Virus record (IMG/VR): IMGVR_UViG_3300027985_001318
Coordinates: 62,001-126,000 of that record
Reading direction: 5' to 3' (one strand)
DNA: 64,000 bases
Shown here: piece by piece, positions 1-64,000 of the stretch
How the letters are laid out: every line of letters starts with the position of its first letter
How positions within the stretch are numbered: position 1 is the first letter of the stretch
Translations under genes and position numbers: made by a program
The notes under the pieces: model-generated
Database searches by the model: none
Told to the model about the DNA's origin: nothing
What the model saw: only the letters and a program-made list of their open reading frames with translations

Positions 1-747
1 CGTTTCCGGTATAACAAAAATGACTGGGAAACTGAGACTAGTAAATTTGCCGATGGTCTCTGGGAGTGGTTTTCTGAGAAAGGGTGTTTCATAGAGGAGA
101 TCTCTTTGACGTTAGAGCACAAAGTGCTCGACCAACATGAGATCATGAATTCAACCATCGATTCTCTAACAAGAGATCAGCCGCTGCGCTGGGACGATTA
201 TCGATTAAACGTTTATTTCATCACCGGGTACGGAAAAGGGATTAAGAATTTCCGGTTTCAGCATTACGAACCTAAGAACTACTGGGAGTTAGACGAGTAC
301 TACAGTGAAATGTCCGCTACTGGACTTTACAATGGCATTTATGTTTCCATGAAGCAACCCGATGGGTTTTGGAAACACTATGTCTATGAATTTAACTGGC
401 TACTTACTTTCACGATCAGTAGCTTCAATAGAACCCAGGGGATTAATGGGGGAGTTACAGCTGACGGTAAAATGGTGAGAATGATTACCAAGAAAGGATC
501 TAACTGGACCCTTGATCTTTTTGGTAATTCGCCAAAGAAAGAAATAATCGGTAAAGAAATAACAATAGTTTATCAATCATCATCCGAACACCCGTTCTTT
601 AGTAACGGCGATGAATATACAATTTTGGTTTTATTGAACACAAGACAGGCTACTGAAGAAGAGATTGAACATACCCGCTTAAAACGCGCTATGAAGAATT
701 TCGACACAGAGCTTAGGAAAGGTCTTCTTATCTATCAAGGAAACTGA
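1..747 (+). CDS. hypothetical protein, 5'-truncated
   Basis: Frame of ORF 106..747 is open from base 1 (RFRYNKNDWE...); no recognisable motif. Confidence 0.6.
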   Translation, partial: RFRYNKNDWETETSKFADGLWEWFSEKGCFIEEISLTLEHKVLDQHEIMNSTIDSLTRDQPLRWDDYRLNVYFITGYGKGIKNFRFQHYEPKNYWELDEYYSEMSATGLYNGIYVSMKQPDGFWKHYVYEFNWLLTFTISSFNRTQGINGGVTADGKMVRMITKKGSNWTLDLFGNSPKKEIIGKEITIVYQSSSEHPFFSNGDEYTILVLLNTRQATEEEIEHTRLKRAMKNFDTELRKGLLIYQGN

Positions 748-748
748 T

Positions 749-1180
749 ATGCAAGCTTCTATGGACTTTAAAGAACGTACTGGCAATTACCGACCTGGCT
801 TCGGCGACGCCAAAATGGATGACTGGGATCGTCAGGATTCTCCAGTGATGATTTCAACCTCACGTGAAATGGATCGCGTCATCCAAAACAACGGCTTGGA
901 ACTTCCTGATCAATTACTAGTAGTGCGAGCTTTGGCTATGATCGAGGAAGATCCTTTGTTAGTCGCCCAGGACTTTTTCTTGCTGGCTAAGATCCACCAT
1001 TTGCCGATGCTGGAACGGATTGGTCGACATTTGCTACCCAATGGCGGCCGCTGCCTCAAACCGCGCTTCGATATCTTTGAACGCAACGGCTATATGGTTT
1101 TCAAGAACACAGTTACTGGAAACTGGCACATCCGAACCAAGAAAGGTGATCTGATCTTTTTCCCCTATTACGGAGAATAG
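749..1180 (+). CDS. hypothetical protein
   Basis: 143 aa, AAGGA RBS, tightly packed with neighbours. Confidence 0.7.
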   Translation: MQASMDFKERTGNYRPGFGDAKMDDWDRQDSPVMISTSREMDRVIQNNGLELPDQLLVVRALAMIEEDPLLVAQDFFLLAKIHHLPMLERIGRHLLPNGGRCLKPRFDIFERNGYMVFKNTVTGNWHIRTKKGDLIFFPYYGE

Positions 1181-1182
1181 TG

Positions 1183-1683
1183 ATGAGCAATGTACTTGAA
1201 CAAATTAAATTGATCGGGCTGCGCGATAAACTCTTTACCGGCAAGATATCTCTAGAAGAATTCATGGCCAGCGATCTCCGTATGGTCGAACTCGAAATCG
1301 ACAATAAGTTTTGGATGGAAGTCTGTATGATAAATACCTCTGGTTTTCACGCACTGGTTACTTGCTGGCGTGGTTGGTTAGGCCGTAAATTGCGTGAAAA
1401 GGTTTTGGGTAAATCTTTATCCATTAGCTGGGATATGAAATACCATATCTCCACCGATGAATTCCTGATCATTTTCCTGGTCTCTGGTTTGGATGGTCAT
1501 TACGACCACCAGCTTGAGTTTTTACTGGATGGTACTCCGGTCACCAATGAAGCTTTTGTAATAGACGCCAAAGAACGCGAGATCCTCATTCGTGAGCTCG
1601 CTGATTACAACGCTCTGCACAGATTATGCAGAGCTAATTTTACCTGGCCAGAGCCAACTGTGAAATTAACCGACTTTTCATAA
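1183..1683 (+). CDS. hypothetical protein
   Basis: GGAG RBS, coupled to upstream stop. Confidence 0.65.
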   Translation: MSNVLEQIKLIGLRDKLFTGKISLEEFMASDLRMVELEIDNKFWMEVCMINTSGFHALVTCWRGWLGRKLREKVLGKSLSISWDMKYHISTDEFLIIFLVSGLDGHYDHQLEFLLDGTPVTNEAFVIDAKEREILIRELADYNALHRLCRANFTWPEPTVKLTDFS

Positions 1684-1694
1684 TCGAGCCTATC

Positions 1695-2102
1695 ATGAAC
1701 GACATCAACGTAATGCCGCTTTTGCAATGCTTACATTTAGGTACTCCGGTATTTGCTGCTCACGATATTTCTGAGCGGCACCTCGGACTAAATCGGTTTG
1801 AACCGCCAATGACGGCTTTGGTAACTGACACCTTTCTGTTCACGCAAGTTCTTCCGCAGGATCTTTTCAACGAAATGATCCATTACGGTTTCTACCTGAT
1901 TAACCGCTTAGATATCCCAGGAGAAGGTCAGGTAATTACCGCATGTAGTCTGTTGAACAACACTCTGCATTTTTTGATAGAGCTTCCTAAGGGAACTCCT
2001 GAGCTTTATGCTGGTAGTTATTTTGTGGTCAACCCTAGGACTTGGGAGATCCAGGTTTATCAAAGTATGCGAAGCTTTTGCCGTAGCTGGATCGCGCAAT
2101 AA
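1695..2102 (+). CDS. hypothetical protein
   Basis: 135 aa ORF in the same operon. Confidence 0.6.
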   Translation: MNDINVMPLLQCLHLGTPVFAAHDISERHLGLNRFEPPMTALVTDTFLFTQVLPQDLFNEMIHYGFYLINRLDIPGEGQVITACSLLNNTLHFLIELPKGTPELYAGSYFVVNPRTWEIQVYQSMRSFCRSWIAQ

Positions 2103-2219
2103 TTCTCGGTTAGATTTTTATTAATATAGTCTATGGTATTCCGTAGGCTTTCTTAGGTAAGCTATAACGGAGATCCGATCGATGGCAGCCTTACCATTCA
2201 ACCATTTGGAGTATTTATC

Positions 2220-2570
2220 ATGCAACGTCTACAATCCGCGTTTGCAGCATGCTGCAACGATCCGACCGTCCGGGTAGTACTGGATGTTAACCCCAACTGC
2301 TGGGAGAACTTGGCTTTTGTCAACGAAGTTCTTCCTGGTGTAGGTAGTTATCATGATCGGATCAAAGAACTGTTTCGTCAACGTAACATTCGTTACTTCT
2401 CTGTTGATGGTGTCAATGAGCCCAGTGAACTGTCTGCTGCGGTGGAAGACTACGTAGCTAACAACACCTCGCTCAACGACCGCTTCATTCTGATGCTCGA
2501 CCGGACCCCGACCAACCTGGTCGAGATCCTCGGCCGCGCCGCTCCTGCGTTGGCTGGCTGTTACGTTTAG
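2220..2570 (+). CDS. hypothetical protein
   Basis: GGAG RBS, followed by terminator hairpin. Confidence 0.75.
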   Translation: MQRLQSAFAACCNDPTVRVVLDVNPNCWENLAFVNEVLPGVGSYHDRIKELFRQRNIRYFSVDGVNEPSELSAAVEDYVANNTSLNDRFILMLDRTPTNLVEILGRAAPALAGCYV

Positions 2571-2574
2571 CGAC

Positions 2575-2599
2575 AGGGGAGGGGCAACCCTCCCCTTTT
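2575..2599 (+). terminator. intrinsic terminator
   Basis: AGGGGAGGG-GCAA-CCCTCCCCT followed by TTT. Confidence 0.7.
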
Positions 2600-2639
2600 G
2601 CCGCGCCGTCCCGGCGACCCGTAAAACGGTGGGAAACAA

Positions 2640-3000
2640 ATTTCTTTTTTATTTTTTGATTTTATCCTTTCTTCGAAAAGTACGTAGTAAACTTACTCTA
2701 AGTTTTGATTAAAAATAGCTAGTTTTCTTCTTGAAAAACTAGCTTACGTAAAAAAATACGTAGGGGTTAATAATATGCACTATAAAAGCGGAACGAGCGA
2801 AGCGAGAGACATCTAAACCGAAGCTGAGGTGGAGGAGGATGGTCGTTGCGGAGCACGACCAGACGGGGGAAAACGAAGTAAATAGATGGGGGAAAGGGGG
2901 CAGGAGAGGATTAGATAGAATAGATTAGGAGAGGGGGTACGGGGGAGAACCTAAAGAAAAGAAAGAAAAGGAGAGGATGGGGGAAAACCCCTTTTTTTTA
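2640..3000. other. non-coding AT-rich/palindromic then purine- and G-tract-rich region (origin-like?)
   Basis: IR AGCTAGTTTT/AAAACTAGCT, 3x TACGTA, GCGAAGC at 2797, six G5 tracts 2865-2983. Confidence 0.45.
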
Positions 3001-3033
3001 TTTTTGCCTTCAGCAAAAAAAGGAAAATATCCA

Positions 3034-3519
3034 ATGGAACCGAACATCGATGGATTGGGCGAGTTCGTCCAACCTGAACAATACGATTTTAAAGATCTGT
3101 GGGATTTCAGTAATTACGACGGTCATTCCGGAATGGTGTTGGGTTCCGACGGATATTGTCTTTACTTGCTCGATTGTAACGAGCAAGATGGCTCTATCCC
3201 TAAAGAGATTTACAAACAGTTGGTGGGAAGGACTGTGGAGGGTTCTCTGCAAGTCAGACGCTACCATGAGGTAGAGATATTCGAGTTAGTAGGGAAAAGC
3301 TCTGGTAAAGCGTATCCTTTGCTAGAGATCTGGTATGTCCCCACACCCGGTACCCTGGGAGTAGAGTATCCTGGAAAGGGTAAGTACTGGATCGGAACCG
3401 AAGGCGTCAATACGCTGATCCTTACTTGTATCGGCGGATCCAATATCGGCGTTGATGTAGTCCTTTCCCAGCTGATTGGCTGGATAGAATCCATGGACTC
3501 AGAAAAAACTTTGGGTTGA
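3034..3519 (+). CDS. hypothetical protein
   Basis: ATG 3034 after AAGGA RBS (track start 2977 lies in a terminator-like hairpin). Confidence 0.65.
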   Translation: MEPNIDGLGEFVQPEQYDFKDLWDFSNYDGHSGMVLGSDGYCLYLLDCNEQDGSIPKEIYKQLVGRTVEGSLQVRRYHEVEIFELVGKSSGKAYPLLEIWYVPTPGTLGVEYPGKGKYWIGTEGVNTLILTCIGGSNIGVDVVLSQLIGWIESMDSEKTLG

Positions 3520-3608
3520 GTTGTAGATATTATGTAAAAGTTGGTTTTGTTTGGTCGTTTCCGTTGTCACACTGTCTAGCTGTTCTTACTTCTGCCATTT
3601 CCATTTTA

Positions 3609-3636
3609 GAGGAGGGCTTTCGCCCTCCTCATTTTT
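3609..3636. terminator. terminator between convergent genes
   Basis: GAGGAGGGC-TTTC-GCCCTCCTC with T tract. Confidence 0.7.
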
Positions 3637-3734
3637 GCCTCGAGCCGGTTATCGTAAAGAGAGCCGATAGAAAAGACCTTCTCGTGCTGGGTATAGCAAT
3701 TGTTTAATGAACACGGCAAGAAGTTTCTTTTTCA

Positions 3735-4565
3735 TTAGTTGCAACCACCCACCATATACTGAGTATTGCGCTTCATGCGCTCAGGATCGTTCAGGAACAG
3801 CATCTTACCCATCTTCTCATTACGGAAGTCCTTATAGGACTGCTCTGCGTCAGAATAAGAATCAACCACTTCACGAATCCGGCCCAAAGCTTGACCGCCG
3901 ATCAACTGGCCCATGTCGAGAGAGATGTTCAGTTTACGATAGATATAAGCTTTAGTAGCCAGTACTACGAATTCAGCAAACATATCGTAGTAGGGTGGCG
4001 TAATAAAACTGAGTTCATTATCTCCGGAGAGCATGCAGCGTAGGAACAGGTCGCCGGACATCGGGATAATATCCGAGATCAGTATCGTATTGGTAGCTAT
4101 CAGCCTCACGTTAGAAGTAGAAACCTTCGGGATGGGACTAAAAGCTGACTGCATGTTAGAGATCGCGTCAGTTACGACAGAACGCCCTACGTCACCGTTC
4201 TGTAAAAAGTTCATGGTAGAGTTACCATAACCACCTCCCCAGTTACCGAGACGTCCATAGGAGACGTACATGCAGCTAGAGATTTCCCGCCCTTGAGTAA
4301 GCGCTAGTGGAATTCGGTAGATATGGCTAAACTGATCGGTAAACTCTGGAACAATACCAACCAGCGGTACAGTGAATTCACCAGCGCCACGGTTATTGAT
4401 ATCTTGCCGAACACGTTTATCGATTACCATTTCTCTGATCATGGCTGGGATATTAACTTGACCGTGCCAGGCGAAATCGTATTTGGGCTTAAAAGCTAAT
4501 TCGAGGATCTCCTCGGGAATTTCCTGGAATACTTCATCCAGAGCTTTTTCTATAGGGCCGTACAT
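3735..4565 (-). CDS. conserved virion-associated protein (phiKZ gp32-like)
   Basis: AGGAGG RBS; recalled N-terminal pattern PIxKALDEV..EIPxEIL; position upstream of phuZ. Confidence 0.6.
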   Translation of the reverse strand: MYGPIEKALDEVFQEIPEEILELAFKPKYDFAWHGQVNIPAMIREMVIDKRVRQDINNRGAGEFTVPLVGIVPEFTDQFSHIYRIPLALTQGREISSCMYVSYGRLGNWGGGYGNSTMNFLQNGDVGRSVVTDAISNMQSAFSPIPKVSTSNVRLIATNTILISDIIPMSGDLFLRCMLSGDNELSFITPPYYDMFAEFVVLATKAYIYRKLNISLDMGQLIGGQALGRIREVVDSYSDAEQSYKDFRNEKMGKMLFLNDPERMKRNTQYMVGGCN

Positions 4566-4654
4566 AACTGCCTCCTAGGTAAAAAAATACTTTGCTTACT
4601 AACATGTGAGCGTCATAGCATTTCTCTTCTAAAAACCAAAAAAAGGAAAGTACC

Positions 4655-4942
4655 ATGGAAAAAACCAAGGTGCTGATGTCCAGAGACAATCCTGAAGGTT
4701 ATAAACTCGAGGAGCTGCTGCAGTACATAGCGGCCGATATCGAGATCAAATCCAAGGATCTCTCCGACAAAATCGCCACAGCAGATCAGACCAGTGCACA
4801 GACCAAGGTAATGTCCAAGGTACTGGAGAACAACAATGCGATCGTAATGTTGCTCCAGAGCGCACTGAAAGCTCAAAACGATTCGTTGCGTGCCCTGGAT
4901 ACTTTGGGTCCTAACAAAGGCCCTGCTGCTCCCAGAGTCTAA
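4655..4942 (+). CDS. small helical/coiled-coil hypothetical protein
   Basis: AAGGA RBS, first gene of phuZ operon. Confidence 0.7.
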   Translation: MEKTKVLMSRDNPEGYKLEELLQYIAADIEIKSKDLSDKIATADQTSAQTKVMSKVLENNNAIVMLLQSALKAQNDSLRALDTLGPNKGPAAPRV

Positions 4943-4951
4943 GGAACCAAA

Positions 4952-6001
4952 ATGACTGCAAAGAAACCAACTATCGGCGCCGCTGGCGAGCTGCAACCGC
5001 CGACCGGCGATAACGCCGAAAAGAAAGTTCGGATTTATGCTTGTGGTGGCTGTGGTATTAATATAGCCAATAAGCTGGAATTCGAAACCGAACAATTCTC
5101 CGGTCGTGGTTTGCCGGATATCGTTCGGCTGGATACCAGCCGCAGTAATCTGCGCACTGGCGTTGAATACAAAAACCTTTTCCTGATCGATGGTAAGGAC
5201 GGTGCCGGGAAGATTCGTCGTGAAAACTACCCGGAAATCGCCGCAGCCATGGGTCAGATCGTCTTGGAACACGGGCCTCTTGATCTGAGCATCGTACTCT
5301 TCTCCGCCTCTGGTGGTACCGGGTCCGTGTTTGGACCGCTGCTCATAGGTGAGCTGCTCAAGAAGTCCGCAAGTGTGGTTGGCGTGATGATCGGTAGTAC
5401 CGAGTCTGCCATTACGGCCGAGAACACTCTCAACACCTTCAAATCGCTGGACGGGATCGTAAAGACCAGTCAATGCGGCGCCGCGTTGTTCTACGAGGAG
5501 AATCCTCGTGACAGCGGCCGTGGAAGCGTGGATGCGACTGTTCTATCGGTACTCAACGCCCTACTGGTAATGGGCTCCGGCAACCACTTTGGCCTGGACA
5601 CCAAAGATGTGGGGAATTTCCTCCGCTTTGATCTCGGGGCCCGTGTTCCACCCCAACTTGCGCTGCTGGATATTATCTCCTCGGAAGAGCAGATTGCCGG
5701 CCTGCGTGAGCGGAAGCTCGATCGCCCTCTGTCGGTATTGAGCATCCATGCGTCTGATGACTTCGTTCCGCTGCCGGTATCTTATTCTTACCTGGCCGAG
5801 GGCTGTTTCCTTGATGGTAAACAGAACAACGCAGCTTCAGTGCATTTCCTGATCGACAATGCCGAACTTCCGGCATTGGTTAAACGTCTGGATGGTATCG
5901 TTGGCGAGTATGCTGCCGTTGCTAATTCCAGGCAACAGCCCACCGCGCTTTTCGGTAGCGGTGGCGCAAGTAAGGCCGATGACCTAGGGATGGTGTTGTG
6001 A
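4952..6001 (+). CDS. phuZ: phage tubulin PhuZ (spindle)
   Basis: ACGGCGINI, DTSRSN, DGAGK, SASGGTGS tubulin/FtsZ motifs; acidic C-tail DDLGMVL. Confidence 0.95.
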   Translation: MTAKKPTIGAAGELQPPTGDNAEKKVRIYACGGCGINIANKLEFETEQFSGRGLPDIVRLDTSRSNLRTGVEYKNLFLIDGKDGAGKIRRENYPEIAAAMGQIVLEHGPLDLSIVLFSASGGTGSVFGPLLIGELLKKSASVVGVMIGSTESAITAENTLNTFKSLDGIVKTSQCGAALFYEENPRDSGRGSVDATVLSVLNALLVMGSGNHFGLDTKDVGNFLRFDLGARVPPQLALLDIISSEEQIAGLRERKLDRPLSVLSIHASDDFVPLPVSYSYLAEGCFLDGKQNNAASVHFLIDNAELPALVKRLDGIVGEYAAVANSRQQPTALFGSGGASKADDLGMVL

Positions 6002-6189
6002 TGGGTGGGGAATTCGTGTGCGATAAATGCGGGTGCGTGGATCTGGTCGGGTTAATGACGAACCCATCGGTCTTCCAATGCAGTGAATGCAGTACCGGCA
6101 AATGGCATGGTCAGTTCCCCAAACGTCAGTACAATCCTGAAGTCGACATTGTCGTGAACCGCCCTAATGGGCTAGGAATGGAGGGTTGA
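6001..6189 (+). CDS. small Zn-ribbon protein
   Basis: CDKC...CSEC pairs; TGATG overlap with phuZ stop. Confidence 0.7.
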   Translation: MGGEFVCDKCGCVDLVGLMTNPSVFQCSECSTGKWHGQFPKRQYNPEVDIVVNRPNGLGMEG

Positions 6190-6191
6190 TC

Positions 6192-6702
6192 TGAGCACTA
6201 GCTCTGCGTCAAAGAGCCAGTTCTACGGATTCCTCACAGTAAGCGCTTTGTTGTTGGCATGGCACCTGTTGACACACTCGGCTACATCCGAGTTCCTTCA
6301 GCTGCCCCTCGCGTATGGTGTACTGATCAGCACCAGCCAGGACTATCTGTCAATAACTAAGTCTAGGACCCTCATTGAGTACCAACACCCAACAGGTATC
6401 TTTGAGGGAAGTCGCGCCGCACTATCACCTGGCCACACCGCCGGACGTCGCGTCTGCCTTAGCGTAGGGTTCTGGATCCTAAGAGCTAAGTCCTAGATAT
6501 TGAATAAAGTCGGCGCTTATTGTATGGGTTCTAGGACCGCTCTAAAAACAATCTGGGCTTAGTTAATCGCAAGGTTAATGAAAGCAAAAAAATCAGTCGC
6601 TTAATTGCGACCTAAAGGAATAGCGATCAAAAGTTTAGTACACCGAGCACCTCACTGAGCGTGACGCTGAGACTTTTCACCGATCGAGTAAATGAGCAAC
6701 CC
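6192..6702 (+). ncRNA. candidate large structured non-coding RNA
   Basis: No credible ORF; more than 10 helices including long-range and crossing ones; G-U pairs fix the + strand; ends at a strong terminator. Confidence 0.55.
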
Positions 6703-6734
6703 AAAAAGTCCAGGGCAGTGCCCTGGACTTTTTT
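6703..6734 (+). terminator. intrinsic terminator
   Basis: AAAAAGTCCAGGGC-AGT-GCCCTGGACTTTTTT. Confidence 0.85.
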
Positions 6735-6795
6735 CAGCTTATTCTTTTAATGAGCTTCCTGAGTCTCTCAAACGCTCTCTATTAAAATGAAATAG

Positions 6796-6822
6796 AAAGG
6801 TAGGGGTTACCCCTACCTTTTT
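6796..6822 (+). terminator. intrinsic terminator
   Basis: AAAGGTAGGGG-TTA-CCCCTACCTTTTT. Confidence 0.7.
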
Positions 6823-6888
6823 AACGCAATGGCTTAGAAACGTTTTTAAGTACGCATTTAACCAATGTATGGAAGCAAGCACGTTTTG

Positions 6889-6908
6889 GACCTATATTAC
6901 CTTAATGA
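6889..6908 (+). promoter_or_regulatory. early (virion RNAP) promoter
   Basis: gaccTATATTACcttaatga; exact phiKZ early motif TATATTAC. Confidence 0.75.
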
Positions 6909-6930
6909 TAGGTAACGATAGGATATCTTC

Positions 6931-7275
6931 ATGAATCAATTCATAGTGGTTATAACTCTAGCCGAAGAGTTGGCTGAAATAATCGAACAGTTACCGTTCC
7001 AAATTAACGGGATTGAAAGCAGAAAGCTTAAAAGATTACTGGAGGATGTAATAGTAGGTTCGTTGAGGGTTCGTGGATTGCTTGAGGCAAGCCCAACGGA
7101 AACGGACTGTTTCAATACACCAGATTATTACCTTCTAGTAAACGCTTTGTCTCTTAATGAAAGACTAGGTAGATCGCTGTATCGACAAACTGCCCAGATT
7201 GCAACCAGATTTGGTTACGATGGCTGGAAAGTAAGACTGGAATTTTTCGATAAACTTTACATCCAGAAGGAATAA
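6931..7275 (+). CDS. small protein, array member 1
   Basis: AGGA RBS; N-terminal strand, helices, C-terminal beta hairpin. Confidence 0.75.
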   Translation: MNQFIVVITLAEELAEIIEQLPFQINGIESRKLKRLLEDVIVGSLRVRGLLEASPTETDCFNTPDYYLLVNALSLNERLGRSLYRQTAQIATRFGYDGWKVRLEFFDKLYIQKE

Positions 7276-7280
7276 GGATA

Positions 7281-7799
7281 ATGATTAACTTTGGCTATCT
7301 ACCTAATGCCCAATGTTTTGCTCTTAATCGCCTAATCTCCGAAACCACAGCCGGTCTTATTAACATGGCTACAGCTCTGGAGTTCAATCCTGGGCAACCT
7401 CTGGCTATTTGGTTTAATCGTCAGATCGTAACCGAAGTACTCAAGTCGCTAGCCGACGACTACGTCGATAACTTCAGCGTTTACGCTGCTGATTATTTCC
7501 AAGGTAAAGAAAAAGTCATTTCGGCACATCAGAAGCTAGATGAAAAGATTAGCGTGTTGTTTCCTGAAACAGCCCTTGTTTCCGAAACACAGAAAAATCT
7601 GATACGAGATCAACTTAGCTACGTTTTATCTGACGCCATCGATCAGATTTATGGTTTCGTATTATCTACTCTACTGGTACCTACTTGGCATGTCTGGGAA
7701 GTGCGTTTGATTGGCACTACGTTGATCCTGTCTTGCGGCATGGATTATCGGGTTTTGGAATATTATCGACTAACTGGACAGCCTGTGCCGCTCGAATAG
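7281..7799 (+). CDS. small protein, array member 2 (phiKZ gp42-like)
   Basis: TAAGGA RBS; recalled C-terminal motif W.VW.V..IG..LIL..G.DYR..EY. Confidence 0.7.
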   Translation: MINFGYLPNAQCFALNRLISETTAGLINMATALEFNPGQPLAIWFNRQIVTEVLKSLADDYVDNFSVYAADYFQGKEKVISAHQKLDEKISVLFPETALVSETQKNLIRDQLSYVLSDAIDQIYGFVLSTLLVPTWHVWEVRLIGTTLILSCGMDYRVLEYYRLTGQPVPLE

Positions 7800-7807
7800 A
7801 GGCAGCC

Positions 7808-8173
7808 ATGACCTATTTTGTTAGAAGCATTTTTGATCAAGAAATAGACGACATCAGATATTTCTTGGTAAAGAAAAACAACCAAAGCTTCGAGTTAGAA
7901 AACACCAACTTATTTGCTGGTTCTTTGATTGAATACAGACTAGAGATCCGAATCAATGGCTCTTCGATAAGAGACTATTGGGAATCGGAGACACCACAAG
8001 AGTCTCTAGAAAGATTTGGTTTCTCTAGTTTGGAGATCGAAGAAATCTTCTCTTTTATTGACAGTCGGCTCGACCTGTTCTTTAAACGGATAGGACTAGA
8101 TCCAAAGAGAATGGAGATCGTCAATTTCAAAACAGAAGCCGGTAAGTTCTCAGTTATGTTTAAATCCCAATAA
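7808..8173 (+). CDS. small protein, array member 3
   Basis: ATG 7808 after GAGG RBS (track start 7685 overlaps the previous gene). Confidence 0.7.
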   Translation: MTYFVRSIFDQEIDDIRYFLVKKNNQSFELENTNLFAGSLIEYRLEIRINGSSIRDYWESETPQESLERFGFSSLEIEEIFSFIDSRLDLFFKRIGLDPKRMEIVNFKTEAGKFSVMFKSQ

Positions 8174-8188
8174 GCCGGGAGGTGAGCT

Positions 8189-8674
8189 ATGAATAAAACA
8201 AATGGTCAGCTCACTATCCTTCGATATAACTTGGAAGAAGAATACCGGGCAGTCGAAGACATTATACGGAAAAACGGCTTCGATGGGATTTATCCGCCAG
8301 GATTCCTATTGGAGCTAGTTGTTTCCTGTTACGGTGGTGAGCAAGTACCGTTCTTTAAGGAATTCGAGGAAATCTTCGGTGAGAAATTTATCTCGGTGGT
8401 CGATAGCTTTAAAGTCGAACTTGGACCAAGTATTTGGGAGACGGCCGATCTACCTGGGCTTTATCAAGACCTAGTGATGGACCTATATCCAAGAATTGTC
8501 GAAAAATTGAGACCTTTTTCAAATGGCTTTTATGACGATCAACATGTTGAGGTCGATTCTTCAACACCACGGTATACACTGATCTACTTGGAGTTGAAAG
8601 ATGAAGAAATCAAACTCGATCATAGTAGCCTTGAAGCTATCTGGAGTAGTGAGAGATATCAATCTTCAATATAG
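8189..8674 (+). CDS. small acidic protein, array member 4
   Basis: GGAGGT RBS. Confidence 0.75.
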   Translation: MNKTNGQLTILRYNLEEEYRAVEDIIRKNGFDGIYPPGFLLELVVSCYGGEQVPFFKEFEEIFGEKFISVVDSFKVELGPSIWETADLPGLYQDLVMDLYPRIVEKLRPFSNGFYDDQHVEVDSSTPRYTLIYLELKDEEIKLDHSSLEAIWSSERYQSSI

Positions 8675-9020
8675 GGAATCTAGTTTTATAGGTCTGAATA
8701 TAAACAAACTGATCGAAACTTTTTTAAGCGGAGTAGAGTTCCTAGAGAGACGAAACGGAACGATCATTAGTTGTCGAAACAGAAACGAGCTAGAAAACCT
8801 AATCGAATATCATTTTGGCAAAATAGACCTACAGAATATCATTGAGGATATAGTCAATTATTTATCTGAAGATATCTACGACTACCTGAATAGATTCTTG
8901 GGTGAAAACTTCCATACGCGTTACGATATCTCAGCAATACGGTATTCGACAGACGGAGAAATCCTTTTTCTAATGGTTACCATCAAACCCTTAAAGTTTA
9001 CGTTAGGAACGATAATGTAA
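8601..9020 (+). CDS. small protein, array member 5
   Basis: GGAG RBS inside the previous gene; 74-nt overlap. Confidence 0.7.
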   Translation: MKKSNSIIVALKLSGVVRDINLQYRESSFIGLNINKLIETFLSGVEFLERRNGTIISCRNRNELENLIEYHFGKIDLQNIIEDIVNYLSEDIYDYLNRFLGENFHTRYDISAIRYSTDGEILFLMVTIKPLKFTLGTIM

Positions 9021-9047
9021 ACAGAGAACAGATCCCAGGAGCTCAGA

Positions 9048-9434
9048 ATGAAACAACAAAACTTTGGAATTGATCTTACCGATTGGATCAACAGCGTCAA
9101 TACGATGCTGATCAATGATCAGCAGCTCGCCAAAAAGATTATTGAAATAATCCCCATGGCGGTTATTGACGGGCTGTTCAACGTACCGGAGGAAACAGTG
9201 CTTCAATTTATCGCTATGCGATTCCCTGAAGCGATGCCGGATAGTTATCAGTCCGTTGCAATTATTGCACTAAAGGCACTGTTGAACAACAAACTCTACA
9301 TCGAGTTTTCCACTATCGACAAAATGGAAAACGCTCTGCATCCGATCGGTTATAAAGGCAATGTTTTGATGTTTATTTGCCAACCGGCCTCCTGGGCTTT
9401 CATTCGACCCGCCGAGCTCAAACAACTCGGCTAA
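9048..9434 (+). CDS. small protein, array member 6
   Basis: AGGAG RBS. Confidence 0.75.
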   Translation: MKQQNFGIDLTDWINSVNTMLINDQQLAKKIIEIIPMAVIDGLFNVPEETVLQFIAMRFPEAMPDSYQSVAIIALKALLNNKLYIEFSTIDKMENALHPIGYKGNVLMFICQPASWAFIRPAELKQLG

Positions 9435-9442
9435 GGAAAATT

Positions 9443-10006
9443 ATGCTGGCTGTAGCCATTAGGCCTAATTCTCTATCGGTCATTTATCGCATTTTCAAAA
9501 GCCTGATCTCCCCAGACTCTCCCGTAGTTCAACAGGAGGTTCTGGGGGTTTTTAATGACCATATTCGGCTTTTCATGGATCCGGATTTCTTAACCGGCGA
9601 AGAATGCTATGAGTCTAGCGATACTTCATTTCTAAACGAAACTTTCGTTGAAGAGATGTTAGTAGAGCTATTCGACGAAATAGTTAACCAGTTGGCTAAG
9701 ATCGATTTGATTGCAGTTGGTCGTGAGTTAATCGTCTCGAAGATAACCGTAATCAACGATACCACAGCTTTGGTCGAATATTATTTTAAGGAGATCAGCA
9801 ATGACCGCAATACTGTCGCAAGTACCAATCGGCTCGACAGTTTCCTTCGAAACGTACGCCCCTCAGATCATCGGAGCCGTAATATCGGACGCCGTGGTGT
9901 TGTCACATTTGGACGCAGAAAGCGTAAGAATGCTCGGTGGGGATCCGTACAGCAAACACGCCCAGATTTATCCGCTACTCCCGAGTGGTACGGTAGACGA
10001 CGCTGA
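9443..10006 (+). CDS. small protein, array member 7
   Basis: TAAGGA RBS, ATG 9443; C-terminus overlaps the next gene by 206 nt. Confidence 0.65.
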   Translation: MLAVAIRPNSLSVIYRIFKSLISPDSPVVQQEVLGVFNDHIRLFMDPDFLTGEECYESSDTSFLNETFVEEMLVELFDEIVNQLAKIDLIAVGRELIVSKITVINDTTALVEYYFKEISNDRNTVASTNRLDSFLRNVRPSDHRSRNIGRRGVVTFGRRKRKNARWGSVQQTRPDLSATPEWYGRRR

Positions 10007-10211
10007 GGCATATACCTACCTCAAACTCCGTTTGGTATCTAACCAAACGGTTTTCATTGGGTTGAACTGGATCCGTGAAGATACCATAGAGGCTACTCAA
10101 CGACATCGTGCTGAGGTGGTGGTTGAGGACGTTGGGCCGAGCGATGTTGAAAACATCCGCTTGGCTTTGGTTAGCAACGGGTTTACTAAACTCAGTATCA
10201 AACTGTCTTAA
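9801..10211 (+). CDS. conserved protein (phiKZ gp49-like, SH3-like)
   Basis: TAAGGAG RBS; recalled motifs HAQIYPLLP..T.DD, IGLNWI; directly upstream of DNA polymerase. Confidence 0.75.
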   Translation: MTAILSQVPIGSTVSFETYAPQIIGAVISDAVVLSHLDAESVRMLGGDPYSKHAQIYPLLPSGTVDDAEAYTYLKLRLVSNQTVFIGLNWIREDTIEATQRHRAEVVVEDVGPSDVENIRLALVSNGFTKLSIKLS

Positions 10212-10243
10212 AAAAAGTAGGGGGGTTGCCCCTACTTTTTTTT
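10210..10243 (+). terminator. intrinsic terminator
   Basis: GTAGGGG..CCCCTAC followed by T8. Confidence 0.75.
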
Positions 10244-10305
10244 CAGTTTATTTGAACCAGCTGTACCGTTTTATAGAAGCTAGGTATTTTTTAGGGTTGA
10301 CTAAG

Positions 10306-12483
10306 ATGAAATATCAGATAACTACCAGCAAACGCGGTATAGAAGTAATCAATCCATTTGTGCTAAACAAAGAACATTATAAACGCAGTATCGATATGTT
10401 CAGCTATGCCGAACAACAATACGCTCTGTATTTGCGAATCATGACAGGTGACGATTATGAGAAATGTCTAGACTTCGTGAAACGAGCTTTTGGGAAAGAC
10501 GGTCGATTCAAGAAACAAAGCCCTCAAGTACTAGTGCTGTCAAGACATACCGAGGCTAATCGCGAAAAAGAAACCATCGATTTCGATGACTTGTTACGTG
10601 ATGTGGTGGCGAAAGACCGTATCATGTCGCCAAGTATGGCGGTATACCACTCACCAAAAGTCAAAGAATCCATCGTAGCCAAGTTCATTGGTGAAAACGT
10701 AGGTTTGCGCGGTAAAGCAAAAAAAGAAATGTTCGCAGCAGATCGTGCCGGTAACAAGATACTCGAGGCAATCAAAGACGGAGAACAAGGTTCTTACAAA
10801 ACCTCTAATAACTCACTATCTGGTGCACAGCTTTCCAAATACTCTCCGTTGTGGTTACCGTCGGCACATTCATCGCTAACCAGTACTTGCCGCACAGCAG
10901 CTGCATACGCCAATGCTAACAACGAAAAACTTCTACACGGTAACCGCCATTATTACAACCCAGAGGTTGTTACAGAGAACATTGTAGCCATCATTTACCA
11001 GACGGACATGACGGCTTTTGAACAAATAGTTAATCGTTATAGTCTCTATATCCCGACAGCAGATGATTGCTGGAATGAGATTGTTCGCAGTGCAAAGTTT
11101 TATAACTGGGTGAATGAAATCACTAAGGCCCCTATTTTCTCCCTCCTAGAACGTTGTAGTGGGTTGGAGAGAGCTGCTTTCCTTTATACCGGAGATCTGT
11201 ACCAGGTAGCTAAGTACAATGACGCTATGATGCGCGAGTTTATTGGGAAGTGGATCACTATCCCAGAAGTTGGTTTGGTAGATAATCCAGAGGACTATTT
11301 CGAAACCCTTAACTCAGATTCTACAGCTTACATCTGTAGTCTTTGTGCGCATTTGACAGAGAACCGGGATTTCAAAACTCTTAAAGAAGTCGACCCGAAA
11401 GCTTATCAAATAGTCGGCACGCGAATAAAACAGACCTATGACGTGATGAAGGAGTATTCAGACTTCATTTACACAATTATGACTACTTCTGTAGTTCCTC
11501 ACAGTGTAGCTATGTTTACCGAAGCTACAAGACGAGCCGGTGTGGTGTCAGATACCGACTCAACTATCTTTACGGTGCAGAACTGGGTTGAGTGGTATAC
11601 TGGGGAGATCTCCATTAACCGCACAGCCAACGCTATCCGCAACGTAACTATCTACTTTGCATCACAGTCCATCATTCACGTTTTAGCTATGATGTCCGCC
11701 AATATGGGCGTTATTCGCGAACTAATACATCAGTTGGCGATGAAGAACGAGTTTGCATTCCCAGTATTTGGGTTGACCTCAATGGCCAAGCATTACTACG
11801 CACTTCAAGCTGAGCGTGAAGGTTTGGTTTATGATGTGCCTAAGATGGAAATAAAAGGCGTTGGGATGAAGAATTCCAAAGCCCCGCCTAAGGTAACCAA
11901 GGCCGCCAAGGACTTCGTGAAACGCGCAATGAACCAAATACTCCATGGCGGTAAAGTAGAGATAATCCCAGAGCTGAGAAAAATAGGTGATCTTGAAAGA
12001 GAAATCTTTCAAGCCCTTCGTGACGGTAAGTCAGATCTTCTTAGCCGAATGGAAGTAAAGCCGGCAGATAGTTACCCGAACCCGAACAAGTTATCTACTC
12101 CTTACGGATATCACATGTTCTGGGAAAAGGTATTTGCTCCTAAGTACGGTAGTGCTCCAGAACCCACCTATCGTGGGATCAAAGTATCCCTAGATGCAGG
12201 TAAGGCAACCAGTTATCGTGAATGGCAAGACTCCATAGCGGATGAGGGCATACGGCAACGGCTGAAAGAATGGGTAATGGAACATCGCAAAACTGGCATC
12301 ACCACAATGGTTGTTCCGGAAACCATCGCTGACCGCATAGGTATTCCGGAAGAGCTAGTGTTAGGTATGAACCTTCGAAAGCTGGTTTATACCACGATGT
12401 CAACTTTCTACCTGGAACTGGAACCTTTCGGCTTCTATTTCAACAACCCCAACATAACCAGGCTAGTTTCCGACCATTACTAG
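10306..12483 (+). CDS. family B DNA polymerase, palm subunit (phiKZ gp50-like)
   Basis: Motif B KTSNNSLSG, motif C VSDTDS, K.YYA, EIKGV; likely start ATG 10306. Confidence 0.88.
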   Translation: MKYQITTSKRGIEVINPFVLNKEHYKRSIDMFSYAEQQYALYLRIMTGDDYEKCLDFVKRAFGKDGRFKKQSPQVLVLSRHTEANREKETIDFDDLLRDVVAKDRIMSPSMAVYHSPKVKESIVAKFIGENVGLRGKAKKEMFAADRAGNKILEAIKDGEQGSYKTSNNSLSGAQLSKYSPLWLPSAHSSLTSTCRTAAAYANANNEKLLHGNRHYYNPEVVTENIVAIIYQTDMTAFEQIVNRYSLYIPTADDCWNEIVRSAKFYNWVNEITKAPIFSLLERCSGLERAAFLYTGDLYQVAKYNDAMMREFIGKWITIPEVGLVDNPEDYFETLNSDSTAYICSLCAHLTENRDFKTLKEVDPKAYQIVGTRIKQTYDVMKEYSDFIYTIMTTSVVPHSVAMFTEATRRAGVVSDTDSTIFTVQNWVEWYTGEISINRTANAIRNVTIYFASQSIIHVLAMMSANMGVIRELIHQLAMKNEFAFPVFGLTSMAKHYYALQAEREGLVYDVPKMEIKGVGMKNSKAPPKVTKAAKDFVKRAMNQILHGGKVEIIPELRKIGDLEREIFQALRDGKSDLLSRMEVKPADSYPNPNKLSTPYGYHMFWEKVFAPKYGSAPEPTYRGIKVSLDAGKATSYREWQDSIADEGIRQRLKEWVMEHRKTGITTMVVPETIADRIGIPEELVLGMNLRKLVYTTMSTFYLELEPFGFYFNNPNITRLVSDHY

Positions 12484-12496
12484 CTAAGGAGTTAAT

Positions 12497-12607
12497 ATGG
12501 CTAAGAAGAAAAGCCGTAGTAACGAAACCAATAAGTCTTTTGATAAGATGCTGAAGGGTTTCGTGGACGCCAGGCTTTATCCAATCAAGCTGAAAAAAGC
12601 TGCGTAA
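12497..12607 (+). CDS. 36-aa basic peptide not in the ORF track
   Basis: TAAGGAG RBS; MAKKKSRSNETNKSFDKMLKGFVDARLYPIKLKKAA; lies between the polymerase stop and a terminator. Confidence 0.6.
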   Translation: MAKKKSRSNETNKSFDKMLKGFVDARLYPIKLKKAA

Positions 12608-12638
12608 AAAAAAAGGAGGGCGAAAGCCCTCCTTTTTT
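12606..12638. terminator. bidirectional terminator
   Basis: A9-GGAGGGC-GAAA-GCCCTCC-T6 between convergent genes. Confidence 0.85.
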
Positions 12639-13737
12639 ATTGCGATAGCAAAATCTTCATGGTTGTTTCGATCTCTTCGACCAAACCAAAAGGTAGGCGT
12701 TGCTTGAAAGTACCATCACGTAAAGCGATAGATAGCTCACGTTTCAGTTGTGCCTTATAGGTCTGATTCCCGCCACCTTCATTTGTTTCATCGAGAGTGA
12801 AAAGGAAATCCACATAGTTCAACTGAGCTATGAACAAAGCCCAACTGATCTGTTTGGTTACCAGAACATTCGGTAGACGAACCAGATCGATAAGATCAAC
12901 GTTGTTCTCTGCCAACGGCACCGTATGTAAGATTTCCCCAAAACTAGCTTTATAACCTACAATACGGTCCAGTACGACGTTAACCAGCTCACGCAGCTTA
13001 GCATTATAGTTAGGTAAGCCAATCGGCAGACGTCTAACCAGGTCACTTACTGGACGCTGCTGGAGCGATGCGTTGAGTCGGTTAAAGAGAGCAATATTAA
13101 GATGGTCTTCGATCAAAGCAGATAGCACAAAGCGATGAACAAAGTGCGTTATTCCTTCCGGCGCATCTGAATTGATTTCTAATTGATGTAAGCGAAATGC
13201 TCGATACTGAGTACAGAGAAGAGGGATATCGATCGAATAGACAACTAGACCAGTTTCGGCACCAAGTGATCGACCATCAGGTACAGTCAAACCAACACTA
13301 GTCACCGGATGAGTCAGTAGTCTAACTGGATTACTGATGTCTAAGCCGAAGTTATTGTCAGGACCGAAGTTCAGGTTCTCATCGTTGTAGTTATTAATAG
13401 CTACCGGGATTTCCGTATTACCTTTACCATATAGCCAAGGTACTTCAGATACCGTACCGCGATAAGAAGGAGATGAGATCTTTAGAGCGCTAGCTATCTC
13501 GTAAGAGACGTCAGTGACGTTATCAAAGTATTTTCTTACGTCATTGCCATGTTCTATAGGAGTCGATTCAATCAGCTTTACTAACAGATGTTCACTCCGT
13601 ACAGCAAAGTGAGAATCACGAAAAAAATCCCTGTAACGTTCGATGTTAGAACGCGTACCGGACCGAGCTACTTCAAATCCAGGGTAACTATAACCACCCC
13701 TTGTTGCAGTGCTGAGTTTCTGTAGTGTCGTGAACAT
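12637..13737 (-). CDS. conserved virion protein (phiKZ gp52-like)
   Basis: Synteny (divergent from chmA); likely start ATG 13737. Confidence 0.6.
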   Translation of the reverse strand: MFTTLQKLSTATRGGYSYPGFEVARSGTRSNIERYRDFFRDSHFAVRSEHLLVKLIESTPIEHGNDVRKYFDNVTDVSYEIASALKISSPSYRGTVSEVPWLYGKGNTEIPVAINNYNDENLNFGPDNNFGLDISNPVRLLTHPVTSVGLTVPDGRSLGAETGLVVYSIDIPLLCTQYRAFRLHQLEINSDAPEGITHFVHRFVLSALIEDHLNIALFNRLNASLQQRPVSDLVRRLPIGLPNYNAKLRELVNVVLDRIVGYKASFGEILHTVPLAENNVDLIDLVRLPNVLVTKQISWALFIAQLNYVDFLFTLDETNEGGGNQTYKAQLKRELSIALRDGTFKQRLPFGLVEEIETTMKILLSQ

Positions 13738-13899
13738 AGTGGTGTGTTCCGAAAAAATGATGTTGATGTCATACGATGAGCCCACGTTAAAAAATACATG
13801 GATTGTAGTATGATATAGGAGATTACTCCTTTCTAGTCCTTCGGGGCTGGGTCATTTGGGTTATGATTGATTTGTTTATCAGAATCCCAAAAAATCTCA

Positions 13900-13919
13900 C
13901 ACAGATATTACTTTAGTGA
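13900..13919 (+). promoter_or_regulatory. early promoter of chmA
   Basis: cacaGATATTACtttagtga, variant of the motif at 6889. Confidence 0.65.
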
Positions 13920-13993
13920 TGCGCAAGGAAACAGCATCGTCTTTAGCTAAAGACTTCTTTTAATGTAAGAAAAAATGTTCTAAGGAGAACAAC

Positions 13994-15967
13994 ATGGCAG
14001 TACATGACAACGGCCAAAGCAACCAAGGCCAGCCCCAGCAACCGACTGGCGGTCAGCCGCAACAGCAACAACAGACCCAACAACAAGGACCGGCTCAAAT
14101 GTCCCAACAGACTACCAACTTCAACTTCAATCCCGCGGCCGGTGCCGGCGACTTCAACCTGGACGACCTCATCGGTTCCGGTATCAGTCCCCTGGCCCCC
14201 ATCGCCGACAGCGCCAAGCTGACCGAACTGCAACAAGCCCTCCGTGAAGTGCTGTCCAAGGACGGCGGTAAGACTCTCCTGCCCGGTTTCGCTATCGACA
14301 TCGTCGATGCTGCCACTGCTCGCACCAAGGGTTCTGCGGTCCTGGTTTCTCACGCCACTCAAGTGGCCGGTGTTACCAACATCGCCGTGATGACCTGTAT
14401 CCTGGAAGCCTCTGTTGCCAACCAGTCCAAGGTGCAGTACGTTTTCAACCAACGTACCTATGAACTGGAGCCGACCGCCGGCACCAGCTGGACTTCCGCG
14501 TTCTGGAACCGTGTCGAGAACCGCATCCGCGATCAGTACGGCCGTGGCGATAACGTCAAGGTGTTCGACGTAGGTGTTATCTCTGTTCCGTTCGACTTCG
14601 ACGTCGAAGACAAGCAACATGTCCACAACCTGGCCCGGATCACTTCCAGCGCCTGCGCCATGTGCTCCGCTTCCCTGACCGGCCGTAGCGTTCGCCCCAT
14701 GAACCTGAGCGCCCAGATGCTGAAGCACAACCTCCAGCTGCAAAGCCGGGTTGACTTCACTACCAAGGATGCCAAGGATGCCGTAGGCCGTCCCGTTCGT
14801 GCCGATGTGGTTATCTCCACCTTCCTGGGCAACCAGCAACAGCAACAAGTGTACCAAGGTTACGTCGATCAAGGCCAGGACTCCGTTCCGCTGGTCAATC
14901 TGTCCGGTTATGTTGATGTCAACTACGTTGGGCCGACCCAGACCACCAACGGTGTGCAGACCCTGAACAGCACTCAGCACTACATGGCCGAGTTCGTCAT
15001 GACCGGTTTCGAAACCCGTCTGTACGACATGACCATGGAACGCCTGATGTTCATCACTGCTACCGCCTCCATGATGGATCGCGAGTTCACCTGGGCCCAC
15101 GCCATGCTGCCGAAGCCGCGGCCGGCTGATGCCAAGGGTAAGGATATCCGTGACATCGGTATCCTGGGTATCGAACAGGACTTCTTCGGCACCGGCGCCC
15201 CCAAGCGCATCGAATTCGGTGTCAACAAGGATAGCAACCAGAAGGTGGTGGAAATCTCCAACTTCCTGGCGACCCTGTTCTACAAGGAGCTGATCATCAG
15301 TATCGACTGCGATACCGTTGGCCCCAACTCCTACCTGACCAACGATCTGCTGCTGGCCGCCGGCAAGGGTGAGGCTTCCGTAGCCGCTCAATCCCGGATC
15401 CTGAACGCCTGTAACCAGCTCACCAACGGCGCTTTCGCTCCGCTGTGGGCACAGTCTGGTCTGCGTCCCGATCAGATCATCTACAACCGTAACCTGACCC
15501 TGCCGCGTAGCCAGTACGTCGACAACTCCGGTACCCTGCGTTCCGGCGCCGACCTGGACTACATCGCTCGACTGAACCTGCTGGAAAAGGATCTGCAATC
15601 CTACAACGAGTTCACTCGTACCATGGAAGATCCCAACCTGCCGAGCGAAGTCAAGCTGGCTACCCAAGAAGCTATGCTGAAGATGCTGTGGCCGACCGCC
15701 GTCGTCACTGGCGAACTGCATCGCCTGACCTGGGAACCCAAGATGTTGCAAGTCCTGGTCAAGGCCATGGAAAACGCCGGTGTGGCAATCCGTCCGGAAG
15801 GTCAACGCATCTCCGCGTGGGGCAATACCGCCATCCGTAGCAACCAAGCCCTGATGTCCTACGGTAACTTCGGGCTGTCCGCTGGCCTGTTCAACTACGG
15901 CAACAACGTAGGTGCCATGGCCGGTCCCGGTGGCTTCGGTGGTCGTATCTCCAGCTTCGGGATGTAA
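13994..15967 (+). CDS. chmA: chimallin, major phage nuclear shell protein
   Basis: 657 aa; immediately upstream of nvRNAP beta'N; motifs D.VGRPVRAD, LSGYVD, RDIG.L, D.DY; strong codon bias; Q-rich N- and G/F-rich C-terminus. Confidence 0.88.
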   Translation: MAVHDNGQSNQGQPQQPTGGQPQQQQQTQQQGPAQMSQQTTNFNFNPAAGAGDFNLDDLIGSGISPLAPIADSAKLTELQQALREVLSKDGGKTLLPGFAIDIVDAATARTKGSAVLVSHATQVAGVTNIAVMTCILEASVANQSKVQYVFNQRTYELEPTAGTSWTSAFWNRVENRIRDQYGRGDNVKVFDVGVISVPFDFDVEDKQHVHNLARITSSACAMCSASLTGRSVRPMNLSAQMLKHNLQLQSRVDFTTKDAKDAVGRPVRADVVISTFLGNQQQQQVYQGYVDQGQDSVPLVNLSGYVDVNYVGPTQTTNGVQTLNSTQHYMAEFVMTGFETRLYDMTMERLMFITATASMMDREFTWAHAMLPKPRPADAKGKDIRDIGILGIEQDFFGTGAPKRIEFGVNKDSNQKVVEISNFLATLFYKELIISIDCDTVGPNSYLTNDLLLAAGKGEASVAAQSRILNACNQLTNGAFAPLWAQSGLRPDQIIYNRNLTLPRSQYVDNSGTLRSGADLDYIARLNLLEKDLQSYNEFTRTMEDPNLPSEVKLATQEAMLKMLWPTAVVTGELHRLTWEPKMLQVLVKAMENAGVAIRPEGQRISAWGNTAIRSNQALMSYGNFGLSAGLFNYGNNVGAMAGPGGFGGRISSFGM

Positions 15968-15992
15968 GAGTCTCCGGTAACGGAAAAGACGG

Positions 15993-16024
15993 AAAGAGGG
16001 AGGCATTAGCCTCCCTCTTTTTTT
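15993..16024 (+). terminator. intrinsic terminator
   Basis: GAGGGAGGC-ATTA-GCCTCCCTC followed by T7. Confidence 0.85.
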
Positions 16025-16050
16025 ATCAATGAATCCGGAGTACTTGGCAG

Positions 16051-17358
16051 ATGAGCGCATACGTTCCTTATATCTCCAAACACGATCAATTAGAGGAGGA
16101 ATATGTCAGCGGTTTACATCTTGATATCGTTGATTTCGATTTGATGGCTGCGATTAGTTCGCGCCCTCCAGTCTACGCCAACGATCTTGATGTTAACGAA
16201 ATCGAGTCAAGACGCAAACTTCAGGATGAGCTCTACACCCACTACGAGTCGGACACCATAGACAACATCCCCGTTTGTAGCTGCCAGAAATACAAAGGCG
16301 CTCGCTATTACGGGATAGTCTGTGATCGTTGCGGTTCAGAGGTAATGATTCCCTCGGAACGGCCAATAGAATCCGCTCTTTGGATCCGCGCCCCAGAAGG
16401 CGTTCCTGGTCTGATAAACCCATTAGTTTACAGTAACTTGGTAGCGACCTTCAAGAAAAACGGCGTAAGTATCATTGAGTGGTTGATCGACCCGTATTAC
16501 AAGCCCCCGAAAAATAACAGCGGCCAAGTAATTGCTCGACTGGAAGCTTTAGGGGTGCAGCGTGGCTTGAAGAACTTCATCTTCAACTTCGACCAAATCA
16601 TCACCATCCTCACAGCTAATACGTTGTTCAGCAACAAAAAGAAAGCGCCTCTGCAACGTTTCAAGGAATGGATCGACCGTAACAGAGATCGTCTGTTCCC
16701 CCAAGCTTTGCCGATACCATCCAAGCTTTCCTTCATTCTGGAAGACTTGGCGGTTGGTCGCTTCGCTGACCACAACATGGCTGATGCTCTGGATGCGGTA
16801 AGTACCATAGCGTCACTGAACTCTGGCATAACGGCACCTTCACAGCAACAACGTGAAAGTCGTGCAGTGAAAGCCTGTGCTCAACTGGCCTCTTTCTACG
16901 AAGGTCAATGTCGTAGTAGCCTTGGTGATAAACCTGGGCTGTTTAGACGCCACGTTTTTGGTACAAGACCAGCAATGAGTTTCCGGGCAGTAATCACCTC
17001 GCTGTCGGCTAACCACCGATATGATGAGATGCACTTGCCTTGGTCGCTCTCTGTGTCACTCTTCAGGGTCCATATCTACAACTACTTGTTGAAGATGGGA
17101 CTTTCTCCACTGGAATGTCGTAAACAAATCGCTGAAGCGATCATCAAATTTGATCCGGTAATTTACGATATCCTGAACAACCTTATTTCCACCCACAGCT
17201 CCGGTAAAGGTTGGCCTTCGTTCTTGCAACGAAACCCTTCACTGAAGCGTTTGTCTGCTCAACGTCTCTTCATTACCAAAATCAAAACAGATGTCGAAGA
17301 TTACACGATTTCGTTCTCTGTTCTTGTACTTAAGGGAATGAACGCTGACTTTGACGGT
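16051..17358 (+). CDS. non-virion RNAP beta'-N subunit (gp55-like), exon 1
   Basis: Zn ribbon CSC...CDRC, KPGLFRRHVFG.R, RAVI, RNPSL, ends NADFDG. Confidence 0.9.
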
Positions 17359-18725
17359 AGAGCATTGCCGTCAATAGTTTCTTGGTTTCTGTGGCTAAGA
17401 AACTTACTAAACTCATCTAACTGCTGGAAGTACGTAATATAGTAGCAACCAAAGCGGAACTGGAAACGGTAGACGTCATGGTATGAAAATGGTTACTATT
17501 AGCTCGTCGTGAGACGTCAAAATCGTTAATCAGCAACGAAGCACCTTAAACTACGAAAGTAATCCTACTCCTAGGAGTGTGTGTGTTCAGAGACTATCGA
17601 AACCACATCGATGCAATGTCGATGGAAGGGAGTAGAGTAGGGGAAACCCGAAACGGTGAGTATTGGCCACATTTGAGCCAGTAAAGATATAGCCCACAAT
17701 GTTCTGTTTCCTAGTTTCATCTTCCAGGAGGTGAAATGAAGAAAGAAATCCCAGGAACTGTAAATTATAGCGCTGATGACCGTGGAATTATTTACGGCCC
17801 AGATGGTAATGTGAGAAACACCTATCGGAATGGCGATGGTTATATCACTACACTAATCAAGACCGACAATGGTATTTTCCGAACTGTTGGTGTTCATCGA
17901 TTAGTGGCGCTAGCTTTTAAGGCCGAGGAACGTTCGCCAGAGAAATTCCAAATCAATCATCTTGATGGAAACATTGAAAACAATGTCCCAGACAACCTCG
18001 ATTGGGAAACTCCAGCAAACAATAACCTACACGCATCCTTAGTTTCAGAAGGGTACGAACGAAAGATCGTTACTGTAAATCAAAAAGGTTCAGTTAACTA
18101 CTTCAAGAATCTTCGCGAAGTGGCTGTTTTTGCCAATTCAAAAATAGGCGATGTCTGGAAAGCTTTCAGAGACAAAGAACAGATAGCTGGACTAAGTATT
18201 TACATTAATCTAAACCTCGGGCCAGAATTTCATCTAACCAAGATCAAAAACAGAGACCATTTAGGTAGACAGATAAAACGAAATCTTAAGATGCAAAACC
18301 TAGAAACAGGAGAAATTAAACTAGGCCATGCTTCTGAATTAGCTAGATTTTTCGGAGTCTCTACAGCGCACATTACTACCTCAGTAACAGAAGAAATTCT
18401 GCATTTATTCAACGAAAAATGGATAATTGTAGATGAATGCTCGGAGTTTCCAGAAATAGATAACGAAACCTGGCTATATCTGAAAGAACGTGGAAAATCA
18501 AAACCTGTCTTTGCAATCGATCCAAGCAATCGACAAGTTATTTTACGTTTTAAAAGTGCAGCCGAGTTCGTTAGAAATTCTGGTCTGAGTAAGAAAGCTG
18601 TTACTGTTAGGTTGAAAGCGAGTAAGTGCGGTAAACTAGATGGTTGGGCGTTTGGTTACCAAGATTGTTTAGATGAACAATCGTTAAAAGAAATGTAAAG
18701 AACTGGGAAACAGAACGGTTTTACG
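17359..18725 (+). mobile_element. group I intron in nvRNAP beta'
   Basis: P1 TTGACGGT/GCCGTCAA with U-G at the splice site; P AACTGCTGGAA, Q AATCAGCA, R GTTCAGAGACTA, S AAGATATAGCCC; terminal G18725; splicing restores NADFDGD. Confidence 0.9.
17736..18698 (+). CDS. intron-encoded HNH homing endonuclease
   Basis: VHRLVALAF...INHLDGNIENN..DNLDW; NUMOD1-like C-terminal repeats; AT-rich. Confidence 0.9.
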   Translation: MKKEIPGTVNYSADDRGIIYGPDGNVRNTYRNGDGYITTLIKTDNGIFRTVGVHRLVALAFKAEERSPEKFQINHLDGNIENNVPDNLDWETPANNNLHASLVSEGYERKIVTVNQKGSVNYFKNLREVAVFANSKIGDVWKAFRDKEQIAGLSIYINLNLGPEFHLTKIKNRDHLGRQIKRNLKMQNLETGEIKLGHASELARFFGVSTAHITTSVTEEILHLFNEKWIIVDECSEFPEIDNETWLYLKERGKSKPVFAIDPSNRQVILRFKSAAEFVRNSGLSKKAVTVRLKASKCGKLDGWAFGYQDCLDEQSLKEM

Positions 18726-18893
18726 GACGCTCTCAACGGTCTCATTATTCTTGACGACCGGATGGGTAAAGCAGCAGAACGGCTGGCTACATACCACGGT
18801 ATGTTGGATTTGCAAAAGCCGTACAGGATTTCTGACGACATGGCTCTTCAAGGTCCTGTGATCAGTACGATCGATGAATGGCTACGTTCTTAG
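18726..18893 (+). CDS. nvRNAP beta'-N exon 2 (gp56.1-like), 55 aa
   Basis: DALNGLIILDDRMGKAAERLATYHGMLDLQKPYRISDDMALQGPVISTIDEWLRS; spliced product 491 aa. Confidence 0.85.
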   Translation, partial: DALNGLIILDDRMGKAAERLATYHGMLDLQKPYRISDDMALQGPVISTIDEWLRS

Positions 18894-18937
18894 TAACGTA
18901 ACCAGGCTATTTATGGCAGAAAGCAAAAGAGGTAACT

Positions 18938-19564
18938 ATGGCACAAGTAATCGAAGCTCATCCAGAAGCGTTTAATGCGATGGTCTTCGGGACGACATTG
19001 CATCCAGCTTCACTACAATTCCTACAACAAGCACCGCAGATACAAACTGCGCAGTTAACGGCAATGGGTCAGCAATTCATGACATTTGCCGAAAACATCG
19101 TGAATACCGTGCTGGACTCCAACGTTGCACGTACGGCTATGGCGGTATTGAGAACCGTCGACAATAGCTGGCGTGATGATGTAATTCGTGAACTACGAGA
19201 CATCGGACAATTCCAACACGCACCTGGTGCAATGTTGCGATGGATTATGTCCAACGAAATGGTTCAAGGCATGTGTGGTCGCCAAGAAATCGATGGGTAC
19301 TCTGGACGTTGGGTTGATCCTACCCCAGAAGAGTACGGTCGTGAGCGTTTCGAGTGGCGTTGTGTGAACAACGGCGTCATCGAGGAACGTATCGTGGATG
19401 GTGAGGAAACCTTTGGCTATACTCACTATCTAGATGACCGCGAGGCCTGCGATGAACTCAGCTTACCTGAAAAGGATGTGGTTACACAGAGCTGGGAAAA
19501 CATCGAACATTTCTTGCGCTATGGAAATACGGATCCCACATCGAAGTGGAATTCTTCCATGTAA
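18938..19564 (+). CDS. conserved protein (phiKZ gp59/Imp3-like position)
   Basis: GAGGT RBS; recalled motifs QxAP..M.RWIM, IDGYS, DPTS..N; synteny. Confidence 0.6.
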   Translation: MAQVIEAHPEAFNAMVFGTTLHPASLQFLQQAPQIQTAQLTAMGQQFMTFAENIVNTVLDSNVARTAMAVLRTVDNSWRDDVIRELRDIGQFQHAPGAMLRWIMSNEMVQGMCGRQEIDGYSGRWVDPTPEEYGRERFEWRCVNNGVIEERIVDGEETFGYTHYLDDREACDELSLPEKDVVTQSWENIEHFLRYGNTDPTSKWNSSM

Positions 19565-19568
19565 GAAC

Positions 19569-19594
19569 GGAGGCTTCGGCCTCCTTCTTTTTTT
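19569..19594 (+). terminator. intrinsic terminator
   Basis: GGAGGC-TTCG-GCCTCC plus T tract. Confidence 0.8.
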
Positions 19595-19640
19595 ATTGAT
19601 ACCGTATACTGTATGACTTTAACTTAGTAGGAGCCAGACC

Positions 19641-20036
19641 ATGACCGTTCCAGTTACTCCAGCGCTTTCTGCTCTGGGATGGGCAACTACGGTATCGGAC
19701 CGTTTAGATATCGAGTTTGCAAATTTCATTGCCTCAGATATCGCACAGTCTATACTGTTCCCGATAGCATCGCTGCCCTATTTGATCAAAAAGTACCAGA
19801 GCGATTTCCAAGGGCTCTGTAACGAAGCAACTACGGTGCTTCGAGAACATCTCAGCGGCTTGTTTGATCAAGTGGAACTATCGGTAACTTATGTTGTTGA
19901 TAGTGACGATGAAGCAAAGATTCAGTTGATTTTTGCTATCACCGTAATCGAGAACGGCGATGTTTTCAATATTCGTCAGGCGGTTGAGAACATCAATAGC
20001 AAGGTATTGAAACTGATGGAGATTAACAATGGCTGA
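19641..20036 (+). CDS. conserved small protein (possibly gp25-like baseplate protein)
   Basis: AGGAG RBS, upstream TATG; P.LS..GW...FIASD.AQS pattern; function inferred. Confidence 0.55.
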   Translation: MTVPVTPALSALGWATTVSDRLDIEFANFIASDIAQSILFPIASLPYLIKKYQSDFQGLCNEATTVLREHLSGLFDQVELSVTYVVDSDDEAKIQLIFAITVIENGDVFNIRQAVENINSKVLKLMEINNG

Positions 20037-20589
20037 TTCACGACTCCAGAATTCCAAGCAGGAACTAGCCGCTTTGCATGCGCTGATTGAAGACCCTGCC
20101 GTTCGTATCGAACTCAGCGTATTCCGAGCCAGATATTGGCAACTTATCAAGAATCTTCATAGTGCGCCCGAAGGTTTACTGATCTGGCGTGCTGAAGTCG
20201 ACCATAGTCTGTTACGATACGTAGATATCGTAGATGGCGGCAAAGTAGTGGCTCGAGTACCACCTATTCTGGCCGAATATCCTAGCGAAACCAAATACCA
20301 TAACAGCAGAGCTATGTCGAAGATTTCCAGCGACATAGAACACTGCATGGACATCAGTCCAATCGCTGCCGAGAAACTTATTGATAGCGTTTTACCGGCG
20401 CATTTTTCCTCGATCGACAAGTCAGATAAAATGAACATCACTAAGCAGACCATTCGTGATGCTTGGGATAGCCTTTACCTATTTTTCAACGAATCCCCGC
20501 CTTTCTCTAAAAACAACGAAAAACAGCCAGGCAAACAATCGAAACCGATAGCCAATCAACTGGAAGTTGAAGGATATGACGACTGGTAA
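20029..20589 (+). CDS. conserved hypothetical protein
   Basis: GGAG RBS; VDIVD.G..V..VPP pattern; synteny. Confidence 0.7.
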   Translation: MADSRLQNSKQELAALHALIEDPAVRIELSVFRARYWQLIKNLHSAPEGLLIWRAEVDHSLLRYVDIVDGGKVVARVPPILAEYPSETKYHNSRAMSKISSDIEHCMDISPIAAEKLIDSVLPAHFSSIDKSDKMNITKQTIRDAWDSLYLFFNESPPFSKNNEKQPGKQSKPIANQLEVEGYDDW

Positions 20590-21721
20590 AAGATCTGAGT
20601 TTACTTTCAAAAATACCAAAACAGCTAAAGTTCTTAAGATCCTGGAAATGGCCGATATTCATCTCGGCCATCAAAGAACCCCAACTAGCAGCACCTTAGA
20701 AGCTTTAGAGAAAGTAATCAATAACAAGTCTCTTAGAGAACTGGATATCCTGTTAATAGCCGGTGATTTTTTCGACCATCTCCTGCAATTACCAGAAGAT
20801 CGCGTCTTGCAAATACAGGCTTGGATTTCCAGAACTCTGGTACTTTGTAAAAAACATGACGTGGTCGTTAGAGTTCTGGAAGGTACTGGTAGTCATGACT
20901 GCAAGCAATCAAAAAGCTTCACCAACATCAACGAGAACGCCGGTATTTTCGCCGATGTTAAGTACGTAGATAAGATTTCAATAGAGCTGATCGAAAGATT
21001 TGGAATCTCTATACTCTACGTGCCGGACGACCAAGGTCATAATGACAACGTCTGGAAAACAGTACAAAAAACCTTGCTCGAAGCAGGCTTAGAAAGCGTC
21101 GACATGGCTGTGATGCATGGGTTCTTTGAGTTTCAGGTACCTTTCGGTGCCCAGGATAGTAACGCACATATTCGTGCTCGCTACGAGTCCATAGTTGAAC
21201 AAACCATCTTTATAGGGCATCATCACACTCATCGATTAGTCGGTAAAGTAGCTGTATCTGGAAGCCTTAACCGGCACACTCACGGCGAGGAGGAAGACAA
21301 GGGCTGTTTACTGGCCACGTATACCGAGGCCGGTCTAAAAACAATGGAGTTCTTAGTCAACCATAATGCCAAAGTTTACAAAACACTTGAAGTGCGTGGT
21401 AAGACAGTAGAAGAAACAATGAAGGCTTTGGATCTGCTCGGATTACCCTACGATAGTGCAGTGCGCTTACAGGTAAACGGACAAGACCCGATCTGTTCGG
21501 TGTTTCGCGATGTAAGTATGCGCTACCCGCAGTATGAGATGACGCTAGACAAAGAAAAATCGAAAGCGCTAGACGAGCGAATCGAAAGTATCAAATTCAG
21601 TTACGAACCAATAACCATAACCAAGGATAATATTCGACAACTCTTAACTGAAAGGTTGGTCGGAGCCATAGACCAAAAAGATCTTCCTGCATGTATGGAG
21701 TTGTTAGAAGAAGTCCTCTAA
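20576..21721 (+). CDS. sbcD: Mre11/SbcD-like metallophosphoesterase nuclease
   Basis: DIHLG, GDFFD, GT.SHD, MHG, IGHHH motifs; start probably ATG 20576 (track 20567). Confidence 0.85.
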   Translation: MTTGKRSEFTFKNTKTAKVLKILEMADIHLGHQRTPTSSTLEALEKVINNKSLRELDILLIAGDFFDHLLQLPEDRVLQIQAWISRTLVLCKKHDVVVRVLEGTGSHDCKQSKSFTNINENAGIFADVKYVDKISIELIERFGISILYVPDDQGHNDNVWKTVQKTLLEAGLESVDMAVMHGFFEFQVPFGAQDSNAHIRARYESIVEQTIFIGHHHTHRLVGKVAVSGSLNRHTHGEEEDKGCLLATYTEAGLKTMEFLVNHNAKVYKTLEVRGKTVEETMKALDLLGLPYDSAVRLQVNGQDPICSVFRDVSMRYPQYEMTLDKEKSKALDERIESIKFSYEPITITKDNIRQLLTERLVGAIDQKDLPACMELLEEVL

Positions 21722-21730
21722 GGAGCGACC

Positions 21731-22576
21731 ATGGGCGTTAGCTCTTTCTATAACCGCGAGATGGGTGAAAAACTCCCCATCTCAATAGGTACGGCTCTGG
21801 CGCTAGAGACCTTGTTAGATCCATCGCTTACCACAGCCTGGACTAACGCAAAAGTACCTTATCTTTACCTGAACCTCCACACTCTGTTCAGAAACCTCTA
21901 TGGGTCTATGACGGTGTTGGATAAGGTGGGTGTGAGCGACGTTGACTTCGCTCAGGTTCTGGCAAAAGAAATCGTATACATCAGAGACTTTCTCGAGAAG
22001 GACGGCCGTGGGACTAAGTTAGTGGCTTATTGTCCAACTTACGAAGGACTGATGCAGCGTTTCAAATACGCCAACGTCAAAACCATCAATACCCCCAAGC
22101 AGAAAGAATATGTGTTGTTAAACACCACAACACTCAAGGTCCTGATCAAAGAACCTGAGAAATTCAAACAACAACTCGGGGTAGAGTTGGAGGTTACCGA
22201 TTACAAACCACCTAAACACATGGAAAGAAACTGCGTGATAATGACACATCACCCAGTGGAGCTTCTATTCTCTCCGGTTTCAACTACCTTACTAGAATCC
22301 CATACAGGGAAGTATAAAAAGTTTCCTGAATGGAATACTAAGTTAGGTAGTAGTTCAGACACCAGCCACATGCCTTTCAATGCCCTGACATTACAAGTGT
22401 TTGGCGATGGTGTTGATTTTGGTCCAATGGACCGGAACGTAAGAGCAGTTCTAATGGCTTTGGCTCAGGAAAGAAAATGGACTGCCGTTACAACAAAGGA
22501 CCGGATTCTAGTCTCGCTAGACTTGATGAAGGATAGGTTGTCAGCTGAGCGACTGAAGTTGCTACTGCTGTCTTAA
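21731..22576 (+). CDS. conserved protein (gp66-like)
   Basis: TAAGGAG RBS; SIGT.LALE, TLFRN, LLESHTG, QVFGD motifs. Confidence 0.7.
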   Translation: MGVSSFYNREMGEKLPISIGTALALETLLDPSLTTAWTNAKVPYLYLNLHTLFRNLYGSMTVLDKVGVSDVDFAQVLAKEIVYIRDFLEKDGRGTKLVAYCPTYEGLMQRFKYANVKTINTPKQKEYVLLNTTTLKVLIKEPEKFKQQLGVELEVTDYKPPKHMERNCVIMTHHPVELLFSPVSTTLLESHTGKYKKFPEWNTKLGSSSDTSHMPFNALTLQVFGDGVDFGPMDRNVRAVLMALAQERKWTAVTTKDRILVSLDLMKDRLSAERLKLLLLS

Positions 22577-22628
22577 TTTACGTATTGCACAGATATGTGA
22601 GACATAACAGGATCCCTAGGAGTCGACA

Positions 22629-23546
22629 ATGGGTGAAAATGAAAATATGGCCCAAGCGCCAAGCCAGGACGCTGGCAAACGCCCTTGGAATGCTTTGGAC
22701 GAATGGAAACTGCGTCTGATTGGACGTGTTCTCGATGGAGCCAAAAAGAACTCTACACTGAAGCTGGCTATGATAGCCAACCAGCTTCGGTTCCAGGCGT
22801 TCACCAATATCGAGAACGACCCCACCGGTGGTAAGGTGGAAGCTAAGCTCGGTGCTTACGACATGTACGCTGTGTTTAAAGTCATCGAAAACGCAGCAGC
22901 TAACCGCGATTTCAAGGCCCTGAGCATTCCCTGTAAAACCGGACCGGAAAGCGAACAGGTATTGGAATCGACCATTATCATCGGCCGAGATTCTGAGCAA
23001 TGCATTTTTATTGCTCTGAAACCCGGCCCTGGTTCGCAATGTCAAACCAACATGAGCTTCCAGTTCTACCCAAGCTCTTACCATAGCCTTCAGCGTGCTG
23101 ATGGTCAGGAAACCTCCAAGGCTGAGATTTCAGAGTACTGGACCTTTGCCTGGCTGGAACTTATGCGTAATCTTTGCGGTTCCGTACTGGCTTTCTCTGG
23201 CAAAGATCGTTCCGGGCAGGAAAATGTCAACGGCGAAGCGCTGGCTGAACGTCCCAAGCAACAATGGCAGGGCGGTGGTCAGAAGAAACCTTGGCAGGGT
23301 AATGGTGGCGGCGGTGGTGGTTACCAGAAGAAGCCCTGGCAAGGAAACAATGGTGGCGGTGGTTACCAGAAGAAACCTTGGCAGGGTAATGGTGGCGGTG
23401 GCGGTGGTTACCAGAAGAAGCCCTGGCAAGGAAACAATGGTGGCGGTGGTAATAACAACTACCAACAAAAGTCATCCAACGGCTACAGTGGCGACATCAG
23501 CGTTAACGAAGGCAGTGAAGGCTTCGAGGACGGTATCCCGTTCTAA
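22629..23546 (+). CDS. gp67/Imp6-position protein with G/Q-rich linker and SSB-like tail
   Basis: Synteny; KKPWQG repeats; ends GFEDGIPF. Confidence 0.7.
   Translation: MGENENMAQAPSQDAGKRPWNALDEWKLRLIGRVLDGAKKNSTLKLAMIANQLRFQAFTNIENDPTGGKVEAKLGAYDMYAVFKVIENAAANRDFKALSIPCKTGPESEQVLESTIIIGRDSEQCIFIALKPGPGSQCQTNMSFQFYPSSYHSLQRADGQETSKAEISEYWTFAWLELMRNLCGSVLAFSGKDRSGQENVNGEALAERPKQQWQGGGQKKPWQGNGGGGGGYQKKPWQGNNGGGGYQKKPWQGNGGGGGGYQKKPWQGNNGGGGNNNYQQKSSNGYSGDISVNEGSEGFEDGIPF
23280..23453 (+). repeat. coding tandem repeat, (45+42 nt) x2
   Basis: Four QKKPWQGN(G/N)GGGG(GG)Y units arranged A-B-A-B at DNA level. Confidence 0.9.
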
Positions 23547-23548
23547 CC

Positions 23549-23580
23549 AAAAAAGGGAAGGGGATTCCCCTTCCCTTTGT
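23549..23580 (+). terminator. intrinsic terminator
   Basis: AAAGGGAAGGGG-ATT-CCCCTTCCCTTT. Confidence 0.75.
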
Positions 23581-23610
23581 TCTGTAACGACACGATCCAA
23601 TAAAAACAAA

Positions 23611-23630
23611 GACCTATATCACTATTGTGG
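23611..23630 (+). promoter_or_regulatory. early promoter
   Basis: gaccTATATCACtattgtgg. Confidence 0.65.
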
Positions 23631-23649
23631 CAACTAGTGAGGAAAGACC

Positions 23650-25191
23650 ATGCGTATTTACATAAAGGATCTCAAAGGGAACTCGATAACCGAAAGGCTT
23701 CGTGAGGTTGTCACTGAACATAACGGAGAGGAGATAGTCTGGAACGTTAATAACTACTCACAACAGACTATTTCTGAACTACCAAACCTTTTTACCTGCA
23801 TCAATGAGTATTGGGGTAAGATGCAGGGCCAGCGGCAAACTAGAATCTTTCAGCTCTACAAAGACGCTCACGATATTTTGTATTCGGTATCTGACATGCG
23901 TCGGCTTTTGGAGCGGTTACGTCCAGTGGTTTGTGAGTTGCTCCACGAGCATCATCCGGATGAGATTTATTGGTACCTGAAAACCCCAGGCAATATGGTC
24001 ATGCCAGCTACTCTGCGTGACACGCTGGCAGAGAACCATAAGCCAGAGCGAACCTATCTGCGCGAAGACTATTGTGGTCTCGCAATGGTAGCTATGCTAT
24101 TGCGTGTAATGGTTCCAATTTGGGGCGAGTTCTGTAACCAGCAAAGTGGTGCTGGCGATAGACGAGAAGTCCAAGCAGTCAAGTTACTTGACGGCTCCGG
24201 TCTGTTAGAACGACCAGAAATTGCCAAGCTTCAAACCCTTGTGGATGTACTGGTTAAGGAAGAAGCCGTGCCGTTGGCGGCATTGTTGGCTTTGAACGGT
24301 TCTGAAGACATGGGCGGTTGGTTGTTTGCTCAGACTCTACTGCGCCGGGTAGCCATCGGAGAGATTTCTCGGATGGATCAGACTATCAACATTGTCAGTA
24401 ACGTACACAAACACGTTACGAGCAGTATGGCTCAGCTGGAAAGACGCTACGGTGGGCGAGTATCCCACAAGTACGGTAACGTGGACAATGGGGAACGGGA
24501 AGACAACTCTTCCAACCTAGAAGCCCACAAAGAAATTTCTGTAGTGGCGGCTGGCGAACTCGAACTCGACGCGGTGTTTATGCGTAATATACAGAACGTA
24601 GCGCTCAAGATCGATCCAACGATTGATCTCGATAAGTTACGAATCTGTACCGAGGCTGTTGAGAAAGCTCGTTATAGTGCTCAGTTAGCTTTGGAGCAAC
24701 ACCAGGACCTGTTAGCGCAATGGTGTATGGCTGACGTTCTCTCTGTCGAAAGTATCTCTTACCTTCGCGAGAACCATTACAAAACTCTTTGCATTACGCA
24801 AGCACTTCTTTGGCATTGGGGTTTTCCCAATCTGGCGATGCTAGTTTGCGTTGGTGGTAGAGAGCGTGGTGAGAACGACATGATCATTACCGAACAGCGA
24901 AGTCGCATACCGAAAGATATCGCGGCAAAGCTGCAGAAAATGTTCACTTACTACAAAGGGGTTCCAGTACCCAATACAGTAGGTACCGAAAATAGCAAGG
25001 AAAATCCTGGACACCAGGCTATCGAAAATTTCTGCCGGTACCTGAATAATAAGATCTGGATTGATCTCAATCCGCAAGCACTACGTGAGCAAGCAAAAAT
25101 AAATACCGTGGATGGCATAATAGTTATTCATGGTTCTATTAAAGTAGAGTTGGCTCAGCTCGGTATTTTCATAGCAGAAAGACAGGAGTAG
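23650..25191 (+). CDS. nvRNAP promoter-specificity subunit (gp68-like)
   Basis: 513 aa; synteny; ERTYLREDY, M.PIWGE, QALLWHWGF patterns. Confidence 0.75.
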   Translation: MRIYIKDLKGNSITERLREVVTEHNGEEIVWNVNNYSQQTISELPNLFTCINEYWGKMQGQRQTRIFQLYKDAHDILYSVSDMRRLLERLRPVVCELLHEHHPDEIYWYLKTPGNMVMPATLRDTLAENHKPERTYLREDYCGLAMVAMLLRVMVPIWGEFCNQQSGAGDRREVQAVKLLDGSGLLERPEIAKLQTLVDVLVKEEAVPLAALLALNGSEDMGGWLFAQTLLRRVAIGEISRMDQTINIVSNVHKHVTSSMAQLERRYGGRVSHKYGNVDNGEREDNSSNLEAHKEISVVAAGELELDAVFMRNIQNVALKIDPTIDLDKLRICTEAVEKARYSAQLALEQHQDLLAQWCMADVLSVESISYLRENHYKTLCITQALLWHWGFPNLAMLVCVGGRERGENDMIITEQRSRIPKDIAAKLQKMFTYYKGVPVPNTVGTENSKENPGHQAIENFCRYLNNKIWIDLNPQALREQAKINTVDGIIVIHGSIKVELAQLGIFIAERQE

Positions 25192-25194
25192 AAA

Positions 25195-26799
25195 ATGTTT
25201 GGCAATAATGACATGTACGGTGTGACGCTGGAGATAGAAGAGTTGCTGCTCTTCCAGACCGGCACCTACAACGACCAGTATCGTCACGACTACACCGTAA
25301 ATCAACAAGGTCACGGCAATATGCTGATGGCCGCTTCCGAACAACTGAACGAAGTTACACATGAAGGTAAAAACCTTAACCCTGTCACACTGGCGCAGTT
25401 AGGTACTAACATCATTGCGCCGCGCGCTCAAGTAACCCATAACGAGTTCGTCACTATCCCGTTTGGTTGGGGACAGGAACGTTTCTTGTTCATGATGAAA
25501 GTTCGCGCCCAGCAAGCTATGTCAAACATAGTTAACTACTATTACCTCACCGGCTACACGGACAACAACGAGATCAGTTTGGTTGGAAACATTTCCCCTA
25601 ATCTGAAATTCTACATCAACAACTCCGTTCGTGTCCGCGAAGTAATAAATGCTATCAATGGAGCAAACGTATCTACGCTCCAAGGCGTGCAACTTTCCCA
25701 GGTGTTGTTAGGTACCCACAACCCAGGCGTAAGTTCCATGGGTCCGGCAGCTAACAATGAGTTCCAAATGCTGCCGAGCACAATGGCTGAAATGGCTGGT
25801 ACTTTGGCTTGTTCTCAGCAAGGTATTGCCCAGCCGACAGGTCAGTACGGTGGAATGGGTGGAGTGCCGCCACAGTACAACGGTCCGGCCATGATCGAAA
25901 CAACCCCGATGTTCCATAACGGTGCGGTACTCCAGACCCGCGATAACAACATGCCGAACCGCTGGTTGTCTCGGTTCTTGACTGGTTTTAGCGTTGGTGT
26001 TGGTGACACTTACAACGATACCACTGACAGTAACATGTTCAGTGCTATGGCTGGGGCAATGGCGGAACCTTTGTTCCAAAACGATCAAGTTCTGGCCATG
26101 TTCAAGCGTCATACATCGTTCGGTGATCCAAATTCAGGCTTCATTAGCTGGGCCGAACTCTGTAACATGAGTCCTGGTTTGGATAATCGCACCAAGGTTA
26201 ACCGGGTTAGTAACCAAGATCTTCACTACCTGCAACAAGTGAACGGTAGTGAAGCCTGGCATGCCGCGACCCGCAATGCCTGGGCTGCTTCGCTGATCTC
26301 TCAGATCTTGCCGTCTATCATGGCTCCGCTGATGTTGATGCGGGTTACTTTCACGGTAACTAACATGGTTGTTGGCGGCGGGTTGCAGTTCCAAATCCAC
26401 AGTAACACCACAGACCCTTATGTGATTACTCCGAAGTCATTCATGTCTTCGAACGTCGATATCAGCGCGTATCTTCAACAATTCCAGGCTCGAGTGCTGG
26501 CCGAACTGATGCCCTCAGTTCTCCATAGCCCAGATTGGCCGGTAAGTATCGTTGTCGATGCTCAATTGACCAGAGACATAGTGATCAATTTGTCTGTGGG
26601 CGGTGAACCAACTGAGAAGTTCGTGTTCCCGACATTTGCCGACCATCGTCTGGCTCCGGTAATGACCAACAACTACGCCAACGTACAAAACATGTCAGCT
26701 GACCTGGTAACGTTGGCGAACCAAGTAATTTCAGCCCCGTTAGGGACTTCTTCAGTGAATATGGGAGGCTATAGTGGCACAAGTTTTGGAACTGTATAA
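25195..26799 (+). CDS. picA: phage nuclear protein import factor PicA/Imp1 (gp69-like)
   Basis: Between gp68 and gp70; TGTYNDQ.R, I..GW...RF.F, GYTD, PTFAD...P patterns. Confidence 0.72.
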   Translation: MFGNNDMYGVTLEIEELLLFQTGTYNDQYRHDYTVNQQGHGNMLMAASEQLNEVTHEGKNLNPVTLAQLGTNIIAPRAQVTHNEFVTIPFGWGQERFLFMMKVRAQQAMSNIVNYYYLTGYTDNNEISLVGNISPNLKFYINNSVRVREVINAINGANVSTLQGVQLSQVLLGTHNPGVSSMGPAANNEFQMLPSTMAEMAGTLACSQQGIAQPTGQYGGMGGVPPQYNGPAMIETTPMFHNGAVLQTRDNNMPNRWLSRFLTGFSVGVGDTYNDTTDSNMFSAMAGAMAEPLFQNDQVLAMFKRHTSFGDPNSGFISWAELCNMSPGLDNRTKVNRVSNQDLHYLQQVNGSEAWHAATRNAWAASLISQILPSIMAPLMLMRVTFTVTNMVVGGGLQFQIHSNTTDPYVITPKSFMSSNVDISAYLQQFQARVLAELMPSVLHSPDWPVSIVVDAQLTRDIVINLSVGGEPTEKFVFPTFADHRLAPVMTNNYANVQNMSADLVTLANQVISAPLGTSSVNMGGYSGTSFGTV

Positions 26800-28273
26800 A
26801 GAGATCGCTGGTTTCATCGGCACCAAGTTCGATGAAAACGGCTCTTTGTCTCAATATTACGATGATGAAAAAATCGTCGTAACGGTAGGTGGGAAGGTTC
26901 TTAAACTTCCCACCAATGAGTTCCTCAAGAACCCTGACTGGGATAACAACATCGCCTTTCATCCGCTCTCCGAGCAAAGCTTCCGTGGCGAATCCGAAGT
27001 ACTCCAGCAACTGCGTAAGTTGCTGGTCTTCCGCTTCAACCACACGCTGACTCGTATGACCGAGCTACTGATCGAGCTGGCTGCCGATCCCAGTCAACAT
27101 CGTAAGTTGGGAGCTAAAGCTTCCAAGTACCTGTCTCTGGTACCCAAGGCCGACGCTAAGTCGGTCACTGACATGGGTAAAATCCTGGATAAGTTGGGAT
27201 CTAACAACCACCGCTGGCTGGTTGGGATGTATCTCAAACGTCCTGGTAAAATCGCTGATACGACGTACGGTCGAGTTGCCGTATTCCGCTATCCGATTCT
27301 GACAGACTACTCGGACTCCAAGCGGACCATCTTCGATGTACATCTGCGTGTCGACGACTACAAGGATTTCAAGAACTTCTTCAAATTCCTGCTGGGGATC
27401 CCTGAAGACGGTAACATCGAAGTCCATAACTTCGGTACCAATACCGAAACGGCCCCCTACCTCACAGCTGTATTGGGCGGTGGGCTGAAACTGGCCAAGC
27501 ACTTGAACGTACTGCTGAAACAGTTCCAGAAAGCCATTCCGGAATTCGAATCGCTGTTGTTCAATACTGACTGGGAAAACATGATCGACGAGTTCGAGCG
27601 TCTGTCAAGCGATATCATTCCTCTGGAAGGTAATCGCGGCGTTCCCAATCCTGACGCGCAGCCTGAACTGGATGAAGAACAAGTCTCCAATGAAGCTATT
27701 CCGAGCAAACGCAAAGCTGATCGCTCCCAGATGATGCGTTCCGGTCTCAGCGACAACATCCAATTGTCCCAACCACAACAACAGAGCCCAACTACGTGCT
27801 CTGTTCAACAACAAACTCAACAAGTACAACAGCCGGCCAAACAGCCCAGTTCTAGCGAAAGCATAAGCTGGGACGAGGCTATGAAGAACCGCCAACAACA
27901 GCAACAAATGGTTTACCAGCAGCCCATGATGGTCCAGCAACCTGGCATGATGATGATGCAGCAGCCGCAGCAGTTCTTTCAACAAAACCAGCCCAGCGGT
28001 TTTGCCAGACAGCAGCCGATGCAGCAGCCCATGATGATGCAGCAGCCCATGATGATGCAGCAGCCGCAGTTCTTTCAGCCTGGCATGATGATGCCGCAGC
28101 AGCAGCAGTTCTTTCAGCCTGGCATGCAACCTGGCATGATGATGCAGCAGCCGCAACAGAACCCCGTGATGTCGGCATTTGCTCAAGCTGGCGGGATGGG
28201 CCAAGCTATTCAACAACCGTTAAGTCAGTTCGGTTTCCAGATGGCTCCGACTACGTCATTTAGTGTTGTCTAA
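26774..28273 (+). CDS. chmC: ChmC-like nucleus-associated RNA-binding protein (gp70-like)
   Basis: GGAGG RBS with GTG start; LPT..L, FHPLSE...GES.V, GN.G; long Q/M/P-rich tail. Confidence 0.7.
   Translation: MAQVLELYKEIAGFIGTKFDENGSLSQYYDDEKIVVTVGGKVLKLPTNEFLKNPDWDNNIAFHPLSEQSFRGESEVLQQLRKLLVFRFNHTLTRMTELLIELAADPSQHRKLGAKASKYLSLVPKADAKSVTDMGKILDKLGSNNHRWLVGMYLKRPGKIADTTYGRVAVFRYPILTDYSDSKRTIFDVHLRVDDYKDFKNFFKFLLGIPEDGNIEVHNFGTNTETAPYLTAVLGGGLKLAKHLNVLLKQFQKAIPEFESLLFNTDWENMIDEFERLSSDIIPLEGNRGVPNPDAQPELDEEQVSNEAIPSKRKADRSQMMRSGLSDNIQLSQPQQQSPTTCSVQQQTQQVQQPAKQPSSSESISWDEAMKNRQQQQQMVYQQPMMVQQPGMMMMQQPQQFFQQNQPSGFARQQPMQQPMMMQQPMMMQQPQFFQPGMMMPQQQQFFQPGMQPGMMMQQPQQNPVMSAFAQAGGMGQAIQQPLSQFGFQMAPTTSFSVV
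27770..28230 (+). repeat. low-complexity Q/P/M coding repeats
   Basis: Repeated QQPMMMQQP / QQFFQPG units. Confidence 0.85.
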
Positions 28274-28287
28274 ATAACACGTGTTAT

Positions 28288-28317
28288 AAGGAGGGCGAAA
28301 GCCCTCCTTTATTTTTT
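28288..28317. terminator. terminator between convergent genes
   Basis: GGAGGGC-GAAA-GCCCTCC. Confidence 0.8.
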
Positions 28318-28342
28318 AATGAAATCCAAAATTACGTGACAA

Positions 28343-28681
28343 TCAGATGTTATGGTAGGTTACGTGAGTTTTACGTATTTTTTCCAAAGTTTCAATCGAT
28401 GGTATTAAGATACTCTCAATTGAGGTATCGAACTGATTTGGAGAAACCATATCGTTAAGACGCATGATTACCCAAAAATAGGCTCTATTAATACTCCCCA
28501 ACGAATACAAGTAGCGATAAAAATCGCCACCAAAACGGTAAGCATCATTAGCTGCAACGACCATGCTTCTGGTTGTTTCATGACTGCGTAACCAATTAAG
28601 GTGACTTTCTAATACAGCCCTGAAGTCCTGGTCGTAGAACAAAGAATTACTTGTGGACGGTAATTTTTCTGCAATTTTCAT
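28343..28681 (-). CDS. small LysM/T4 gp53-like baseplate protein (putative)
   Basis: YFWVIMRLNDM.SP...ILIP resembles the gp53/tail-X LysM pattern. Confidence 0.5.
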   Translation of the reverse strand: MKIAEKLPSTSNSLFYDQDFRAVLESHLNWLRSHETTRSMVVAANDAYRFGGDFYRYLYSLGSINRAYFWVIMRLNDMVSPNQFDTSIESILIPSIETLEKIRKTHVTYHNI

Positions 28682-28701
28682 AAAAATACCAAAAAGATAT
28701 G

Positions 28702-28722
28702 GAACCTATATCATCTACAAGG
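28702..28722 (+). promoter_or_regulatory. early promoter
   Basis: gaaccTATATCATctacaagg. Confidence 0.55.
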
Positions 28723-28744
28723 TAAAGGTAACGGAGAATAAGAA

Positions 28745-30883
28745 ATGGCCGAAGTAGAAATACCAACGACTGAAATTAGAGGCAATGAACTCAGTGTTAG
28801 ACGACTGGGTTGCGCGATTAACCTAAACCCGTGGGTTGGTAACGTAAGCTCTTCCCGCTTGCATATGTTTGCTGGCCATCTAGGTCAGATGTTAGTTGTT
28901 AGTAATCCCAGCAGACCGAAGAATCTGACCGGGGTCGAGCGGGAATACGGAAAATATGTCTGGAATCATCGTTGCCGGCAGGAGATCCGGGTAGTGCGGA
29001 TCATACCGCGCTATGGGCTTTCTGGTAATGACATGGATTCTATTTCCCATAGCCCGTCAAAGCTACTCATTTACGAGGTTGCACGCACCAAAGAAATCGG
29101 GTGTATGGAAATTACCGATAGTATCCAAAAGCACCAATACTTCGGTTATTTCCTCAAACCGAAGCCTATTTTAAACACCCTGAATGTTGGCGATATTATT
29201 CCCGAAGACACCATACTGGCCGAGTCACCTAACGTGACCGATAGCGGCGATTGGCGTTATGGTAAGGAAATGAAAGTGATCTTCATGTCCTTGCCACAAG
29301 TAATAGAAGACGGTTTTGTCGGTTGTCGTGAGGACATGGCTCACTTTAAACATTGGCGGTTCTTTACCGTTGTAGGTTCTGCCGACGGCCTCTGGGTTCC
29401 GCTAAACCTCTACGGAACTATCGATAACTACAAACCATCTCCAGATATCGGCGAACCAATTCGCGAAGACGGTTTGATCTTTGCTTTGCGTAAATGGGAT
29501 CCGGATATGGCGTTCGTAAAACTGACGCCGAAAGCGCTGATGAAATTCGATCATGCTTTTGACAAAGGCATCTATGGTAAACCAGGTGCTGTAGTAACCA
29601 ACATGGATATTTGGTGGGGAGGTGAGAACCGCCACTGGCAAGATCGACTGCCGGTGGGTATGGAAAAGCAGTTCATGAAATACGAGCAACGTAATCGTTG
29701 GTACGCTAAGACGATTTACGACACGTACATGGACCTTAACCGTAAAGCCGGCGGAGAACTCAATGTAACACCTGAGTTCAATCGTTTGGTTTACGAATGC
29801 GAGATGCGCCTCAAGATCAATAAGCGACGCATCAACTATACCTACAAGCGGAGTAGCGTGGCTGATTGGCGGGTAGCTATTAGTTACGCGTATCTGCGCG
29901 AACCTACCATCGGTGATAAGTTCACTGGTCCTAATGGTGATAAGGGCGTAATTGTCGATCTTTGGCCAGCAGCCGATATGCCGGTCGATACTTTCGGTCA
30001 GCGAGCTAGTTTCATTCTTGATGGTGACTCCACCATCAAGCGTATGAATCCAGCCAGACTCTATACCCAGTACGTAAACGCCAGTACTTGGCACGTACAG
30101 CGTAAAGTGATCGAATTGATGTCACAGGGCATGTCTGTCGAAGCCTGGGAATGGCTAAAGAACTACTGGGAATTGGCTTACCCGGAACATTGGGTGCTGA
30201 TACAGAGTTTCATTGCTAAGTTTCAAAACCCGCAAGATGGTATAAACGTCTGCTTACAAGCAGCTTGCGAACTCGATGAGGAAAATGGTGAGTTTCTCTC
30301 CCATTACCTACCACCGGATTCGGAAGTAATTGGAATCGAGCAGATACGCCGTATCAAAAACAGCCCTTATCGGCCACCAGCAACTCCTGTAGTTTTCCGA
30401 GGACGATCTGGATTAATGCGACGTACCAAAAATCTCTTCATTATTGGCACCATCTACATGCTATTGCTCGAGAAAGTTGCTGACGATGCCTGGTCGTCTG
30501 TGTCTTCACCAAAGACTCAACATCTAGGAATCCCGGCAAAACAATCGAGGATCGATAAGCTCGGAGATCCAGGTAATAACACCCCGGTCAGAATACTTGG
30601 CGAGGACGAAGTTCGTCTATTCACTAATACCCTGTATAGCGATGAGCAAACCGGTGGGGAGGTTATGGCTGAATTGCTAGATATCACCAACAACCCGCAG
30701 TCTCATCGTTTCGCCATGCGAAGAATCATGACCGTAGATAACCCAGCTGTTATCGAAGACAACTTGGTAGATAGAGAACAGATAGCATTGGGTGGTAATC
30801 GCCCAGTCGGCTACTCCAAACACCTAGTTGGCTGTATGGGTGCCAAATTCACTCGTCATCGTTACACCATAAAGCGGAGGTAG
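28745..30883 (+). CDS. nvRNAP beta subunit (gp71-73-like), intron-less
   Basis: SSSR..M, IEDG, GDKFTGPNGDKG, RMN..R.Y.Q, R..GE.E.R. Confidence 0.9.
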   Translation: MAEVEIPTTEIRGNELSVRRLGCAINLNPWVGNVSSSRLHMFAGHLGQMLVVSNPSRPKNLTGVEREYGKYVWNHRCRQEIRVVRIIPRYGLSGNDMDSISHSPSKLLIYEVARTKEIGCMEITDSIQKHQYFGYFLKPKPILNTLNVGDIIPEDTILAESPNVTDSGDWRYGKEMKVIFMSLPQVIEDGFVGCREDMAHFKHWRFFTVVGSADGLWVPLNLYGTIDNYKPSPDIGEPIREDGLIFALRKWDPDMAFVKLTPKALMKFDHAFDKGIYGKPGAVVTNMDIWWGGENRHWQDRLPVGMEKQFMKYEQRNRWYAKTIYDTYMDLNRKAGGELNVTPEFNRLVYECEMRLKINKRRINYTYKRSSVADWRVAISYAYLREPTIGDKFTGPNGDKGVIVDLWPAADMPVDTFGQRASFILDGDSTIKRMNPARLYTQYVNASTWHVQRKVIELMSQGMSVEAWEWLKNYWELAYPEHWVLIQSFIAKFQNPQDGINVCLQAACELDEENGEFLSHYLPPDSEVIGIEQIRRIKNSPYRPPATPVVFRGRSGLMRRTKNLFIIGTIYMLLLEKVADDAWSSVSSPKTQHLGIPAKQSRIDKLGDPGNNTPVRILGEDEVRLFTNTLYSDEQTGGEVMAELLDITNNPQSHRFAMRRIMTVDNPAVIEDNLVDREQIALGGNRPVGYSKHLVGCMGAKFTRHRYTIKRR

Positions 30884-30890
30884 TTCGTTG

Positions 30891-32870
30891 ATGTTAAGAA
30901 TAAGAGCTCGAGACATCGTGAAGATGGAAAGCGACCAAGTATGGTCGCTTCCAGACTCCGTGATTGAGGTTGAGTTTGATGACGGTGTGTTGGAAACTAC
31001 CGGTAAGGCAACTAAACTGAGTTGGTATTTCTGGCCGTTCTTTCGGTTGGATGAAGAAGTGCCGATGTGCATGCACCACCATATCGGTCGTGGGCATTTC
31101 ACCAAAGATACCCAACTTAAGTTACTGGGACGCTGCCTGTTTGACGTATATCTTCATCGGATGCGTGTACATCAAGCAGCTCCAGTAAAACACATCGAGT
31201 TCTTCACGATGATGGCGATGGAGTCAATCAATCGACTCTATAACGAACTGACTTATCGATTGGAGGAATACGTTACCGGACTGTCGGCCGAGGATTATCT
31301 GGAAGTTATCGACAACCCGCGAATCAAAGCAAACAATGCCCAGATTCGTGCTAACTACGAATCTCTCGAAGCAGCCTACAAGGCTAACGAGAAGGTTCTT
31401 CGTGATGTGACCGAGTTCCCGAATAACCGATTAGCCCTGTTCGTAAGAACAGGGATTGGTTCCGTTGGGCAGGTTAACCAGAACATCACAGCTATCGGCT
31501 ACCGTACAGCTGCCAACTCTAAGATGTTCCCTTACCCGCTACTGGAAAACTTCGGTGAAGGCGTTAACAGCGCCTATGGTCATTTGACCGAGTCCCGTTC
31601 TGCATCGAAAGCAGTGCTTTACACCCACAGCCCTTTGCAGAAAACCCAGTACTACAACCGTGAAATGCAGTTGATGGCGTGTTCGGTAACGAACCTCCAT
31701 CATTTCACGGACTGTGGGACGAAACGTACCATCGATTATCCTATTCGACATAGCAAAGATCTTGCGGTGCTGGATGGTAAATGGATGGTAAAAGACGACA
31801 GCAAGTTAGAACTGATCAGGTCTGACAGCTACCATCTCATCGGGACCACTGTTAAGTATCGCAGCGTCATCCAATGCGAACATCCTGATCCAACTGGATG
31901 CTGTTCGGTTTGTTATGGTGAGATAGCCCACTCTGTTCCAGATCACACAAACATCGGGAATATTTCAGTGGTGGAGATTTGCGAACGTATCTCGCAGATC
32001 GTACTGTCGACCAAACACCTGGACCAAAATGCCAAACTGGAAGAATTCGAGTTCCAAGGCATTGAAACCAAGTACATGACTATCCATGGCGTTGATTCAA
32101 AGATCCGGATTAAACCCTGGGTTTGCGAACACAATCCCAAGCTACGTCTGTTCGCACAGTCTCTACCGAACCTCGCATTGCTCGGGTTGATGGATGATAT
32201 CAGCACCCTCGATCCAGATAGCATTGGTGAGTTAGTATCGGTAACCATAGTGCACGACATTCGTGACGGCACGACGGCTGTTCCGATCTCGGTAAGTATG
32301 GGTTCTCGCCGAGCAGTGATGACCCACGAGCTGATGCGTTACTTGCAAGCTGTCCCAGGTAAAATGATCTCCAAGACCGAGTATGAGATAGAACTTGCCG
32401 GCTGGGATCATAGCAAACCGTTACTGCAACTGCCAAATAAACATCGCAACATGTTGGAGTACAAAAACTCAGTTGAGAACTTTATCAAAGCTCACAACGA
32501 GTTTGGTAGACGGTTGAACAAACAACTCAGTGACCAGGACATCTCCGATGTTTTGTTGGAGTTCGTTGACATAGTTGGTGCTAAACTGACCATCAACATT
32601 GTTCATTTGGAAACTGCTTTGTATGGGACCATGATTCGCTGCTCGGAAACCGAGGACTATCGGTTACCGAAACCTAATACTCCACGAGAGTTTGGTAAGT
32701 ACGCAGATATCATGGCTCGACGTAGTTTGGCTCCGGCTATGGCATACCAAGGTCATCGCCGAGTGCTTTACGATATCGAGAGTTTCATGTCTACCGAAAG
32801 ACCAGCTACACCAATGGATGAGATCATGGCGGTCGGCATTGACGACAATGCTTTCCAGTATTGGGAATAA
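30891..32870 (+). CDS. nvRNAP beta'-C subunit (gp74-like)
   Basis: ESRSASKA, DCGT, RSV..C.H....GCCSVCYG, LSTKH, RS......YQ. Confidence 0.9.
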   Translation: MLRIRARDIVKMESDQVWSLPDSVIEVEFDDGVLETTGKATKLSWYFWPFFRLDEEVPMCMHHHIGRGHFTKDTQLKLLGRCLFDVYLHRMRVHQAAPVKHIEFFTMMAMESINRLYNELTYRLEEYVTGLSAEDYLEVIDNPRIKANNAQIRANYESLEAAYKANEKVLRDVTEFPNNRLALFVRTGIGSVGQVNQNITAIGYRTAANSKMFPYPLLENFGEGVNSAYGHLTESRSASKAVLYTHSPLQKTQYYNREMQLMACSVTNLHHFTDCGTKRTIDYPIRHSKDLAVLDGKWMVKDDSKLELIRSDSYHLIGTTVKYRSVIQCEHPDPTGCCSVCYGEIAHSVPDHTNIGNISVVEICERISQIVLSTKHLDQNAKLEEFEFQGIETKYMTIHGVDSKIRIKPWVCEHNPKLRLFAQSLPNLALLGLMDDISTLDPDSIGELVSVTIVHDIRDGTTAVPISVSMGSRRAVMTHELMRYLQAVPGKMISKTEYEIELAGWDHSKPLLQLPNKHRNMLEYKNSVENFIKAHNEFGRRLNKQLSDQDISDVLLEFVDIVGAKLTINIVHLETALYGTMIRCSETEDYRLPKPNTPREFGKYADIMARRSLAPAMAYQGHRRVLYDIESFMSTERPATPMDEIMAVGIDDNAFQYWE

Positions 32871-32872
32871 GG

Positions 32873-32908
32873 AAAAGGAGGGCTTTCGCCCTCCTTTTAT
32901 TTTTATTT
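32873..32908 (+). terminator. intrinsic terminator
   Basis: GGAGGGC-TTTC-GCCCTCC plus T tract. Confidence 0.8.
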
Positions 32909-32938
32909 AGCGTGACCTTTTATGAGACGTAGCTTCAT

Positions 32939-34456
32939 TTGAGGTGTGATGTGAAAAAAGCACATATCGATATCTTCAGTCACAATTTTAGACTTTCTAA
33001 ATTTGATCGGGATTTCTATATCTTGATACTGGAGTTCTGTAGACCGTTAATGCAACTTGAAATGGGAGGTGGTGGGATCAAATGCGTTTTTGCTGCCTCT
33101 ACGGCGGCTAGAGATGAATTTCGCATCCATCGTAATCTCCTTGATAAGTTTTATAGCTTCATGGAATATCGGGGGATTAAGAAAGAACAATTTGAAATCA
33201 AAGAACACACACTACCGGAATTCATTCCGTTAGACCTGGCCATAAAGGAAGGACTTAAAGCCAGAGACTACCAAGAACCGATTATCGATTTCATTAATGA
33301 AAAAGATAAACCCATCCGAGTAATCACTATCCAAACAGGCCGTGGTAAAACTTTGATAGCGATTATGGGTATGGTTAGGTGGAATCAGCGCGTGCTAATC
33401 ACAGTGCCGGCTAAGTTTACCGATAAGTGGTATTCTGACGTAACTGACAACACGGATGCTACTGTAGAAGATATCCTTTACATTAAGAAAGCGAAGGACT
33501 TCTACGCTCTGCTCAGAAACGCTAAAGCTGGTTATGAAATCAAACAGAAAGTTATTATCATTAGCAATAGCTTGATGCAGATCTTCCTGAGCGATTTCGA
33601 AAAGAACCCATCGTTAACTATCGAGATGGCTTGCCATCCGGAAGAAATGTACGATGTATTGAAAATCGGTTATCGTATCATCGATGAAGTCCATACGCCG
33701 GCTCATTTGAACTTCAAGATAGATCTTTATACCAACCTGAGTAAGGCGGTGTACCTGACAGCCACTATGGACTCCAGGGAGCCATTCCTTACCAGAATGC
33801 GGCAGATAGCCTACCCTATTGACGATCGTTACCAGGGATTGGCTTATGACCAATACATCGAAGTACGTGCGTACGAGTATGCTCTAAGAGCTCCACGTAA
33901 GGCGAGATTCAAGAATCGCAAAGGGCATTACAATCACATCGTATACGAACAGTACCTGATGAAAAACAGGCAGATGTTGGATAGTTATCTTGCAATGATT
34001 ATCGACCTGCTAGCTGGGGAATTTTACAGCATCAGAGAAGCTGGACAGAAAGCGATAGTGTTTGCTGCGAGCGTGGAGTTCTGCGTCATTCTTAGCAATG
34101 CAATAAAAGCGAAATGGCCACATCTAGCTGTAGCTAAGTACGTCAGTGAAGACGACTACCAAGTTCTTCACAGTAACGATATCGTTGTCTCCACAGTGCT
34201 CTCAGCTGGTACTGGGGTCGATATCGAAGGTCTGACCTATAACCTAATGACTACCTCGGTGGATTCGCCACAGTCTAACGAGCAAACCATGGGTCGTTTG
34301 AGAAGACTTAAACGATGGCCTGACCATACCCCAGTTTTTGGTTACCTCTACACCGGAGACATACCAAAGCAGTTCAAGTATCACCAGAACAAGCTGGAGT
34401 TCTTTAAGGGCCGTGCAAAGCTACATCGTACAATGATGACTGGCGCAATCATCTAA
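32939..34456 (+). CDS. superfamily 2 helicase (gp75-like)
   Basis: RDYQ, QTGRGKT, DEVH, TAT, GTGVDI, QTMGRLR; exact start uncertain. Confidence 0.9.
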   Translation: MRCDVKKAHIDIFSHNFRLSKFDRDFYILILEFCRPLMQLEMGGGGIKCVFAASTAARDEFRIHRNLLDKFYSFMEYRGIKKEQFEIKEHTLPEFIPLDLAIKEGLKARDYQEPIIDFINEKDKPIRVITIQTGRGKTLIAIMGMVRWNQRVLITVPAKFTDKWYSDVTDNTDATVEDILYIKKAKDFYALLRNAKAGYEIKQKVIIISNSLMQIFLSDFEKNPSLTIEMACHPEEMYDVLKIGYRIIDEVHTPAHLNFKIDLYTNLSKAVYLTATMDSREPFLTRMRQIAYPIDDRYQGLAYDQYIEVRAYEYALRAPRKARFKNRKGHYNHIVYEQYLMKNRQMLDSYLAMIIDLLAGEFYSIREAGQKAIVFAASVEFCVILSNAIKAKWPHLAVAKYVSEDDYQVLHSNDIVVSTVLSAGTGVDIEGLTYNLMTTSVDSPQSNEQTMGRLRRLKRWPDHTPVFGYLYTGDIPKQFKYHQNKLEFFKGRAKLHRTMMTGAII

Positions 34457-34483
34457 AAAGAAAGGCTTCGGCCTTTCTTTTTT
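34455..34483 (+). terminator. intrinsic terminator
   Basis: AGAAAGGC-TTCG-GCCTTTCT plus T tract. Confidence 0.8.
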
Positions 34484-34539
34484 CAGTAAAAAACAAATAC
34501 AAAGGATTCGTTGGGAATAGATTTCTCTACAACGAATCT

Positions 34540-34562
34540 CAGACCTATATGACCTAAGTGTG
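34540..34562 (+). promoter_or_regulatory. early promoter
   Basis: cagaccTATATGACctaagtg. Confidence 0.55.
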
Positions 34563-34621
34563 TTAAGTAATTAATTTTACTTTTCTTGTCCTCTACTACA
34601 TTTTTTAATAGGAGAAAGATT

Positions 34622-35032
34622 ATGAATTGGACTGTACACGGCGTTGTTACATTAAACGAAGAACACACGTCCCTCGCCGATGAAGTGTGTGAACATCTCC
34701 GTATCGGAGACAAAGCATACTTCATCGGCGAGCAGGACTCCTTCGGTCCAGTAACGCGTTTCTACTACTGTTCGGACTGTCATCTGGCAGAGCAAGAGCG
34801 TGAAGACGCTGAGCTAGTGTATTGTAACGACTGCGGTTGTGAAAAACCGCGGTCAGACGTCCTGGCTTGGCGTTGGTACGACTTCTACGCACCGCAGGGA
34901 GATGAACCTATCATGGTTTGTTCCGAGTGCCGAAAGAAGGCCAAACATCTTAATCGGGTGGCTAAAGATAAAGCCGATCGCGATTGGGAGTTGGGACTCG
35001 ACCAACCAGAGGAGGACGATTTTTATTACTGA
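34622..35032 (+). CDS. Zn-finger hypothetical protein
   Basis: AGGAG RBS; CEH, CSDC, CNDC, CSEC. Confidence 0.75.
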   Translation: MNWTVHGVVTLNEEHTSLADEVCEHLRIGDKAYFIGEQDSFGPVTRFYYCSDCHLAEQEREDAELVYCNDCGCEKPRSDVLAWRWYDFYAPQGDEPIMVCSECRKKAKHLNRVAKDKADRDWELGLDQPEEDDFYY

Positions 35033-35060
35033 AAGAGCTTAGGCTCTTTCTTTTTTTTTT
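35031..35060 (+). terminator. intrinsic terminator
   Basis: GAAAGAGC-TTAG-GCTCTTTC followed by T10. Confidence 0.8.
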
Positions 35061-35085
35061 GTTAAAAACCAAACCAAAAGAATTT

Positions 35086-35107
35086 CAGATATATATCCTT
35101 TAGGTGA
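35086..35107 (+). promoter_or_regulatory. early promoter (variant)
   Basis: cagataTATATCCTttaggtga. Confidence 0.5.
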
Positions 35108-35166
35108 TGAAAGGGCATAATGCCCGCCTTGTGTAAACGAACTTTTTGATTTAGAAGGAACTCCGT

Positions 35167-35391
35167 ATGAGCACCGAAGAACTTTACCGCGACAAGCATC
35201 GCGTAGAAACACTGGCAGCTCGTGCGGAGCTGTTAGCTAAACTGGCCGGTACTTCAGTTAAGCTGAGAGCAGAACTCAATGAAGTCCTGGCAAAAGCTTA
35301 CTTAATGCTCGACCGTATCGAGCAGCAGGCAGCCGGATGGCTGTTTATACCGGCGCTGTTAAAACGCCTTGAAAGCATCACCTTGGCATAA
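35167..35391 (+). CDS. hypothetical helical protein
   Basis: AAGGA RBS. Confidence 0.65.
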   Translation: MSTEELYRDKHRVETLAARAELLAKLAGTSVKLRAELNEVLAKAYLMLDRIEQQAAGWLFIPALLKRLESITLA

Positions 35392-35402
35392 GGAAACAAA
35401 AA

Positions 35403-35903
35403 ATGAAAGATACCAAAGCACCCCAACGGCAACAAACCACCGCCGGCAAGCCCAGCCGTCGCAGTGGCAGATCACAACGATCTGCCACCAAGGCAGAAGT
35501 TCCGGCAATGAGCCAAGAACAAGGGAAGGTCTTGTTCGACGCCGTCGCTAACGACAACAGCAAGGCCATCACCCTCGGCACTCCGGTGGTGGTTGATGAT
35601 CCGGTTCACCAACAACCTGCTCTGACTCAGCCTCCGTTGGAGTCTGCTGAGCTGGAAGTCCAGGCAAATGCGGTGGAGGACATCGACGCGGTGGTAGACT
35701 CCTCCTTGGAAAACAACCAAAGCATGGATCGGATCATCGAACAAGCTATCGACAACATGGCCCATGCTGGCGACAACCCTGGTGCTATCTACCATAGCAC
35801 CAAGATGCTCGAGTGCGATATGCTGCTCGAGGCCATGTGCGATTATCGTATTCGTGCCGATGCGCTGCCGAAGAAAGAACCTTGCCGTATCGGCTGGTTC
35901 TAA
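35403..35903 (+). CDS. hypothetical, largely disordered protein
   Basis: TAAGGA RBS; basic N-terminus, acidic middle; biased codons. Confidence 0.7.
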   Translation: MKDTKAPQRQQTTAGKPSRRSGRSQRSATKAEVPAMSQEQGKVLFDAVANDNSKAITLGTPVVVDDPVHQQPALTQPPLESAELEVQANAVEDIDAVVDSSLENNQSMDRIIEQAIDNMAHAGDNPGAIYHSTKMLECDMLLEAMCDYRIRADALPKKEPCRIGWF

Positions 35904-35926
35904 CTAAGGCGTAAAAAAGAAAGGGT

Positions 35927-36367
35927 TTAGTCCCTTTCTTTTTTTGTTAAAAACCAAACCCAGGTCTCAAGATCATCGCCTAGGTATTTCTCTATTAACG
36001 CCTCAACTTCATTAAAAGGCAGCCCGCCTTTCCCGCAGCCAATCGCTGGGATAGCTAAGCTCTCTATTTTTTTATCACGACAGTAAGCTGCTAGTTTCTT
36101 CAAATTGTTTTCTAGATACTCTACTTTAGAGCCCAGATAGAATTCTTTTTTTGTTGGAAAACAAACCACTTCGTCACAGACCAGTATCTGATCGACAGTA
36201 AATTGTTTGGCTAAACAGAGTTTACGATAATGTTCGTAAACTTTAGGATATTTCCATTTGAAAGCTAAAGCCAGCCCATTACCCATAACTCCCAAGGTAT
36301 TCACCGGACAAACCTTTAACTCCACGTCCGTAGTAAAGATATTTCCTCCACCTTTGTATACAATCAA
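35927..36367 (-). CDS. macrodomain ADP-ribosyl hydrolase (DarG/TARG1-like)
   Basis: GNIF, PVNT.GVMG.GLA..FK..YP, FPTK, LAIPAIGCG.GGL. Confidence 0.88.
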   Translation of the reverse strand: MIVYKGGGNIFTTDVELKVCPVNTLGVMGNGLALAFKWKYPKVYEHYRKLCLAKQFTVDQILVCDEVVCFPTKKEFYLGSKVEYLENNLKKLAAYCRDKKIESLAIPAIGCGKGGLPFNEVEALIEKYLGDDLETWVWFLTKKERD

Positions 36368-36378
36368 AGCTATCTCCT

Positions 36379-36404
36379 AAAAAGAGGAGGGCTTTCGCCC
36401 TCCT
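36379..36404 (-). terminator. intrinsic terminator
   Basis: AGGAGGGC/GCCCTCCT with U tract on the minus strand. Confidence 0.7.
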
Positions 36405-36855
36405 ATGTACTTTTGCCCTCTAATCCGCGACGGATGTTATCGGCAATAGCACCTCTCTTCTCGGCAATATCCATAGCGATAATGAACCACTCATTAACAA
36501 GCCATTTAGGGTTATAGAGTAGATCATCAAAACTTATAGAAAGCTCTTTGAAGGTAGGGGCGTATTTGGCATAACGTTTCTGTAGGTTAAAGATCGGATG
36601 GTTACCCAACACCGATTCCCTTGGCTTAGCCATAATGGGAGCCAAAGGATGGTCTGAATTGATATTACCGTAAAGACCATAGGTTTCGCGATAAGCGTCA
36701 TCCAACACCTGACGCGCCGTGGTGTTGGTAAGACCACCAGGGACTTTTTCTAGCTTCTCTAGTACGTCCTTGATCTCTATCCCTCTACCAAAGGAAGACG
36801 AACTTATATGCCGGCCCCTTCCCTCATCTTCGTTAGGCGAAGAGAGGTCAGTGTA
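36403..36855 (-). CDS. tail-chaperone 'T'-like reading frame, probably reached by -1 frameshift
   Basis: Frame of track ORF 36403..36708 stays open up to the slippery site; no ATG or clear RBS at its start. Confidence 0.6.
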   Translation of the reverse strand, partial: YTDLSSPNEDEGRGRHISSSSFGRGIEIKDVLEKLEKVPGGLTNTTARQVLDDAYRETYGLYGNINSDHPLAPIMAKPRESVLGNHPIFNLQKRYAKYAPTFKELSISFDDLLYNPKWLVNEWFIIAMDIAEKRGAIADNIRRGLEGKST

Positions 36856-38399
36856 AAAAAAACTCCGGCCGGATCCAGAGCTATCAGGTGGTCAAAACGA
36901 CCGCCTATTACCGGTTGTTTACCGTCGTAACCAGCAGCTACGCAGGAAGGACAGACGAAGTTAGGTACAGCGACCACGCCAATCGTGCAGTCGGAGATAA
37001 AAGCCTCGACTTTATCGTAGAAGTCCTTGGCGATATTTTCATCGTTAGTGAAAACACCGAGCTGATTAGCCAGATCTTCCCGATCTTCGATGTAGCCATT
37101 TTCATCGCCGTTCTCGTCCAAGAAGACAATCCGCTCAATCCAGTGGGAGTACTGCCGCATTGCGGTAGCTTGTCCTTGACTGAGGATATACTCTTCCCGT
37201 TCTTCAGGAGACATTTTCTTTTGGAAAGCCATCTCGCAACGCTGACGAATTTCCTCGACCCAAGCAATCCCTTCATTTTCGTATTGGGCGAAACTGGGGA
37301 TACGGAGATCGAAACGAATGCCGTTAGAAACGAAAGAACGGTTACCTTTCAAAGCAAATGCTTCGTGATACTCCTTGTAGATCTCAGGAGTTACCGGCGT
37401 GCCGGGGCGAGAAATGATCGAACGTTGCTTGCTGGTAAGATAACTCTTATCCATCCAAAGCATTTCGTTGATGTTAACCAACCCTTCAAAGGTAGCCATA
37501 CAGTTACCCGGCCGAGACAGGCAGGGTTGAGTGTAGAGGAAACCCTTGGGGTAGATAGCGGCAGCTACTTCAGTGAGAATCAAGTTTACATCAGGTAGCT
37601 TGATGTATTCCTTCAACAAGGCCTTGTCGGTGTAGTCGGCAACCAAATTACTACCGATAACAAAGTCCAAAATGAAGTTCATCGCTGCTGATTTGATGAA
37701 AACATCGGTAGAGGAAAACACTCGACCGGCGGTAGCGCGACCCAAGACAGACTTCATCAGAGCCATTGAAGCTTCCAGATTAATCAGATCTGCATTCAAC
37801 GGCTGTTTGATAGTCAGAGAGAAACCACTATGAATACCAGTGGCAGTAACTGGGGAACCGATGCCTAGAACGGCGGATGCCTTGGCCATGGCCTTAACAC
37901 CAGTCAAAGGCATGTTACCGGAACTACCCTCGATACGAGGTCTGGTCAGACCGATGCGACGACCTTCGTCAGAGAAGTTATTAGTCCATTCGGAACCTTC
38001 TCGGTTGAAAGGAAGGTCCGCACCTTTCTGACCAAACAGATCAGCACCCATTTCCAGAATTTCCGGCCATTTAGTTTTAAGCAGCGCAGCCAGCTCTTCC
38101 TTAGAAGATTTCTCGAGGATCTCACGGAACGGACCATTGATGGTTTCTTGATTGCCGCCAGGTACGATCAAGTGCTCCGCATCGCCGATGGGTTGTTCTT
38201 TAGGGATCTTGCAGTCCTCAGCTATTTTACCAGCCGGCAAAATAGACAGAGAAAATCCAGGATCGTCTTCTTCCCCAGATTCGGCATTGCTGTCCTGGTC
38301 CGGTTGTTCTTCGGTAGCCAGCCCCTGACTATCTACCACCGGTTCTTGATGTTCGATCTCGGCACCTTCTGGTTCTTGCTTGTCGGTTTCGTTAGACAT
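36804..38399 (-). CDS. gp77-like protein, putative tail/baseplate assembly chaperone
   Basis: Acidic N-terminus; C..C-type Zn motifs (QPC...C, CPSC); near-terminal VFF; synteny. Confidence 0.65.
   Translation of the reverse strand: MSNETDKQEPEGAEIEHQEPVVDSQGLATEEQPDQDSNAESGEEDDPGFSLSILPAGKIAEDCKIPKEQPIGDAEHLIVPGGNQETINGPFREILEKSSKEELAALLKTKWPEILEMGADLFGQKGADLPFNREGSEWTNNFSDEGRRIGLTRPRIEGSSGNMPLTGVKAMAKASAVLGIGSPVTATGIHSGFSLTIKQPLNADLINLEASMALMKSVLGRATAGRVFSSTDVFIKSAAMNFILDFVIGSNLVADYTDKALLKEYIKLPDVNLILTEVAAAIYPKGFLYTQPCLSRPGNCMATFEGLVNINEMLWMDKSYLTSKQRSIISRPGTPVTPEIYKEYHEAFALKGNRSFVSNGIRFDLRIPSFAQYENEGIAWVEEIRQRCEMAFQKKMSPEEREEYILSQGQATAMRQYSHWIERIVFLDENGDENGYIEDREDLANQLGVFTNDENIAKDFYDKVEAFISDCTIGVVAVPNFVCPSCVAAGYDGKQPVIGGRFDHLIALDPAGVFFTLTSLRLTKMREGAGI
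36822..36863 (-). promoter_or_regulatory. putative -1 ribosomal frameshift signal
   Basis: GTT TTT TTT, 7-nt spacer, hairpin CCTCTCTTCG-CCTAA-CGAAGA(T)GAGG. Confidence 0.6.
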
Positions 38400-38814
38400 T
38401 TACAAATCCTTGTTGAGGTTGAGGTTGATTGATGGCAGCCTGGATAGAAGAAACGATAGGCAGCGCATGTTCGGTCCAACGAGCGATCAGTCCCTGGTAA
38501 GACATACCGAGCTCCAGGGCTTTTACAGTGCGATCAGCACCATTGATATGATCGTTCGTATCACGAACCTGTAGTTCCAAGACATCGATCTCTTTCTTGA
38601 AAGCCTGGACCTGTTCGTTCAATACACCCAGGTTATTGAGCAGAATCTGCCGATCGCACTGCCCTCCAGCACGAACGAAATCAAGAGCCAACTTAGCGAT
38701 ATGAATACCGGCATTATGAAGTTTTACGACTTCTTGATGGAAGAGAACGACTTCTTGGATCGGATCCTGACGCTGAGGTCGATAAGGGTGACGAGGTGCG
38801 CTTGAAACAGGCAT
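38392..38814 (-). CDS. hypothetical coiled-coil protein
   Basis: Coupled to the gp77-like gene. Confidence 0.7.
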   Translation of the reverse strand: MPVSSAPRHPYRPQRQDPIQEVVLFHQEVVKLHNAGIHIAKLALDFVRAGGQCDRQILLNNLGVLNEQVQAFKKEIDVLELQVRDTNDHINGADRTVKALELGMSYQGLIARWTEHALPIVSSIQAAINQPQPQQGFVNV

Positions 38815-38889
38815 GATAATTTTTCCCTATGTTAAGTAAAGGTCTCATAGATAGCCTTTACTTGATATTTTTTAACTACGGTGGATCTT

Positions 38890-39714
38890 ATGCTTAACGA
38901 GATTAATCAATATCTTGCCGACCATGTCTCTCTGGAAAGACGAGCTTTAGTGGTTGACTGTTTGCGGACTTTAGAGGCTGTGCTCGGCGCCGGTATTTAC
39001 GAACCACTCGATCCTCTCTTGACAATCGAAGAAGCTCAAGAACCAGCCAGTACTTTGGATACGATCAATGAAACAATTCTTGGTCTGTTCTATCAGGCCT
39101 ATGCGCAATTTGGGATCAGTCTAAACAAAGATCTTCTAGAAGCAGATCAATTCCAAGAACTCAGCAATGGGATCGAGGCATTACTGCAATTAGAAGTATC
39201 TGAATACGGCGAAGAGCTTTCTCTTGCACTAGAATGCTCGGACGATACTGTCGAAGCACTCCTTAACTCCATGGAGACAGTTTTGCCGGGCACTGAGCAT
39301 AAACTCTCACAGATTATCGAAAACGTATCTGTCAACCTGATACAACGTATCCGTGAAACCTTACATAGCCCGACTATCGTCACTGATTTTGACGACCAAG
39401 TAACAGCAGCGTATCTATCAAGAATCAAAACCTATAACTCTAAGTTTAGACGACCGGAGTTGGTTGAGTTCTTGCTGGACTCCGGGGCTAATCTACGCCT
39501 TAATCCAGAGCACAGCATCGGATTGGTAGCCGAGCATTTCGTCGAGTACGAAATCAGAGAAGTAGCCGAAACTATCTACGCGCTAGTGGTCTACAGTTCC
39601 GTTCCGGACGATCAGGTAGTCTCTCTAACCAAAAAGCTTTGCGAGCAAGCTTTTGCTGATGAAAACAAGATCGCTCAACTGGAGTTGGTGATCAATGAAG
39701 TTTTCAGGAGTTAA
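38890..39714 (+). CDS. conserved protein (gp79-like)
   Basis: Acidic helical ORF upstream of vRNAP subunit; synteny. Confidence 0.65.
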   Translation: MLNEINQYLADHVSLERRALVVDCLRTLEAVLGAGIYEPLDPLLTIEEAQEPASTLDTINETILGLFYQAYAQFGISLNKDLLEADQFQELSNGIEALLQLEVSEYGEELSLALECSDDTVEALLNSMETVLPGTEHKLSQIIENVSVNLIQRIRETLHSPTIVTDFDDQVTAAYLSRIKTYNSKFRRPELVEFLLDSGANLRLNPEHSIGLVAEHFVEYEIREVAETIYALVVYSSVPDDQVVSLTKKLCEQAFADENKIAQLELVINEVFRS

Positions 39715-39717
39715 GCC

Positions 39718-41025
39718 ATGGATCTTAATGAGTATTTTCTTAAAGCTCTACGTGCCAATGCTTGGCGTTGGCGAATGTGGATTTTTTCCTGCTTCACCGT
39801 TTCCAGGCTCGACGGCCTTGATTGGAAACAAGACCCTTTCCCGTATCGGCTGGTCGTCCAAGATCAGAAATACTATTTCGTCGATCCAGAAAACAACAAC
39901 GATTTGACCGAACTAGCTCCTTACAGTACCGAGCATCCGTTGTTCGGTATCGAAGAGCCAGTAGACGTACCTAGCGGCAGTCTGGCTAATATCTCCGAAG
40001 ATGTCCACACTACTTACGGTAATTTGCTTTTCAATGCAGCTGCGCTTTGTTATCCATTTGGTGCTACCGTGCCGTTTTACAACAAAGAAGGTGGACCTGA
40101 AGATATCGAAGCTCTTTATGGTTGGAGAGCCATAGAGAACCTACCGGAAGGGGAGGAGATCCCGGAAGGTAAGGTAACGCAACAGCAAATAAAAACTCAC
40201 TTGAACGTGATGTTTAACGTGATTTCTCACCTAGGACCGATCTGTGTCCAGTCGGCTTCTGAGAGAATGTTGCATGTCGATCCTAAAATCATCGAGCTAC
40301 GAGATCGTTTACTCGAGGAGAACAAAGACCGACTGAATGACATCACTGTGGTAGCAGATATCATTAAACAGTTGGTCCAGGCATTGCGAGATTCCTACAA
40401 GGATGATCCGGCTGCTGGTTTTCTGTTTAAATCAAAACACTTCGATACCATTCTGTTGCGCACCAGAGTTCTTCACGGTGTAGAGCATTCCTTTGATGGC
40501 GACGGTAGATTTGCATTGATAACCAAGTCGTTAGCTGAAGGTTGGGATTTTGACTACTTCGCCGAACTCAACAACTCTACCCGAATGGGTAGTTTTAACC
40601 GCGGTACCAACACGGCGATGGGCGGTGAAGCTGTTAAGTTCTTCTACCGTAGATTCCAGAACTCCAGATTGCATTTGAGAGACTGCGGTAGTAAGACCAC
40701 AGTACCTAGAATGATCCAGGGCAATATCAAGGATCGTTTCATTGGTAACTATTATGTGGTTGATAGTCAGCCAATCCAGATCACCAAAGATAATATCGAT
40801 GGGCTGGTTGGAAAGATCTTGCAGTTACGAGACCCTTCTGGCTGCAAAGAAGAAAACGGCGATTTCTGTATCTACTGCATGGGGGAGAATTACCGTAAGT
40901 TCCCCACAGCACTGGCCAATATCGAAGCCGTCGTCCCGTCTCAGTGGATGTATATCTACATGAAAAAGATGCACGGTGAAGCACTGAAAACCACCAAATT
41001 CACTAGTAAACTTCTTATGGACTAA
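39718..41025 (+). CDS. virion RNAP beta' fragment (gp80-like)
   Basis: TTYGN, SL.EGW, N..R.GSF.RG..TA.GG, DCGS, RDP..C....FC..C.G, MKKMH. Confidence 0.85.
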   Translation: MDLNEYFLKALRANAWRWRMWIFSCFTVSRLDGLDWKQDPFPYRLVVQDQKYYFVDPENNNDLTELAPYSTEHPLFGIEEPVDVPSGSLANISEDVHTTYGNLLFNAAALCYPFGATVPFYNKEGGPEDIEALYGWRAIENLPEGEEIPEGKVTQQQIKTHLNVMFNVISHLGPICVQSASERMLHVDPKIIELRDRLLEENKDRLNDITVVADIIKQLVQALRDSYKDDPAAGFLFKSKHFDTILLRTRVLHGVEHSFDGDGRFALITKSLAEGWDFDYFAELNNSTRMGSFNRGTNTAMGGEAVKFFYRRFQNSRLHLRDCGSKTTVPRMIQGNIKDRFIGNYYVVDSQPIQITKDNIDGLVGKILQLRDPSGCKEENGDFCIYCMGENYRKFPTALANIEAVVPSQWMYIYMKKMHGEALKTTKFTSKLLMD

Positions 41026-41046
41026 TCGTTTAGAGAGGAAAGAACA

Positions 41047-41712
41047 ATGGCTAAAGCTCCTGCAAAACAAACCGCAGTAAGACGCACAGCGAAGGAAGCA
41101 GTTCCTCAGCAGTCGGCCGCTACTGAAGAAACTGTTGTACAAGAAACACTGCCGGACACCCCGATCGGTGAAACCGAAACCATCGCCGATGCCGAAACCG
41201 TTACTCAGGTGATCGAAACCCAAGAAGCTCTGGAGCAGATCGACGGTACCGAGATCGCTCCCGAGCAGGTCACTGAAGCAATGGAAGCCACCAGCACGAT
41301 CTATAAACTGATCATGGCTGATATGGCTCACTACATTGCCTCCATGGGTCCTACCTCCCCGCAGAGCGAAGCTTCTGGCGCCTCCCATCAAGTGCTGTTG
41401 TTCCGCAACCTGCAACGCGTGTTCCGTTTGGGTGACGACGAGTTCGTTAAATGTTTGAACGAAATCCTGGCGATGTTTGGCAATGCCAACAATCTGGCAC
41501 TGCAGAAAGAACTGCCGTTCCGTTTCATCCCTAACGTGGCACTCACCAAAGACCAACGCCAGTTGTTCGTTCGTTTGCTGCAGTTACTGCAAACCGCTTC
41601 CAATCCGGTTCTGCGCAGCGCCGTAGCTGCACGCACCAACCTGGCCGAAATCTCCCGACTGATGTCTGATGAGCGTTCTAGCCAACGCCTGACTGCGTTT
41701 TTCAGCAAGTAA
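41047..41712 (+). CDS. conserved hypothetical protein
   Basis: GAGG RBS; acidic disordered N-terminus; Y...M.P pattern. Confidence 0.7.
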   Translation: MAKAPAKQTAVRRTAKEAVPQQSAATEETVVQETLPDTPIGETETIADAETVTQVIETQEALEQIDGTEIAPEQVTEAMEATSTIYKLIMADMAHYIASMGPTSPQSEASGASHQVLLFRNLQRVFRLGDDEFVKCLNEILAMFGNANNLALQKELPFRFIPNVALTKDQRQLFVRLLQLLQTASNPVLRSAVAARTNLAEISRLMSDERSSQRLTAFFSK

Positions 41713-41789
41713 GTAAACGGCAAAAACTTAGAGGAGGCAATTGCCTCCTCTAATCAGGCTATTGTGTGAAACACTATCCGGAGAGAATC

Positions 41790-43559
41790 ATGCGTAAAAA
41801 TCATCTGACATTAGCATTGGAGCAAAGCTTTGCTCCAACCGCAGAACTCACTTATAGTGAGGAAGGTTTCAAGGACCTGTTCCGTAAAATTTACGATAAA
41901 TGGAAAGAGTGGTTCCCGACCACTTACTGGACACTGGAAGGTGCCAAGAATGGTCTGATCAAAAAGACCGATCAGTTGCGAGCTTTCGGTAAAATCGGTA
42001 ACGATTACGCTGACATGATAGCTGGTGGTCTGATCGCCAACGAAGCCGCACTTAATGCGCTCTCATCGTCTTTCAAGTCCAAGCGTCCCCTGGTTTCCAC
42101 AGCCCGTTATCTTGGCGAGGTAAACCGTTTCATTGCAAAGATCAATAACCGTGGTCGGATGCAGCGCGGTCGTTTTAACCTGGAGCTGGCCGAACTGGCT
42201 ATCGAAGGACGTGATGAAAAGATCAAGGAGTTTATCGACCAGGCTACACGGTTCGGTAATCTTACTCTTTTGAGAAAGTACGAAGAAGCCGTAGAGTTGG
42301 CTCAATTAGCCATCAGACAAGGCCGTGAAGGTTTGGTGATCGCCGCCGGTCTGAACGCCAAGGCGTTTTCTGTGAGCGTCGAAAAACTCCCGTTGGAGAA
42401 TTTCGATACCGACATGTACTTGCGTACTTACAACCCCAGTAACTCCTTCCAGATCTCTTTCCAAGACCTTGAGCGCAAAGTCTTGAGCGAGTACTACACT
42501 CCTTTGTTTGAGACGTTGCGTTTCTTTGTGGATAGCCGCGCCTATAGCCGGGTGTTGGGTCTTCTGTGGGCACTCGACATGTACGACTACGAAGCAGAAG
42601 ATCACGAAGACAGAACTGACAGAGCACGTCGAGAAAATTTCCTTCGTCTAGTCCTGGAACTTTTCGGTGTCGGTTTCGAAGACGCGATCAAAGTCGTCAC
42701 CAAACAAGTCCAGAACTCCTACGTGGCGATGTTGGCGTTCCGTTGCCAATGTAGCGACTACATGACCTTACATCGACTGCTCTTGCAGGCACAAATCGCT
42801 TACGCCGAAGAAACCATTCGTCGATTGCGCGATGCCGACCCACAGACGATCAGCCAAGAGGCTTTCGATGAAAGTCTCTATCAACAGCCGCTTAGCGTCC
42901 CTGGCACTTACAGTTTCGGTAAAACCACCGTTAAGGTCGAGCCGGAGCCGAGCTCCTTCGAAGGAAACGTTCCTTCCGAAGAGAACTATCGGCCGTTGCC
43001 GAAACGCCAAAAGGGCGAACAGGTACTAGCCAATGCCTTCCAAGAACAGCTGAGGGCTTCCCTAGCTAACGCAAACAACCCTCTCTCCTTAGAGGGAGTT
43101 GAAGTTCTTGACGCAGTAGCCAAGCGGTTGTTCGCTGGGATTTTCAGCGCTGAAGCTGCCGGTGAAGCGAGTAACGATGATCCGATGGACGTGGTAGTGG
43201 AAACGGCTAGGGATGAGATCGAGTTGGTGGTCGATGAGTACGAGAAGGAACCCTGCTTCCAGCCCGTCTACAGTGCCTTCAGTGACGCGTTCACTAAGAC
43301 CCTGGACTTCACTCAGACCTATCGAGCTAACTTGGGCTTTGATACCCCAGACATGAAAATCGGTGACTGCGTTGAAGCTTTCAGTGACGGCACGGTCTAC
43401 CCGCAACGCGACTGTAAGCAAGTGGCTGAATGCCGCGTAGGGAAAGGCTGCTGGGAGTTTAAGACCCAGGAAGACGGTGAGTGGTTTACCGCTCCGGACT
43501 CCGATTACCTCGAGTCCTACCTGAACCAAGACAACACCACGGTACATCAGTATCGCTAA
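41790..43559 (+). CDS. putative internal head protein
   Basis: Several prohead-protease-type sites (ALE, SEEGF, SQEAF, SLEG). Confidence 0.55.
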   Translation: MRKNHLTLALEQSFAPTAELTYSEEGFKDLFRKIYDKWKEWFPTTYWTLEGAKNGLIKKTDQLRAFGKIGNDYADMIAGGLIANEAALNALSSSFKSKRPLVSTARYLGEVNRFIAKINNRGRMQRGRFNLELAELAIEGRDEKIKEFIDQATRFGNLTLLRKYEEAVELAQLAIRQGREGLVIAAGLNAKAFSVSVEKLPLENFDTDMYLRTYNPSNSFQISFQDLERKVLSEYYTPLFETLRFFVDSRAYSRVLGLLWALDMYDYEAEDHEDRTDRARRENFLRLVLELFGVGFEDAIKVVTKQVQNSYVAMLAFRCQCSDYMTLHRLLLQAQIAYAEETIRRLRDADPQTISQEAFDESLYQQPLSVPGTYSFGKTTVKVEPEPSSFEGNVPSEENYRPLPKRQKGEQVLANAFQEQLRASLANANNPLSLEGVEVLDAVAKRLFAGIFSAEAAGEASNDDPMDVVVETARDEIELVVDEYEKEPCFQPVYSAFSDAFTKTLDFTQTYRANLGFDTPDMKIGDCVEAFSDGTVYPQRDCKQVAECRVGKGCWEFKTQEDGEWFTAPDSDYLESYLNQDNTTVHQYR

Positions 43560-43566
43560 AGCGAAC

Positions 43567-43596
43567 AAAAGAGAGGGCTTTCGCCCTCTCTTTTTT
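43567..43596. terminator. bidirectional terminator
   Basis: GAGAGGGC-TTTC-GCCCTCTC with A and T tracts. Confidence 0.85.
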
Positions 43597-43837
43597 AGGC
43601 TGCTTGCTGAAGATTTTTCTCCTCCATGTAAGCCGCCAACATGGTTTCCAGAGTAGGAGTTTTATAAACATCCCTACAGAATTCAAGAGCGTTAGTTCTA
43701 CCACCAGTGATATTGATCCCAATCTTTCTACGCATAGCCAAGTCAAGACCTTGAATCTGTGAAACTTCTCTAAAGGTTGTTTCATGACTGATATTCAAGA
43801 GCACCTGACCGTTGGGATATGCGGCAGCTACGTCGAT
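43595..43837 (-). CDS. DNA polymerase exonuclease/motif-A subunit (gp82-like), exon 2
   Basis: IDVAAAYPNG...NISHETT..E; joins HVGD. Confidence 0.85.
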   Translation of the reverse strand: MDVAAAYPNGQVLLNISHETTFREVSQIQGLDLAMRRKIGINITGGRTNALEFCRDVYKTPTLETMLAAYMEEKNLQQAA

Positions 43838-45420
43838 CGAATTGTTCGGATGGGTCGTTAAGCCACCCCGCCTCTCGCTGTCGTCACGACAGTAAAAGAC
43901 TGCTTCAGCTGTTAGCTGAATGCCCAGACTATATCTTCTTCCGCCAGTATACAAAGCGTTTATGCATTTAACGCTCTGAGTCGTTCCTTCACGGAACACT
44001 GTGGAGATTACCATTTCGAGCCCACTTGGTGCCCTACTCCCTGGCTAAGGGATAGTCGTTGAACCTTACGCATAGCTTGTTTCACAACAATCTTTAGCGT
44101 CTTGGATGCTGATTATGGATTGCAAGTTAGCTAGTCTTTTGAACCGCTAACATCCATGTGATTCTTTCTGGCTCTCGCCCGCATTCACGCCCGAGCTTTC
44201 GCTCCACGTTGTAGCTCACACGGCTTTACCTTACTCCCAGCAGTTAAATAATGATCACTCCACCGTTACCGATAGAGCGGACAAGACGAAAAAGACTATT
44301 AACGTTTAGAGAACTTAAATTTGTACCCGTTTTTACCGAAGCCGCTATTTCGTTTACAGGCGTAGTAAATGCTCGCCGGCCTTAGACCAACGGCACTACC
44401 GGCCTCTAAAGCAGAAGCAAACTCAGTCACAACACCATCCCTATTTTCAGCAATAACTGGCTCGTTATTAATGCCGCCAGTACGGACAGGGATTAGTTTA
44501 TCTTTATCGACATCAGGCCAAGGTCTTGGATCATCGGCATACTTGAACAAACGCATATCGGCATATACGTTCAAACCAATACCGTTCTTCAATCGCTGCA
44601 TTATCAGATCACCTCTTCTCATCCCGTAATGTTTAGCTGCGGATTGAGTTGTCGGGAATCTTAATTCCTTACCAGTAAGTAATTCTTTAACAACCACTGG
44701 TCGACTACTATTCGGCCTTAAACCGAGATCGTAGGCGTGTAGGGAATTTTCGCGATAGCTGGTCCATTCCAAATTATCCAGTTCGTCAGAACCAGGTATC
44801 CCATTTAAATGGTTAATGACCATAGTTCTAACTACCTTATTTGGATGTTTAAACACTACACCCAAAGCCCTATGTCTAAAAAGAGTTTGTGATTTACCGC
44901 TGTCGTCTAATAGCCTGGTGTAGAAATAACCGCCAGTACTATTACGTTCCAAATTAGGTGGAGTAATACTCCACACTTTCTTTTTCATGGTCTCGGTATT
45001 CCAGATCTCACCGTTTCTACTTATCGCATAAACAGTAAAACCAGGTATCCTGTAAAAACCAGGCTTTTCATCCCACTCAACCAAACCTTTGAAACGGTAA
45101 CTTAGATTATCGATGTTTAGATTACCGATATCCTCATCTTCGTACAGTGGTTCGATCTCCTTCATGAAGAAATAGTCTAGCTTGAAACCATAAAACGTTA
45201 TCAACAATAGTGTGGCAATCGGGTAAAAGATCTCTCCATTCACCCACGTAAGTTTCACTGAGAAATGCCCGCCTACTAAAGACGGTGTTATTTCTCCTTC
45301 GGCATCAAAAATCTGCCCATTATCTCGTATGAGGTAACGCCTACATGAATGTGGTAAAAAACGTTCTTTCATCATTTCGTCCTACATGACAATATATCTC
45401 ATATTATCGTGCAGTTTTTT
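43838..45420 (-). mobile_element. group I intron in DNA polymerase gene
   Basis: Minus strand P AACTGCTGGGAG, Q AATCAGCA, R GGTTCAACGACTA, S AAGATATAGTCT; terminal G43838; exon 1 ends in U. Confidence 0.88.
44299..45375 (-). CDS. intron-encoded HNH homing endonuclease
   Basis: NUMOD4-like YRIPGF..YAIS..G; HRAL...F, INHLNG...D..DNLEW; degenerate HNH-like N-terminal module. Confidence 0.88.
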   Translation of the reverse strand: MMKERFLPHSCRRYLIRDNGQIFDAEGEITPSLVGGHFSVKLTWVNGEIFYPIATLLLITFYGFKLDYFFMKEIEPLYEDEDIGNLNIDNLSYRFKGLVEWDEKPGFYRIPGFTVYAISRNGEIWNTETMKKKVWSITPPNLERNSTGGYFYTRLLDDSGKSQTLFRHRALGVVFKHPNKVVRTMVINHLNGIPGSDELDNLEWTSYRENSLHAYDLGLRPNSSRPVVVKELLTGKELRFPTTQSAAKHYGMRRGDLIMQRLKNGIGLNVYADMRLFKYADDPRPWPDVDKDKLIPVRTGGINNEPVIAENRDGVVTEFASALEAGSAVGLRPASIYYACKRNSGFGKNGYKFKFSKR

Positions 45421-47136
45421 ATCGCCTACATGAAGGTACACCTGCGAAGTGAGTTCTGGGAACTCCACTAACGGATGGTATTCGCTCTCCACTATCTGGT
45501 GTGCCGGTAGAGTTACAATCCATTCCTTTGGAGTAACTACCAGCTCATCTAGTTCTGTAGCCATTTGTTTCGAAGTAGAAGCAATAACGTGCTTTTGCTG
45601 TAAACCGAAGAAATGCAATCGGTCACAGGTACGGCGCGGTTGAGAAGAGAACTTACTATAATCCGAGCTACGACATAACAGAGAAATCGTAGACCCGAGA
45701 TCCATTGTTTTCTCGTCCAACAACTCAACTCCGATACAGTCGAACAAGTTGTAGATTAAGTATTCCAGCTTGTAGTTCTTTTGCATGAATTCGTGCCATG
45801 CCAAGCGTTCTAAGCCATCGGCTTCTTTAAACTTCAACTTACGAATGCCTAAGTGACGTTCCAGAGTAGCGTCTAGAGCATAGGACATCTTACCCTTACC
45901 CAGACGAATCTTCTGGTAAACGCACATGCCATCGATCGGATAGAACGAGGCTGGACAAGTTACGACGTGCCAACGTTCGGCCGGCGATAACGGCATTGTT
46001 CTACCAGATTCCGTTACCTTTATCTTAGTTCCTTCTTGATAATTGAAATAACGGAACTCCGGAGGTACTGATGGGTCGCTGAAAACTTCGGCTGGATCAA
46101 TACCGGCGTATTTCAGGTGCTCGAGCATTTTTGGAATATCGAAATTGATGTTCCAAAACGCCAAGAAATCAGGTTTCCATTCATGAGCCTTACCAATCAA
46201 TTTAACTACCAAATCGGCAGGATTGTCAGCAAACATTATTTCCAAGTTAATGTTGCGTTTGTAAACTACATCCTTACCAATGTCTTCCAATAACTCCTCA
46301 TTACCTTCTTTGGACAGGGCTTCTACCAAGCTAACCCACTTTTCCATCTCCATCGGCTGCAATTGCTTGCTCTTAGCTGTGGCTTCGTAGGTTTTATAGA
46401 GCTTAGGTAGGCGGTCCATGAAATCGTCTTCATCGCGGACCATCTCAGCAACTAAAGACGCTTGCTGAACCTGCTCTCCTAAACCACCGCCGGAAAAGAA
46501 CCCCTGTAAGAACATCTTGGAGTTATCGTTAAGAGCTAAGTAATGATGAAACTTCTCACGTATCCGAGTAGTTACATTGGGCCCGTCGTCAACAAACGAA
46601 CGGTTAATCACCAGCAACGCTTTATCTTTGAAAGTCAAAGAACCGGAGATGATATCGCGCCCATCGGTGTAGAGAACATCGGTTTCCAAGTCACAAACCG
46701 CCACACTGTTCAGACTGACGTGGTCTGGCCAGCGATCTTTGTATTGCTGTTTGTAGATGGTAGTAGATGGCACATCGATGCCGTAGACATAGGGACTGTC
46801 GGCTAAGAGACGAAGATCACCATTCCATCTTTTACGCAACGCCCTCGCCACATTGATACCTAGGTCTCGCTGTGTAGATGACATCCGATGGACTCTGTCT
46901 ATGCTTTCGAACAGCTTCTTATCTTTGTGTTTCCTGAACCCATCTTTTGTTACCCAAAAGTCCCGTTTGAAGTTAAAAACCTTACGAGTAAAAGGAATGA
47001 CCCGACCATCGTTAAGGTGGACTGCTTCCTTAACAAACAACATATCGTCCCTGCTTTCGGGGTCTTGCGATGGCGCATAGATTACATGACGACATTCAAT
47101 ACCGACGACATCCGATTTCTTAAAAGGTAAATTCAT
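45421..47136 (-). CDS. DNA polymerase exonuclease/motif-A subunit (gp82-like), exon 1
   Basis: ExoI DLETD, ExoII WNINFD, ExoIII YNLFD; spliced product about 652 aa. Confidence 0.88.
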
Positions 47137-47231
47137 TATTCCTACTCCCTAGCCTGCTATAAGTTTAGGCCATTCCGTGATTTTTTATTGGCATCATATG
47201 AACTCCTTAACCCAGAACAAGGATCTTTCAG

Positions 47232-48515
47232 ATGAAAGACTTTATCAAGAAACAGTTAGAAATGGACATCGGTTTCGCCTTAGGTACCGAAGCCGTAGCA
47301 TTCCAGCACGACCGTGGACTCTTCCTCGATCTCGCTGCATGTTTTGAACCACTGATCCAGAAAGGACGTAGCAAAGCAGTTACTGCCAGAGACGTCCGGG
47401 AATGTGGAGTGGAGGCAGTTATCAAGAAACATACCAACCTCACCTTTAATCTTGGTGTATGGGCTGGGATGTTAAACGCCTGCGTTTATCCTCCCCAACT
47501 GGACTCCAGTCATCCGTTTTATAACGGCTGGTATCGTGGAGCTACCGAAGACATTGCCAAGTTGATCAAGAAAGCCACCGACCCCATTCGTGGGGTTATC
47601 GACCTTAAGAAGGGTTGGGTCAGCGGCGTTTATGCTGAGCTTAACATGAAAATGATGCTCGGTACCGAGCTCTTCACTTGCCAGATGAATGCCGAACATG
47701 TAGCAGCCATCTGTCTGCACGAAATCGGTCACGTGATGTCTTATCTGGAATTCCTTGGTGAGTTCGGACAATACAACCTGCTGCTGTTGGGCTTGACTAA
47801 AGCCGTTACGGGTCATGAACCGGCAGAAAAGAAAATCGAAATCATGCGTTTGATCGAGTCCCATACTGGCAATACCATCCCGAACAAGGAAGTCTTGGCC
47901 CAAAGTAGCGATCCCAAGGACTACATCAAGATCGTGGTTTCTGATCGACCTGCCGGAACCAGAACCAGCTCTGGTTCGATGATGAACGACATCAAGGCCT
48001 GGGAATTCGCTTCTGATCAGTTCGCAGTACGGATGGGTGCCGGTAAGGCATTGGCTGAGAGCATGAATATCCTGTACAAGACCTGCGGTTCGGCAGCAAC
48101 TCTCAGTACTGCTGGCTTCATCGCCACCCAAGTTTTAACTCTCATTACTTTGATCTGGACCGGTTTTCTCACTTTCGGAATTATTCCGTTGTTAATGATA
48201 GTTCTCTACTGCCCGTATTTCAGCACCTATGACAACGAAGCTTATCGCGTTACTCGTATGCGGTTGTCATTGCTGGAAGCCCTCAAGGATCGTGAACTGG
48301 ACGCTGAAACTCGCAAGCGCATTAACGAAGAAATCGAAACTATCGATAACATCCTCGTTACCCTAAAAGATCGAGAAGGTCTGCTGGATAAGATCAAGCT
48401 ACTGATTTCTCCGGCAACACGACGCGAGAAGCGCGAAATCCTCCTCCAACAACTCACTGAATCGCTCGGCAACAACGATCTGTTTCTGGCCGGTTCTCGT
48501 TTCCAATCCAGATAG
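47232..48515 (+). CDS. virion protein with zincin motif (gp84-like)
   Basis: HEIGH, EFASDQFAVRMG, hydrophobic hairpin; GTE-AV site. Confidence 0.7.
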   Translation: MKDFIKKQLEMDIGFALGTEAVAFQHDRGLFLDLAACFEPLIQKGRSKAVTARDVRECGVEAVIKKHTNLTFNLGVWAGMLNACVYPPQLDSSHPFYNGWYRGATEDIAKLIKKATDPIRGVIDLKKGWVSGVYAELNMKMMLGTELFTCQMNAEHVAAICLHEIGHVMSYLEFLGEFGQYNLLLLGLTKAVTGHEPAEKKIEIMRLIESHTGNTIPNKEVLAQSSDPKDYIKIVVSDRPAGTRTSSGSMMNDIKAWEFASDQFAVRMGAGKALAESMNILYKTCGSAATLSTAGFIATQVLTLITLIWTGFLTFGIIPLLMIVLYCPYFSTYDNEAYRVTRMRLSLLEALKDRELDAETRKRINEEIETIDNILVTLKDREGLLDKIKLLISPATRREKREILLQQLTESLGNNDLFLAGSRFQSR

Positions 48516-48530
48516 GAAGGACCAGTAAAA

Positions 48531-48989
48531 ATGGTTATGAAAATTACCAATGTTCAAAGCGTTCTGAATCAACTCCAGATCATCCACAACAACCAGCCTG
48601 AAGCCAAGTCTTCGGTACAGCAGTACGTGGTAGCCAAAGCACTGGCCTTCGATGCCATCATTCCGTCCCAGGAAGTGTCCAGCCCGCGTGCCTATTACCT
48701 GGAAAACATCGCCAGGCCGCTTGAGGCGTTGCTGTCCCAGATCAACGAAGTGGTGGTGTTGAACTTTAACACCACTACTGAAACCGCTTACCGGATCTGG
48801 CTGGCGCGTTACAATCTGGTTTACGACTGCATGGCTAGCGACGATCTGGAACTCTACAAGTGTCTGCGAGCACAGTCTGTAATGGACGCTATCGTCATCG
48901 ACGGTTTTAATCGTACCGAGAAACAAGTAGGTTTCGATATCGCTGACAGCGTACGCGAGCTGGTGCGGACTTTCCAAGAAAAGGAGTAA
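48531..48989 (+). CDS. virion protein (gp85-like)
   Basis: Synteny. Confidence 0.55.
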   Translation: MVMKITNVQSVLNQLQIIHNNQPEAKSSVQQYVVAKALAFDAIIPSQEVSSPRAYYLENIARPLEALLSQINEVVVLNFNTTTETAYRIWLARYNLVYDCMASDDLELYKCLRAQSVMDAIVIDGFNRTEKQVGFDIADSVRELVRTFQEKE

Positions 48990-48995
48990 TCTGAA

Positions 48996-50417
48996 ATGTC
49001 GCAACTAAGTCGCGAGTACCAACTTGACGGCGAGATGACTTTCGATTATAGTGCTGAATCGCTGGGACAGGAAGTCAAAGACGAAGACGCCCAGTTGCGT
49101 GAATTGGAGGCTGTAGCGGCCTCCATTCAAAATCAGCGTATTGAAATCGAAGCCCAAGGCAAGGTCTCTCGCCAGGACGCGATGGCTCTGGAATCTTTGG
49201 TTCCCAATAGCCTACCCGATCGTTATCGCCCGAATAGCTTTACGATGCAACCCACAGCAACTAACCTCAAGGTTATGTTGGAATCTAATGACCAAGCTCA
49301 GCGAGGAGTTGTTGCTCGTTTCTTCGTTACCGCCTGGTCTCTGTTGGTCAAAATCGGTAAATGGATCTTAGGGTTGTTTCGTAGTAGCAAGAATCTCGAT
49401 AATGACTCGGGTACTGCTACCGCCCAAGCACTCACGGTTTCCAAGATCGTTGCCGATCTCGGCTCCAAAAACATTCTGCTTGCCAACACCAGCGTACAAC
49501 AACTCCTGGAAGAAGCTTTCGTCGACAAGTTAGCCCCTCAACTGTCTCTGCTTAACGTTTACCTTTACGATCCTAATCGCGGTACCGAAGAGCTTACGTC
49601 TTATTGCAACTTCGTCGATGAAGTAAGCGAAGCGATCATTGGCCGGACGCTGGGTTACAAAGGCGTGTTGGATGATGCAGATAAATATCTCGACATAGTA
49701 GATACTACGTTGCGTCACAGTAGCGGAGCTGGGGTCAAAGAGCCAGCGTTGTTGTTCCGCGTAGCGGCTGCTTACAAGAACCTGATGTCTTCAGGTCATC
49801 GTCCGAGTAGTGCTCGTTTTAATGAACGCTTATCTAAAGCAGTAGCGGGTACTGTAGCCCAAGTAAATGTTCAGTCTGCTGAGTATCTGGCCGAGCGTGA
49901 CGGTGCTTATAACACCTTAGCTTATCTGGTTCGCACTGGCTACGAAGACGATCAATCAGTTCGTCCCTCAATGCTCGAGCTCCAGAACTGGCTGAACCCC
50001 GAATACGTTCTGCGACTGGAAAGTTTCTGTCGGCGAGGAATGGTTATCCTCCGCGTGGATCCCGCCTACGATAAAAAGTTAGATGGGCTGGTAAAGCGCC
50101 TGGAAGGCTTTAAGAACCAAAGCTTGAAGTCAATGGATAATCTTGACGATGAAGGTGTAGAAGCGTTCAGAAAGGCTCTCAGGGCCACTCAGAACGACTT
50201 CATGGTTCTCTCCAAGATCATTGGGCTGTTGCGTGAGCAACAAGAACGCAATATCCGACTGATGTCCACGATAGAGCGTGGGATGAACAAAGTAATCACC
50301 GATATCTACAAGCTGGTTCCTAAAGAACAAGCCTCTGAGGTAAAGGCGGTTGTGGAAGCTCATCGTAAAGCGCATGCCGATCTGGTTAAACGCATGACCG
50401 ATAAAGGCTATGTTTGA
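48996..50417 (+). CDS. internal head protein (gp86-like)
   Basis: G.VSR.D..ALE, SFT..P...N..V.LE; acidic propeptide. Confidence 0.65.
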   Translation: MSQLSREYQLDGEMTFDYSAESLGQEVKDEDAQLRELEAVAASIQNQRIEIEAQGKVSRQDAMALESLVPNSLPDRYRPNSFTMQPTATNLKVMLESNDQAQRGVVARFFVTAWSLLVKIGKWILGLFRSSKNLDNDSGTATAQALTVSKIVADLGSKNILLANTSVQQLLEEAFVDKLAPQLSLLNVYLYDPNRGTEELTSYCNFVDEVSEAIIGRTLGYKGVLDDADKYLDIVDTTLRHSSGAGVKEPALLFRVAAAYKNLMSSGHRPSSARFNERLSKAVAGTVAQVNVQSAEYLAERDGAYNTLAYLVRTGYEDDQSVRPSMLELQNWLNPEYVLRLESFCRRGMVILRVDPAYDKKLDGLVKRLEGFKNQSLKSMDNLDDEGVEAFRKALRATQNDFMVLSKIIGLLREQQERNIRLMSTIERGMNKVITDIYKLVPKEQASEVKAVVEAHRKAHADLVKRMTDKGYV

Positions 50418-50426
50418 GAAGCCAAC

Positions 50427-50457
50427 AAAAGAGAGGGCGCGAGCCCTCTCTTTTTTA
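50427..50457. terminator. bidirectional terminator
   Basis: GAGAGGGC-GCGA-GCCCTCTC. Confidence 0.8.
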
Positions 50458-50458
50458 G

Positions 50459-53359
50459 CTAACTTCCATGTTTTACAAATGTTACGTCGATGTCGTCTTC
50501 GATCTGCAAAGTACTGTTCGGGTTAACCTTAAGTACTCGCTTCACGCTACAGTAGGAACTGTCGTCGTACAAAGTGAAGTTGGTAAGAACCTCATCGTCG
50601 CCAGTCATTGTGATATCTACAGGTACGCGATCAGCACCCAAAGCATCACGAATGGTCTCGTTGATTTCTGAAACACTTACGTTCGTACCAGAAACCAAAT
50701 CGTTAATGATCCGTTTAGCAGTGGACTTAAGCGTAGACTGCACAGAGCTGTTAGCGTAACTGCTGGGCGGCAGATAAAACTTCACGGCAAAGCTGAGGTT
50801 GGCCGGAATATAAGTCTCGCTCTTATCGTCGATCAGTACTTTGGTTTGTCCCAAAGTCTTTCTCGGATAGTAGTAGAGATGAGTTTCTTCCAGCAGACTC
50901 TTCGAGATATCCGCAATATCGCCTTCCAAGTAATTGATCAACTGTCTGGCAACCGTTTTCAGATAACGAACATCTGTCGGGTGGGTGGTGAAATGGAATA
51001 CACCTTCCAGGAAGAAAATTTCCAGTTCACAGTTCAAACTACGCTCGGAGATAACAACAGGTTCCCCGTTATCGTATTTTATCTCCCCTTTCAGATGTGC
51101 GTAGACCGGATCCCCGTTAGCGTTGAGTACCGGACTATCTTTCTCGTGAAGAACAACCATCTGAGGGTTGTTCTCTTCGTCCAGTACGATTTTCGGGAAG
51201 CCCGTCACTGAGTCCAGCTCATACTCGGTTTTCGCCCAGAGCAAAGGGATGTCTTCTTCATAACGCAGATAATCCTCCTCGCCAACCAACGGACGACAGT
51301 TAGTCCAGAGATTGCTCAACGCACTACCGAACTTGATCCCGATCTCTTCCTTAACTACCGGAATAACGTCAGTAGGAAGACCCCAGTTATTGATCTCACT
51401 GTCCAAATCGGTTATGGCCAGAGTCGCCAGGCTGTAACCAGATACCAAGTGGTAAATGTTAAACTTACCATTCAACAGAGAACTGAATTCGCTGGGGTCG
51501 TTCTCGAAGATATGGAAACTAGTTAGCTCAAGGCCGTCGCTGTCCGAAACGTTGTAGTTGGTGGTGATATCAAAAGACCATACTCGTTCTTCATCGGATT
51601 TGCCATACAGTACGCCGTTCATGAACGCCGTAGTGTCCTCACCGATGGGCTGGAAAGCCAACTGACAATGTACCTGATCATCGGACAAACCCTGATAGCT
51701 AGGACCAGATTTGGTGACAATCAGTAACCGATAACCATCGTCTGTTTTCTCGATCGAATAACTATCGGTGGCGACCTCCATTTCAGCGGTATCGTTCTCG
51801 TAAACGAAATGACGAGAAACGATTTCTGGGTCGTCGAGATGGTAACCGCGCAGTTCCAAACGACTATCGCTACGATCAACTACGTAGTAGAAAGGCGTGA
51901 ACATGTACGAGTTACTATTCACTTCATTGGCTAGCTGTTCCTCAGACATTGCTCCGAGTTCAGCAAGTTCAGCCAACCCTACCAGTTCAGTAACCCCATT
52001 TTCAAATTTGAACAAGGTTTCAGGACGAATTGTCACAGAACTTACATTGTCTGCAACGGTAGGGTACTTAGCGAGCTCTTCGATACTGGTGATCAAAGAT
52101 TCAATGGTACAGTTTGCTCCAGCGTTCAGAGTCGTGCCGGTATAGTTAGGCAGACTACGAGTAGCCAGGAAAATACGACTACCTAAGTTATCCACCTGAG
52201 AAACAAAACCATAACCCATATCTTCCAAGGAAGACTCCAGACTAACTGGAGTTACTGGTAGGGAAGTTTTAGTGGCTCCGGTAATTACCCGCTTACGAAG
52301 TTGTTTGAAGGTAATAGGATCGCTACCGCCTTCGCAAGACCCGTCGGAAAAAACCAACAGATAATGCAGTTTTGACAACGGCGTAATATAGCGCATGTTA
52401 TCCGTGTTGTCATAATCTTCCCAAAACTTCTGGTAGACTTCAGGAGCGTAGTCTGACAGCATCATCGATATCTCGCCTTGCGTGGTGTAGATATCAACCC
52501 GGAGCTGGCCGGTGGCTAGGCCGTTATTGATGTAAATCTGGGGAATGGTTACCGACAACTTGTCGTCATCCAGCTCTAACGTAACGGTCAGTGTGTCTTC
52601 ATCAAAAGTCTGATCGCTGTGGGTTGTCAGACATTCGTTCCAAGTTACGCCATCGTTGGACTGATATGCTCGGCAGTACCAGAACTTGTCAGTCAAAGTG
52701 TAAGTCTTGTTAAAACCGGCCAGATTGGTGATCAAGTTAACGTCGGTAGCCAGAGCGAATTGGTTCAGGGTGAAATCGATAATAATCAGATCTTCGCCCG
52801 TGTTGCTAGAACGCTCGGTCCAAGTAACAAAGTTAGAGGTCATTTGTTGCAAAGGATGTTGAACGTCAACATCCCAAACAATCTGCAACCCGCCGTGCGT
52901 CATCACCCGAATTTCCATCGGGTACAGGAAAGAGAACGTAGTACCGGCGATTTCGATACGACTGTTTTTCGGAATGACGATTTTCTTAACCCCAGTGTCG
53001 TCCACCTGAACTGCGTTATTCTTTATCTCGTCCTTTGAGAATACCAAAGTGAAAGGAGCTACCCCGGGCGTACCGAATCTTCCCAGATAGTCAATATCGG
53101 ACATATGCCGATAAAGCTCTTTGTTGTTAGTCGCCAGCTCCGGATAGATAGAGCGCTGAATTGCTTCATGTTTGTTGATTTCCGCAACGGCCAGAATGAT
53201 GTCGCTTTCTAGCCCAGCGATGAAGGGGTTGCTAGCAGTCACTATGTCGTACTTACCGTCCAGAGCGTCATCGATAGCGTTAAGCATAACGCGCATAACG
53301 CGACTGGGGTCATTCTGAACTGCCGAGATAAGATCGGCAGTATCTTGAATTGAAGGCAT
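50459..53359 (-). CDS. baseplate wedge protein (gp87-like, T4 gp6/J-like)
   Basis: NPF...LE, LYRHMSD.DY, IPQIY, YTTQG, GG.D..TF..LR.RVI. Confidence 0.72.
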   Translation of the reverse strand: MPSIQDTADLISAVQNDPSRVMRVMLNAIDDALDGKYDIVTASNPFIAGLESDIILAVAEINKHEAIQRSIYPELATNNKELYRHMSDIDYLGRFGTPGVAPFTLVFSKDEIKNNAVQVDDTGVKKIVIPKNSRIEIAGTTFSFLYPMEIRVMTHGGLQIVWDVDVQHPLQQMTSNFVTWTERSSNTGEDLIIIDFTLNQFALATDVNLITNLAGFNKTYTLTDKFWYCRAYQSNDGVTWNECLTTHSDQTFDEDTLTVTLELDDDKLSVTIPQIYINNGLATGQLRVDIYTTQGEISMMLSDYAPEVYQKFWEDYDNTDNMRYITPLSKLHYLLVFSDGSCEGGSDPITFKQLRKRVITGATKTSLPVTPVSLESSLEDMGYGFVSQVDNLGSRIFLATRSLPNYTGTTLNAGANCTIESLITSIEELAKYPTVADNVSSVTIRPETLFKFENGVTELVGLAELAELGAMSEEQLANEVNSNSYMFTPFYYVVDRSDSRLELRGYHLDDPEIVSRHFVYENDTAEMEVATDSYSIEKTDDGYRLLIVTKSGPSYQGLSDDQVHCQLAFQPIGEDTTAFMNGVLYGKSDEERVWSFDITTNYNVSDSDGLELTSFHIFENDPSEFSSLLNGKFNIYHLVSGYSLATLAITDLDSEINNWGLPTDVIPVVKEEIGIKFGSALSNLWTNCRPLVGEEDYLRYEEDIPLLWAKTEYELDSVTGFPKIVLDEENNPQMVVLHEKDSPVLNANGDPVYAHLKGEIKYDNGEPVVISERSLNCELEIFFLEGVFHFTTHPTDVRYLKTVARQLINYLEGDIADISKSLLEETHLYYYPRKTLGQTKVLIDDKSETYIPANLSFAVKFYLPPSSYANSSVQSTLKSTAKRIINDLVSGTNVSVSEINETIRDALGADRVPVDITMTGDDEVLTNFTLYDDSSYCSVKRVLKVNPNSTLQIEDDIDVTFVKHGS

Positions 53360-53374
53360 CTCTCTTACTCCTTA

Positions 53375-54517
53375 TTACACTACGATAGTGCTGCCGTTAT
53401 AGCCGGCCATGTAATTGCTGGATAGCGTCTGACCAACAGAACCGCCGTTGCGACTATTGGTAAACTGACTATAAAGATCTTTCGGTACCCACCACTCCAG
53501 AGCATGTCCAGGCGTTTCCCCGTCGCTCGGGTTTACGTTGATCCACGGAAAAGCCAGGAAATTAAAGTACATCAGTTCATCTTTAGACAACTTAGTAAAA
53601 TAACGTTCCCGAGTGGAATCACCAAGTTCCGGGTTAAAGTACATTTCCTGACACCAGTTAAATTCATGTAGTAGTATCGGATCCATATACTCGCAGCCGT
53701 GGCAACGGAATGTTACAGTGATCTGATCGTTTTCGCTAGCACGAATGGTATTGACATCATAGTTGAACGCAGATCCGATATTTATACTGATCGGATAAGC
53801 TATGGTTCTAGCAATCTTCTGGACATGGGTCATATCCCGGTTAGTAACCAACCGATAGATAGCTGTTGCGAAATCCATCTCGTCTTCAATGATGGCATCT
53901 GGATGGGGAAAAATAGCTCCCTCGTAATTAAGCCCATAGTACTCCCGCCAAGCTAGTATCAGACCAGTAAGCGGATCACCGTCTATGTTGCGGAAGTTAC
54001 AGGTGATGTCAAAGGTATTGTAAAGCTTTACTGGACCATCCGGCAGGCTGTATTCTTCCTGATATAAACCAGGGTTAGAAGTCCAGCAAGAACTGACGAT
54101 ATCCGGGAACCCAGATACGTTGAGCAGCAAGTTGCTCAGTAGCGGCATAAAGGCCTGACGCGGGTCAATTAGAGGACAATTACGTCTTCCTGGCTTCTTT
54201 GCACTTACCGGATCAAGCAAATCTCTGATATAAGCCTGATAGCTTAACCGCTTATCGGTCATCAACGGAGTAAGTACCCGTGACGCTGCCAGGTTATCGT
54301 ATGACAAATTACATCTTGGTCTGGTGAACAAAGTTATCCCACCGTGATCATTATTGTGGGGCAACATAGTGCCGAAACCACGGGCGTTGATGCCAGCCAG
54401 GATATCTGCGTGAACACCCCTGGCGGTGCCAAGTCCTGATTCGCGAGACAGAATATCGAGCCATTTGGCTACGACAGCATCTGTGTACGAATTGGCATAA
54501 GTTACATCATTTGGCAT
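53375..54517 (-). CDS. baseplate/tube-initiator-like virion protein (gp88-like)
   Basis: FTRP.CNLSYDN, SGFPD, FRNI.GDP; synteny. Confidence 0.65.
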   Translation of the reverse strand: MPNDVTYANSYTDAVVAKWLDILSRESGLGTARGVHADILAGINARGFGTMLPHNNDHGGITLFTRPRCNLSYDNLAASRVLTPLMTDKRLSYQAYIRDLLDPVSAKKPGRRNCPLIDPRQAFMPLLSNLLLNVSGFPDIVSSCWTSNPGLYQEEYSLPDGPVKLYNTFDITCNFRNIDGDPLTGLILAWREYYGLNYEGAIFPHPDAIIEDEMDFATAIYRLVTNRDMTHVQKIARTIAYPISINIGSAFNYDVNTIRASENDQITVTFRCHGCEYMDPILLHEFNWCQEMYFNPELGDSTRERYFTKLSKDELMYFNFLAFPWINVNPSDGETPGHALEWWVPKDLYSQFTNSRNGGSVGQTLSSNYMAGYNGSTIVV

Positions 54518-54547
54518 GATATCTCTCCTAAATAAGGAAGGAAAAAG

Positions 54548-55798
54548 ATGGGCGCAATTAAAGACACCTTCGAAGTCGGAGGTACGTTGATGGAAGAGGT
54601 ATACAATCGCGGTAAAGCGGTTGCTGGACCTACTTCTCTTTCTGAATACACGCGGATGGCGCGGGTTTGTCCTCGAGTCCTGGTTGAAGACGGACTTCGC
54701 GGTTTGCCTTATATCAGCGAACTTCTACATACCAGTTGCAATATCTTTGCTGGCTATTACCTGACAGCCGTCAGTATGATGGCTGACATCAATGGCGTTA
54801 GCGTACTGGAGCGTCTGGAACGACTGAATCCGGATCGCGACCCGGTTCGTTACGTTAAAGCTAAATTTGGTAAAACCAGCTTTGGGGTAGAAGACTACGG
54901 TGACGGTTCCCTTAACCTGGAGTCATTTGCCACCGGTCTCCCGACAGCTGCCAAAATCAAACGGCAGATCAATCTCGAACCTATGACCTGGGACCCGACT
55001 CGTCAACGTTACGTTAAAGCTTCTTCCATTAATACTCTTTCTACTGAAGCTAATGACGACAAAACCGCTCAAATTGGCGGCAAGGGCGACGATAAGAAAG
55101 AAGGCCGTACTATCGAGGTCGGTAACCGCGCTCGTGACGCTATTGTTAGCGTTAGCGAAACCAACAACATGGGCGTAGGTAAAATCCTGGAAGTATCTCT
55201 CACCAATCGTGGTGAGACCATCTCCATCCCAGTAACTATCACTTTGGCGGTTAGTACCACCGACAGTGAAAGTATGTCTCATATTTTAGGCTTGTGGAAT
55301 CGCAACTATAAGCTGAAAGAGCGTTGGCATGGCATGCGCTCTGGTGAACTCAAGTTCTGGAGCGAATTCGTTTTCATGCAAGACATCATCGCTAACCAGA
55401 GACGTTCTGTCATGCGCGACAAGTCCGGCTATCTGGCTACCATGATGGCTCAGTCTACCAAGAATGCTGCCGCTGCTGCCATCTCTGGTACGGCTTCTGT
55501 TGCCACGGCCTCCAGTACGATCATGGTGTCGCAAGAAACAGCCCAGCAGATTCAACTGGCCGGTGCGTTCAGTTTCGACGATTACCGCGCTCGTCAACGA
55601 GTGTTCGAAACCACGTTCTCCATGCTCCTGTTCATCGTCGACAGCGAGTGGGAAATGGTTAAGATCTACCACCGCGGTATCGAACAACCGACCAGATTGA
55701 CCATCAAGGAACTGAAGTCCTCCAGTAAGGGCAACGGTCCGGATATCGCTGAAATCCTCAAAGCCTATCAGCTCGGTCGCGCGCCTGGCGTAGTGTAA
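54548..55798 (+). CDS. head/inner-body protein (gp89-like)
   Basis: SLSEYT..ARV.P, VGKILEV, ER.H..RSG, GPDI.EILKAY. Confidence 0.7.
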   Translation: MGAIKDTFEVGGTLMEEVYNRGKAVAGPTSLSEYTRMARVCPRVLVEDGLRGLPYISELLHTSCNIFAGYYLTAVSMMADINGVSVLERLERLNPDRDPVRYVKAKFGKTSFGVEDYGDGSLNLESFATGLPTAAKIKRQINLEPMTWDPTRQRYVKASSINTLSTEANDDKTAQIGGKGDDKKEGRTIEVGNRARDAIVSVSETNNMGVGKILEVSLTNRGETISIPVTITLAVSTTDSESMSHILGLWNRNYKLKERWHGMRSGELKFWSEFVFMQDIIANQRRSVMRDKSGYLATMMAQSTKNAAAAAISGTASVATASSTIMVSQETAQQIQLAGAFSFDDYRARQRVFETTFSMLLFIVDSEWEMVKIYHRGIEQPTRLTIKELKSSSKGNGPDIAEILKAYQLGRAPGVV

Positions 55799-55809
55799 GG
55801 GAGAGTTAA

Positions 55810-56712
55810 ATGAACATTTTTGATTTTGCGCGTTCCCTTCTGCCCAATCTGGAGCGCAACCGTGTAGCTGACGAGATCGCCACCCTGATCAAGATCGAGG
55901 AAAACTCGCTGATCGGTGCCTGGGAACTCGTCGGTAAAGAACTGAAGGGCAAGTTCCAGGCAGAAGAGATCTCCGGTATCGAGAAACTGTTGCAGGCGGC
56001 ACTTAAGGGCGTCCAGCGCGGCAGTCTCACCGAGATCCTGGAAAAGGCCAACGTCAACGCTGTTGAAGTTCTGAAGTTCCTGGAGGGTGCAGTAAATGAT
56101 TCTTTCGGTGATACTATTTCTCGTGAAGGTATCGACTACCGCAAGGCCACTGTACTGCAATATATCGAGGTAATGCGGCAGTTTATCGTTTTCCAACGCG
56201 GTTTCGTTCGTTTCGTAACCGTCTCTGAAACGAAAGCCCGTTTCCCCTCTACCGAATCCTTGGAAGAAGTCTTCTCTCCTGGCGAGTTGCGGGAAATGCG
56301 TTCCGGGGTTCAGGGTTTCATTGAACTCACAGTCCTGGCTCTCAAAAAGACCGCTGACATCGAAGCGGCTATTGCCGAGATCCCGGAAGTGGTTGTTGAC
56401 ACCAACGCTAGCGATAACCGTGCAGTGTCTCGCGTGATGGGTGCTGATCGGATCGATCCGTTCAACATGCGCGGTTTCTTCCAGAAATGGAACCCGATCT
56501 TCTGGATCCAGATGCGCTGGGCCGCACACCAAGTCGACATGTATAACGCCGCCCTGGAAGACCGCAAGGCTCTGGAGCAACGCCTGTTGAGCCTTCGGGA
56601 AATCCAGCGCAACGATCCCAATCCCCAACGCCAGAAAGTTATCGAGTATCATGAACAACGCCTGGCTCGCTTGGTAAGCAAGATCAAGGAAACGGAGCAA
56701 AAGTATGGCTAA
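55810..56712 (+). CDS. head protein (gp90-like)
   Basis: SLLP...R, DPF...F, NPIF, C-terminal coiled coil. Confidence 0.7.
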   Translation: MNIFDFARSLLPNLERNRVADEIATLIKIEENSLIGAWELVGKELKGKFQAEEISGIEKLLQAALKGVQRGSLTEILEKANVNAVEVLKFLEGAVNDSFGDTISREGIDYRKATVLQYIEVMRQFIVFQRGFVRFVTVSETKARFPSTESLEEVFSPGELREMRSGVQGFIELTVLALKKTADIEAAIAEIPEVVVDTNASDNRAVSRVMGADRIDPFNMRGFFQKWNPIFWIQMRWAAHQVDMYNAALEDRKALEQRLLSLREIQRNDPNPQRQKVIEYHEQRLARLVSKIKETEQKYG

Positions 56713-57229
56713 GTACTCGTATTACCCTAACGGGTTTCGAGCCTACGTAGCAATGTCTGCCGCTTCGCAAGTTGGGGCTGACTTACAAGTAGTCTCGCTA
56801 ATGGACCGTTTTATGAATCAACCTGCGGTTCGTAACTCCTGGTCTTTCAAGAAAGAGATCGTTGAAACGGCCATACGGTTGTTCGGTAACGATATCTGGG
56901 CTTGGTTTGAAGCTCAGCAAAACAACCCCATGCTTTGTCAAGAAAGTTACGCTTTCCTGGAAGACTGTATTGACTTCATCCAAAAGGGTAAGCGCGATTT
57001 CTCGATTTACAGCAGGACTAGCTGTTTCAGAACCGATCGCAACGTACGGCCCGGCGATTCCGACGCTGTACTAATCTCTCGTAAACGACTCAAGCCGTTG
57101 GTTAGCCAGACACTTCGTCAAGAGACACGTCCCTTGCAAGCCTGGCTACTGCCCAAAGATGGCTGGATCGATTTGCTCTGTTCCATCTACACCCTGTTCG
57201 GACCTACTGGTCCTACACCCAAACCGTAA
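56705..57229 (+). CDS. virion protein (gp91-like)
   Basis: YPNGF, FL.D...FI..GKR; synteny. Confidence 0.6.
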   Translation: MAKYSYYPNGFRAYVAMSAASQVGADLQVVSLMDRFMNQPAVRNSWSFKKEIVETAIRLFGNDIWAWFEAQQNNPMLCQESYAFLEDCIDFIQKGKRDFSIYSRTSCFRTDRNVRPGDSDAVLISRKRLKPLVSQTLRQETRPLQAWLLPKDGWIDLLCSIYTLFGPTGPTPKP

Positions 57230-57240
57230 GGAATACAAAG

Positions 57241-58428
57241 ATGAGTCTCATGCAAACCATGTTGAGCCGCGAAGGGCTCGAAGCCGATGTAGCCGCCAAT
57301 GGTACTCCCGTCGAAGTCAGCGAAGACACCTTGGCTGTAGTTGAAGCTTCCGATGCTCAAGAAGACGTCCTGGTTGAAGACATCGCAGCGGTTGACGCCG
57401 CCAACGAAGAAGCAACCGAGGTCGAAGAAGCAGTCGAGGATATCGGCGACGCCGTCGAGTCTCTCGAAGCTATCATGATCCGCATCTCTCAAGCTACCGC
57501 CGACGGCAGTAAGCTGACCCCGCGTGAACTGGGCTTTATCAGCAATGAAGCTCACGCCATTTACGCCGGTCTGAATCTGGCTCCCATTCCCGTAGTGGCT
57601 ACCGAATCTGTCGATGCCGACAACAATGCCGTATTGGCCATGGAAGGCATTGGCGATACCCTGTCCCGTCTGCTGGAAGGCTTCAAGGCTTCTCTGGGTC
57701 GTATCGGCTCCGCCATCAGTAAGTTCTGGACCAATACCTTCACCGCCTACGGTCGGATTCGCACCCGTGCCGAGAAACTGAAGGCCAAGCTCCAAGCTCT
57801 GCCCGGCGACACTGGCGGTGAAATCACTGCCAGCAAAGCCTTCGAAGGCTTTGAAAAACTCGGCGGTAAGTTCCTGAGCTCTTCCAAGACCATCGTGGTT
57901 GACTACCAAAACGCCCTGCTCGCTTACATCAAGAAAGGCTGCGAGGGCGACGCTCCTTCTCTGCAATCCGCCAAGGGCGCTCTGAAGGGTCTGCCCCATC
58001 AGCCGACCGTCGTTCGCGTCATGAACAAGTACGACCTGTTCGAGTACGACAAGGGTGCCGAAGGTAAGGGCGAGATCAAGGTTGGCGGTAAATCCGCTCT
58101 GATCAAAGCCATGGACGACGTGATCGCCCTCTGTGACCTGGTGCAACGTTCCCGCATGGGTTGGATGAAGATCACTACCACCATCAATGAACTGCTGGTC
58201 AAGTTCGTCAAGGCTACGTCGGCCTCCCACATCGGCGGTAAGAAATGGGCCATTGGCTTCAATGGCGTCGGTGAAGAAATGCAATTGACCAAGAAGATGT
58301 CCGATATTCGGATCATGCTCGGCGCTGCATTGCGCGCTCCGCGTGATTTCATCTCCTATGAACTGAGCACCGTGAACACCATGCTGGGCCTGACTGCTCG
58401 CGCAGTTAAGAGCGCTCCGGCCGCCTAA
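57241..58428 (+). CDS. internal head protein, gp93-family paralog
   Basis: Acidic propeptide; ATE and AME-G cleavage-type sites; strong codon bias. Confidence 0.72.
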   Translation: MSLMQTMLSREGLEADVAANGTPVEVSEDTLAVVEASDAQEDVLVEDIAAVDAANEEATEVEEAVEDIGDAVESLEAIMIRISQATADGSKLTPRELGFISNEAHAIYAGLNLAPIPVVATESVDADNNAVLAMEGIGDTLSRLLEGFKASLGRIGSAISKFWTNTFTAYGRIRTRAEKLKAKLQALPGDTGGEITASKAFEGFEKLGGKFLSSSKTIVVDYQNALLAYIKKGCEGDAPSLQSAKGALKGLPHQPTVVRVMNKYDLFEYDKGAEGKGEIKVGGKSALIKAMDDVIALCDLVQRSRMGWMKITTTINELLVKFVKATSASHIGGKKWAIGFNGVGEEMQLTKKMSDIRIMLGAALRAPRDFISYELSTVNTMLGLTARAVKSAPAA

Positions 58429-58551
58429 TCGAAAGCAGTTCTTGGCTAGTTATATGACGCGGTGTAGTGCCGCGTCAAATTTCTTTGCAAAGAAATTCTG
58501 TTTTTAATTATGGGACGCATTGGCGTCACTAACTCACCAAGGATTTTCATC

Positions 58552-59775
58552 ATGTCTGATTTTCTGAAAAATGCACTGCGCGGCGCTGGCCTGGCTATGG
58601 AAGACGCCGAAGTCGATACCGATGTCGAAGTACCGGTTGAAGACACCCCGATCGAAGAAGTCATCGAAGCTTCTGACGTCGAAGCCGATCCCGTTGAAGA
58701 AGGTTGCGATGAAGCCGAAGCAGCTGCTGAAGAAGCCGAAGAAGCTGCCGAAGGCATCGAAACCTCCGAAGAAGTCGTTGAAGCTCTGGAAAGCATCTAC
58801 AGCTCCATGGAAAGCGCCATGGCCGACGGCGGTCTGACCGCCCGCGAGGCCGGTTTCGCTCAAGCCGCTATTGCTGCGCAACTGAAGCGTCTGCGCGTCG
58901 CCGCTCCGGTGATCATGTCCAGCGAATCCTTCCTGTCCACCGAAGACCGTGTTGGTAATACCACCCTGGCCATGGAAGGCGTGAAGGAACTGGGCAAGAA
59001 GATCGTTGAAGCCATCCGCGCCGCACTGAAGGCTCTCCGTGATGCCGCCAAGAACTTCTGGTTGAAGATCACTGACACTGCCGGTCGTCTGGAAAAGCGT
59101 GCTACCGAAGTCGGTAACCTGCTGGCCGGTAAGGAAGGCGAAGCCGTTTACGGCGAGTTCTTCAAAGACCATCGCAACCTGACCAAGCTGGGCCAGTGGC
59201 TGTCCGGCGGCACCAAGCGCAAGGACTGGGACAAGCAAGCCATCTCCGTGGTCAAGGCTACTCACGCCGTCATGAGCTGGACCAAGACCGTACGTACCGG
59301 CCTGGAACAGATGACCGAAGGCAAGGAGTTCGTGTTCCCCGAGCTGGATACCAAGGCTTTCACTGATCTGCCCTGCGGTGCCAAGCTGGTCAAGACCGGT
59401 ACTGACAGCTTCTCCTACAAGCTGGAAGTTACCAAGACCCGCGAAGGCGCCAGCGAAACCTACGACCTGCCCCCCAAGGCTGTTCTGGTTACCCTGATGC
59501 GTCAAGTGGCCGAAGCCGCCAAGCAGCTGTCCGTTTACCGCAAGGACTGGCAGACCACCGATGCCGCCATCGAAGGCGCACTGAAGAAGCTGGAAGCCAA
59601 GGGCGACAACGCCGTTCAGAAGGAAATCCAGTCCAAGTTCACCAAGGCCGCACGCAGTGCTCTGACCCTGCCGCAGTCCTGGGGTGGCTTCGCGCTGCGT
59701 GCCCTGAGTGGCTACGTAAGCCTGGCTTCCCTGGTAGCCAAGCACTGGGATAAGCTGACCGGCGAGAAAAAGTAA
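58552..59775 (+). CDS. internal head protein, gp93-family paralog
   Basis: ATG 58552 after AAGGA; E/A-rich propeptide, GGL, SSESF, LAME-G. Confidence 0.75.
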   Translation: MSDFLKNALRGAGLAMEDAEVDTDVEVPVEDTPIEEVIEASDVEADPVEEGCDEAEAAAEEAEEAAEGIETSEEVVEALESIYSSMESAMADGGLTAREAGFAQAAIAAQLKRLRVAAPVIMSSESFLSTEDRVGNTTLAMEGVKELGKKIVEAIRAALKALRDAAKNFWLKITDTAGRLEKRATEVGNLLAGKEGEAVYGEFFKDHRNLTKLGQWLSGGTKRKDWDKQAISVVKATHAVMSWTKTVRTGLEQMTEGKEFVFPELDTKAFTDLPCGAKLVKTGTDSFSYKLEVTKTREGASETYDLPPKAVLVTLMRQVAEAAKQLSVYRKDWQTTDAAIEGALKKLEAKGDNAVQKEIQSKFTKAARSALTLPQSWGGFALRALSGYVSLASLVAKHWDKLTGEKK

Positions 59776-59789
59776 CCCGTCAAGCTCCC

Positions 59790-59823
59790 TAAAAAGAAGG
59801 AGGGGAAACCCTCCTTTCTTTTC
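59790..59823 (+). terminator. intrinsic terminator
   Basis: AGGAGGG-GAAA-CCCTCCT plus T tract. Confidence 0.8.
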
Positions 59824-59842
59824 AGCCAAACTCGGAGGACAT

Positions 59843-61105
59843 ATGTCTGATGAAAATGAGTTTTACGATCAAGCAGAGACTGATCTGGTCGATCGAGAGC
59901 TCGGGATTGTGGAAGCAATCGGCGTTCATGAAGAACTCGTAGATGCCGTTGAGTCAGGGTTGAACAAAACCTGGAGCTTCGAAACTCTGGCAATCCAAGC
60001 CGAGCTAGAAAAAGAGGAAACTATCGACCCCGAGAAACTCTGGATCGATGCTACCCTAAAAAGCTCTTTCTACGATGTAGAACAAGAACCGGAAGATATT
60101 CTCGAAGGACTTAATCTCACAGCTGAGTCTTTCAGGGAGCGCGCCAAGTCTTTGTTGACTACGGTTCTGGAATTCCTCGGCAGAATCCTTAAAAGCGCTT
60201 TGGCTATCTTGAGGCAGTGCGCTGACTTCTTCGTCGGCATTGAAGCTAAAGCCAAACGGATTCGTTATTGGGCCGAGAACAGTCGGTACAAAAAAGTCCC
60301 AGAAAAAGCAGCTATCGAGCTAGGTCGTAGCGCCAACAAGTTGTTAGTCGGTATGGTACCGGTTAAAGATGGCAGTCAATTGATCTCCGCATTGAAAGAA
60401 CACCAGTTATTTTTACAGCAGATCAAAGCCTACGTTAACCATAGTGTTCAGATCGGCGGTCGACTGACTGACGTAGTCGGTCAGTTTGATCTTAAGAACC
60501 CCGAAGCTTCCATTGAACGTATCCTCTCCGTTTATAAGGAAGTCAATCGCGGTGTTGCTGAGAAAATCTGCAGCAAGCAAATCAAAGACAATCGGTTCTT
60601 CGTTAATAAAGCCGGGATGCTTAAAACCTCAGTTCCTCTGCTAGGTGGAAAGCAATTTTATCTGGCAGTTAATAGCGGTGGAGCTAACGTATCTGAAGAG
60701 CTACGTAATGCGATTCGTACTAAGTTTATTTACCAGTTTAGTTCTAGCAACAGACCTGCGTTTACTGAAGCTGCTTTCAAACCAATGAGTGCTGAAGAAA
60801 TCATTTCGGCGATGGATTTGGTATTGGAACTCTCAGCTGCCGCTAAGAGCCTGGTTGAAGAAGACATTGAGAAAAAACTCGAGCTCATCAACAAACAGAT
60901 GACCGCCTCTAGTAAGAAGGCGCTTAGCTATTTCGATGAGCAATCTCAGCGCGAGCAGCGAGCTGTGACTGAACTGATGGTAGATACCGTAAAGGCATTC
61001 TCGATTCAGAGCTCTACTCCGATCCTCAATTACGTCTCTGCTCTCAGCTCTACGCTGAGAGCGGTTACTACGGTAGGTAAAGGGAGTCTGTCTCTCTTAC
61101 GTTAA
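59843..61105 (+). CDS. internal head protein paralog (gp94-97-like)
   Basis: Acidic N-terminus; TAE-SF site; PLLGG. Confidence 0.65.
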   Translation: MSDENEFYDQAETDLVDRELGIVEAIGVHEELVDAVESGLNKTWSFETLAIQAELEKEETIDPEKLWIDATLKSSFYDVEQEPEDILEGLNLTAESFRERAKSLLTTVLEFLGRILKSALAILRQCADFFVGIEAKAKRIRYWAENSRYKKVPEKAAIELGRSANKLLVGMVPVKDGSQLISALKEHQLFLQQIKAYVNHSVQIGGRLTDVVGQFDLKNPEASIERILSVYKEVNRGVAEKICSKQIKDNRFFVNKAGMLKTSVPLLGGKQFYLAVNSGGANVSEELRNAIRTKFIYQFSSSNRPAFTEAAFKPMSAEEIISAMDLVLELSAAAKSLVEEDIEKKLELINKQMTASSKKALSYFDEQSQREQRAVTELMVDTVKAFSIQSSTPILNYVSALSSTLRAVTTVGKGSLSLLR

Positions 61106-61177
61106 AAAAGCCATTAATTATATGGCATTTGACGAGGGCCACGTCTTCATTTGTCGTTTCCTTAGAACGTCCCTGTT

Positions 61178-61207
61178 AAGAGGAGGGCTTCGGCCCTCCT
61201 CCTTTTT
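61178..61207 (+). terminator. intrinsic terminator
   Basis: AGGAGGGC-TTCG-GCCCTCCT plus T tract. Confidence 0.8.
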
Positions 61208-61247
61208 CGCAAAATACTATAGACAGTCAGTTCTAGAGGTTATAAAC

Positions 61248-62783
61248 ATGCCTTTCACAACACTCGGATTGCAGGAAAGCTATCAGGCGATAACCCGCCC
61301 TGTAGTTAAAGAAATCATCGCACACATCCTTCAACTCACTAACTTACCGGCAGATACACCAATCTTTCACGTAGGGTCTTCAAACACAGCAGCCTTAGAA
61401 AACTCTACCATGGAAGAAAGTTTAGACCAAGTTCGGTTTTCTCAGAAGCAGAAGATTTTTATCCAGGTTTCTGAAAAAGCAAGCGAACAAACTGAACTTA
61501 CCATGCAGTCTACTAAGCCAGAAGGCCCGCCGGTATTCTTCGATCAGCCAAGAGGTGTGGTAATTCGACCGATCTACAGTCCTACCACAGTCACTATTTC
61601 AGTTAAGTTTCGCGCTAACGACCAAGTAGCTGCCGAAAGCTGGCGCAACGGTTTGCGTCGTAAGATTGCCGAAGACCTGATGGCCGTTAGTCACGAGATC
61701 CAATACCAGTACCTGATCCCTAATTGCTGCATTGGACTTTTACACGAAATATATACCCTGAAAGAAACCATCGATCCTGACAACGAAAAGCTTTCCGAAT
61801 GGTTTAAACGCTGCTGGACTAACGGAGCCACCACCGTTACCAAGATGGATACCAAACATCCGCGTATCGGCGTCAACGAACTCCAGACCGATGTGATAGG
61901 GTTCTTCGATTTCACTAGCCCGCCTGAGCACGACAAACACGAAGAAGGTTCTGCTTGGGAGATCTCGTTCGACTACGAGGTTCGTTTTGATAAGCCAACG
62001 GCACTGCAAGTAGTTTACCCAGTGATTGTCCACCAGCAGCTGCTGGATGAAAAATGGTTTCATCTGGAGACCAGTTACAAACCGTGGTTGCGGCCCGATA
62101 ATAGCTCTTTTAGTCGCAGAGCTTTTGATGGGGTAATTAACCAGACCAAACCTATCCCAGCAGAAGTTTTTGGCGGACTCCAGTACCCCAAATACGATGA
62201 CTGGTATCCGCCCATGAAACAGATGGCTACCAACACCATCCTTCGGGTTCTATGTAGCATCGCTGAAACAGATCGTACCTATATCGAGAAATTCGACGGT
62301 TTCGGTTTGTACGACATAAACCCAAGGTTTTTGGCCTTCATGCAGAAACACTATCGCTATCTGTTTAAGAAGGAAGAATCGCCATTTGTTCTTGAGCTTT
62401 GGGATGGCACGGATCGGATTGATCCATCGCAGATCGAAGTTAACGAGGAACTTGAGATCCGTACCAAATTCGAGCTCTCTCTACGGAATACTTACCACCT
62501 ACGTTTCTGTGCACTGATGGATCTTAGTTTGCTCTCAGATGCAGCTACGATGCGTTTCAGAACCGAAGGTCAGGCTTGTATTGAATTCCTGCAAGCTATT
62601 TGCCCTAACTTAGAGAACGTCGGTCTCGTACCGACTCTGACCAGCAACGGTATGGTTAGATCAGAAGAGTATTGGGCAGCTGTACGTTATATAGCGACCA
62701 CAAACCGCATGTATCGATCTAAGTACGAAGTGGTGCGTGCTAGAGCCAGTGGATTTGTCATCGAGGCCGATCAGTTGGAGTAA
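61248..62783 (+). CDS. virion structural protein (gp98-like)
   Basis: ATG 61248 after GAGGT (track start crosses a terminator); RPV, P.Y, YP..VHQQ, P.YDDW. Confidence 0.65.
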   Translation: MPFTTLGLQESYQAITRPVVKEIIAHILQLTNLPADTPIFHVGSSNTAALENSTMEESLDQVRFSQKQKIFIQVSEKASEQTELTMQSTKPEGPPVFFDQPRGVVIRPIYSPTTVTISVKFRANDQVAAESWRNGLRRKIAEDLMAVSHEIQYQYLIPNCCIGLLHEIYTLKETIDPDNEKLSEWFKRCWTNGATTVTKMDTKHPRIGVNELQTDVIGFFDFTSPPEHDKHEEGSAWEISFDYEVRFDKPTALQVVYPVIVHQQLLDEKWFHLETSYKPWLRPDNSSFSRRAFDGVINQTKPIPAEVFGGLQYPKYDDWYPPMKQMATNTILRVLCSIAETDRTYIEKFDGFGLYDINPRFLAFMQKHYRYLFKKEESPFVLELWDGTDRIDPSQIEVNEELEIRTKFELSLRNTYHLRFCALMDLSLLSDAATMRFRTEGQACIEFLQAICPNLENVGLVPTLTSNGMVRSEEYWAAVRYIATTNRMYRSKYEVVRARASGFVIEADQLE

Positions 62784-62786
62784 GCC

Positions 62787-63032
62787 ATGGACTTGGGAAT
62801 TATCAGACCGCTTGTTAGACGTGGGAAAGGTTGGGCGTTTTGTCGCAGTTTGGTAACTCCCAAGCAACGAGCTCTAGAGGAAATAAAAGGCTGGGGTAAA
62901 AACCCAGCCCCGTTCGGATGGCATTGGTATTTTCATATCAAAACAGCCACTATGTTCCTTGTTAGCTATTATGACACTAAGTTTATAATCACCGAGCAGG
63001 AGTGGCATAAAAGTCGCTCTGAGGAGTCTTAA
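62787..63032 (+). CDS. small hypothetical protein
   Basis: GGAG RBS; fills the gap between structural genes. Confidence 0.5.
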   Translation: MDLGIIRPLVRRGKGWAFCRSLVTPKQRALEEIKGWGKNPAPFGWHWYFHIKTATMFLVSYYDTKFIITEQEWHKSRSEES

Positions 63033-64000
63033 ATGCCTATCGCAAGACCCAATACCAAGCCAACTCCCCAGGCTACGCAGGAACCGTTTATTTCGGAACA
63101 GCCGTACGTACCGGTTGGAGTGGATAGCAAATTCCAATCTATGCGCGATACCCTAGTGTATCTGGAAGGCTCTACTTGGATCGTACCGCGCTATTACCAT
63201 CTGATGGTTACTAAAGACCAAGACCTTACTGCCATCCAACAAAACTTAGATCCAGTTTACCAGCAGTACCAACAAATCAATAACCTGGAGTTTAAGGTTA
63301 CTGATCCGCTTTCCGTGTCCCAAGAGACAGACACTGGCGAACATAAACTGGAAGGTTCTTCGAACATGTTCCCTGGCTTTAAGCCGCATCGTGGGGATAT
63401 GTTCATGGCGGACATTGGTGATGGTCGTAGCGCTTTCTTTGAGATCTACGAAGTCAACCAAAGCAATATCCTGATCGATAGCGCTTACAAGGTTAGTTAT
63501 CGGGTTTACGATTACGCTACCCCAGAACTTACTAAAAGTTTCCAAGACAGAGTAATCCAAGAAACCTACTTCGTTAAAGAGTTCCTCAAGAACCGCCAGA
63601 ATCCACTGATCGTCGCTGAAGATTATGTTTTACTTCAGCAATGTAAAGAGAACATCGACTATCTCCGTCAGGTCTGGTGGCGTAAGTTCTACAATTTTGA
63701 ATTTAAAACTTTCTTAGTACCTGGACAGGACCAACCTACCTTGGATGGTTTTCTGGCCAAGTATCTGGATTGGTTTTGGCCGTTGCAAAATCGGCCAGGT
63801 AACCAGAGAGTAAGTACTTATCCTTTGCAAAGCGACGAAGGCTTTTTAGTGCCGACGCTCTGGGAGTCTTTGATTAATGCAACAGATAAAGATTTCTGGA
63901 CCATCACTCAGGAACTAGATACTATTACAGTAGCAAGTCTGCCGTTTTATATCGAACAATTCGGTGAAGGTGGTTTGAAGTTCTCCGGTATTCGTCGCGT
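63033..64000 (+). CDS. virion structural protein (gp99-like), 3'-truncated
   Basis: GAGGAG RBS; MPIARP..., EGS.W, QQY..I..LE.KV, GDMF.ADIGDG; open to the window end. Confidence 0.65.
   Translation, partial: MPIARPNTKPTPQATQEPFISEQPYVPVGVDSKFQSMRDTLVYLEGSTWIVPRYYHLMVTKDQDLTAIQQNLDPVYQQYQQINNLEFKVTDPLSVSQETDTGEHKLEGSSNMFPGFKPHRGDMFMADIGDGRSAFFEIYEVNQSNILIDSAYKVSYRVYDYATPELTKSFQDRVIQETYFVKEFLKNRQNPLIVAEDYVLLQQCKENIDYLRQVWWRKFYNFEFKTFLVPGQDQPTLDGFLAKYLDWFWPLQNRPGNQRVSTYPLQSDEGFLVPTLWESLINATDKDFWTITQELDTITVASLPFYIEQFGEGGLKFSGIRR

Follow-up and report, generated by a model that had tools for sequence, protein, structure and literature searches.

A conserved candidate -1 frameshift site in the phiKZ gp77 family, a core gene of nucleus-forming jumbo phages

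Does a run of T's near the 3' end of a core gene of nucleus-forming jumbo phages cause ribosomes to slip back one base, so that one gene yields both a short and a long protein? We examined this question in a 64,000-nt stretch of viral DNA (hereafter, the window; positions 62,001 to 126,000 of IMG/VR record IMGVR_UViG_3300027985_001318), where an initial annotation, made from the sequence alone, had proposed a programmed -1 frameshift producing a chaperone pair of the lambda G/GT type. On the minus strand, the ORF 38399..36804 encodes 531 aa, and was identified as a homologue of phiKZ gp77 by tblastn hits in 224 jumbo-phage records and a match to PHROG 4585 (E = 1e-91), although no near-identical DNA was found in GenBank phages. 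This gene corresponds to Chimalliviridae core gene cg18 (Goslar gp081, phiKZ gp077, RAY gp267), which is listed as "hypothetical". Near its end, the codons GGA GTT TTT TTT ACA create a T8 run at 36862-36855 (V513 F514 F515), including the heptamer T_TTT_TTT at 36861-36855, and the second Phe (F515) is followed by 16 more codons and then a TAA at 36806-36804. The -1 frame is closed by a TGA at 36894-36892, 31 nt before the heptamer, and is then open (FFYTDLSSPNEDEGRGRHISS...) to a TAG at 36405-36403, running through a separately listed ORF (36403..36708) that has only a GTG start and no SD-like sequence. A -1 slip at the heptamer would therefore yield a fusion of 515 + 150 = 665 aa, with the predicted junction ...PAGVFFYTDLSS... 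in the window and ...STFFYFGGLEVK... in phiKZ. Thus, the sequence features described in the initial annotation are all present, including a 10-pair hairpin downstream of the run.

If the T run is a recoding signal, it should be retained in relatives beyond what the encoded protein requires, a test that had also been suggested by the initial annotation. Among 45 loci checked, all 25 lineages below 50% identity carry a T5-T8 run at the same FF position, 11-39 codons before the 0-frame stop. These include phiKZ, SL2, PhiPA3, Goslar, RAY, SPN3US, Eowyn, RP31, Moabite, Vibrio and Aeromonas phages, and the Bacillus phage AgentSmith. In each case, the -1 frame is open for 152-180 codons downstream of the site and closed 3-54 codons upstream, while the +1 frame usually closes within 20 codons. 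The run is the only one of T6 or longer in the window ORF and in each other ORF checked. For the 23 lineages with T6 or longer, the joint probability of such runs at the FF dipeptide, based on their own Phe codon usage, is about 10^-18.6, and phages that otherwise use TTC over TTT at ratios of 14:0, 16:1, or 19:2 still use TTT here. In contrast, T4 gp26, which has the homologous C-terminal CPxC...FF motif but no extension, encodes FF as TTC TTT. In the window's own clade, only 10% of alignment columns vary in the 30 nt from the run, compared with 31-49% upstream. The dual-coding overlap lies at 36804..36854, where the 0 frame encodes the TLTSLRLTKMREGAGI tail of the short form and the -1 frame encodes the YTDLSSPNEDEGRGRH start of a linker.

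Could the split between the two frames instead be an artifact? Homopolymers are error-prone and the window comes from a metagenome assembly, so the true gene might be a single 665-aa ORF, or might switch between states through changes in tract length. However, the same split occurs in about 45 independently sequenced loci, including reference genomes, and the length of the run is stable within clades (for example, T8 in the window and in the related loci L042, L043, and L044). Moreover, of the 1721 representatives of the family at 50% clustering, the top 150 all end within 21 residues of the end of the profile, and none is an in-frame fusion. Of 152 family sequences examined, 150 have F[FL] near the C-terminus, and the two exceptions carry T5 with the same -1 architecture. 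We therefore regard a sequencing or assembly error, or a phase-variable tract, as highly improbable.

We next asked whether the -1 frame downstream of the run encodes a selected protein sequence. The extension (36406..36861, minus strand) spans 152 codons counting the two Phe codons, or 150 new residues, and matches PHROG 12109 (E = 1.5e-10). In an alignment of 33 extensions, protein homology in the -1 frame begins at the slip site. The extension consists of a linker carrying an H-[IV]-x4-F-G motif (RHISSSSFG in the window), followed by a conserved helical domain (AYRETYGL ... HPLAPI ... LSISFDDLL-x-NP ...), for which the AF2 model is confident over residues 90-150. The linker, which lies between the 0-frame stop and this conserved domain, is under purifying selection in the -1 frame, with dN/dS of 0.11-0.46 in unsaturated pairs, and two closer pairs show 4 and 5 synonymous changes against 0 nonsynonymous changes. 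A terminator-like stem-loop at 36375..36404 on the minus strand (AGGAGGGC GAAA GCCCTCCT), followed by CTTTTT, overlaps the stop codon of the extension by two bases, and would end the transcription unit only after the extension.

A conserved downstream reading frame could also be explained by a second gene, translated by independent initiation or by termination-reinitiation, with the T run merely reflecting a conserved Phe-Phe motif. Database annotators do call a separate small gene in most genomes, and the FF motif is ancient, as it is also present in T4 gp26. In a few lineages a start codon lies near the 0-frame stop (RP31 has an ATG at +16 that overlaps it) or upstream of the site (RAY has an ATG at -26 in the -1 frame), and independent initiation may add to expression there. 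Yet the annotated starts fall at very different places and usually lack an SD, and conserved coding sequence under purifying selection, including the H[IV]xxxxFG motif, lies upstream of most of them. No ATG, GTG, or TTG exists in the -1 frame before codon +87 in phiKZ and SL2, or before +89 in AgentSmith, which covers half of the conserved domain, and none before +52 to +54 in two other lineages. Together with the codon usage at the run and its absence from T4 gp26, these data make two separate genes very unlikely.

In order to identify elements that might stimulate slippage, we examined the RNA structure around the site. The hairpin at 36847-36822, 7 nt after the run, has 10 pairs with one bulge. 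It folds at -24.3 kcal/mol for 71 nt, with z = -2.6 against dinucleotide shuffles, although a 70-nt window compared with mononucleotide shuffles gave z = -1.4. This hairpin is a possible local stimulator but is not conserved in the family: other lineages show no consistent downstream structure, and the changes in the two closest relatives (L042 and L043) are disruptive rather than compensatory. A single-sequence word-indexed protein search returned only 3 hits, but these provided two relatives at 65-68% identity. Upstream of the site, SD-like 4-mers occur in 5/25 lineages against a background of 0.21, and are thus not enriched. A terminator scan reported an 8-pair stem followed directly by the T run (36882-36855, minus strand), raising the possibility of an intrinsic terminator or pause site inside the gene. 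However, the upstream stem is not conserved (mean z of -0.44 over 27 loci, and +0.9 and +1.1 in the two closest relatives), and termination there would give an mRNA without a stop codon and leave the conserved downstream coding sequence unexpressed. We consider this reading very unlikely. As no conserved stimulator was found, the efficiency of frameshifting may be low.

The T run could promote a -1 shift in at least two ways. First, the ribosome could slip during translation. Second, the phage or host RNA polymerase could stutter on the run and add one U, or drop two, in a fraction of mRNAs, giving the same products. Polymerase slippage is consistent with the pure homopolymer, the T7-T8 runs in 14 of the 25 lineages, the lack of a conserved ribosomal stimulator, and the unusual multisubunit RNA polymerases of these phages, which are encoded in the window. 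On the other hand, nine lineages have only T6 and two only T5, shorter than the runs of about 7-9 or more that support efficient polymerase slippage in known cases. In addition, in every lineage a 0-frame Phe (or Leu) codon in the run is preceded by T, so its tRNA can re-pair with UUU after a -1 slip, as ribosomal slippage requires. The sites in relatives read T_TTT_TTT/C/A, A/G_TTT_TTT, or T_TTT_A, and those with imperfect P-site re-pairing (A_TTT_TTT, G_TTT_TTT) or only T5 require single-tRNA slippage. Transcriptional slippage is therefore possible but unlikely.

We favor, with high confidence, a programmed -1 recoding site. In this model, most ribosomes would read GTT TTT TTT ACA in frame and stop 16 codons later, giving the 531-aa protein, while a fraction would slip back one base as tRNA-Phe sits on the U run, where it can re-pair perfectly with UUU in the -1 frame. 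These ribosomes would then read TAC ACT GAC ... for 150 more codons, giving a 665-aa isoform in which a flexible linker and conserved helical domain replace the short C-terminal helix. The slip site and its conservation, the open and selected -1 frame, the lack of independent start codons, and the absence of fused genes are established by our analysis. By comparison, production of the trans-frame protein is predicted from sequence alone, and we infer that the slip is ribosomal rather than made by the polymerase, that the two forms occur in some ratio, and that the protein functions as a non-virion assembly factor for the baseplate hub. The interpretation in the initial annotation is thus partly supported: its core inference of a programmed -1 frameshift with 531-aa and ~665-aa products is strongly supported, and extends across the whole gp77/cg18 family, whereas its downstream hairpin is not conserved, and its reading of the extension and its assignment to the G/GT family are not supported.

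What might the two proteins do? The initial annotation had noted a resemblance between the end of the extension (SISFDDLLYNPKWLV) and the T domains of tail chaperones or T4 gp51. However, hhalign of the extension profile against gp51 gave a probability of 0.1%, Foldseek of the extension model found only jumbo-phage orthologues, Pfam searches found nothing, and a profile search of the PDB gave only chance hits. A search of the ESM Atlas with the extension gave a weak LPD38 lead with 137 shared features, below the level that can be used. Mention of gp26/gp51 may nevertheless be apt for the body of the protein, which is predicted by AF2 (pTM 0.69) to have a folded core at residues 130-531. Foldseek of this model against BFVD matched T4-like 'baseplate hub assembly protein/chaperone' models of 250-285 aa at E = 4e-5 to 5e-3, with TM about 0.52 over the target, and ESM Atlas structural neighbours carry PF12322 (T4_baseplate), one with TM 0.61 by query. 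T4 gp26 and gp51 both belong to this family, scoring 216 and 178 bits. This functional lead rests on remote similarity between predicted folds only. No PF12322 hit was found for the window protein or for 13 relatives even at E up to 10, and Pfam searches with both pieces and 14 relatives gave nothing meaningful. Foldseek of the body against the PDB gave nothing below E = 0.38, and no PDB chain matched its profile by sequence. hhalign against gp26 and gp51 gave only a 15-32 column CPxC match at probability 10-11% (for gp26, 10% over 15 columns). As indirect evidence on location, Goslar gp81 and gp82 are not mentioned in the Goslar virion structure paper.

Comparison with characterized systems places the candidate site in context. 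In the lambda G/GT tail assembly chaperones, and the conserved tail-gene frameshift of long-tailed phages (Xu, Hendrix and Duda 2004), a -1 frameshift near the 3' end of a morphogenesis gene yields a short and a C-terminally extended protein that share an N-terminus; the arrangement is conserved even where sequence similarity is lost, and the extension ORF has no proper start. The gp77 family is inferred from sequence to share this arrangement, but membership in the G/GT family fails on gene size, position, and homology. The gene encodes 531 aa rather than about 100-150 aa, and its slip site is a U run rather than G GGA AAG. Instead of lying between the tail tube and tape-measure genes, it is neighboured by a gp78-like ORF, a gp79-like ORF, a beta-type subunit of the virion RNA polymerase, a Macro-domain gene, and a helicase, with the same synteny in relatives. 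Tail assembly chaperone models appeared in the Foldseek search only at E > 0.5 and probability 0.3 or less. The G/GT label therefore holds only as an analogy. Phage P2 E/E+E' (Christie et al. 2002) is a myovirus morphogenesis gene with a -1 shift on a run of T's (T TTT TTG), but P2 E is small, sits next to the tape-measure gene T, and belongs to a different protein family. The E. coli dnaX tau/gamma frameshift also uses a homopolymer-like heptamer (A AAA AAG) to produce two isoforms in a set ratio, but with an upstream SD and a downstream hairpin, and its shifted product is the shorter one, whereas here no conserved SD or hairpin was found and the shifted product is the longer one. Finally, the 531-aa protein shares a C-terminal A-x-P-x-x-C-P-x-C ... 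F-F motif with T4 gp26 but is more than twice as long. T4 makes gp26 and gp51 as paralogous proteins from two genes and has no extension ORF, and T4 gene 26 makes its second product (26') by internal in-frame initiation rather than by frameshifting.

If the protein is indeed a hub assembly factor, the pair would work like the fixed-ratio two-isoform chaperones lambda G/GT and P2 E/E+E'. A more speculative extension of this idea, which we consider doubtful on present evidence, is that gp77/cg18 is the jumbo-phage counterpart of the G/GT principle, applied to a gp26/gp51-type baseplate-hub assembly factor. A fixed ratio of a short form and a long form carrying an extra binding domain would be needed to build the hub and tail core of these giant tails. 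T4, long noted as lacking the conserved tail frameshift, would reach the same end with two paralogous genes, gp26, and gp51 with its longer C-terminus. If so, the two-isoform chaperone logic would apply to long-tailed phages generally, and the roles of gp26 and gp51, still unclear after decades, would become directly testable.

While -1 frameshifts yielding two isoforms are established in other phages, we found no prior description of this one in the database records and papers searched, and literature searches on frameshifting, gp77, or the baseplate hub in phiKZ, SPN3US, Chimalliviridae, and jumbo or nucleus-forming phages returned nothing relevant. Although these phages are intensively studied, the roughly 150-residue extension is mis-annotated in every record we examined: in phiKZ, about 218 nt are left as intergenic and only an 80-aa fragment (PHIKZ076.4) is called, while other genomes call small genes with arbitrary starts. 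Recognizing the frameshift corrects the annotation of hundreds of genomes, adds a conserved domain to the core proteome, and affects how knock-down, transposon, and proteomic screens of this region should be read. It also provides a natural U-run frameshift signal that seems to work without a conserved stimulator in hosts from Pseudomonas to Bacillus, and offers a handle on the function of the poorly understood gp26/gp51 class of baseplate-hub assembly proteins.

We first re-examined the sequence on which the initial annotation had proposed a programmed -1 frameshift. On the minus strand, ORF 38399..36804 encodes 531 aa, and near its end it reads GGA GTT TTT TTT ACA, giving a T8 run at 36862-36855 with the heptamer T_TTT_TTT at 36861-36855. 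The 0 frame ends 16 codons after the second Phe. The -1 frame contains a TGA at 36894-36892 and is then open through the run (FFYTDLSSPNEDEGRGRHISS...) to the TAG at 36405-36403, including the listed ORF 36403..36708, which starts with GTG and has no SD-like sequence. A shift after F515 would give a predicted product of 515 + 150 = 665 aa. The downstream hairpin at 36847-36822 is also real, with 10 pairs, one bulge and z = -2.6. Thus, the observation was confirmed, and the coordinates reported for it are all correct.

The window is part of a 223,650-bp IMG/VR contig and has no close DNA relative among GenBank phages, but the 531-aa protein finds 224 jumbo-phage records at 20-31% identity, including phiKZ-like phages, PhiPA3, Goslar, RAY and SPN3US. 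In the core-genome table of Prichard et al. 2023 it corresponds to cg18 (Goslar gp081, phiKZ gp077, RAY gp267), which is listed as "hypothetical protein" and is not marked as unique to chimallin phages. The neighbors in the window fit the same gene block: a gp78-like ORF, a gp79-like ORF, an RNA polymerase beta-type subunit, a Macro-domain gene downstream, and a helicase. The gp78-like ORF (38392..38814, minus strand) overlaps the start of the gp77-like gene by 8 nt (38392-38399), which suggests translational coupling. The Macro-domain gene (35927-36367, minus strand; PF01661, E = 1.4e-11) lies directly downstream, and the same synteny is seen in Goslar (gp083), in a close relative of the window (locus L042) and in a metagenomic lineage (locus L048). 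Between the gp77 unit and this next minus-strand gene, a strong GC-rich stem-loop at 36375-36404 (AGGAGGGC-GAAA-GCCCTCCT), flanked by T runs on both strands, overlaps the stop codon of the extension by two bases and looks like a bidirectional intrinsic terminator.

To ask whether the site is conserved, we collected 45 loci carrying the gene from GenBank phages, IMG/VR contigs, and ENA and JGI metagenome contigs, which fall into 25 lineages below 50% identity. Every locus has a run of T's at the homologous Phe-Phe position, 11-39 codons before the 0-frame stop; the run is T8, T7 or T6 in 23 lineages and T5 in two. Wherever the locus reaches that far, the -1 frame is open for 152-180 codons after the run and closed 3-54 codons before it, whereas the +1 frame usually closes within 20 codons. 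In the 0 frame the sites read NNT TTT TTT, NNT TTT TTC or NNT TTT TTA, with two clades reading ACA/GTG TTT TTT and the T5 lineages reading NTT TTT ATY. In each case a 0-frame codon in the run is preceded by T, so its tRNA can re-pair with UUU after a -1 slip. phiKZ itself has ACT TTT TTT ACT. The 200-kb Bacillus phage vB_BspM_AgentSmith (locus L031, 2918-3416) has the same gene, a T_TTT_TTA site (the same heptamer as HIV-1 gag-pol) and a 166-codon -1 extension.

A conserved Phe-Phe dipeptide could in principle account for such runs. However, taking the FF dipeptide as given, the chance of a T6+ run, computed from each lineage's own TTT/TTC usage and third-position T frequency, is 0.01-0.70 per lineage, and the joint value over the 23 T6+ lineages is 10^-18.6. 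Lineages that otherwise use TTC almost exclusively (TTT:TTC of 0:14, 1:16, 2:19, 2:16 and 3:19) still have TTT here, and the run is the only T6+ run in each of the 23 ORFs. T4 gp26 (locus L046, 2803-3429, minus strand) provides a useful contrast. It ends ...CPECGKTHAHVIRGLKEFFELL, with a CPEC...EFFELL arrangement that matches the CPxC...FFTL C-terminus of the jumbo-phage family, yet it has no extension ORF, gene 25 follows at once, and FF is encoded as TTC TTT. The conserved ACCCT after the run in many lineages is what dual coding predicts, namely Thr-Leu in the 0 frame and Tyr-Pro in the -1 frame. Thus, the site is not explained by protein coding.

Several lines of comparative evidence indicate that the -1 frame is translated from the slip site, rather than from an independent start in the downstream ORF. 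In a tblastn search, the window's extension aligns from its first residue in Eowyn-type phages, across what is annotated there as the end of gene 1, an intergenic gap and a small gene. An alignment of 33 distinct extensions shows a variable linker with a conserved H-[IV]-x4-F-G motif 20-40 residues after the site, then a conserved domain (AYxxxYGI ... PL..V..ED ... F/L-S-x-x-E/D-F-L-x-x-P), and finally a charged tail. The motif, and often half of the domain, lie upstream of the annotated start codons. In pairs that are not saturated, the linker between the 0-frame stop and the domain has dN/dS of 0.11-0.46 in the -1 frame, and two closer pairs show 4 and 5 synonymous changes and no nonsynonymous ones. 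No ATG, GTG or TTG is present in the -1 frame for the first 87 codons in phiKZ and SL2, for 89 codons in AgentSmith, or for 52-54 codons in two metagenomic lineages, and SD-like sequences are rare. Reference annotations at this locus are inconsistent. The phiKZ RefSeq record (NC_004629; locus L045, 1881-2341) calls only PHIKZ076.4 (80 aa), the last 80 codons and the C-terminal half of the extension, leaving a 218-nt "intergenic" gap after PHIKZ077. SL2 (locus L029, 2680-3140) calls a 45-aa fragment after a 323-nt gap, and RAY gp266 (locus L002, 3571-4119) is started at an ATG inside gp267, 26 codons upstream of the slip site.

A profile search of 1.84 billion cluster representatives found 1721 family members, and all of the best 150 end within 21 residues of the profile end, so none of these is an in-frame fusion. 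Of 152 family sequences examined, 150 have F-F or F-L 1-34 residues from the C-terminus, with a median of 14. The two exceptions (V-F-I and L-F-I) are metagenomic lineages with only a T5 run, GTT TTT ATC (locus L047, 3055-3063) and CTT TTT ATT (locus L048, 2992-3000), which nevertheless keep the full -1 architecture, including an open frame that encodes the same xISxxxFG motif. Both forms therefore seem to be needed. Run length is stable within clades, for example T8 in the window and its three closest relatives at 63-68% protein identity, which rules out sequencing error and argues against DNA-level phase variation.

The most economical reading is -1 ribosomal slippage of tRNA-Phe on the U run. 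In this view, slippage would be tandem where the heptamer is T_TTT_TTN, and would involve the P site alone where it is A/G_TTT_TTT or T_TTT_A; the T5 lineages imply that a single tRNA-Phe slip on U_UUU may be enough. We looked for stimulatory elements and found none that is conserved: downstream folding is inconsistent, upstream folding has a mean z of -0.44, and SD-like 4-mers occur at background frequency. In the window's own clade, the 30 nt from the run, which include the 5' arm of the hairpin, vary in only 10% of columns, against 31-49% upstream, but the differences in the 3' arm break pairs rather than compensate. Thus, a conserved hairpin is not supported, and although the window's hairpin may help locally, this is unproven. 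Alternatively, the RNA polymerase could slip on the run, which cannot be excluded for the T7-T8 lineages but is a poor fit for the T5-T6 ones. An 8-pair stem directly before the T8 run (36861-36882, minus strand) also makes the site look like an intrinsic terminator in a pattern scan, but this stem is not conserved in relatives, not even in the two closest.

What might the protein do? The AF2 model of the 531-aa protein (pTM 0.69) shows an acidic N-terminus predicted to be disordered (residues 1-126) and a folded core at 130-531. The body has no PDB match by fold, and neither the body nor the extension has a meaningful one by sequence. Against predicted viral structures, the model matches its orthologues first, and then 250-285-aa models named "baseplate hub assembly protein, T4-like", "hub assembly chaperone" and "baseplate hub subunit", at E = 4e-5 to 5e-3 with TM about 0.52 over the target. 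ESM Atlas neighbors include clusters that carry PF12322. T4 gp26 and gp51 both match this family and so are paralogues, gp51 having about 48 extra C-terminal residues. Two GenBank records already call the orthologue a gp26-like hub assembly protein. However, the protein fails the HMM-level test for the family, and hhalign finds only the CPxC motif. We therefore treat kinship with gp26/gp51 as a well-founded lead, and not as membership. Four cysteines (C293, C300, C483 and C486; CPxC plus two upstream) are invariant in at least 90% of 14 aligned relatives, which suggests a zinc-binding site, and T4 gp26 has CTCG and CPEC at comparable relative positions. The extension model is helical, is confident for residues 90-150, and matches only jumbo-phage orthologues. 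The resemblance of the extension to tail-chaperone T domains or T4 gp51, proposed in the initial annotation, was not supported and we reject it.

The arrangement works like lambda G/GT and P2 E/E+E', in which a morphogenesis protein is made in two C-terminal versions by a conserved -1 shift. Yet it is not a member of those families, since it fails on size, position and homology, and membership in the G/GT type proposed in the initial annotation is rejected. The earlier interpretation is thus upheld only in part: its frameshift is strongly supported, while its family assignment is not. The sequence features and their conservation are shown by our comparisons, and on this comparative evidence recoding at the site is strongly supported and held with high confidence. 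That the shift is ribosomal is likely, though somewhat less certain, while the two predicted products and the analogy to chaperones, which is plausible, are inferred. We found no description of this site in the searchable literature, and none of the GenBank records that we inspected has a joined CDS at this gene. Recoding of this kind is already known; what is new is its occurrence in a core gene of a much-studied phage family, where the feature, given its presence in a Bacillus phage, spans Gram-positive and Gram-negative hosts.

What the first reader, a model, noticed from the sequence alone, without database searches (positions are those of the whole stretch)
43838..45420. Group I intron splitting motif A of the split DNA polymerase, with a non-canonical P1
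Seen: splicing joins HVGD to IDVAAAYP, the polB motif A. The ORF track shows this as two ORFs with false termini. The HNH ORF lies 5' of the ribozyme core, apparently looped out of P1. The best P1 pairs exon AGGCGA and intron AAAAAACTG with TAGTCTTTTTCGTCT just after the HNH stop (about 44298-44284). This leaves the splice-site U opposite U or bulged instead of the near-universal U-G. Introns in this polymerase subunit are less familiar to me than those in RNAP genes.
Basis: partly seen in the sequence, partly recalled or inferred. Interest (0 to 1): 0.6.

Follow-up and report, generated by a model that had tools for sequence, protein, structure and literature searches.

The report
Self-splicing intron in phage DNA polymerase

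Summary
Exon 1 and exon 2 abut without gap or overlap in intron-less orthologues (62 of 71 IMG/VR chimallivirus loci) and at phrog_3011 positions 494|495. The 3' 460 nt are a subgroup-IA-like ribozyme. It scores below threshold in Rfam, but comparison with a sister intron (L007) gives 11 compensatory pair changes and no broken pair. The HNH gene lies in a 1,133-nt insertion at the tip of the P1 loop; L007 has one U there.

The non-canonical P1 is not supported. Eleven related introns in this gene all carry the guide sequence G-UCC just 5' of P2. That G pairs with the splice-site U, and the adjacent pair covaries (A:U, U·G, U:A, G:C). Here G44282 pairs with U45421, giving P1 = GAU|AA / UUGUC.

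Splicing itself was not observed. This is a new member of a known kind; the same-site intron in phage Goslar is already noted in a 2026 preprint.

The parts
45421..47136 (-). Exon 1 of the DNAP-N gene (N-terminal domain, exonuclease and start of the palm domain of the split family-B polymerase); ends ...LHVGD, last base U45421
   Evidence: phrog_3011 positions 3-494, E 4e-167; PhiKZ gp82 homologue
43838..45420 (-). Group I intron, 1,583 nt; starts AAAAAACUG, ends ...AAUUCG (omega-G 43838)
45419..45423 (-). P1 5' strand: exon G A U (45423-45421) plus intron A A (45420-45419); U45421 is the splice-site U
   Evidence: family table; L007
44285..45417 (-). 1,133-nt endonuclease cassette at the tip of the P1 loop; replaced by a single U in the sister intron L007 and in wastewater contigs
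   Evidence: (joint 44284->45418, one letter between, in 2 runs)
44299..45375 (-). HNH (I-HmuI / PhiPA3 gp210-like) homing-endonuclease ORF, 358 aa, with an AGGA Shine-Dalgarno sequence; HNH motif around H189...N201...N210; in the exon-1 frame behind one TAG
   Evidence: 37% to HPP-Temi intron ORF, 33% to PhiPA3 gp210; phrog_59 E 2e-21
44284..44298 (-).
44280..44284 (-). Internal guide sequence / P1 3' strand UUGUC; G44282 pairs with U45421 (U·G wobble); C44279 faces exon C-4 (mismatch)
44258..44277 (-). P2 hairpin CUCUAUCG-GUAA-CGGUGGAG
   Evidence: one compensatory G-C to A-U and one U·G to U-A change versus L007
44237..44256 (-). P3 5' strand (44256-44246), J3/4 AAC, P4 5' strand UGCUGG (44242-44237)
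   Evidence: P3 partner assigned by homology with Goslar, Temi and PhiPA3
44064..44112 (-). P4 3' strand (44112-44107) and P6/P6a/P6b (44105-44064)
   Evidence: (three compensatory changes in P6b)
44006..44057 (-). P7 5' strand GACUA (44057-44053), P7.1 (44051-44039), P7.2 (44034-44018), P3 3' strand AAAUGGUAAUC (44016-44006)
43927..44005 (-). Branched P8 region (44005-43940), J8/7 AGAAGAUA and P7 3' strand UAGUC (43931-43927)
   Evidence: (three compensatory changes in one P8 arm)
43838..43920 (-). P9 (43920-43904), P9.1 (43892-43878), P9.2 (43868-43852) and 3' tail ending in omega-G 43838
   Evidence: (three compensatory changes in P9.1)
43595..43837 (-). Exon 2 (80 aa plus stop): I-D-VAAAYPNGQVLLNISHETT...; the D is the motif-A catalytic aspartate
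   Evidence: phrog_3011 495-572; PhiKZ D562 in motif A, 76 residues from the C-terminus
10108..12483 (+). Partner gene DNAP-C (rest of palm, fingers, thumb): the other half of the split polymerase
   Evidence: (PF20286 divDNApol E 2e-223; PF00136 24.2 bits)

Best explanation
This is a mobile, subgroup-IA-like group I intron in the DNAP-N gene of an uncultured chimallivirus-like (phiKZ-like) jumbo phage. It sits between the codons for D572 and I573, one codon 5' of the motif-A catalytic Asp.

P1 is canonical but short. Exon G-A-U (45423-45421) and intron A-A (45420-45419) pair with the guide sequence U-U-G-U-C (44284-44280), which lies three bases 5' of P2. U45421·G44282 is the cleavage-site wobble pair. 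A 1,133-nt cassette with an HNH homing-endonuclease gene sits in the P1 loop, so P1 has to close over 1.1 kb.

Inferred mechanism: exogenous G attacks at 45421|45420, omega-G 43838 docks, and exon ligation restores ...LHVGD-IDVAAAYPN..., giving a complete DNAP-N that joins DNAP-C (window 10108-12483). The HNH enzyme, translated from its own ribosome-binding site, probably nicks intron-less polymerase alleles of co-infecting relatives. That would drive homing or marker exclusion, as shown for I-HmuI and PhiPA3 gp210.

Shown here: boundaries, reading-frame restoration, conserved and covarying ribozyme helices, the position of the ORF in L1, and conservation of the G-UCC guide. Inferred: that splicing occurs, that P1 is the 5-bp helix, and what the endonuclease does.
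For: Junction.

Ribozyme: RF00028 full-length match at 28.3 bits, E 1e-4. Sister introns at the same or adjacent sites score 49-92 bits, six of the seven reported above the 50-bit threshold. Against L007 (88% identical core) there are 11 two-sided compensatory changes, 6 one-sided changes and 0 broken pairs among 129 predicted pairs.

ORF in L1: wastewater contigs and L007 join 45418 to 44284 through a single U. PhiPA3 (ORF-less) and HPP-Temi (HNH ORF) form the same kind of pair.

Canonical P1: 11 of 11 family members have G-UCC 5' of P2 with U·G at the splice site, A-U and G-C at positions -2 and -3, and four different pair types at +1. Rfam's model gives the same P1 for PhiPA3. L007 has only 11 nt between the 5' splice site and P2, which leaves room for no other guide sequence.

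Motif A and split polymerase.
Against: No spliced RNA was seen. The four public runs laid on the region (two of them metatranscriptomes, kept as contigs) show no 45421/43837 joint, and exon coverage there was very low.

The canonical P1 has only 3 exon base pairs plus 2 A-U pairs (-3.2 kcal/mol as an isolated duplex).

Unlike HPP-Temi, L014 and Goslar, this intron has no significant distal helix closing the ORF loop.

Rfam's score for this copy is below the gathering threshold.

P3, P5 and P8 were assigned by inspection and homology, not by a full 3-D-consistent model.
Confidence: 0.85

Rival explanations
1. One reading: the functional P1 is the long helix between exon AGGCGA plus intron AAAAAACUG and 44298-44284, with the splice-site U opposite U or bulged. 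That would make it a natural group I intron without the U·G wobble.
For: The helix exists and is the more stable isolated duplex (-10.1 versus -3.2 kcal/mol). It lies directly after the ORF stop codon. A 99%-identical wastewater variant has lost one A of the A-run (45415) and one U of the U-run (44289), which keeps the register.
Against: The sister intron L007 has the same exon and the same UUGUCC but lacks this strand entirely. The G-UCC guide with U·G is conserved in 11 of 11 relatives, with covariation next to it. The helix is only at the 2-3% level against chance, and seven other sites in the intron pair as well. The two indels are in the only long homopolymers of the non-coding parts of the cassette, come from contigs at about 5x depth, and would also be tolerated by the canonical model.
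Confidence: 0.04
2. Both helices form. The canonical P1 is the catalytic one. The cassette-borne strand (44298-44285) is an alternative pairing partner of the 5' splice site that competes with the weak P1, and so delays or tunes splicing or protects the unspliced RNA that serves as endonuclease mRNA.
For: The two helices use the same exon bases and are mutually exclusive. The alternative is thermodynamically favoured. There is marginal statistical support and the paired A/U-run indels. The exon 12-mer UUCAUGUAGGCG recurs in the ORF 5' end, which could offer a third partner.
Against: There is no conservation test, because only one cassette of this type is available. Comparable helices arise by chance in this A/U-rich RNA. 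The other ORF-bearing relatives instead have in-register distal helices that support P1 rather than compete with it.
Confidence: 0.09
3. The insertion is not spliced. The polymerase N-subunit is further split into two polypeptides, or is a pseudogene, or the insert is a split intein as was proposed for phage MIJ3.
For: No spliced RNA was observed. ORF callers give separate ORFs. MIJ3 authors interpreted a similar HNH insert as a split intein.
Against: Exon 2 has no start codon or ribosome-binding site of its own at the junction. The separation would fall one codon before the catalytic Asp. The insert has a complete, covarying group I core with a U at the 5' splice site and a terminal G. The HNH ORF is free-standing, not fused in frame as an intein would be. 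The genome is complete with terminal repeats and has no second DNAP-N.
Confidence: 0.02

Closest known systems
Intron in DNAP-N (gp068) of Escherichia phage Goslar, carrying HNH/NUMOD gene gp069
   Same: Same gene and the identical insertion point (FVAD|LDISSSYPN versus HVGD|IDVAAAYPN). Homologous HNH ORF (29% identity) in the P1 loop, 5' of a related IA-like core. G-UCC guide with U·G. Its existence and exon coordinates are stated in the Methods of a 2026 preprint.
   Different: Goslar's exon is GGAU, giving 4 exon pairs, and it has an 8-bp in-register distal helix closing the ORF loop. The core sequence is diverged, and the P5 and P6 extensions differ.
PhiPA3 / HPP-Temi introns in DNAP-N (ORF-less 344 nt / with HNH ORF)
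   Same: Same ribozyme family and guide sequence. HPP-Temi's HNH is the closest relative of this ORF (37%). They show the same ORF-less versus ORF-in-L1 relationship as L007 versus this intron.
   Different: Inserted 6 nt further 3', directly after the catalytic Asp codon (HVADLD|IVSTYPN). Their P1 is 7-8 bp long. In HPP-Temi the ORF runs through the guide sequence and P2.
PhiPA3 gp210 intron in the virion RNA polymerase gene (Birkholz et al. 2024, PMC11620839)
   Same: Chimallivirus group I intron with a homologous HNH nicking endonuclease (33% identity over residues 107-331). The P6-P7 region of the ribozyme is 77% identical. It provides the likely biological role, interference with intron-less co-infecting relatives.
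   Different: Different host gene. No functional data exist for the present element.
HNH-bearing group I introns in DNA polymerase genes of Bacillus phages SPO1/SP82/Bastille (I-HmuI, I-BasI), and T4 td/nrdB/sunY subgroup IA2 introns
   Same: Phage group I introns in DNA-metabolism genes at active-site codons. Nicking HNH homing enzymes. P7.1/P7.2 between P7 and P3'. Similar cores with divergent or exchanged ORFs (from the literature cited, and from established knowledge).
   Different: Those polymerases are family A (SPO1) or the genes differ. Their ORFs sit in other peripheral loops. No sequence-level relation was tested here.
Fungal mitochondrial IA1-like introns with the endonuclease gene in the P1 loop (e.g. 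Hypomyces cox3-i2, PMC4964425)
   Same: Precedent for an ORF looped out of P1.
   Different: LAGLIDADG genes in an organellar setting; unrelated sequences.

Membership tests
Group I intron (Rfam RF00028) | Conserved catalytic core P3-P9 recognised by the covariance model | tested here: inconclusive
   Full-length match (model 1-253) but 28.3 bits against a 50-bit threshold, E 1e-4 in a 2.1-kb search; 15.3 bits in the whole-genome search. Sister introns of the same family score 49-92 bits.
Group I intron (Rfam RF00028) | Helices maintained by compensatory substitutions | tested here: met
   Versus L007: 11 two-sided and 6 one-sided changes, 0 broken pairs, in P2, P6b, P7.1, P8 and P9.1.
Group I intron (Rfam RF00028) | U at the end of the 5' exon paired to G of an internal guide sequence in P1 | tested here: met
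   U45421·G44282. G-UCC 5' of P2 in 11 of 11 relatives, covariation at the adjacent pair. The CM-assigned P1 of PhiPA3 is identical in layout.
Group I intron (Rfam RF00028) | Terminal G (omega-G) and exact restoration of the host reading frame | tested here: met
   G43838. Exon 1 and exon 2 abut in intron-less orthologues and at profile positions 494|495.
Group I intron (Rfam RF00028) | Self-splicing with guanosine cofactor | not testable with these tools
   No spliced joint in the public contigs laid on the region. Needs RT-PCR or in vitro splicing.
Subgroup IA | Extra helices P7.1 and P7.2 between P7 5' and P3 3' | tested here: met
   Hairpins 44051-44039 and 44034-44018 lie between GACUA (P7) and AAAUGGUAAUC (P3'). 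Both are kept in L007 with a compensatory or one-sided change. Assignment is by inspection; IA1 versus IA2 was not resolved.
HNH homing endonuclease (I-HmuI / HNH_3 type) | HNH catalytic motif and family-profile match | tested here: met
   phrog_59 E 2e-21 and phrog_959 E 2.5e-11. The motif INH(189)LNG...N(201)LEW...N(210)SLH is present. Pfam HNH_3 scores only 18.3 bits against a 24.8 cut-off. Homologous to PhiPA3 gp210, E 9e-24. Activity and target were not tested.
Chimallivirus split family-B DNA polymerase, N subunit (PhiKZ gp82 type) | N-terminal domain, exonuclease and first part of the palm with motif-A Asp about 76 residues from the C-terminus; separate DNAP-C gene | tested here: met
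   phrog_3011 E 4e-167. tblastn to about 297 phiKZ-like phages. D-x4-YPN followed by NISxET in exon 2, with D 78 residues from the C-terminus, compared with PhiKZ D562 of 638. DNAP-C found at 10108-12483. No direct sequence hit to solved PolB structures, so the motif-A assignment rests on the pattern and on the PhiKZ structure paper.

The most novel reading that the evidence does not exclude
The endonuclease cassette brings its own exon-binding strand (44298-44285). This strand out-competes the unusually weak 3-bp P1 of this copy. The precursor would then toggle between a 'closed' form, with the splice site sequestered and the RNA serving as HNH mRNA, and a splicing-competent form. That would be a mobile-gene-encoded switch on a group I ribozyme. 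The matched single-base deletions in the A-run and U-run of a wastewater variant would then be covariation.
Probability: 0.08. Interest if true: 0.55.

Novelty: new member of a known kind. Interest (0 to 1): 0.3.

Why it matters
For annotation: DNAP-N of this phage is one 652-codon gene, not two ORFs. The same correction applies to PhiPA3 genes 085/084, HPP-Temi, Goslar, probably MIJ3, and about one in eight chimallivirus genomes in IMG/VR.

For biology: one ribozyme family with the guide G-UCC has colonised three ...GGAU sites around the polymerase active site of nucleus-forming jumbo phages. It is found without an ORF, with an HNH gene in the P1 loop, or with a LAGLIDADG gene after P7. This is a clear natural series for studying how endonuclease genes invade ribozymes. 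It may also extend the PhiPA3 'weaponised intron' story from the RNA polymerase to the DNA polymerase.

The claimed exception to the U·G rule, which would have been the surprising part, is not supported.

Tried and rejected
- **Near-identical DNA search.** Megablast of the region against phage genomes found nothing. blastn of the core gave only short P6-P7 matches.
- **IMG/VR searches.** The ORF-less junction pattern and the exon-1 peptide found nothing close. The metagenome scan gave one true relative (L007) and one chance hit (L006, unrelated GC-rich DNA).
- **Motif A by sequence against solved structures.** There was no PolB hit with RP12 DNAP-N, with exon 2, or with a small profile. The assignment therefore rests on the D-x4-YP / NISxET pattern and on the PhiKZ cryo-EM paper.
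- **Energy scanning for the guide sequence.** This does not discriminate: chance sites reach -10 to -18 kcal/mol in all four introns tested.
- **Composite P1.** A canonical proximal helix plus an A-run/U-run distal helix gains nothing in the nearest-neighbour model (-0.3 kcal/mol). The distal-helix test is negative for this intron.
- **Guide sequence upstream of the ORF (45420-45376).** No G with more than 3 complementary bases was found by inspection.
- **Hairpin I1** (45436-45414 with 45362-45340). It puts A, not G, opposite the splice-site U and pairs the exon poorly, so it was rejected as P1.
- **First P3/P8 assignment.** My first assignment, taken from the cmscan alignment and RNAalifold, was revised after aligning Goslar, Temi and PhiPA3.
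- **Spliced coding sequence.** It was never assembled.
Full report
**What is there**

The window is bases 62001-126000 of a complete 223,650-bp IMG/VR virus record with direct terminal repeats. Its polymerase, RNA polymerase and structural genes match phiKZ-like, nucleus-forming jumbo phages (Chimalliviridae). The nearest cultured relatives, Xanthomonas phages LucasX and RTH11, are only about 48% identical in this protein. Near-identical DNA occurs in a hydrothermal-vent metagenome, which is the possible source, and related DNA occurs in many wastewater metagenomes.

The gene in question is on the minus strand. ORF 47136..45382 ends ...SQVYLHVGD followed by twelve read-through codons and TAG. 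ORF 44014..43595 begins inside non-coding RNA and contains IDVAAAYPNGQVLLNISHETT. Between them lies a 358-codon ORF (45375..44299).

**The junction**

I searched the two exons separately, by reference.

- tblastn of exon 1 (45421-47136) and of exon 2 (43598-43837) against 50,697 phage genomes hits about 290 phiKZ-like phages. In intron-less ones the two matches abut to the base: Ralstonia FLC4-3B 250664/250665, FLC1-1B 249413/249414, RP12 240919/240920, Pseudomonas Noxifer 74434/74433.
- The PHROG family phrog_3011 (DNA polymerase) is matched at profile positions 3-494 by exon 1 and 495-572 by exon 2.
- In 71 IMG/VR loci fetched with an exon-2 profile, 62 have a gap of exactly 0 between the two parts.
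- A protein alignment shows RP12 ...LRLHIGD-LDVSASYPNGE... against our ...VYLHVGD | IDVAAAYPNGQ....

The 5' exon ends in U and the intron ends in G.

**The host gene and motif A**

A 2026 cryo-EM preprint on PhiKZ shows that chimallivirus polymerase is a two-gene family-B enzyme. [quoted passage not shown] DNAP-C carries motif C.

Our exon 2 reads I-D-VAAA-YPN...NISHET. This has the D-x4-YP(S/N) spacing of motif A, and the Asp lies 78 residues from the C-terminus, compared with 76 in PhiKZ. The partner gene is at window 10108-12483 (PF20286 'divergent family B polymerase', E 2e-223; PF00136 at 24.2 bits). The intron thus sits one codon 5' of the catalytic Asp codon.

Direct sequence searches against solved structures found no PolB. 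The motif-A call therefore rests on the pattern plus that paper.

**The ribozyme**

Rfam's group I model matches 44311-43909 over its full length, but below threshold (28.3 bits, E 1e-4). The low score is explained by large insertions in P5 and between P7 and P3'.

The strongest evidence is comparative. A metagenome contig (L007, found with the junction sequence of an ORF-less variant seen in read contigs) encodes a DNAP-N that is highly similar in the aligned C-terminal region and carries the same intron at the same site. With each intron's own ORF insertion removed, the cores are 88% identical. The differences cluster in helices: on the RNAalifold consensus structure there are 11 two-sided compensatory changes, 6 one-sided changes and no broken pair out of 129 pairs.

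By inspection and homology the layout is as follows:

- P2: 44277-44258
- P3: 44256-44246 with 44016-44006
- P4: 44242-44237 with 44112-44107
- P6: 44105-44064
- P7: 44057-44053 with 43931-43927
- P7.1 and P7.2: between P7 and P3', which makes this subgroup IA
- P8: a branched region
- P9, P9.1 and P9.2, followed by the tail ...AAUUCG

Seven sister introns at this or neighbouring sites score 49-92 bits in Rfam, six of them above the threshold.

**Where the ORF sits**

Wastewater contigs join 45418 to 44284 through one extra base, skipping 1,133 nt. L007 reads GGCGAU|AAA-U-UUGUCCG-P2.

The ORF belongs to the I-HmuI/HNH_3 type: phrog_59 at E 2e-21, an intact H...N...N motif, 37% identity to the HPP-Temi intron ORF, 29% to Goslar gp069 and 33% to PhiPA3 gp210.

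L007 has no ORF in L1. It has a 760-nt insertion with a LAGLIDADG gene directly after the P7 5' strand. One ribozyme has therefore been invaded twice, by different endonuclease genes in different loops.

**P1**

It scores -9.8 to -10.1 kcal/mol with the splice-site U bulged. Three results argue against it being the functional P1.

1. It is only marginally unusual. 2.2% of 17-nt windows in the intron, and 3.4% of shuffles, pair as well with the same strand. Seven other non-overlapping sites are as good or better.
2. All of it except one base lies in the cassette that L007 lacks. L007 nevertheless has the identical exon (GUAGGCGAU) and the identical UUGUCCG before P2. With 11 nt between the splice site and P2, the only possible P1 in L007 is GAU|A-[AAUU]-UGUC, with a normal U·G pair.
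3. Eleven related introns in DNAP-N all have G-UCC directly 5' of P2, and that G faces the splice-site U.
   - The eleven are this one, L007, Goslar, L014, L060, HPP-Temi, PhiPA3, L065, L032 and two in L067.
   - Positions -2 and -3 pair as A-U and G-C in all eleven.
   - The pair on the intron side of the wobble covaries: A:U, U·G, U:A and G:C.
   - Rfam's covariance model independently draws this P1 for the ORF-less PhiPA3 intron at 71.7 bits.

In our intron the canonical P1 is therefore G45423-C44280, A45422-U44281, U45421·G44282, A45420-U44283 and A45419-U44284. It is one pair shorter than in the relatives, because the exon reads GCGAU (Gly codon GGC) where the other nine introns have GGAU. 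C-4 faces C44279.

- It competes with the weak canonical P1 for the same exon bases, and it is the more stable duplex in isolation.
- A 99%-identical wastewater variant lacks one A of the A-run and one U of the U-run. This keeps the helix in register. However, these are the only long homopolymers in the non-coding parts of the cassette, and the contigs have only about 5x depth.
- In HPP-Temi, L014 and Goslar a significant distal helix closes the ORF loop in register with the canonical P1. In our intron the equivalent test is negative.

**Distribution and novelty**

Nine of the 71 IMG/VR chimallivirus loci (13%) carry an intron here. Five of them are at our site (HVxD|xD), counting the Goslar record held twice. 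Four are 6 nt downstream, directly after the catalytic Asp codon (HVADLD|IVSTYPN). One of those four loci (L067) has a second copy about 30 codons upstream (...W-I...). Each site follows GGAU, the complement of the guide sequence. This is what reverse-splicing or guide-directed site choice would predict.

Published and annotated status:

- The Goslar intron is mentioned, with exon coordinates identical to mine, in the Methods of a 2026 preprint.
- PhiPA3's 344-nt ORF-less intron is not annotated; genes 085 and 084 are listed separately.
- MIJ3's 'split intein with HNH' in its polymerase is probably the same element.
- Group I introns with HNH genes in phage polymerase genes, and endonuclease genes in P1 loops, both have precedents.

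This is a new member of a known kind.

**Not shown**

Splicing itself was not observed. No 45421/43837 joint appears in the four runs laid on the region. Those runs are contigs from relatives and cover the exons thinly. The ribozyme core is covered far more deeply than exons or ORF, consistent with the core being shared among several genomes.

Noticed in passing
window 17362-17701 (+), with ORFs 16051..17442 and 17736..18698: A second group I intron (RF00028 44 bits, E 1.5e-9) follows an RNA polymerase beta-subunit exon (phrog_2987, E 2e-134). It is followed by another phrog_59 HNH endonuclease ORF, here 3' of the ribozyme core rather than in P1.
   Followed up: partly
genome G000 C1:37311-37651 (+) and C1:137178-137450 (+), outside the window (loci L002, L004): Two further RF00028 matches (56.4 bits, above threshold, and 18.4 bits). 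The phage therefore carries at least four group I introns.
   Followed up: no
window 45433-45422 and 45349-45338 (minus strand): The 12-mer UUCAUGUAGGCG at the end of exon 1 recurs in codons 8-13 of the HNH ORF (conserved LPHSCRRY motif), 85 nt downstream. I estimate roughly 1 in 1000 by chance. A third, imperfect copy (CAUGUAGGACGA) overlaps the ORF's ribosome-binding site. Meaning unknown; it could be a decoy for the exon-binding strand or a recombination relic.
   Followed up: partly
window 45436-45414 with 45362-45340: Imperfect 23-nt inverted repeat (78% complementary) pairing the 5' splice-site region (…GAU|AAAAAAC) with ORF codons 5-12 (GUUUUUUACC…). The HNH start codon and Shine-Dalgarno sequence lie in the 51-nt loop. 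This is another possible alternative structure of the precursor.
   Followed up: no
L007 1079-1838 (metagenome contig JACCDZ010191310.1): The sister intron has no ORF in P1. It has a 760-nt insertion with a LAGLIDADG endonuclease gene (phrog_11023) immediately after the P7 5' strand. The same ribozyme at the same site carries a different endonuclease family in a different loop.
   Followed up: yes
L063 4157-4500 = PhiPA3 (NC_028999) about 74310-74880, between genes 084 and 085: The model phage PhiPA3 has an unannotated 344-nt ORF-less group I intron (RF00028 71.7 bits) in DNAP-N, directly after the motif-A Asp codon. Its exon 2 lies within the separately annotated gene 084 ('hypothetical protein').
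   Followed up: partly
L067 about 3607-4500 (IMGVR_UViG_3300036546_000143): Two paralogous group I introns (91.8 and 86.7 bits) lie about 100 nt apart in one DNAP-N gene, both after ...GGAU. One is at a third site (...KNW-I|VTLP...).
   Followed up: partly
window 43560-43601: G+C-rich hairpin (AGAGAGGGC-UUUC-GCCCUCUCU) flanked by A- and U-runs directly after the DNAP-N stop codon, between convergent genes (ORF 41766..43559 on + and DNAP-N on -). It looks like a bidirectional intrinsic terminator. L007 has the equivalent hairpin.
   Followed up: no
window 43820-44320 in public runs X3, X15, X19, X20: The ribozyme core is covered 10-100 times more deeply than the flanking exons or the HNH ORF in wastewater contigs. 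Some contigs leave the intron at 43842 into unrelated sequence. Closely related cores therefore sit in other genes or genomes in those samples.
   Followed up: partly
Pseudomonas phage MIJ3 (literature, PMC6892783): A 'putative split intein with HNH homing endonuclease' between two DNA polymerase B ORFs was reported. Given the family described here, it is probably a group I intron with an HNH ORF. I did not check the MIJ3 sequence itself.
   Followed up: no
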